The notes under the pieces: generated by a model
The model's input: the letters and a program-made list of their open reading frames with translations, nothing else
The model's database searches: none
Told to the model about the DNA's origin: nothing
Program-made: the position numbers and the translations under genes
In this document: positions 1 to 29,200 of the stretch, piece by piece
Layout: each line of letters opens with the position of its first letter
Numbering within the stretch: the first letter of the stretch is position 1
Source: a virus
Lineage: Duplodnaviria > Caudoviricetes
Reading direction: 5' to 3' (one strand)
Length of the DNA: 29,200 bases
Virus record (IMG/VR): IMGVR_UViG_3300044646_001050
Coordinates: 1 to 29,200 of that record

Positions 1-733
1 TGGATGGTACTGTTACATCTGTTCTCAAAAAATTAGATGAATTTACAGTTTGGCCATTAATTACTAATGAATCAGCCTTTTCAGCTATTCCCCAAAATCT
101 ACTTGGCGTATTAGTGATGGTATTATCAGAATTAATACTACTTATATTAATACCTTCTTTAATTGTATTAAAACCAATAATAGTTGTCTTAGGTGTAAAT
201 GTTGTTTTACTAATAACAGAAATTCTATTATCTGCTGAATACATCGATATAATACTATGAGAGATATTGTTAACATCTACAACAGTTTCATTTATTGGCC
301 CAGTTTTAGAACCTGAACTATACTGAGGGCCTACCAATAGCCATCCAGAACCTGAAAATATATTTAATTGTTGGTTGGTAGTATCAACCCATATATCACC
401 TGCTATACTCGATTCTTTAGAAGGAGCAGTTGTTGATTTTTTAACTCCACCCGCGATTACCCACCCATTGTTAGTTCCATCATATACCTTTAATTGATTT
501 ATAGATGGAGAATTATCAAACCATAATTGACCTTGTACAGGTTTAGATGGAGGTGATACATTAGCAAAATTTTCTAACAAATGTAAAAAATTTTCCGCAA
601 CATATGGACCATATCCTGAAAAATTTTTCCCAACGAATGTTAAATCAGTTTGTACATTTAATGACTGATCTGCAACTGTTATTGCTTGTTTAGATGAATT
701 ATTTGTTTCGGTAAATGTTACTTGATATGACAT
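1..733 (-). CDS. Tail fibre / baseplate-attached structural protein, 5' part (runs off the window start; not in the ORF track)
   Basis: Translated by hand from ATG at 733, 1 nt after the upstream TAA, with SD GGAG: MSYQVTFTETNNSSKQAITVADQSLNVQTDLTFVGKNFSGYGPYVAENFLHLLENFANVSPPSKPVQGQLWFDNSPSINQLKVYDG...AGDIWVDTTNQQLNIFSGSGWLLVGP... Open to position 1. Two G(Q/D)(L/I)W.D...QL.(V/I)(Y/F).G..W repeats are typical of myovirus fibre N-termini. Confidence 0.8.
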   Translation of the reverse strand, partial: MSYQVTFTETNNSSKQAITVADQSLNVQTDLTFVGKNFSGYGPYVAENFLHLLENFANVSPPSKPVQGQLWFDNSPSINQLKVYDGTNNGWVIAGGVKKSTTAPSKESSIAGDIWVDTTNQQLNIFSGSGWLLVGPQYSSGSKTGPINETVVDVNNISHSIISMYSADNRISVISKTTFTPKTTIIGFNTIKEGINISSINSDNTITNTPSRFWGIAEKADSLVINGQTVNSSNFLRTDVTVPS

Positions 734-734
734 A

Positions 735-1331
735 TTAAACTCCTACTAATCCAGTTAAACTTTGAATACGAACGGTGTAATCAATCTGAATTAATCTGTT
801 CAACGATTTTTGTACAGGATGGAACATAACATGTGTAAGCAATAATCCACTTGCAGATTTTAATCCAAGTTCATCAAATACAAATGCACTTTCATTATTA
901 TTTGTGGTGTCATATGCATTTTGTCCATCTGGTTCACCATAATCTAATAAACATGTAACAAATACATCCGTATAATTAGTACCCGTCACATGTCGTGTCT
1001 CAATTAAGTTTCTGGTTGGGTCTCGATTTGCTGGTGAATTACCATCTACTACTTTAGTATATGTTTCATTATATAAACTAGCATTAGATCCGGTGCTGTT
1101 TGGTGTTAAATATGTAATAATACCAGTTGGATCAATAGTTGTTCCTCCATTTCCGAATGCCATCGCGTGAATAATACCTTGGCCGGTATTAGCAATACTC
1201 TGAGCCAAGGCAATACTCATATTTTCATAATGAATTGCATTTGTTTTATCAATGAATACCTCATCAGATGTTGGATCATATATTTTTATATGTCCTCTAA
1301 TATGTACCCCTGTCATGTCTTTATTCTGCAT
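735..1331 (-). CDS. Virion structural protein, probable baseplate/tail-collar fibre attachment protein (DUF3751-like); ~198 aa
   Basis: ORF track 735-1361. Start moved to ATG 1331 (MQNKDMTG) because the upstream codons contain a late-promoter motif and a purine-rich SD-like GAGAG. Motifs AFGNGG, VTCLLDYGEP, FDELGL and FHPVQKS...IDYTVRI resemble collar-fibre N-terminal domains. Lies between the wedge and fibre genes. Confidence 0.6.
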   Translation of the reverse strand: MQNKDMTGVHIRGHIKIYDPTSDEVFIDKTNAIHYENMSIALAQSIANTGQGIIHAMAFGNGGTTIDPTGIITYLTPNSTGSNASLYNETYTKVVDGNSPANRDPTRNLIETRHVTGTNYTDVFVTCLLDYGEPDGQNAYDTTNNNESAFVFDELGLKSASGLLLTHVMFHPVQKSLNRLIQIDYTVRIQSLTGLVGV

Positions 1332-1351
1332 ATTAATCTCTCTTATCCATA

Positions 1352-1359
1352 TATTTATC
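1352..1359 (-). promoter_or_regulatory. Putative gp55-dependent late promoter (GATAAATA)
   Basis: 7/8 match to the T4 late consensus TATAAATA, intergenic, 20 nt upstream of ATG 1331. The identical octamer occurs at 28937-28944. Confidence 0.65.
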
Positions 1360-1387
1360 AAGTATTATTATCTACTGGTTTAATCAA

Positions 1388-4300
1388 TTATTTTAACAAT
1401 GAATACCATATACCTGGTTCTGCTTTTAAAAATGTTGATATTGCATCAGACCCACCATAAACACTACTACTATAATTACCAAGTCTATACCCCTGATTTA
1501 ATAAATCCATATTATACCCATCCCAGTTGATCCCGGAACGTTTGACAATCGTAACTCTAGTACCAGATGATAATTCATTAGTCAATCGTATAGTACTTGA
1601 TGTACCATCAACTGCAAAATCTGCATCAAATTGTATATCACCAGATGGACTATCTTGATTTATATTAACATTATGTACTTTATATGGTTGTTTCTTTAGA
1701 CGTATATTACCAATGAAAAAATCCCATTTTAAAATATCATCATGGAATGATAACCCACTCATATGTGCTTCTTTACATCTATATGTATAACTACCTATAA
1801 TCACAATATCATCAATTGCATAATTTACACTAGATACCCACATTGAACTATCATCATAACCACCAATAAATACTTCAATATCATCCGCTTGACCATAAGT
1901 TGATGGGATGGATGAAATATATCCAGAATCATAAGTCCATGTTGTTAAAGATTTAGTTGGTATAATATCGTCCAACTCAATTACTTTAGATCCAGTTGAT
2001 ACTATTTGTTTTGTAATTGGTGCTTCTGAATATGGAATAGTTTCACTTGCACCGATATCCTGCACAAATGATCCGACTTCATGAATGGTAGGAGTACCAG
2101 TTCCAAGTGTTCCTCTACGTAACTTGCTAAGAATATTACCGGTAATTTCAAAATATTCAATACGCTCACCTCGTATTTCAATAATACCAGGTTTATTATT
2201 AGTTGGATTTGGTTTATCAAAATTACTTCCATCAACAACTGTAATAATTGTATCATTCCATTTCAATTCATTTACAAGTGTAGTTTGTTTTTTCAAACTC
2301 AATCGTTTATAATGAGTTCTATTCAACATATCTTTGAATTGCATATATGCTATTGAAGGCAATAATATATTACTTCCAAAAGTAATTATTGAAAATTCGT
2401 CTGTTGAAATTGAACCATTAACAACTTCAATAGATGATTTATTCTCATTCAACTTGAAATCAACACTAGGTATTAATAGTATTCCATTTTTAACAACCCA
2501 CACATAATTGTCATTAATAACTGGTCTATCCAATGTGATAATTCCACCTAAAATATTATTATATATATAATATTCTGGTTCTTCTGATACTAATGTAATA
2601 TCTAAATTTAAATCAGAACGTTGAATATCTAAATTGGCGTGTTGATATGAATTAATAATCTCAACAGTATTTGAACTATTATATATTTCTTTAAAATATA
2701 TTTTTGCTGGTTCAGATGATGTTGCAGGTACATAAGAATAACCCTGGTCACTTATTAAACTAATAACTAATTGTTCTCCATTATATTTGGTATATGAATC
2801 TTTTGTTATTTTTACAGTTATACCACTTAGATCAATTGAATAATCTGCACCTATCGTTAACAATTTACCACCGGCATATACATTTATTGTATAAACATCA
2901 TCCTTATATGGTTGTTTGTTTATTTTATTAACAGTATAATTTAATTTGTTGCTTTTTATAGTAAAATAACTATTATTTGGTGCTTTTAATATAGCCTGAT
3001 CAACACGTACAATCATTTTTGCTTCAAGCGGCAGTGAATCACCATAAGTTGTCATTAATGAATATGGCAATGCTGATGCGCGACCATCAGCCGGGATCTT
3101 TTCAATTTTAGAAAATGAAAATGATTGATTTACTCCATTACTTATTATATAATCTATATTTGAATAAACTTCTGGTGCTTCATCAAATTTAATTGCAATG
3201 AAACCATCCTGATTTATCAAAGTATATGATCCTGAAACGCCGTTTATATTAACCAAGGATGATACTGGTTGCAACCATGGTGCACATGTTAAAAATTCTT
3301 TAGTATTACCATCTCCTATATCATGGCCTATATCCAGTAAATTATTACCACTGTATCCAATTTCGAAAATAGATATAAGTGAATCAGCTACCGGTGCTTG
3401 ACCAAAAACAATTGCATTAGTAATACCATCTATTGAATAATCCACACCAATAGATTTTATAACTGACTGATTATTAGTACTTACTTTAACAATGATAGAC
3501 TTATTGTTAGTACTACCATGTGTTATTGGAAAAGTTTTTACAATACCATCAGCATAGTAATTATCAATGTTTATATTAGCTGAACCATTAGATTGCATAT
3601 CAAATACTTTAATTGCAACAGTATCAACAACTTGTCCTGGTATTACTTCTTCTGGTGCTGGTGATGATGTCGGTGTAATAAAACCATCCCCATCTATAAT
3701 AATATCATCAGCAGCCAACCCTCTTGCTGTTGAATATACTAAATCACCACCACTTAATGCAGTATCATAATCAGCTTCAAGTGGTTTTATAGAACCATCA
3801 CTTGTTATCTTTCTAAAGATGAATTCATCATTTTCATTAACATCTACTGAATCTGGAATCGTTATTGTTTTATGAATCCCATCACCAATAAACGATGACA
3901 TTACCGCATTACTATTAGTTTGATCAACAGTATTATAATATTGATCATCTATTCTCAATGGATCATCTGTAGAATCAGCCGGTTTATGATATACCGTTAT
4001 TACTACTCCTGTTTCTGGAACATACGGTAAATTAAATTCTCGTGTATCAGCTGCAACATACACAATATAATCATCAAATGTTGAATCCATAGTATCCCAT
4101 TTGTCTGAATAATATGGTGAACTATCCCAACCTCTGCTTACTTCAAATCCAAGACCGCTAACAATAACACCACCATAATCAATACCAGTCATCAGTTGAG
4201 ACAAATCTTTACCTAACTCACCATCACCTGGATTGTAATAATATTGAATTCTGTCGGCAGCATTTAATAATGACCAATCTTTTATGTATGTGATTGAAAC

Positions 4301-7300
4301 GATTGCATTATTTGATGGTGCAGTTAAAAATGTTAATGACCCTACATAATTAGTATGACCATTAACAACTGTTTTTACAATTTTTAATTTATAATCATCT
4401 CGTAATGCATCAATACCATTAATGGTGACCGTTGATGTACCTACTCTAACGTCTGGTGCCCATTTTAATGGGAATATTAAGCGAGAACCAGTTCCAGAGA
4501 ATGTTTCTATCTCTTGTAATTTAGTAATATAATATGACTGTGTAATTCTATCAAATTTTATCTTAACCAGATTTGAACGAATAACACCATCACCGATTAT
4601 AGCAACTGCAGTTGCAGTTGTGCCAGTAGGCGATAACCCACCATCTAACTGAATAATTGGTGCAGACAAATACCCTGAACCAGTTGTCATTAAAATCACA
4701 CGAGTAACTTTACCATTTGCAATAAAAGCTTTTGCAGTAGCTGCAATTTTTGAGTTACCATTAATTCGAACTACTGGTTCACTAATATAACCTGAACCAC
4801 CATTAACTACTGTAATACTAAGTACATTAAATCCAACATTATCCAACCAATGTTTCCATGGATATGATTGAATATGAGAGTCATCTATATTAATAATACC
4901 ATCTGTAACTGTTGTCTCAATCATCCCAATATTTCCATTGTCATATATTGGTGGTATGTCAAAATCAGTAACTGATAATTGATTTAATTCAGTTTTATTA
5001 TATGCACTAATATATTCACGTACTTTAGTTCTATATGGTTTTACTTCTGATACATATTCTTCAAAATTTGTTAGGTTATCATTTTTGTATGTAACAGATT
5101 GGTGCAATTCGCCTAAGTTATGTTTTGCTTTTATGAAACTAGTTTTAAATATCCAATCAACATAGGATTGTTCACTTAATACATATCTTACACATGTAAA
5201 AAATAAATTTAAATATTCAGTTTTCAAATCATCAATGAAAATGTCATTTTTAATGCTATTCAATATAACTCTCAATTCAGTTGATGCACTATTATCAAAT
5301 ATTCCACCATCATATAACAAATTATCATATCCAACAATTGTATGAGAAAACTCATACAATGAACTACTTAATTGAATAGTACCGTCCTGTGATGCTATTA
5401 ATTGATATGAACTCGTCCAATCAATTGACTGAGAATCAGCATACTTTTTCAATACGACCCACGTTCCTAAATTTGTATATCGTACTTTGACTAATTCTCC
5501 AATATTAACTTCAATTGAATTTAAATCACTATATGTATCCACTGAATATTGTATTGCACTAAATTGATTATACCCATTATCGTACCAATCAACATAATTC
5601 CAATATTTTCTAGTATCATATGTTTGTGAACGAACTCTAGACCATAATAATGTTGTTGGATCATATGAATAAATGCTCCATACACCAGATGATTGAGAAT
5701 CACTATGAACTAATACAGAATAATCCCTTACCACTAAAATAGTACTGTCATTATATCCATATCCACTGTTAATAATAGTAACACCATCAATTTGCCCATA
5801 TCCATTAAGTTTAGCTTTAATAACAGCATTTACACCTGAACCAACAACTTCAATAAATGGTGGATTAATATATCCTCTACCAGAACTTTTTATAGTAATA
5901 CCAGTAATTCTTCCATCAATTATTTGCGGTTCTATAACAGGTCTAGAATAAGAGTTGATATTTGCAAATCTTAATTCTGCATCAGTATCAACTATATCAT
6001 CATATAATCCTCGTATAATATGTGGTTCGGTTTCATAACTTTCTAGGTTACTAATATCGCGTGTTTCAGTGATTAATCTAGATTTTAATATTAAATTGGT
6101 CTGTTCAACATATTGTTTTAATGCCTCGTATCGATTTATAAACATGCTTTGATTAGGTCTAAATTCAACCCCATAGCGTAATTTTAATGGCAATGTTGTA
6201 TCAGGTATTACTCTTTCCTGTTCATCCTTTCCACATAGACTATCAATCCATTTTTTTTCCAATTGTGAAGGTATGGTACTATTAACATCTGTACTCAACA
6301 TTTTCCACTGTGAATGAATATTATTCTCACTGTTTTCAACTAACCAATATTCAACTGATAATACAACGTTTTTATCATTTAATAATGATTTTACATTAAC
6401 CAAGCTAAATGAATTAGAACCAGTCAATGCAAGATATTGATATCCTTCCCCACGTGGGTTTGATATTAAACTAGATATATCTTGGGCAGAAATATATCTA
6501 CCAGTTGTATTAGGTGTAGTTTTTTTATTTTTAACCCAATAGTAATATGTATTTTTAAATGTTTTACTAACATTATCATACTTTCGTTTTATACTGTATG
6601 CTGCATCTCCATATAATGATTTACCACTCATACCAATAGTCAACCCAACCTCAGTATCAGCTTGTAAATCCCAGTCAGATGGAAGATATTTTGATTCAAC
6701 CCATTCATAGATATCAACAGATGCACCAGTTGCTAATGTACTCCATGTACTGTTTCTATAAACAACATCATTATCATTACTATCAATGAATTTTGAAGTT
6801 CTCAAATCCCACCATAATGTTCCAATATTTTTAGTAGTCCATGCCATACCATCATCAACATTCACAGTTGATGTCCCAACTGTGTATATCGCTGGATCAT
6901 AGAAAACTTTATATTTTATTTCCGATTCAGCAATACCTGCTATTTTACCATTTAATGGATCAATTATATCCAAGTATTTTATTAATTCATTGGTTGATTT
7001 ATTATATAAGAACGCCTGTTTTATTTTTTTAACGTCTGGAATTAATATTTCACTATGTTTAATTTTCCAACTATATACATTTGGTTGTTTTTTATATTCA
7101 TATATTACTCCAGCTTTTATATTATTAGAAAAAGCATATGGTGAACTAACTAAAATATTATTATTTGAGGCAGTCAGGACAGTGCCATATCCATCAACCT
7201 CAGAATCAGTCATTTCTAAGCTTTCACTAAAAACCCACTTAGACCCATAATTGTTATAAACATCAATTCTTCCACTATCTAAATTATTTTCATCAATAAA

Positions 7301-10300
7301 TATGGTAGTTTTATCATCAAATGTAGTATCATCTATAAAATTACATTTCACCTGAGTGTCAGCATTTTTACTATAAACCAATAATGTTTTATAATCATTT
7401 GTAAATAATAATTTAGTACCAAAATATCCAGATACTTCTATGTTATTGTTTATTAATGATTGATATAATTCATACTCAATACCATTGTTTTTATAAACAA
7501 TAACTTTACCTTCATTATTTTTATCACCATCAAATAAAATGTCTGAAATAGAAATATATTCACCAGATGATGAAATAGTTATATCTTTTCCAAAATATGC
7601 ATTAGTTCCACCAATTGTTTGTGCCAATACATCATTTTCATATACAAATACTTTACCAGGTAAATCAATGTTACCAGGAGCTGAAATTAAAAGAGTAGAT
7701 CCATCAACAGTACCAACTATTTTATTGCCATATCCACTATTTGTATTAGTACCATGTTTTGTTTTTGATGTATTATATTTCCATTCAGTTGTAATAAACT
7801 TAATAATTCCAGTTGGGGTTGAATCAGGTTCTAGGTTTAATAATATGGTTTTATTAACAGAATCTACACTTACTACGGTTTGTGATTTTGTAAATCCAAT
7901 ACCAGTTACTTTCATTCCAGGTAGTATTCCCGATACTGTAGATAATTTTATTGTGGTTCCTTTGCTTCCTATTTCATCATAGTATGCAGATACCCATTCT
8001 GTATTAGAATATTCTAATTTATACACAGTACCATTTCCATACTCAGCACCAACATATAAGCAATTAATACCAAAAAATAAACTTGAACCAAATTTTTCAT
8101 TCTGAGTTGGGTTTGGACTTAAAATGGTTGCGACTAGTGTATAGATATTATTAATATCTTTTTCATATAACGATATCACACCATGATTAACAATACTTGA
8201 TGCATTTAACTGTTCATCAATAGCATTAATAAATCCATTCGTTTGATATGAACCATTACTAGTGTTAGGAGATCCGGTTGCCATCCATCTATTATCAATA
8301 GACATTGCAATAACATTTGCAATATTTGAAACATCATTAGGATTTACATGGTCAACATCCGGGGTTATAAATGGAGTTTCAATGATTTGACGTTGTACCC
8401 ATGGGCCAGTACTACTTCCTCTATCATATGTTATAACTTCTCCAGTTTCTAAGGTAGTCGCAAGTAATCTAGCATCTGAATTTATTGAAATTACCTTACC
8501 ATATTTCAAGTTATTACTTGGATTTCTATATAAATGGGTAGTACGTGTGTAAACCTGAGAGTATTCCCATGTTGACCACATTCCTGTTCCATTGTCATCA
8601 GTCCATAATAACTCATTTTCCTTTAATACTTTTGGTAGTTTTAAATCAATATTATCTATAGAATCAACACGTTGACTTATAAATGAATAAATTATGGTAT
8701 TTTTATTATTTTCATATGGTAGATCTATCTGCAATCCAATTACGTCAATCGTTAATACATTTAGTTTAACATCGGAAATTTTATAAAATCCACTTATACC
8801 AGTTGTTATATATGTACCATCAACTTTTATGTTTTCTCTAATCCCAATATAAGATCCAATAGGTAATGAAATTAATGAATCAGCAGTAATAGTTAATTTA
8901 TTATTGCTATAAGTAATATCATTAATTACAATATTTGCATCTGTATATCTATAAACATTCCATCCGTTTATATCAAATGAGCACCATACGTAATCACCAT
9001 TAGAAAAATTTGTAATATCTTGTGTTAAAATATCATCAATTGATTTTAAGCTAACTAATACTTCATCTTCTCTCACATACCCAGAAGTTCTTAAAAATGG
9101 TTTTTTAGATGTTAACATTGGCCATGGATTTGAATTGTATCCAACTGGTTTTAAATATACATCATTTTGTGATTGTCTTATAATAAAATCAACAGAAGTG
9201 GTATCAATTTTATTCACCAACTCAATTCCTTGTGGATTATTTTTGAATAGTGATTCATCTAAAATAAATTCAATATTTTCATATGAATTACTAGCGCCAT
9301 ATTGACCAACCCGAACTGCCCATTCTTCGTTAAATTTCAAACTTTCTTGGTTATCGGCACTTAATACATCAAAAAGTTTATTCAATACATTTTGAGTCCC
9401 TTTTTCAAGTATCATTCCTTGATAAAATTTAAACTCACTAACATCATCTTGAATAATATTTTCTAAATATTGACGTTTTTGATATCCAATCAAATGTTGT
9501 GCCATTTTTTGTTGTGTTATATCAAAGTTATCGCTATCCAAACTATAAAAATCTTCAAATTGACTGGCTTTGTAATTCCAATTTGGAAGTAACGCTGCTT
9601 CAGGTTTTTTATCTAGTTTAATCCATAACGTATGATTAAATTCATTAGTACCATTTATAAATTTACTAGAACTATAATAAAATTCTTTATATTTTACAAT
9701 ATCACCAAGCGCATAATCTTTCCATGCTTCCCAATCTTGTATTTTAGCTTGATCAAAGATAAAACCAGGCACATCAAATGCACCATACCAACCAATACTA
9801 AGATATCCAGATACTTTTATTCTATCTTGTTTATATCCACTTTCTGGATTATATATGGTGTCATTAAACATTGTAGAATTATCTAGAATAACAACTTGCT
9901 CTTTTTGAACTAAGTAAAAGGTAGCGCCATAAATACCGTCATCACCCTGTGGTGTATAACTAACTGCATTATCTTCTCTATACGAATTCAAGAAGTTATA
10001 TGGTATAGCTTGACCATCTACGCGATATATTTCATATCCATTAAATGAATTGGTAATATCATCAACAACTGATAATGGTGAACTAAATGTTAATTTTTCA
10101 GCAGCTGGACTTAATGAAATCACCGAACTTCCAATAGAACTCAACCCATCCAATTTTGCAAAATCATGTTCGTTGAATATAGATGATTGAGAATTTCTGA
10201 TTGCACGATAATAATCACCGTTATATCGCACTATTGATCCATATGATACTAATACATCAGCATCCCATTCATCCCATTTATCTTGCCCAGTTGACCAATT

Positions 10301-13300
10301 TTGAGTAGTCCAGAATAAAAATTCTTTCGCACTGGTTTCCCAGTTAGTTACACTGGCTATATTAGTATTAAAATCATCAAAAATAAATCCTTGATCTTTT
10401 AAATATTCACCATAACCTTGTAAAAAATCTACTACTTCTTGTGTAGTTCTAAATTTAGTATTATACGGAATAATTAATGCCGATTCTCTATCCCAACGTT
10501 TTCTTAGAATTGCATCTTTACCACCTATAATAGGCAATTCAGCTAATACTTGATAATATGATTGGTCAAATGTTGTACCAGTTGTATGTAATGATTTTAC
10601 TCTATAATATTTTCCATTATAATTTACAATTTTACCAGCAGAATATTGTTGATTTGATGTCCATTGTAGATAACTTTCTGATATACCACCAACATTTATT
10701 GTAATTCCTGATTGTTGCCATGCATAATATTTGAAATATGGAGTGGTTTTACTATATCCTTTAACTTCAAATCCATCAGCCATTTTGGTAACAATTACAC
10801 CACTATATGTAATTTTTTTAATAGGATTTGAACTATTCAAAATTATATCATAATTTTCTTGCGGTACAAAAACACTACCAGTTGACAATGGGGTCTTGGA
10901 ATCTAATAATAAATTGAATTTTTCTTTACTTGTAAAAGATCCAAGTCTATGCGATATTCTAGCTGAAATATTGGTTAAATCATATTGATATTGCGTATAT
11001 GATTTTAAATTATCACTTAAAATATAATTAACTAAATAATTTATTATGCCAGCAGTCTGTTCTCTAGTATTACTAGATTGAATACTTGGTAGTACAATAT
11101 CACTTGGTTTGATTCGTAATCCTGTGTCTTTATATACTAGTTGTCCTGTTTTATTTCTAATAATCCTAGAACGATCTAATAATACTCCGATAGATTTATT
11201 TGGGTTTAATAATAATACAGTAATTAAAATCCCAAATGAGTAGTATGAACTACGTCTCCATGCTGATTCAATTGGGCTGCTATCACCAAACACAAAATCA
11301 CCACCAATTGATTCAGTTATGATCCCATTTGCCAAATCAGACATAATAGGACTCACCAATGCACCATATTCATCTACTGGTATATGGTTTGTTATAAATG
11401 GTTTAGCATACTTTTCCAATCTAATAGTAGGCTTACCTGGTTCTTTTACATAGCCATTGCTAATGTCATCCCACAATACAAAATTATTACTAGTATACGG
11501 CGCAGGTCCATATACATCTGTCCACCAATATGGTTCTTCAGTAAATCCTAGCATCTCCCACGGGCACAGGTGCGGTCTATCAGTATCTAAAATCCATTTA
11601 TATACCCCACGCCAATATCCTGGAACGTTACTTCCATCTGGTGCTGAATGCCCTGAATAGTTATAAGTGAATGAATTACTTCTATCAAAGCTCAATGGTT
11701 TTGAAAAATCTCGATCTATTAATGATGTCCATTTATAAAAATTAGGAGCTAAAACTGTATTGAATTCTGATAAACTATAGTCGGTTTTTCTGTTATATCC
11801 TGGAATGGTATCATTTAAATCAAATATTGTTATATCGTATTGTACTTTAATATTGTTGTAAATACGTTTTTCCAATTCTAATAACAATGCATCACGGTAA
11901 TCAGGAGTACCATTAGCATCATATGTTCCATATGCCAATACTTGACTACCATCGTGTCCTTGAATCATCCATCGTGGTGTTATAAAACTAGTATCAAGAT
12001 ATATCATTGGTTGATATTTTGGAAATAGTCCTAGCTTTGTTGGTGTTTCAGGAACAAAACATCCATCGGTATTTTCATACTCATAAATTGTTATAATATC
12101 ATCATTGATCAATTTTGATGTTATAACAACGAATCCTTGTCCATCAAAATAGTAATCACGACTATGTAATAATTGCTCGTTGTTAACATATATAATTACA
12201 GCTTTATTAGATAATGTTTCTGTTGTGAATACAGTTGTTAATGGATAAAGTTTTATTCTATAATCAACTACTTGTATTGTGGTTTTTATACTAGCACCAT
12301 ATGGAACCATATCACTAAAATAATAAGGAAAAGTATTCGGTTTATCTTTGTTAATTTTATCCAATATTAGATCTATATGTGTTATTACATCAATGTCTAC
12401 CCCTGTACGTTCAGCAATTTTAATAAAATTTCGTTTAAAATTACCATAATCATCTCTACTTTTTTCTATTGATCTTATAATATTGTTAGTTTCAGTTGTT
12501 ATATGGTATAAAGATAAACTTGCTGGACCGCTGTGTTGTATGAATCGAGTACCATATTGTGATATATTACCCAAATCTCTTAAATTACTAGTGCCTGGGA
12601 AATCACCAGAAAAGTTTGATAAATTATCAACAATTGAATTTACATGATCAATAACTTCACCAAGTGTAAAATCAGTCATCTCATCATTCATTGGATTGTT
12701 CTGGAGATTTAATGGTATTTCATAGTACCCGTTCCCATTAATTCCCTGTGCTGCAAATGCTCTAATAGTTAATATATCTGTTGGCATTACATCGGTATCT
12801 AACTGCACGACTTTATATGTTGGACCATCAATTATCTGCCATTTAGAATTATCCAATCTAGTACCATTTACATATACTTTTATGGTTAAATCATCCAACT
12901 CATTAATATTATCAAATATATCAATTTGAAAATCATTTAATTGAGTGGTTGATTTATAAATTCTAATCGCAGCTTGTGTGTTATCAATTGTATTTTTTTG
13001 CCAGCCATTTACATATTCAGTATTCCCAGCATAATCCATTTTTGATAAATATCCAACATTAATTTTTTTATTAATAACTGTTGATAGTTCTTTATATATA
13101 AAGGTGTCTGAGATTAAGTTAAAATTAAAAACAATATCACCTATATTATTAATATTTTTATATGATAATGGGAATCCTAGAACTGAGTCAGCTGGTCCTG
13201 ATCCAATCTTATATGAAAATAACTTAGTTCCACTAAAAGTAGAGCCAGTAAAGGTATTAATATCACTATAACTAACACCAGTGTCATCAACAACATCAAA

Positions 13301-14962
13301 TAATGGTGGTTGATTTAATGATGTTTTTTGCTGTGTTTTAACCCAATTATCACCATTGAACCAATACATTTCCCCTTGATTTTTAACACCTGAATGAATT
13401 AAAACCACTTGATCAATAGTCGGTGTGCTAACTTCAACCAAATGAATAATTTTTGATAAGGATACACCATTCAATGATAGATGTTCAAAATCTAAAATTT
13501 CTACTTCATATATTTTATTTTTAACTAATGGATCTGTATCAGCTGCTGCTAGAATTCTATGACCAGCTAGTAAATCCACACCATCAATGTTATACCCATG
13601 TGATCCTTCAATTGTTGAAAATATATCAGTTGTATATGTATCTATAAGATCAACATCATTAATAGCAGTTGTTCCAAAATTAAATAATCTTATATCAGCT
13701 TCAAATTCAATAATTGCACGGTTTGCTCTTGCTGATTGATCTAAGTCAGCTATTTTATTATTGAATCTAGCACTCGATTCTATAGTATCTTTATGGAACC
13801 ATCTATTATATCTAGACCAAGGATTATGATCTCTACTAGCTCTATTAATAACAATGTAATCTGGCTGCCCTGCATATGATAATGCATCATTGAATGGCAA
13901 TTTATCAAAAGGTGTTGTATCAAATTCAACATTAACTGATGATGTATAAGAACTTGTCATCTCTAATACAGATTCATTAACCAATCTTATCGAAGACCCA
14001 ATACCTTCAACATAATATTTTCCAGTAGAATATTCAGAAGGTTCTACATTTCCACCAAATGTAACTTTCATGCCATTACTTAACGGTGTCCCGTCTGGTA
14101 ATTTGTATGTTTTTTTACCTAATATCTCAGTTTCTACATTGATATATGAATTTTCTTCAATCGATAAAATGTGAATTACTCCACCTAAATCAGTATCATT
14201 TTCACTTTGATAATATAATACAGATGGTGCATCATGCGGAACTGTAAAAGTTATAGTACCAGTTTCTATAGTATTATTTTTCAACCCTATATTAGTATAT
14301 CTATTACTAGAACCAGAACTTCTATGTGTTTTGAAACTAAATGGATTTCCAGGACTTGTTATTTCAAAATTGTATGTTTGTCCTTTGAATAAAGTAAGTA
14401 CTGGATTTCTATCCAATCCATTTGGGGTGAATATATATGTATTATTGTCGCCTTCAGATTCTATGTTTACAGTGTAAGTACTTTCTATAGCATGTTTCTG
14501 CCCATATATTCTAACTACATCTGGTCCATATGGTAACCAATAATAATTTTGAAAGTTCGATATTTTATCCCAATCAATATGTGGATCCCAACTGTAAAAT
14601 TCTTCTTTATTAATTCTAGAATGGTTTGATACATCACTACCAAATACGTCTAATTGATTGATATAATCAATATAATCTTTAAACAAGGTAGTGTTGTTCA
14701 ACGTATCTTTAATAACTAATCCAGGCTCTAATTGATAATTTTGTCGAACTGTATCAGTAGCAGAAACAAATATATCTTCCCCAGAAGTTGCTTTAGCATT
14801 TCTACGACCAATATAACCATTTACTTTTTTAACAGTGCCAGGTTTAATTAATTGATCCATTGTAGCTTGTAAAAACTTTTTATTAAAATCAGTTGCATAG
14901 ATTCTTGGTAAAAAGGTTGAAGAAATGTTATTACTGGCGTTTGGTTTTGTGCTATCAGCCAT
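1388..14962 (-). CDS. Giant (4524 aa) multidomain baseplate wedge / adhesin protein, gp7-like position
   Basis: Uninterrupted ORF coupled (TAATG) to the gp6-like gene. Contains a gp7/P2-gpI-like core motif (FYQGMILEKGTQNVLNKLF), four CBM5/12-like W..Y..G.IV.Y..Y modules, seven FG-GAP-like blades, GxGY-type virion repeats and repeated GDG..K.F / VNG....DY beta modules. Confidence 0.75.
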   Translation of the reverse strand: MADSTKPNASNNISSTFLPRIYATDFNKKFLQATMDQLIKPGTVKKVNGYIGRRNAKATSGEDIFVSATDTVRQNYQLEPGLVIKDTLNNTTLFKDYIDYINQLDVFGSDVSNHSRINKEEFYSWDPHIDWDKISNFQNYYWLPYGPDVVRIYGQKHAIESTYTVNIESEGDNNTYIFTPNGLDRNPVLTLFKGQTYNFEITSPGNPFSFKTHRSSGSSNRYTNIGLKNNTIETGTITFTVPHDAPSVLYYQSENDTDLGGVIHILSIEENSYINVETEILGKKTYKLPDGTPLSNGMKVTFGGNVEPSEYSTGKYYVEGIGSSIRLVNESVLEMTSSYTSSVNVEFDTTPFDKLPFNDALSYAGQPDYIVINRASRDHNPWSRYNRWFHKDTIESSARFNNKIADLDQSARANRAIIEFEADIRLFNFGTTAINDVDLIDTYTTDIFSTIEGSHGYNIDGVDLLAGHRILAAADTDPLVKNKIYEVEILDFEHLSLNGVSLSKIIHLVEVSTPTIDQVVLIHSGVKNQGEMYWFNGDNWVKTQQKTSLNQPPLFDVVDDTGVSYSDINTFTGSTFSGTKLFSYKIGSGPADSVLGFPLSYKNINNIGDIVFNFNLISDTFIYKELSTVINKKINVGYLSKMDYAGNTEYVNGWQKNTIDNTQAAIRIYKSTTQLNDFQIDIFDNINELDDLTIKVYVNGTRLDNSKWQIIDGPTYKVVQLDTDVMPTDILTIRAFAAQGINGNGYYEIPLNLQNNPMNDEMTDFTLGEVIDHVNSIVDNLSNFSGDFPGTSNLRDLGNISQYGTRFIQHSGPASLSLYHITTETNNIIRSIEKSRDDYGNFKRNFIKIAERTGVDIDVITHIDLILDKINKDKPNTFPYYFSDMVPYGASIKTTIQVVDYRIKLYPLTTVFTTETLSNKAVIIYVNNEQLLHSRDYYFDGQGFVVITSKLINDDIITIYEYENTDGCFVPETPTKLGLFPKYQPMIYLDTSFITPRWMIQGHDGSQVLAYGTYDANGTPDYRDALLLELEKRIYNNIKVQYDITIFDLNDTIPGYNRKTDYSLSEFNTVLAPNFYKWTSLIDRDFSKPLSFDRSNSFTYNYSGHSAPDGSNVPGYWRGVYKWILDTDRPHLCPWEMLGFTEEPYWWTDVYGPAPYTSNNFVLWDDISNGYVKEPGKPTIRLEKYAKPFITNHIPVDEYGALVSPIMSDLANGIITESIGGDFVFGDSSPIESAWRRSSYYSFGILITVLLLNPNKSIGVLLDRSRIIRNKTGQLVYKDTGLRIKPSDIVLPSIQSSNTREQTAGIINYLVNYILSDNLKSYTQYQYDLTNISARISHRLGSFTSKEKFNLLLDSKTPLSTGSVFVPQENYDIILNSSNPIKKITYSGVIVTKMADGFEVKGYSKTTPYFKYYAWQQSGITINVGGISESYLQWTSNQQYSAGKIVNYNGKYYRVKSLHTTGTTFDQSYYQVLAELPIIGGKDAILRKRWDRESALIIPYNTKFRTTQEVVDFLQGYGEYLKDQGFIFDDFNTNIASVTNWETSAKEFLFWTTQNWSTGQDKWDEWDADVLVSYGSIVRYNGDYYRAIRNSQSSIFNEHDFAKLDGLSSIGSSVISLSPAAEKLTFSSPLSVVDDITNSFNGYEIYRVDGQAIPYNFLNSYREDNAVSYTPQGDDGIYGATFYLVQKEQVVILDNSTMFNDTIYNPESGYKQDRIKVSGYLSIGWYGAFDVPGFIFDQAKIQDWEAWKDYALGDIVKYKEFYYSSSKFINGTNEFNHTLWIKLDKKPEAALLPNWNYKASQFEDFYSLDSDNFDITQQKMAQHLIGYQKRQYLENIIQDDVSEFKFYQGMILEKGTQNVLNKLFDVLSADNQESLKFNEEWAVRVGQYGASNSYENIEFILDESLFKNNPQGIELVNKIDTTSVDFIIRQSQNDVYLKPVGYNSNPWPMLTSKKPFLRTSGYVREDEVLVSLKSIDDILTQDITNFSNGDYVWCSFDINGWNVYRYTDANIVINDITYSNNKLTITADSLISLPIGSYIGIRENIKVDGTYITTGISGFYKISDVKLNVLTIDVIGLQIDLPYENNKNTIIYSFISQRVDSIDNIDLKLPKVLKENELLWTDDNGTGMWSTWEYSQVYTRTTHLYRNPSNNLKYGKVISINSDARLLATTLETGEVITYDRGSSTGPWVQRQIIETPFITPDVDHVNPNDVSNIANVIAMSIDNRWMATGSPNTSNGSYQTNGFINAIDEQLNASSIVNHGVISLYEKDINNIYTLVATILSPNPTQNEKFGSSLFFGINCLYVGAEYGNGTVYKLEYSNTEWVSAYYDEIGSKGTTIKLSTVSGILPGMKVTGIGFTKSQTVVSVDSVNKTILLNLEPDSTPTGIIKFITTEWKYNTSKTKHGTNTNSGYGNKIVGTVDGSTLLISAPGNIDLPGKVFVYENDVLAQTIGGTNAYFGKDITISSSGEYISISDILFDGDKNNEGKVIVYKNNGIEYELYQSLINNNIEVSGYFGTKLLFTNDYKTLLVYSKNADTQVKCNFIDDTTFDDKTTIFIDENNLDSGRIDVYNNYGSKWVFSESLEMTDSEVDGYGTVLTASNNNILVSSPYAFSNNIKAGVIYEYKKQPNVYSWKIKHSEILIPDVKKIKQAFLYNKSTNELIKYLDIIDPLNGKIAGIAESEIKYKVFYDPAIYTVGTSTVNVDDGMAWTTKNIGTLWWDLRTSKFIDSNDNDVVYRNSTWSTLATGASVDIYEWVESKYLPSDWDLQADTEVGLTIGMSGKSLYGDAAYSIKRKYDNVSKTFKNTYYYWVKNKKTTPNTTGRYISAQDISSLISNPRGEGYQYLALTGSNSFSLVNVKSLLNDKNVVLSVEYWLVENSENNIHSQWKMLSTDVNSTIPSQLEKKWIDSLCGKDEQERVIPDTTLPLKLRYGVEFRPNQSMFINRYEALKQYVEQTNLILKSRLITETRDISNLESYETEPHIIRGLYDDIVDTDAELRFANINSYSRPVIEPQIIDGRITGITIKSSGRGYINPPFIEVVGSGVNAVIKAKLNGYGQIDGVTIINSGYGYNDSTILVVRDYSVLVHSDSQSSGVWSIYSYDPTTLLWSRVRSQTYDTRKYWNYVDWYDNGYNQFSAIQYSVDTYSDLNSIEVNIGELVKVRYTNLGTWVVLKKYADSQSIDWTSSYQLIASQDGTIQLSSSLYEFSHTIVGYDNLLYDGGIFDNSASTELRVILNSIKNDIFIDDLKTEYLNLFFTCVRYVLSEQSYVDWIFKTSFIKAKHNLGELHQSVTYKNDNLTNFEEYVSEVKPYRTKVREYISAYNKTELNQLSVTDFDIPPIYDNGNIGMIETTVTDGIINIDDSHIQSYPWKHWLDNVGFNVLSITVVNGGSGYISEPVVRINGNSKIAATAKAFIANGKVTRVILMTTGSGYLSAPIIQLDGGLSPTGTTATAVAIIGDGVIRSNLVKIKFDRITQSYYITKLQEIETFSGTGSRLIFPLKWAPDVRVGTSTVTINGIDALRDDYKLKIVKTVVNGHTNYVGSLTFLTAPSNNAIVSITYIKDWSLLNAADRIQYYYNPGDGELGKDLSQLMTGIDYGGVIVSGLGFEVSRGWDSSPYYSDKWDTMDSTFDDYIVYVAADTREFNLPYVPETGVVITVYHKPADSTDDPLRIDDQYYNTVDQTNSNAVMSSFIGDGIHKTITIPDSVDVNENDEFIFRKITSDGSIKPLEADYDTALSGGDLVYSTARGLAADDIIIDGDGFITPTSSPAPEEVIPGQVVDTVAIKVFDMQSNGSANINIDNYYADGIVKTFPITHGSTNNKSIIVKVSTNNQSVIKSIGVDYSIDGITNAIVFGQAPVADSLISIFEIGYSGNNLLDIGHDIGDGNTKEFLTCAPWLQPVSSLVNINGVSGSYTLINQDGFIAIKFDEAPEVYSNIDYIISNGVNQSFSFSKIEKIPADGRASALPYSLMTTYGDSLPLEAKMIVRVDQAILKAPNNSYFTIKSNKLNYTVNKINKQPYKDDVYTINVYAGGKLLTIGADYSIDLSGITVKITKDSYTKYNGEQLVISLISDQGYSYVPATSSEPAKIYFKEIYNSSNTVEIINSYQHANLDIQRSDLNLDITLVSEEPEYYIYNNILGGIITLDRPVINDNYVWVVKNGILLIPSVDFKLNENKSSIEVVNGSISTDEFSIITFGSNILLPSIAYMQFKDMLNRTHYKRLSLKKQTTLVNELKWNDTIITVVDGSNFDKPNPTNNKPGIIEIRGERIEYFEITGNILSKLRRGTLGTGTPTIHEVGSFVQDIGASETIPYSEAPITKQIVSTGSKVIELDDIIPTKSLTTWTYDSGYISSIPSTYGQADDIEVFIGGYDDSSMWVSSVNYAIDDIVIIGSYTYRCKEAHMSGLSFHDDILKWDFFIGNIRLKKQPYKVHNVNINQDSPSGDIQFDADFAVDGTSSTIRLTNELSSGTRVTIVKRSGINWDGYNMDLLNQGYRLGNYSSSVYGGSDAISTFLKAEPGIWYSLLK

Positions 14963-17900
14963 TAGTTACTCCCATATGATGAACTTGTTATTGATTGCTG
15001 TGATGATACGGTCGAATCAACCGCCGTTCCACTCACAGATTTAATATTGCTTGTAGTAATCCCAGTTATGATTTCAATATCATCAACAGTTGCGCCGTTG
15101 ATAAAAAGTTGATTACTTAATGATTTAATTTCAAATAAACTTCCAAAATTTAATGTCCCCTGTCTTGGAACGATTACTATAGTTGAAATATTTGGTGATA
15201 ACTTATTCATAACATAAGTCGATAACTCTGAAAAATAAAAAGTATCTCCAAAATCCCAGTTTTCTAATGCAAAAAATTCATTAATGGCACTTATGACTTG
15301 TGATTTGATATCATTATTAGATATAACTTGACCTTGAGTTTTAATAACTTTAAAAGATGCTTGTAAATCTGGAGTTGCTTTACTTCCAAATAATATTCTA
15401 TAGTTAACTGGATGATATACTATTTCATCCGATGTTGCTTTAATTAAATTTAAGTTGGTTGATAATGTATTGTATAACTCAACGGAACTAGGTGGTAATG
15501 GCATATCCACTGATGCACCATTTAACCATTGTCTATATAATATATCATATGATTTGGTCAAGATGTAAACATCCATGATGTTACTAACCCCTGGATCTAT
15601 TCTAGAATCATAATCTGCACTATGAGTATATTGAAACTTTAAATTATCTCGACCAGAATAAACTTTATAATCAAGCGTTGGAGTGAATGTTCCAGCTGGT
15701 AGTTTTAATTGTTTTACTACATCAGTATCTATAAAATAAAAATATTGTCCAGATTGGTATTGAATCAATGAGCCAACATCAGTCTGTGATTGCAAAATTT
15801 TAACCTTGGTGTCTGAATTTGAAACATATCGATAATCTTCTTGACCAATTGATATTGTATATTTTTCTAAAACTATATACTTTGTTAATATATTATTAGA
15901 AGGAGCCACTATATTTAAAAATGATTCAGGATTATCAACTGCACCATTGAAATCAGTATCAGAAAAAGTTACTATAATTTTTTTAGTATCGACATACCCA
16001 TCTAATCCAACATATTCAGATACAATATCCCATTTTATATCGGTAGTAAATGGTTGTGTACTATCAGGTTGATTATTTACCCCAAGTACATTAATTCTAT
16101 CATAAATGATAGAATTAGTTCTACTATCATATATTTTTAAATTACTATCAAAATAAAATCTTAATTGTTTATCACTTTCAAAAATATATCTTGATTCACG
16201 ACTAGTAATTGTGTAGTATTCATTATCAGTTGTGAATAATAATATCCAACTAGAATCCTGTTGAGTATTAGTAACGATACCTTGTTTTAACAATGAAAAA
16301 TTCGAAGATGTATCTAAATTTGTTTCAAATATAACTTTCCACGCTTGTGTTGATGCATCATATCTTAACCCAAATGGCTTATTAGCGAATATTAAATCGA
16401 TCATGGTTGTAACCACTGCAGAATCAAGTGATGTTCTCCATTTTGGAATTATCTGTGTTATAATCGCATTAGTTGGTATAACTCTATTCATAGTAATTGG
16501 GCCTGTTCCATCTGATAATACACCAGTACCATTAGCACGACCATCATCAATTATCGATACAACCTCGGCCCATATTTCAGTTTTTGCACCCAATGGAGTA
16601 GCGACTCCATTAGTCAACTTATTATTATTGGTAGTATCAAAATATTGTCCGGTTGGGGCTGAAAATTTTACTAATGCACCTGGTGTGATATATTTTAATA
16701 AAGTATTTACTGTACTACCAACTGCGTAAATTTCACCATCTAATATGTTACCTATATTACCAGTCGATGAATTGTAATCAGTTGTCACAGAATTCCATAG
16801 TATATTCATACTTGTGGTTACATAATTTATGTAATTTGAATAATAAAAATTTCGGATGCCGTTGTTAGAAATTATATCTAAAACAGTATTATAAATAATA
16901 CCTTCTATATCTGTTCTAGTTGCATATGAAAATCTAGTGGATGATGTATATGCTTCGGTGTATAAAACACCATCATCAGCAAACAAGTTTGTAGTACTAT
17001 ACTTTCCAGTTGGATCAACTAAATCAAAATATCTACTAATACCACTTGATGTTCTATTAACTGACTTAACTTTGAGAACTTGTTGATTTACACTCAATGG
17101 ACTTATATTATAATCTTCACCCGTTATCATTCTATTTTGAGTATAATAGTTTGCTGGAGCATTTGATTTAATACTTGTATTAGTTTCAGATGCATCCGAA
17201 TTGGATACCGAGGTAGCTAAACTAAGTGATAACGACAAAGTTTCAATTTGTCCGGTAACTGAAGTATATGGGATTGCGATTGACACATTTTTTATATCTT
17301 GTGTGTTTATTGTATATGACAATCCATTACTTATTCTATAATAAGTTCTAAATGTACCAAGCGGTAAGTTTCCAAAAGTTCCATCACTAAATGTTAAACT
17401 AACTGAATCACCAACCCGTGTTGTAACACCGTATATATTTCTAATACTTTTTATAATGCTATTATAAATTATATTATTACCCTCAAAACTAGGAACTTGA
17501 GTCCATAATTCCGATTCACTGCCATTAGCGTCCAATCGATATAACCATATATCATTATTATTAATGTTTTGTGAATCAATATCTATAGATTCGTTTGAAC
17601 TAGGCTGAGTTATTGTAAATGTTCCAGTGTTCAATGAACCTTGTGTAAAATTAAAATAAAATCCAGTGCCAGCACTACCATAACCCCTGCCATCGTCTTT
17701 ATATACACAAGCAATTTTATTAGATATTTTTGGAGATTCTTCATATATATAATTCTGACCATTAAATGTTGTACTAGTAATTTCAAAGTTCATAGTACTT
17801 CCAGATATTGATTTAGTAAAAGAATATACTGGAACATCAGCATTAGATGATTCAAATCTATATTGCTCTGTTGGAGTTCCTTGGATTGTAGCTCTATCAG

Positions 17901-18420
17901 ATGGATTACCAAATTGTTGATTTGGAGAGAATGCTGCATTAATAACTTTAAAGAATTGATCATACCAATTAGAATTTGATGGATCATTCCATGTAATTAT
18001 TTGTCCAGATAAGTTTCTTCCATTACTATCGATCACATTCTCAGTGGTTTGAATAGTATTAAATTTTAACAGACCTTGAGCAGGAATATTTCTTTTTGCA
18101 TTATAACTAATCAATCGTGCCAATCTTAAAATGCTATCACGACGTTCCGCTAATTCCAAAAAGTTTTCACGAGCATTCAAATCTACTCTAAATGCAATGC
18201 TTTGACCTAAAAATGCAACTAAATCAATAAGAGCTAGATACTCAGAACTTTCAATGTAATCATTAAAATCTTCTGGGTAATTCTGTCTTATATAATCAAT
18301 CATTACTCTACGTAAATTTTCAAAATCATAACTTTGAAAATCCGCATTTCGATACGATTGATATATCTTCTTCCAATCCTCAGCTAATAAAAGTCTGTTT
18401 TGTCTATCTGTTGAGCTCAT
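14962..18420 (-). CDS. gp6: Baseplate wedge subunit, T4 gp6-like (1152 aa)
   Basis: N-terminal DFENLR...DFNDYIESSEYLALIDLVAF...ENFLELAERRDSILRLARLISYN; internal FSDGTFGNLP...YYR and ETNTSIKSNAPANYYTQNRMITGEDY; C-terminal FFALENWDFGDTFYFSEL. These are gp6/baseplate-J hallmarks. Follows gp25. Confidence 0.9.
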   Translation of the reverse strand: MSSTDRQNRLLLAEDWKKIYQSYRNADFQSYDFENLRRVMIDYIRQNYPEDFNDYIESSEYLALIDLVAFLGQSIAFRVDLNARENFLELAERRDSILRLARLISYNAKRNIPAQGLLKFNTIQTTENVIDSNGRNLSGQIITWNDPSNSNWYDQFFKVINAAFSPNQQFGNPSDRATIQGTPTEQYRFESSNADVPVYSFTKSISGSTMNFEITSTTFNGQNYIYEESPKISNKIACVYKDDGRGYGSAGTGFYFNFTQGSLNTGTFTITQPSSNESIDIDSQNINNNDIWLYRLDANGSESELWTQVPSFEGNNIIYNSIIKSIRNIYGVTTRVGDSVSLTFSDGTFGNLPLGTFRTYYRISNGLSYTINTQDIKNVSIAIPYTSVTGQIETLSLSLSLATSVSNSDASETNTSIKSNAPANYYTQNRMITGEDYNISPLSVNQQVLKVKSVNRTSSGISRYFDLVDPTGKYSTTNLFADDGVLYTEAYTSSTRFSYATRTDIEGIIYNTVLDIISNNGIRNFYYSNYINYVTTSMNILWNSVTTDYNSSTGNIGNILDGEIYAVGSTVNTLLKYITPGALVKFSAPTGQYFDTTNNNKLTNGVATPLGAKTEIWAEVVSIIDDGRANGTGVLSDGTGPITMNRVIPTNAIITQIIPKWRTSLDSAVVTTMIDLIFANKPFGLRYDASTQAWKVIFETNLDTSSNFSLLKQGIVTNTQQDSSWILLFTTDNEYYTITSRESRYIFESDKQLRFYFDSNLKIYDSRTNSIIYDRINVLGVNNQPDSTQPFTTDIKWDIVSEYVGLDGYVDTKKIIVTFSDTDFNGAVDNPESFLNIVAPSNNILTKYIVLEKYTISIGQEDYRYVSNSDTKVKILQSQTDVGSLIQYQSGQYFYFIDTDVVKQLKLPAGTFTPTLDYKVYSGRDNLKFQYTHSADYDSRIDPGVSNIMDVYILTKSYDILYRQWLNGASVDMPLPPSSVELYNTLSTNLNLIKATSDEIVYHPVNYRILFGSKATPDLQASFKVIKTQGQVISNNDIKSQVISAINEFFALENWDFGDTFYFSELSTYVMNKLSPNISTIVIVPRQGTLNFGSLFEIKSLSNQLFINGATVDDIEIITGITTSNIKSVSGTAVDSTVSSQQSITSSSYGSN

Positions 18421-18438
18421 AATTAATCCTAATAATTG

Positions 18439-18446
18439 TATTTATT
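18439..18446 (-). promoter_or_regulatory. Putative late promoter (AATAAATA) for the gp6/giant wedge genes
   Basis: In the 46-nt gap, 18 nt upstream of ATG 18420, followed by SD AGGA. Confidence 0.65.
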
Positions 18447-18466
18447 GAATTAATTAAGTATGTACA

Positions 18467-18910
18467 TTATTGCATTAATAACCCATTTTCTTGGTCAAAT
18501 CTTAACTGCATTGATTGTGTCATATTATAAGGCATATACGTTAATGAACATTGAATTTGAATTCCACTCTCGTATTGTGTAACTATTACATTTTCAGCCC
18601 GTATTCTAGGGTCATAATTAATTATTTCATTAACATTTTGCAATATTAAATTCTTTACATGCTCGGTTAATGGTTCAAATAATAAATCCCATATAATTGT
18701 ACCGAATGTTGGGTTCATCAACCGTTCACCTTGTCTAGTATAAAAATGATTTAATAAATCCTGTTTTATTAATTCAAAATCATACAACTTAAAATTTTCA
18801 GTATTATTGTTTACTGTACTAAATCCCTTATACATCTTTGATGTTAATTGATTAGGTTTATGTACTGCTGGTAATGATATTTTATCATATAATCTAGAAT
18901 TTGAACTCAT
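18467..18910 (-). CDS. gp25: Baseplate wedge / sheath initiator, T4 gp25-like
   Basis: YKGFST...LYDFELIKQDLLNHFYTRQGERLMNPTFGTIIWDLLFEPL...INYDPRI is the GPW_gp25 signature. ATGA overlap with the upstream spike gene. Confidence 0.93.
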   Translation of the reverse strand: MSSNSRLYDKISLPAVHKPNQLTSKMYKGFSTVNNNTENFKLYDFELIKQDLLNHFYTRQGERLMNPTFGTIIWDLLFEPLTEHVKNLILQNVNEIINYDPRIRAENVIVTQYESGIQIQCSLTYMPYNMTQSMQLRFDQENGLLMQ

Positions 18911-20445
18911 TTTTCTGCTCCTTTTACTTTAGCAAATGTATCGGTAGTAGTAGTATATTTTCCATACATAATTGGGGTATCTTTAGGCTTTGCTATAGTA
19001 TTATCTGTTGGTTTAATTACTGCTCCAGTTTTTTCAGGCACAAACATAGTCGGATCTAAATTCTCATGAAATGCCCATGGTTCAGGCTGAGGAACTCGTA
19101 TTGGTACAGGTGCTGCCGTTGCTGCCGTTGCTGCGCTAGGACTTCCACTACTTATAGAAACTGCACCTGTTCCACCAGCTGTTCCTGCTTGAACAGCGCA
19201 TGTTATTTTTCCAGTAATATCAGCTGATACCACTGATCCTGAAAGATTAATAGCACCCTGAATATTTGTTTTAGCTGATTTTAAATTAGCAGTGGATGTT
19301 CCTTCAATAATAACATCGGTCCCAGCTTTAAAATTTAATTGTTTTTCCGCTGTTTCATTAATATTGATTTTAGCAGACATATTGATATTACCATTCATTG
19401 CATTTAAGTTTATATCTCTATTAGCAGTGAAATTAATATCATTTCCAGAATATACACTTATACTATCACCAGCATAGATATCAATCTTTCCATTACTAGT
19501 TAATTCTATCCACGATGTACCACGGGCATTGCCAATATAAATTAAATCTTCTGAATTATGCAATAAAATTTGGTGCCCAGTTCTAGTTCTAAACCTAATT
19601 AATTCATTATGTGGAATTGTGACATCACCGCCAGTTTCTCCCTGTTCAACAGCAACATATTCAGGCCCTGCTTCTTTTGCAGGTTTTTTGCGGAGAAATT
19701 TATCATCTCCATCATCCATAACAATAGTAGAACCACCTAATCTACTAACAAATGCATTTGGTACTTGATGTTCTTTCTTTCCAATAGGTCCACGTTTAGC
19801 ATTAGGTCTTTTATCAATCGGACCTGGCGTACTAATTCCAAAAACCATACTTGGAGCTTCTCTTCTAGCACTACTAGTTGTTATCCCTCTAATATCATCT
19901 TTTATTAATCCTTGTGCTGCTAATACATCAGCCAATGGATGTTTTGGTTTTTTAACCTTTGTTGCATCTACTGTATTATCCGTTATTTTTTTATTATACT
20001 CAGCAACTGGTACTCGTCCAGTCTGGGTTTCTACTACACTTTCTGTTGCAGCAAGCCCTGGAACCATGAAATTCATGCCTTTGTCCATAACGCATCCAAT
20101 CCAATAGCCACGTTTTGGATCACCATCAATGAAAATAACAACAACGGTAGACCCAGGATCTGGTGGGATCATCCACATTCCATAACTTTTTTGTGTATTA
20201 TTATAATCATCCGGATCTGCAGCGGTATATGCTTCACTCGTGACTCCATAAAATGGACTCATATATTGAACTTGGTGTAATTGTCCTTCGGATGCCGTAT
20301 TACCTGCTCCAGCTCTAAGTATTTCTACTTCTAAAATTCCCATATTAGTAGAATCAAGATGGCTTATAACCTTGGCCAGAAATGGGCCTGGTTTTGACTC
20401 ACCCTGACTCGATGACATATGATTATTATCTGATTGATTTGTCAT
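18907..20445 (-). CDS. gp5: Baseplate central spike, gp5/VgrG-like (N-terminal OB fold, C-terminal beta-helix); ~512 aa
   Basis: GPFLAKVISHLD..MGILEV...SYGMWMIPPDPGSTVVVIFIDGDPKRGYWIGC (gp5 OB fold); RTRTGHQILLHNSE...SWIELTSNGKIDIYA and ~8-residue DINF/DINL/NINM beta-helix repeats. Start moved from 20457 to ATG 20445 (TAATG coupling). Confidence 0.85.
   Translation of the reverse strand: MTNQSDNNHMSSSQGESKPGPFLAKVISHLDSTNMGILEVEILRAGAGNTASEGQLHQVQYMSPFYGVTSEAYTAADPDDYNNTQKSYGMWMIPPDPGSTVVVIFIDGDPKRGYWIGCVMDKGMNFMVPGLAATESVVETQTGRVPVAEYNKKITDNTVDATKVKKPKHPLADVLAAQGLIKDDIRGITTSSARREAPSMVFGISTPGPIDKRPNAKRGPIGKKEHQVPNAFVSRLGGSTIVMDDGDDKFLRKKPAKEAGPEYVAVEQGETGGDVTIPHNELIRFRTRTGHQILLHNSEDLIYIGNARGTSWIELTSNGKIDIYAGDSISVYSGNDINFTANRDINLNAMNGNINMSAKININETAEKQLNFKAGTDVIIEGTSTANLKSAKTNIQGAINLSGSVVSADITGKITCAVQAGTAGGTGAVSISSGSPSAATAATAAPVPIRVPQPEPWAFHENLDPTMFVPEKTGAVIKPTDNTIAKPKDTPIMYGKYTTTTDTFAKVKGAEK
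19111..19134. repeat. 9-bp tandem repeat (TGCTGCCGT x ~2.7) encoding AATAATAA in the spike linker
   Basis: tgctgccgt tgctgccgt tgctgc read directly; in frame within an Ala/Gly/Thr-rich linker. Confidence 0.8.
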
Positions 20446-22658
20446 TAAAAATCCCACAATTTTGTAATATCATTTAACATACCGGTTAATCCGGTACTAG
20501 TGTTAAATGTTTGTTCTGGTGTTGATTCCTGTTTACTTTCTTGTAGAGGCATTCGTTGTCCTTTTAATTTTTGTACAAATTCACCGCCATTAAATGTACT
20601 AACAACAGTTCGTATTTTATACATCCCACTATATTGCATAACTGGCGCTGTTTTTGATTTACCACCAAAATCATACATACCGGATTGTTGATTTATATCA
20701 ATTGGTGTTCTAAAATTAACACTAATTACTACTTCCCCATTTTGATAATTAACAGAACCATCTGCATTCAAATTCATATATTGCGTAGGTTTTGATGTAT
20801 AATTACCCATTCCACTCTGTACAATGAAATATGGATCTCCAATTATTGTCATATCTAAGTTTATTAAATCATAGCCACGAGTTACTGCATCCATAAACAA
20901 TCTACCAGCTCTAGTAGCTTCAGTTTCTACGCCACCACCGCCTTTTTTATCAGTGCCAGTTATTGTTCCAATATAATTTACAATAGTCGGAATAACCCCA
21001 AGTTCTTTACTAGGTGCATTTCCTTTCCCTAAAAGTAAACTAGCAGATGATTGTTCTGATTTCCCACTCATTTCAGCTGCTTGTTTTATATCTTGTGATT
21101 TTCGTCCACCATCAGCAGCCATTACCGAAGAAAATCCATTATTGATTTTTATTTCAAAATTTTTAACATCTACATTTTTTCCTGTATAAATGTAATTGTA
21201 TTCTTTAACTACTTGTTTCTTAAGGTTATCGTACCCAGGTGGTTTAGTATTTGGTGGCATCATATTTCCAGCATGAGCATTATATGGGACTACTCTATAC
21301 ACATATAATTTTGGTTTAACACCTTGTTCGACAGTTTCTTTTGATCCTAAGTTATAGGTTTGAACATCAATTCGCCATAATGTACGATAACCTTCTGCTG
21401 TTAAATTTGCTGCATTAAATGTATCTTTAATAAAATCACTTTGTAATAATACCTGGTTTATTGCATTAGGAATATCAGTATCTTGTGCAAATTTAAAATC
21501 ACTCTCTTTTACATCAATAGTATTCTGTGCTCGTATAAACCCACCTGATTTCTCATCATATACTGCGTTTTCTTTCCCGATAGGAGTTGTACCAGTTCTA
21601 TATTCATTAAACCCAGAACTTGCTTTTCCTATTACATTACAGTCTTTCGCATCCTGTACTAGTGATTGATTTACAGTGCTTCTAGTAACTCCTAATTTTT
21701 TAAATATAGAGCTATCTGAACTATTGGCAGGATCAGTTACAGCTGACGAGTTATTTTCTTTCTTTGATGAATCAGCATTTGACGATGAGGAAACATCTTG
21801 TGGAAATAATATTAATATTTCATCTGCTACGCTTACTAATTTTTGATCAACTAGTTGTTTATATCGTTGATTAACAACCGCTTGTAAACTTTTTTCACCT
21901 GTTTGTAATATTTCTTGTACTGTCTTTCCTTTAATCGAGATTTCACTTTTAAATTTGGCAACGTTATCGGCTAATGCCGCTTGATTATAAGGCATTGCTT
22001 CACACGTATAAACACTACCAGTTTCATTAACTATCATAGTAATATCTGTAAATTTAAATGGTATTCGTTTACTAGTACCATTAATACTATCAATTTGCCC
22101 AGTTTCTTTATTTCCCTTAAAATCGATTGATAATAAAAATGGGGCATCACGCCAATTGTCATGTCCTAACTCTTGAGCAAGTTGTTGTACTGCTATAATA
22201 AACAATCCCATACTATATGGTTCTGTTATTTTAAATCGTATTTTACTTACATTAGTGTTAAATCCTTTCATAAACCCAATTATACTTTCCAACTCAACAT
22301 CATCAATAAAGAAATCAAATCTACCATATGGAGTATTCACTCTATTTGAAGGATCCGCATTTGCAGATTTACATATTAATGGTAATCTTTTACCAGATAG
22401 ATATGAGGTGTCTGGATTATGTAAGTCATCATCAGTTAATCCAGCAATACCAAGAGTATATGTATATGATGCATATGCAAATAATGGATTTGGTAATGGG
22501 AATTTCTGTTCTGGTATTTTTGTAAATATAGAGCCAATTGATTTTAACTCACCTGATATCATATCAGTTATAGATGATAATCCATTAACTGGTACTATTT
22601 CTGATATTTTTTTAGCTAGTGATATACCAGCTGTTGTTGCACCTATTATATCTGTCAT
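20445..22658 (-). CDS. Probable baseplate hub protein (gp27 / P2 gpD-like), 737 aa
   Basis: Lies between the LysM wedge and spike genes. Motifs FKITEPYSMGLF, APFLLSIDFKG, KEYNYIYTGKNVDV, LDMTIIGDPYFI and YSGMYKIRTVVSTFNGGEFVQKL; the last resembles the hub C-terminal G.Y.I..V.H.F....F...L. Confidence 0.75.
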   Translation of the reverse strand: MTDIIGATTAGISLAKKISEIVPVNGLSSITDMISGELKSIGSIFTKIPEQKFPLPNPLFAYASYTYTLGIAGLTDDDLHNPDTSYLSGKRLPLICKSANADPSNRVNTPYGRFDFFIDDVELESIIGFMKGFNTNVSKIRFKITEPYSMGLFIIAVQQLAQELGHDNWRDAPFLLSIDFKGNKETGQIDSINGTSKRIPFKFTDITMIVNETGSVYTCEAMPYNQAALADNVAKFKSEISIKGKTVQEILQTGEKSLQAVVNQRYKQLVDQKLVSVADEILILFPQDVSSSSNADSSKKENNSSAVTDPANSSDSSIFKKLGVTRSTVNQSLVQDAKDCNVIGKASSGFNEYRTGTTPIGKENAVYDEKSGGFIRAQNTIDVKESDFKFAQDTDIPNAINQVLLQSDFIKDTFNAANLTAEGYRTLWRIDVQTYNLGSKETVEQGVKPKLYVYRVVPYNAHAGNMMPPNTKPPGYDNLKKQVVKEYNYIYTGKNVDVKNFEIKINNGFSSVMAADGGRKSQDIKQAAEMSGKSEQSSASLLLGKGNAPSKELGVIPTIVNYIGTITGTDKKGGGGVETEATRAGRLFMDAVTRGYDLINLDMTIIGDPYFIVQSGMGNYTSKPTQYMNLNADGSVNYQNGEVVISVNFRTPIDINQQSGMYDFGGKSKTAPVMQYSGMYKIRTVVSTFNGGEFVQKLKGQRMPLQESKQESTPEQTFNTSTGLTGMLNDITKLWDF

Positions 22659-22659
22659 G

Positions 22660-22962
22660 TTATAATCCCAGTACAGTTCTTAAACTACTGTTTTTTGGTA
22701 TGTATATGTTTTTACCTGGTGTGAAATCAAATACTGGATCTTGTAAAACATCCAAATTTCGCTGAATAAAAACCCACCATAATCCAGCATCACCATATAG
22801 ATCAAATGCTAATAAATCAGGTCTATAAGTGTATTGCGCTTCAATCGTATATAAAAAATCATCAACTTCTGCACTTACTGGTCTGATTGTCAATGTATCC
22901 AAATAGTTTTGTTTCAATTGAGTGTTATACCATGGACTATTATTAGAATATCTAGTTGTCAT
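22660..22962 (-). CDS. gp53: LysM-domain baseplate wedge protein, T4 gp53 / P2 gpX-like
   Basis: YTIEAQYTYRPDLLAFDLYGDAGLWWVFIQRN...DPVFDFTPGKNIYIP is the gp53/LysM signature. Confidence 0.88.
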   Translation of the reverse strand: MTTRYSNNSPWYNTQLKQNYLDTLTIRPVSAEVDDFLYTIEAQYTYRPDLLAFDLYGDAGLWWVFIQRNLDVLQDPVFDFTPGKNIYIPKNSSLRTVLGL

Positions 22963-23963
22963 TAAATATACCCCACTGAATTATTTAAATATCCACCAGA
23001 CACAAATCTATCTAAACTAAATTTACGGGCACTATCTCTACTGTAAACTGGTTGTAATGTCACCGTAAATGTGCTTTTTGTAGGAACGTGTGTTACACCA
23101 CCATTTGTTGTACCACCAATTCCCAACGAACCTAAAACACTTGCAGTTTGACCAACAATTCCCAATCCTTCTGAAATATTATTGGCTAAACCAGATAACC
23201 CTGAAATACTACCACCCAATGTATCTGATAAACTTCCTAATGAGTCAGCTATTCCAGAGATTTCCCCTGCCAAACTACCAACCACATTACACCCAATATA
23301 ATCACATTCTGCATTTAATTGAATATCAATATTAGTAACAACAACTGGAACATTCTTGAAAACATAATTCCCATATCCATTTAAGTAAATAACCGGTGGA
23401 GGATTCCCAGCTTTAGGGTCATTTCCAGTAAACATCTTAGTTAAAGATCTTAAATAATGCAATGCTGCAATCCAATACAACGCCTGTGTTGAATCTTCAA
23501 CATTCATTGGAGCAATGATTTGTATCGCTCCTGGGTCACTGTTTTTATAGGATCTAAATGCGTAATTTGTATGAACTGGTGATGTACTGGTATATGTTGC
23601 TGAACTTTTTATAGTAATCTGTGGAGTATATGGAAAAATCAACCCACCTGCTTCTTTTAGCGGTGCTAAGACAGGACTAGACTTAAATGAAACCCAACTA
23701 GCAAGACTTAACCGTACTCGCCAATCATCTGAGTTAGCATCACCACCAAATGAGGAAACCGCAGACATGATATCACCTATCGCTTCACCAGCTGCGGGAA
23801 TGTTAACACTTCGTATTGCACTTAAAACACCACCAGAACTATATGAAGATGATAAGGCAGCTTTTAGATTTTGTGCTGTATTAACAGCAGAACCAATCGA
23901 TCCAATTGCATTTTGTGCAGTTGATATGTTAGATTGTAAACTTTGTCCTAAATTAATTGACAT
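22962..23963 (-). CDS. Probable tail-tube initiator / baseplate tube cap (gp48/gp54-like, CIS tube fold), 333 aa
   Basis: GLIFPYTPQI...PVHTNY, LRSLTKM, GNPPPVIYLNGYGNYVFKNVPVVV and VPTKSTFTVTLQP motifs; first gene of the operon, directly ahead of the LysM gene. Confidence 0.72.
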   Translation of the reverse strand: MSINLGQSLQSNISTAQNAIGSIGSAVNTAQNLKAALSSSYSSGGVLSAIRSVNIPAAGEAIGDIMSAVSSFGGDANSDDWRVRLSLASWVSFKSSPVLAPLKEAGGLIFPYTPQITIKSSATYTSTSPVHTNYAFRSYKNSDPGAIQIIAPMNVEDSTQALYWIAALHYLRSLTKMFTGNDPKAGNPPPVIYLNGYGNYVFKNVPVVVTNIDIQLNAECDYIGCNVVGSLAGEISGIADSLGSLSDTLGGSISGLSGLANNISEGLGIVGQTASVLGSLGIGGTTNGGVTHVPTKSTFTVTLQPVYSRDSARKFSLDRFVSGGYLNNSVGYI

Positions 23964-23986
23964 GATTTTTTCCTATTTCATCTCTT

Positions 23987-23993
23987 TATTTAG
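23987..23993 (-). promoter_or_regulatory. Putative late promoter (CTAAATA) at the head of the baseplate operon
   Basis: Minus strand reads ACTAAATAAAGAGATGAAATAGGAAAAAATCATG: motif 23 nt upstream of ATG 23963, with SD AGGA. Confidence 0.65.
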
Positions 23994-24022
23994 TTGACAA
24001 AAACAACGCATCATGCTATAAT
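23994..24022 (+). promoter_or_regulatory. Consensus sigma70/sigmaA promoter for the late sigma factor gene
   Basis: TTGACA (23994-23999), 17-nt spacer, TATAAT (24017-24022) with extended -10 TG (24014-24015); SD AAGGA before ATG 24046. Confidence 0.9.
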
Positions 24023-24045
24023 TTACTAGAATATAAGGATATATA

Positions 24046-24876
24046 ATGACAACCACCCCTAAAAACTATCTTAACAATAAGGACATGTTACTAGAGATAC
24101 ACAGATCAAAAACATCATATTGCAGCTTTGTTGATAAAAGTTATCACCAATATGATATAATTTTACCAAGCTTAGATAAGATAAACGTTCGTTCAATAGC
24201 AGAAGCAAAACGTAACCAAGCAAAAAGATTGTCAGAAACTGATTATTCTACTAGAAAAGCAGCAGGTGAAAAAATAAAACTATCCGACTGTGAAATAAAC
24301 TATAAAAAAATACCAAAAACTGATTTAATATTTAGAATTATGTCTTATGACCACATCCCAGCGGAACACGGGCGTAAGAAAAACCCAAAATCTGAAGCAG
24401 ATAAAAGAGCAAAAGTTAACTTCAAGCCATTCCAACATTGGAAATTTGATGAAAATGATAACTTAGTATGTGTAGGAAAAAGTCATTGGAAAGGAGACTT
24501 AGAAACTGGATACTTTGATAAAAATGCAGGAAAAATAACAGATACATTGGCAAGAATGATGCTAAAATTATGTGAAAGATATGCTACTCGTGGAAACGTG
24601 AGAGGATATACTTACAATGATGAAATGCGAGGTCAAGCAATTTTACAGTTGACCCAAATTGGATTACAATTCGATGAATCAAAATCCGATAACCCGTTTG
24701 CTTATTTTACAGCAGCGGTCACTAACTCGTTTGTTAGAGTTATTAATATTGAAAAAAGAAATCAAAATATTAGAGATGATATTTTGGAAATGAATGGACT
24801 TAACCCATCGTTTACTCGTACCAATTCGGGTGATTTTGAAGCTGGTGAAAGACGATATAACGATGATCATGAATAG
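24046..24876 (+). CDS. gp55: Late-transcription sigma factor, T4 gp55-like, with a large N-proximal insertion (276 aa)
   Basis: NYLNNKDMLLEI matches the gp55 N-terminus (NYVNNKELL). LARMMLKLCERYATRGNVRGYTYNDEMRGQA...FDESKSDNPFAYFTAAVTNSFVRVINIEKR matches the gp55 core. T4-like synteny with gp47/gp46. Confidence 0.92.
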   Translation: MTTTPKNYLNNKDMLLEIHRSKTSYCSFVDKSYHQYDIILPSLDKINVRSIAEAKRNQAKRLSETDYSTRKAAGEKIKLSDCEINYKKIPKTDLIFRIMSYDHIPAEHGRKKNPKSEADKRAKVNFKPFQHWKFDENDNLVCVGKSHWKGDLETGYFDKNAGKITDTLARMMLKLCERYATRGNVRGYTYNDEMRGQAILQLTQIGLQFDESKSDNPFAYFTAAVTNSFVRVINIEKRNQNIRDDILEMNGLNPSFTRTNSGDFEAGERRYNDDHE

Positions 24877-24894
24877 CATGAAAAATTCATAATA

Positions 24895-24927
24895 TATGAT
24901 ATGAATACGAATCGTATTCATATCATA
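24895..24927. repeat. Perfect 16-bp inverted repeat (33-bp quasi-palindrome) between the convergent gp55 and HNH genes
   Basis: TATGATATGAATACGA-A-TCGTATTCATATCATA read directly; followed by an A-run up to the HNH stop codon. Confidence 0.95.
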
Positions 24928-24934
24928 AAAAAAA

Positions 24935-25573
24935 TCAAATATAAGACCAATTCTGAAATTTTTTACTACCACTTTTGCATCTTTTACAAACATTATTAGC
25001 TGTTATATTATGTGAGATCCCAGCATCTTGTAGTGAATTATAAATAATTCCATTAATTAGTACCTTTTTATATTGTTTAGGTCTATTTTTCATTTTTTCA
25101 TAAAATTCAGGATTTTTCCATAATTCTTTTCTGTAAATCGATAAACGGCGTTTAAATTCCTCATTATTTTTGAGCTTCATCAATCCAGCCAATGCAGCGG
25201 TTCTATATTCATAATTAGTTTTCCATTCGTGTTTTAATTTATCACTTTTCAATTGCTTCAAGTATGCATATATCCTTGATGAAGTTTTGAATGTTCGGTC
25301 ATGATTAGTAGTTTTCCATCTTAAAAATGATGATGCTGCATGTATCATCTTATATTGATCTTTACCACATGTAATTTTAATCAATAACAAATGACATATA
25401 TAATGCTCTCTTGCTGTTAATTGTACTAAATTTAATTTTGTATTGTCACCACCCATACTTTTTGGTATTATATGATGTTTTTCAACATACATATCGGTAG
25501 GCAAAATTCGGTGTTGTGCATTATATATAATAGAAAAATACCACTTTTTATACTTATTATCAATAAATATCAT
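24935..25573 (-). CDS. Freestanding HNH homing endonuclease (Mob-like) with C-terminal NUMOD1/IENR1-like HTH, 212 aa
   Basis: EKHHIIPKSMGGDNTKLNLVQLTAREHYICHLLL (HNH core); basic helical linker; KKVLINGIIYNSLQDAGISHNITANNVCKRCKS (HTH DNA-binding module); SD GGAG 8 nt upstream of ATG. Confidence 0.9.
   Translation of the reverse strand: MIFIDNKYKKWYFSIIYNAQHRILPTDMYVEKHHIIPKSMGGDNTKLNLVQLTAREHYICHLLLIKITCGKDQYKMIHAASSFLRWKTTNHDRTFKTSSRIYAYLKQLKSDKLKHEWKTNYEYRTAALAGLMKLKNNEEFKRRLSIYRKELWKNPEFYEKMKNRPKQYKKVLINGIIYNSLQDAGISHNITANNVCKRCKSGSKKFQNWSYI
25562..25569 (+). promoter_or_regulatory. Candidate late promoter (AATAAATA) embedded antisense in HNH codons 2-4
   Basis: HNH begins ATG ATA TTT ATT; the reverse complement gives AATAAATA, identical to the motif upstream of gp6. 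Expected start ~25575, at the base of hairpin 1. Confidence 0.4.
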
Positions 25574-25574
25574 T

Positions 25575-25637
25575 ACTGTAACTCCACTTAGTTATAGAGC
25601 AGTTAGATATCCCCATATCGTGAACTGCGTTTCTTAT
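25575..25637 (+). ncRNA. Candidate ~60-nt two-hairpin cis-antisense RNA, or structured leader of the HNH gene (strand not certain)
   Basis: Hairpin 1: CTGTAACT-ccactt-AGTTATAG (25576-25597; 8 bp including one G.U on the plus strand). Hairpin 2: GCAGTT-a-GATAT-cccc-ATATC-gtg-AACTGC (25599-25628). Then GTTTCTTAT. Confidence 0.5.
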
Positions 25638-25643
25638 AAATCC

Positions 25644-25672
25644 TTGACTTATGGTTTAACAGATGTTATAAT
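25644..25672 (+). promoter_or_regulatory. sigma70/sigmaA promoter for gp47-gp46
   Basis: TTGACT (25644-25649), 17-nt spacer, TATAAT (25667-25672) with extended -10 TG (25664-25665); SD AAGGA upstream of ATG 25705. Confidence 0.88.
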
Positions 25673-25679
25673 GTCCTTT

Positions 25680-25687
25680 TATTTATA
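25680..25687 (-). promoter_or_regulatory. Perfect T4-type late promoter TATAAATA oriented toward the HNH gene
   Basis: Plus-strand TATTTATA; intergenic, ~106 nt upstream of the HNH ATG; overlaps the palindrome ATTTATAAAT (25681-25690). Confidence 0.6.
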
Positions 25688-25704
25688 AATTCCAAGGATG
25701 GACA

Positions 25705-26715
25705 ATGAACTTATTCCACAAAGCAGCCTGTTTCACGGATATTCATTACGGCGCTAAAAGCAATAGTGAAATACACAATCAAGATTGTTTAGATTTTACT
25801 AAATGGTTTATAGAAGTTTCTAAACAACAAAATTGTGAAACTTGTATAATTCTAGGTGATTATCACAATAATAGATCAACAATAAATACACGGACATTAG
25901 ATTATATGCTTAAAAGTTTTGAATTGTTAAGCACTGCGTTTGAAAACACTTATATAATCCAAGGAAACCATGATTTATTTTTTAAAGATAAACGTGATAT
26001 CTCCAGTATAAAATGGGCATCCCATATAAAAAATATACATGTAATAGAAAAAGTTTCTTCTATTGGTAATGTAACATTATGTCCTTGGTTGGTCGGGGAT
26101 GAATGGAAATTACTTAACAAAATAAGTGGAAAATACATTTTTGGTCATTTTGAATTACCATCATTCTTTATGAATTCTCTCGTCCAAATGCCAGATCACG
26201 GTGAAATTAGCTTGGAACAATTCCAAAACTATGAACTTGGATTTAGTGGACATTTTCATAAAAGACAAAATCGTGGAAATATGCATTATATTGGTAATGC
26301 ATTTCCCCATAATTATGCAGATACGTGGGATGATGATCGTGGGATGATGATTTTAGAATGGGGTGGACAACCAGAATATCATGCATGGCCTAACCAGCCG
26401 ACATTTAGAACTGTAAAACTTAGTCAATTAATTGATGATGCTGATAAAATTCTAAAACCAAAACAACATTTAAGAGTTACATTAGACATTGATATTAGTT
26501 TTGAAGAAGCTAGTTTTATTAAAGAAAAATATGTTGGTGATTATAGACTGCGTGAATTAACACTAATCGCTGAGAAAAAAGCAGTTGAAATTAATACAGA
26601 TATCGATGTTCAAGCATTTGAAAGTATTGATACTATTGTAGCAAACCAAATCGTGAGTATCGAGTCAGATACTTTTAACAAAAACACTTTATTAGAAATT
26701 TATAACGGATTATGA
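25705..26715 (+). CDS. gp47: Recombination endonuclease subunit, Mre11/SbcD-like (T4 gp47)
   Basis: Metallophosphoesterase motifs TDIHYG, LGDYHNNR, GNHD, GHFE and SGHFH; ATGA overlap with gp46. Confidence 0.95.
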   Translation: MNLFHKAACFTDIHYGAKSNSEIHNQDCLDFTKWFIEVSKQQNCETCIILGDYHNNRSTINTRTLDYMLKSFELLSTAFENTYIIQGNHDLFFKDKRDISSIKWASHIKNIHVIEKVSSIGNVTLCPWLVGDEWKLLNKISGKYIFGHFELPSFFMNSLVQMPDHGEISLEQFQNYELGFSGHFHKRQNRGNMHYIGNAFPHNYADTWDDDRGMMILEWGGQPEYHAWPNQPTFRTVKLSQLIDDADKILKPKQHLRVTLDIDISFEEASFIKEKYVGDYRLRELTLIAEKKAVEINTDIDVQAFESIDTIVANQIVSIESDTFNKNTLLEIYNGL

Positions 26716-28490
26716 GTATAACCATTAAAGAATTAACCGTCAAGAATTTTATGTCGGTTGGTAATCAGACACAGGCAGTAAACTTCACAGCAGAAAATTT
26801 AACACTAGTTCTAGGTGAAAACCTAGATCAAGGTGGTGATGATTCTGGCTCAAGAAATGGTACTGGAAAAACTACCATCGTTAATGCATTAAGTTTTGCA
26901 TTGTATGGTGTTGCATTAACCAATATTAAAAAAGATAACTTAATTAATAAAATCAATAATAAAAATATGTTGGTTACATTAACATTATCTAAAGATGGTA
27001 CTGATTATAAGATTGAACGTGGTAGAAAACCTGCTATATTAAACTTTATTAATGTTAGTGATCCAATAAAAAATCAAGAAAGTGATAGTCAAGGGGAATC
27101 AAAAGATACTCAAGAAGATATCAACGATTTATTAGGAATGAGCCATGATATGTTTAAGCATATCTTAGCATTGAATACCTATTCTGAACCGTTTTTATCA
27201 ATGAGAGCTGGTGATCAACGTGCCATAATTGAACAACTGTTAGGTATTACCCTGTTAAGTGAAAAAGCAGATACCCTTGGAAAAGAGATTAAGAAAACTA
27301 AAGACTTGATATTCCAAGAAAAAGCAAACCTAGAAGCCACACAGAAAGCCAATGAAAAAATTCAACAAAGTATTGATACATTGGTGATGAGTCAACGTGC
27401 TTGGAATGCTAAACACAAGGCTGATTTAGAGAAAATTGCTAAATCCATAGTAGAACTTGAAAGCCTTAATATTGAAAAAGAAATTCAAGCACATTCAGAT
27501 GTTAAAATTTATAACGAACAATATGCTAAAATTAAAAGCTTGTCAAAAGAAAAGGCAACCTTGGATTCTGCAATCACACAAGCATATAAAACATTATCCA
27601 AATATGTGAATGATTATGAAACATTACAATCAAAAAAATGTCCAGCATGTGATCAAGATTTACATGACCACAAACATGATGAAATGATAGCAACTGCTAA
27701 TACTAATGTTATTGAATCTCAAAAATATTACGATAAAGTAGTATCGGAATTAACTTTAATTTCAGATGAATTATCGAGCATTCAAAATATAGGATTACAA
27801 CCTGAAACATTTTATGATACATTAGAAGAAGCACTTAAACACCAGAATAATTTGTCAACATTAACAGCCCAATTAAATGTGAAAGCCGTTGAAGTCAACC
27901 CATATGATGATCAAATCATTGAATTGAAAAGTGAAGCATTACAAGAAATTAATTGGGATATTATCAACGATTTGAATAAACTAAAAGATCACCAAGATTT
28001 TTTACAAAAACTATTGACTAATAAAGATAGTTTTATTCGTAAAAAAATCATTGATCAAAACTTATCGTATTTGAATAATCGATTAACTTATTACTTAGAT
28101 AAAATGGGTTTACCACATACTGTAGTATTTCAAAATGATTTATCGGTTGAAATTACACAACTTGGTCAGGAGTTAGATTTTTTTAATCTTAGTCGAGGAG
28201 AAATGACTAGAGTTACTCTAGGGCTAAGTTTCGCATTCCGCGATGTTTACGAAAGCTTGTATTCATCTATTAGTTTATTGTTCATCGATGAATTAGTTGA
28301 TAATGGATTGGATGCAAATGGTGTAGAAAATGCAATCGGTATTATGAAAAAAATTGCAAGAGAACGAAACAAAAATGTATTTTTGATTAGTCATAAAGAT
28401 GAATTAGCAAGCAGAGTTAATAATGTATTAAAAGTTGTTAAGGAAAATGGTTATACTTCATACGCAACCGACCTTGAAATTATAGAATAA
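26712..28490 (+). CDS. gp46: Recombination ATPase subunit, Rad50/SbcC-like (T4 gp46)
   Basis: KNFMSVGN; Walker A NGTGKT; coiled coils around zinc hook CPAC; signature LSRGE; Walker B/D-loop LFIDELVDNGLD; H-loop ISH. Confidence 0.96.
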   Translation: MSITIKELTVKNFMSVGNQTQAVNFTAENLTLVLGENLDQGGDDSGSRNGTGKTTIVNALSFALYGVALTNIKKDNLINKINNKNMLVTLTLSKDGTDYKIERGRKPAILNFINVSDPIKNQESDSQGESKDTQEDINDLLGMSHDMFKHILALNTYSEPFLSMRAGDQRAIIEQLLGITLLSEKADTLGKEIKKTKDLIFQEKANLEATQKANEKIQQSIDTLVMSQRAWNAKHKADLEKIAKSIVELESLNIEKEIQAHSDVKIYNEQYAKIKSLSKEKATLDSAITQAYKTLSKYVNDYETLQSKKCPACDQDLHDHKHDEMIATANTNVIESQKYYDKVVSELTLISDELSSIQNIGLQPETFYDTLEEALKHQNNLSTLTAQLNVKAVEVNPYDDQIIELKSEALQEINWDIINDLNKLKDHQDFLQKLLTNKDSFIRKKIIDQNLSYLNNRLTYYLDKMGLPHTVVFQNDLSVEITQLGQELDFFNLSRGEMTRVTLGLSFAFRDVYESLYSSISLLFIDELVDNGLDANGVENAIGIMKKIARERNKNVFLISHKDELASRVNNVLKVVKENGYTSYATDLEIIE

Positions 28491-28510
28491 ATTATTTTTT
28501 CGAATTTATT

Positions 28511-28540
28511 AAAATAGGGCTTGACAAGCCCTATTTTTTT
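28511..28540 (+). terminator. Rho-independent terminator after gp46 (possibly bidirectional)
   Basis: AAAATAGGGCTT-gac-AAGCCCTATTTT perfect 12-bp inverted repeat ending in T7, 20 nt after the gp46 stop. Confidence 0.88.
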
Positions 28541-28549
28541 GTGTATAAT
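28521..28549 (+). promoter_or_regulatory. Consensus sigma70 promoter superimposed on the terminator
   Basis: TTGACA (28521-28526, hairpin apex), 17-nt spacer, TATAAT (28544-28549). Confidence 0.85.
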
Positions 28550-28556
28550 GCTTTGT

Positions 28557-28910
28557 ATGGGTAGAAAAGTTGAACCAAAACAAGATTACGCACCGAGAGT
28601 TTATAGCTGGCAGTTAGAGCAGATTCCAACTGATGATGAAATTCACGATAAATTAATTCATGCTTTCCAACAATATTATAAAGCTAATTTGCATTGGATC
28701 CAAGCCGGTACTAAACGTTCTGGCCAAGATGCAAGATATTGGTTAAATGAAATTAACATCCTTTCTAAACAACAACGTAAAGTTATTTTAGAATGGCTTA
28801 ATAAAATTAAAGATAAAACCAATAAAGATAGAAGTTTTAAATCAACTTCTAGAAAACAACGTAAACTTTTACAGATTCAAGGTAGGGTGAACCCATCGGA
28901 AGATAACTAA
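28557..28910 (+). CDS. Small basic protein, possibly Hc1 (histone H1-like) family; probably leaderless; ~117 aa
   Basis: The ORF-track start (TTG 28521) is the -35 box and ATG 28548 overlaps the -10 box, so ATG 28557 is preferred. AGTKRSGQDARYWLNEINILSKQQRKVILE resembles the Hc1 motif GNKAAGTRARK...E..KL.K..RK; K/R-rich tail. Confidence 0.6.
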   Translation: MGRKVEPKQDYAPRVYSWQLEQIPTDDEIHDKLIHAFQQYYKANLHWIQAGTKRSGQDARYWLNEINILSKQQRKVILEWLNKIKDKTNKDRSFKSTSRKQRKLLQIQGRVNPSEDN

Positions 28911-28923
28911 ATAATTCCACCAA

Positions 28924-28977
28924 TATAACTTCCAAAGATAAATACATTTATTATAAAATAGTATATTGGAGGTTATA
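28924..28977 (+). promoter_or_regulatory. SD-sequestering RNA hairpin upstream of the GIY-YIG gene
   Basis: TATAACTTCCAA (28924-28935) pairs with TTGGAGGTTATA (28966-28977): 12 bp with one G.U, covering SD GGAGG up to the base before ATG 28978. Confidence 0.8.
28937..28944 (+). promoter_or_regulatory. Late promoter (GATAAATA) inside the hairpin loop
   Basis: Same octamer as 1352-1359; a transcript from ~28950 would lack the 5' arm. Confidence 0.7.
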
Positions 28978-29200
28978 ATGGATTATGGACACTGGTTATT
29001 TAATGTTGAATTTACTACTGATGAATGGTTCGGTTTTATCTATAAAATTACAGAACTTGATACTGGGCGTGAATATATTGGTAAGAAACAATTTTTTAAT
29101 ACTACTCGAAAAATTGTTAAAGGTAAGAAAAATAGAAAAAAAGTAATTTCTGAATCAAATTGGAAAGTTTATACAGGTTCATCTGAGCATCTAAATTCTC
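28978..29200 (+). CDS. GIY-YIG family endonuclease (Seg-like), 5' part, truncated by the window end; not in the ORF track
   Basis: Translated by hand: MDYGHWLFNVEFTTDEWFGFIYKITELDTGREYIGKKQFFNTTRKIVKGKKNRKKVISESNWKVYTGSSEHLNS...; GFIY-x10-YIG motif; strong SD GGAGG. Confidence 0.88.
   Translation, partial: MDYGHWLFNVEFTTDEWFGFIYKITELDTGREYIGKKQFFNTTRKIVKGKKNRKKVISESNWKVYTGSSEHLNS

Follow-up and report, generated by a model that had tools for sequence, protein, structure and literature searches.

The window analysed here is the whole 29.2-kb stretch of a virus record, which holds baseplate genes, gp55, a reversed HNH gene and gp47/gp46. The late sigma factor gene gp55 lies at 24046-24876, and between it and gp47 a free-standing HNH homing endonuclease gene of 212 aa is read in the opposite direction (24935..25573, minus strand). 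The C-terminal end of the HNH protein is an I-TevI-type DNA-binding domain, and its profile matches are PF20987 above the cut-off, HNH below the cut-off, and phrog_655 (E 1e-32). The nearest cultured gp55 proteins, with 39-49% identity, come from PA5oct-like and Asteriusvirus jumbo phages. Related gp55-gp47 junctions without the HNH insert mostly overlap or have only a short promoter between the two genes. At many of these empty sites sigma-70-like promoters were seen by eye that resemble the one of gp47 in the window (25644..25672, plus strand, 11/12 matches), which lies outside the element described below. At the same junction, related HNH genes occur in forward orientation and without this element in L037 (2090-4690) and L048 (2495-4434), and the intergenic region of L132 has another insert. 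The gp55-gp47 junction is a repeatedly invaded site. A 15-bp perfect AT-rich palindrome is located at 24895-24927, between the gp55 stop and the HNH stop; L005 and L006 lack it at this site, their two stop codons being adjacent. Elsewhere in the window, a 4524-aa ORF (1388-14962, minus strand) lies downstream of gp6.

In T4 the late promoters are 8-bp TATA boxes that precede the start by about one turn (PMC2988020). Is there a comparable box in this phage? The hexamer TAAATA was observed 37 times in the window while 91 occurrences were expected, and copies are placed 24-29 nt before gp6 and three other gene starts. To judge by its sequence context, TAAATA behaves as the late box of the window phage.

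The initial annotation read the start of the HNH gene as a small antisense RNA gene composed of a promoter, an anti-SD hairpin and a terminator-like hairpin. The octamer AATAAATA (25562..25569, plus strand; hexamer TAAATA at 25564-25569) is a late-promoter-like box and the predicted antisense promoter. It is indeed the complement of HNH codons 2-4, and it also precedes gp6 on the minus strand (ATAAATA at 18439-18445). The predicted antisense RNA of about 63 nt covers 25575..25637 on the plus strand; its start at A25575, a purine, was placed from the 5-nt hexamer-to-start spacing of cassette-less relatives and agrees with the position first proposed, and its 3' end is uncertain. Hairpin 1 (P1; 25576..25597, plus strand) has a near-invariant foot of C-G, U-A and G·U pairs and a variable upper stem. 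As had been stated, its 8 contiguous plus-strand pairs include G25578·U25595, which becomes A/C on the mRNA strand, and positions 25582-25585 are complementary to the Shine-Dalgarno GGAG of the HNH mRNA (25582..25585, minus strand), the loop (25584-25589) and its flank together forming the anti-SD. The YUNR-like CUUA claimed for this loop and its adjacent bases is present, although it is not unpaired throughout, its last A being paired in the stem. Hairpin 2 (P2/P3; 25599..25628, plus strand) had been placed correctly but drawn as 6+5 bp. It is better described as 6+1+5: the 6-bp stem, which covaries, is followed by a single pair set between two bulged G that are invariant (25620 and 25622), then by an upper stem and a GC-rich loop. 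The middle pair is kept in 69/69 aligned copies (G-C 45, G·U 16, A-U 8). The loop reads CCCC on the plus strand and GGGG on the other, and is a candidate kissing loop. The U-rich tail GUUUCUUAU follows at 25629..25637 (plus strand); on the minus strand this is the site of the sense hexamer of the family, which is degenerate here. The sense hexamer at its usual place is lost from the window copy; L005 and L006, which share the insertion site, have kept it. The nearest perfect late box pointing at the HNH gene, TATAAATA (25680..25687, minus strand, thus read from 25687 to 25680), is a likely substitute for the lost sense promoter. The fold of 25562-25637 reaches -16.2 kcal/mol on the plus strand (z -3.6, 0/200 shuffles as good) and -13.9 kcal/mol on the minus strand (z -1.4, 15/200 shuffles as good). 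As DNA, the plus strand also folds better (-7.4 vs -6.1 kcal/mol). Since the predicted RNA of the window copy lies on the gp55-gp47 strand, read-through from gp55 would also yield antisense RNA.

Is the element peculiar to the window? Among 80 loci of HNH relatives, which have 52 distinct leaders, 12 leaders carry the layout of the window copy. On the gene strand it runs TAAATA, a 6-bp stem, C-R-C, an inner hairpin, one pyrimidine and the 6-bp partner, followed by TCTA, the SD-bearing hairpin, CAGC, the start codon and TATTTA, about 90 bases in length. We call this block the cassette. IMG/VR was then scanned with two patterns, each anchored on one half of the cassette, which gave overlapping sets of 123 and 124 loci; the number of IMG/VR stretches with a cassette is estimated at about 1500 and about 1700 by these two overlapping patterns. 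A parser making no distinction between G·U and A·C yielded 188 distinct cores, and decoys gave 1 match in 696 kb of shuffled loci. Note that the family counts are numbers of related sequences, not of independent events.

The initial annotation had proposed that homologous leaders should covary, and that their wobble pairs should tell which strand folds. The alignment comprises 69 of 81 non-redundant copies, longer variants being left out. In it 95% of cells are paired and 15 of the 18 pairs have two-sided changes, and the stems do covary, with a score of 0.629 (0.215 when shuffled, at most 0.16 when slid). The score is 0.559 on 78 model-aligned rows, and RNAalifold recovered both outer stems unaided. 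The wobbles in turn favour the antisense strand. On the gene strand, the P2 stem of the 123 cores found without the P2 pattern has 712 Watson-Crick pairs, 26 A·C and 0 G·U; counted by distinct arm pair (46 of them), this is 20 A·C vs 0 G·U. In P1, the 188 cores show 107 A·C vs 1 G·U on the same strand at the first two pairs that vary, and the antisense strand folds better in 183/187 copies. At the loop-proximal P3 pairs neither strand is favoured (15 G·U, 10 A·C), in keeping with the loop inversions reported below. It should be noticed that G·T is preferred over A·C in single-stranded DNA too, so the strand bias is no proof of RNA. Some positions hardly vary: both bulged G are kept in 78/78 copies, the C-G of the first P1 pair in 78/78 and the linker A in 72/78, figures to be read with the fact that patterns, parser and model partly selected for the bulged-G, P1-foot and linker positions. 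Hairpin 2 is the most conserved part of the cassette. According to an argument set out in PMC5737381, such invariance exceeds the needs of plain cis-pairing. The covariance model R1 matches 25575-25640 with 52 bits, the window copy having belonged to its training set.

Is the hexamer hidden in the first codons more than chance? The initial annotation cautioned that ATAAATA is frequent in AT-rich DNA, and for the window by itself the caveat holds, as 22 other plus-strand TAAATA lie antisense inside minus-strand genes; it is the family data alone that lift the hidden hexamer above chance. Among 116 copies not selected for it, 112 have the antisense hexamer, in 109 of them 5-7 nt from CAG/hairpin 1. 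Its offsets from the ATG are 3, 4 and 5, which covers all three codon frames, and where P1 contains the ATG (L200, L232) its distance to CAG is still 6 nt. A protein-anchored comparison of HNH relatives, from which two rows without a start were dropped, found TATTTA in 12/12 cassette-bearing members (the window's near-twin included) vs 2/38 cassette-less ones, both of the latter with TACTTA. Where codons 2-4 encode x-Ile-Tyr, T+ATT is used in 66/66 cases vs 14/85 for internal Ile-Tyr. A GIY-YIG control (30/30 vs 3/19) was excluded as evidence, the search peptide encoding the hexamer and at least one 'negative' (L444) being a cassette. By these comparisons the hidden hexamer goes with the RNA rather than with the protein.

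The second hexamer faces the first. It lies 3-5 nt upstream of both hairpins in 178/188 copies, at the foot of hairpin 2. Where would transcription start? Among the cassette-less HNH relatives, 10/38 have the hexamer exactly 5 nt before the ATG. This arrangement, with no obvious SD, was seen in L021, L025, L029, L031, L033, L044 and L045, and likewise in L050, L065, L079, L421, L428 and L460; these cassette-less homing endonuclease genes probably make leaderless late mRNAs. The start was placed at the sixth base because the 5-nt hexamer-ATG spacing implies leaderless starts. With this spacing the predicted mRNA start falls on P2's first purine in 141 copies, and the predicted antisense start falls on a purine in 93/111. 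An SD-like 4-mer is found in P1 of 178/188 copies, and the predicted RNA overlaps the SD in every copy that has one. In 170 copies, the anti-SD is predicted to be unpaired at 0.77 in the antisense RNA vs 0.53 for the SD in the mRNA. The P3 loops are 6-7 nt long in 107/131 distinct hairpins and have 54% GC vs 39% in the background. Ten of them occur in both orientations, an inversion expected from a symmetric kissing contact, and the commonest loop of the family, UUGGCG/CGCCAA, is absent from the window. YUNR occurs in 91/168 P1 loops vs 40 shuffled, an imperfect control in that the SD fixes the base order, and in 72/131 P3 loops on either strand vs 53 with ends fixed. The proposal that hairpin 2 is a terminator is weakened, since only 102/188 copies have 5 or more U among the 8 nt that follow the stem; it is more likely a recognition hairpin. 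Because the U tail is weak in 86/188 copies, processing may produce the RNA 3' end, or transcription may continue further. Comparison strongly supports the rest of the architecture first proposed, through the antisense fold, the fixed distance of the hexamer from hairpin 1 whatever the codon frame, the predicted purine start and the anti-SD loop.

Which genes does the cassette precede? It had been described as belonging to an HNH nuclease, but it turns out to be portable and stands on many unrelated nuclease families. An ORF of at least 80 aa follows 172/188 cores, and the N-termini cluster into 112 GIY-YIG-like, 49 HNH and 11 others. Pfam searches on 112 complete ORFs gave NUMOD3 (47), HNH-type (21), GIY-YIG-type (9) and DUF7487 (3), with no match in 39, and some cassette-led ORFs are without a recognisable catalytic domain. 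The ORFs in L226, L290, L351, L389, L721, L723 and L726 seemingly have only NUMOD3/zinc-finger DNA-binding parts and no nuclease domain. In L224 (near 146-230), a cassette without the reverse hexamer lies 35 nt upstream of a terminase large subunit gene, perhaps a remnant after nuclease loss. In L694 and L175 the cassette is cut inside P1 and joined to an apparent nuclease 3' end, and these are probable internal deletions. A divergent cassette-like leader upstream of position 1488 in L448, undetected by model R1 at E 0.001, may represent a second subtype. Directly downstream of a cassette-led nuclease gene in L049 (3575-3950, minus strand) lies a betaproteobacterial-type permuted tmRNA, a possible hint at the host.

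The covariance model matches 25 of 38 long records, which were chosen partly for holding a copy, with up to 13 copies per genome. At gp47 loci it matches 0/43 (of 80 fetched), and since the empty gp55-gp47 sites are without the cassette, it travels with the nuclease. A displaced gp55 terminator was ruled out, as there are no such hairpins at the empty sites. In GTDB the hairpin is present in 7 of 121 pattern matches; the four with listed contigs are short or medium MAG contigs and probably phage DNA. How does the cassette spread? Its label is scattered on the HNH tree, with 10 changes for 12 rows vs a shuffled mean of 10.8, on a tree so poorly resolved (4/47 branches starred) that it is too weak for counting cassette gains. 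P2 arms are common to 120/311 pairs of copies within genomes vs 428/2035 between genomes, and loops are identical in 4/311 vs 26/2035. Avoidance of like loops within genomes is unsupported, as within-genome loops are no more different than between-genome ones. From these sequence comparisons the cassette seems to spread within a lineage while its loops vary.

A cultured phage also has a copy. When three cassette copies were compared with the phage collection by blastn, only Rhizobium phage RHph_I1_18 (MN988519.1) was found. Its cassette (E 3e-11; L745:1201-1278, which is MN988519.1 80290-80367; the cassette itself 80290-80359, minus strand) is placed before the phrog_314 homing endonuclease EVB91_137 and has TTGGCG in its loop. 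The reverse hexamer is 13 nt, not 6, from CAG, with a one-mismatch copy at 6 nt. No relative of RHph_I1_18 was found in the phage collection, and there was no significant model match in PA5oct (best E 0.5), 121Q, G17, Vibrio 2.275.O, Phosso, S-SRM01, RSP15, Motura and ACG-2014f. Since RHph_I1_18 infects a harmless host, Rhizobium phaseoli, its copy makes the cassette directly testable.

What then is the cassette for? Comparison of the copies establishes its spread, the covarying fold, the strand preference and the fixed spacing of both hexamers. Antisense transcription and translational repression are what we infer from these features. Contigs from three runs of the same study gave no coverage of the cassette, which counts neither for nor against a transcript. 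We hold it somewhat better than an even chance that 25562-25637 is one copy of a portable nuclease start cassette, in which a two-hairpin antisense RNA of about 63-70 nt, made from the hidden late promoter, would block translation by pairing with the mRNA leader. A gp55-type polymerase would begin the two transcripts at different hairpins, the mRNA at the foot of hairpin 2 and its antisense partner at that of hairpin 1. Their 5' ends would then overlap along about 62 nt, a stretch that takes in all of the leader with the SD and usually leaves out the AUG. Pairing would begin at the 6-7-nt GC-rich loop of hairpin 2 and/or at the anti-SD loop of hairpin 1, and the bulges would help the stems to open, as in plasmid antisense systems. 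The A·C mismatches would weaken the mRNA's own fold, the same positions being G·U in the antisense RNA. Because such an antisense RNA would diffuse and both promoters would be late, nuclease output would be damped with rising genome copy number, like multicopy inhibition in IS10. The cassette would be one block of promoter, SD, start codon and brake, and recombination within a phage lineage likely carries it from one nuclease gene to another, unrelated one. A point against a brake is that two late promoters active at once offer no obvious on/off timing. A wider form of the idea, which we think rather unlikely, takes the RNAs as a phage-wide family in which the loops are exchangeable and the three-dimensional core, made up of the bulged-G pair, the G·U foot and the 1-nt hinge, is fixed. 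Read by one shared factor, they would restrain every selfish nuclease in a jumbo-phage genome and could also silence, in trans, those of co-infecting phages, so that homing endonucleases would be subject to an incompatibility system based on RNA.

Other explanations have to be weighed against an antisense brake. An antisense-strand RNA could work by its shape, as protein ligand, nuclease partner or small ribozyme, with mRNA pairing secondary. The invariant bulged-G pair, the C-G/U-A/G·U foot and the 1-nt linker across divergent genomes are in its favour, and so is the persistence of intact cassettes before truncated or catalytic-domain-less ORFs. We regard it as unlikely: no single domain is common to the downstream proteins of the 112 ORFs, no Rfam ribozyme matches, the loops invert freely, and every copy with an SD overlaps it. 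A form of control known for such genes, a leader on the mRNA strand that masks the SD as in T4 I-TevI or Aeh1 mobE, seems very improbable here, although the mRNA strand also folds (the -13.9 kcal/mol above), the SD is about half paired in the predicted mRNAs, and such hairpins are the known control (PMC2988022; Dassa et al. 2009, PMC2677866). All lower-stem wobbles favour the other strand, and because both hairpins lie downstream of the sense hexamer, no late transcript can leave them out. A masking leader would also leave the frame-independent reverse hexamer unexplained, and the motifs reported by Dassa et al. differ in sequence.

Might the cassette act mainly as DNA, as a single-stranded hairpin or a PeSL-like recombination hub that shuffles nuclease genes and has an inverted TAAATA pair at its flanks? 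The dispersal of the copies (up to 13 in one genome), the sharing of stems within a lineage by cassettes on unrelated nucleases, the loop inversions, the scattering of the label on the poorly resolved HNH tree, and a plus strand that folds better as DNA too would all suit such a module. Both hexamers are at transcription-start spacing with purine starts, YUNR is enriched, and the nuclease 3' flanks show no second conserved end (every third complete ORF, by eye); we therefore find a module acting mainly as DNA improbable, while recombination and RNA control are not exclusive of each other. To the hidden promoter serving the neighbours we likewise give little credence. On that account the hairpins would serve as a 5' leader that stabilises or processes a longer transcript leading away from the nuclease (in the window, into gp47), or as an insulator against gp55 read-through. 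The weak U tail fits it, as does an upstream gene that is divergent in 84/125 crude calls; T4 nucleases carry promoters for neighbours (PMC2988022), and the plus strand of the window is the gp55-gp47 strand. Yet the upstream gene is co-oriented in 41/125, where the transcript would be antisense to it, gp47 has its own sigma-70 promoter, and the hairpins are unneeded at empty sites (0/43 gp47 loci).

If the antisense brake is true, an antisense RNA from a late promoter within the first codons would be an added layer to homing endonuclease control, brought by one portable block to hundreds of unrelated nuclease genes. It would offer a possible explanation of how a large phage can live with a dozen nucleases in its genome, and of how a newly captured nuclease might gain expression and restraint together. 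The cassette family is also a large natural library of compact, putative sense/antisense pairs.

How does the cassette compare with known systems? Rfam 15 at gathering score gave no match over the cassette (window 24000-26500; 11 + 7 cassette loci). Resemblances to hammerhead, attC, tRNA and Y-RNA were weighed by eye and dropped. HEARO and omega-type nuclease guide RNAs are long RNAs on the ORF strand of one nuclease family; unlike these, the putative cassette RNA is short, antisense and found on many families, and has no Rfam match. An antisense RNA on a mobile gene has a precedent in IS200, where the cis-antisense RNA art200 silences it. We found no description of the cassette in the literature searched, and a listing in the supplement of PMC5737381 or of other motif catalogues is possible.

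Known control of phage homing endonucleases (PMC2988022) comprises mRNA hairpins, promoter timing and autorepression. The same source describes RBS-masking hairpins with an embedded late promoter for T4 I-TevI/II/III, segB and Aeh1 mobE, and the GOS fractured-gene nucleases have single mRNA-strand leader hairpins with other motifs (Dassa et al. 2009, PMC2677866). The cassette is like them in having a late promoter and a hairpin at homing endonuclease starts of several nuclease types. In those cases, as far as these texts describe them, the mRNA strand folds, the promoter is inside the hairpin so that late transcripts escape, and no promoter faces it. The cassette differs in each of these points, having neither a conserved fold on the mRNA strand nor the late promoter inside the hairpin. 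PeSLs of T4-like phages, according to PMC4122927, are dispersed units of early promoter and terminator before varied ORFs. These too are small, lineage-homogenised regulatory cassettes before unrelated genes, which they are thought to shuffle by recombination; unlike them, the present cassette has two facing late-type boxes, an antisense fold and nuclease cargo.

In layout the cassette resembles antisense RNAs of plasmids. The commonest cassette loop, UUGGCG/CGCCAA, is the ColIb-P9 target loop (PMC10724649); the Inc RNA of the I-complex is defined by a CGCCAA/UUGGCG loop on a bulged upper stem. The cassette has bulges, and the loop in the window is CCCC/GGGG. The RNAI/Inc RNA controls rep through a pseudoknot, unlike the cassette, which would target nuclease-like genes, and the shared loop could have arisen by convergence, or by chance where loops are GC-rich. 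In FinP/traJ (PMC8136791) and RepX/repA (PMC5415839), RNAs of 74-79 nt with two stem-loops and a U tail block the RBS and draw specificity from their loops. FinP (79 nt, two stem-loops, U tail) matches the cassette in size and layout. The plasmid systems differ in needing FinO and in a 4-nt spacer, where the cassette has a 1-nt spacer and a weak U tail. Genes with a ProQ/FinO domain (PF04352) were found in 0/10 phage records, and a phage-encoded RNase III in 0/10. IS10 RNA-OUT (PMC5006887) is a 69-nt cis-antisense RNA from a facing promoter against the RNA-IN initiation region, with the first 35 nt overlapping, and its repression grows with copy number. The cassette would be like RNA-OUT/RNA-IN in placing a small cis-antisense RNA on the DNA-cutting enzyme of a selfish element. 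It is unlike IS10, an IS element with one transposase, in its phage late-type promoters, whole-leader overlap, two hairpins and unrelated nuclease families. A facing promoter near the initiation region, and a structured, SD-complementary RNA predicted on the antisense strand, are features that its sequence has in common with the RNA-OUT/FinP class. By this analogy the cassette would work like RNA-OUT and FinP, yet it appears to belong to no described family.
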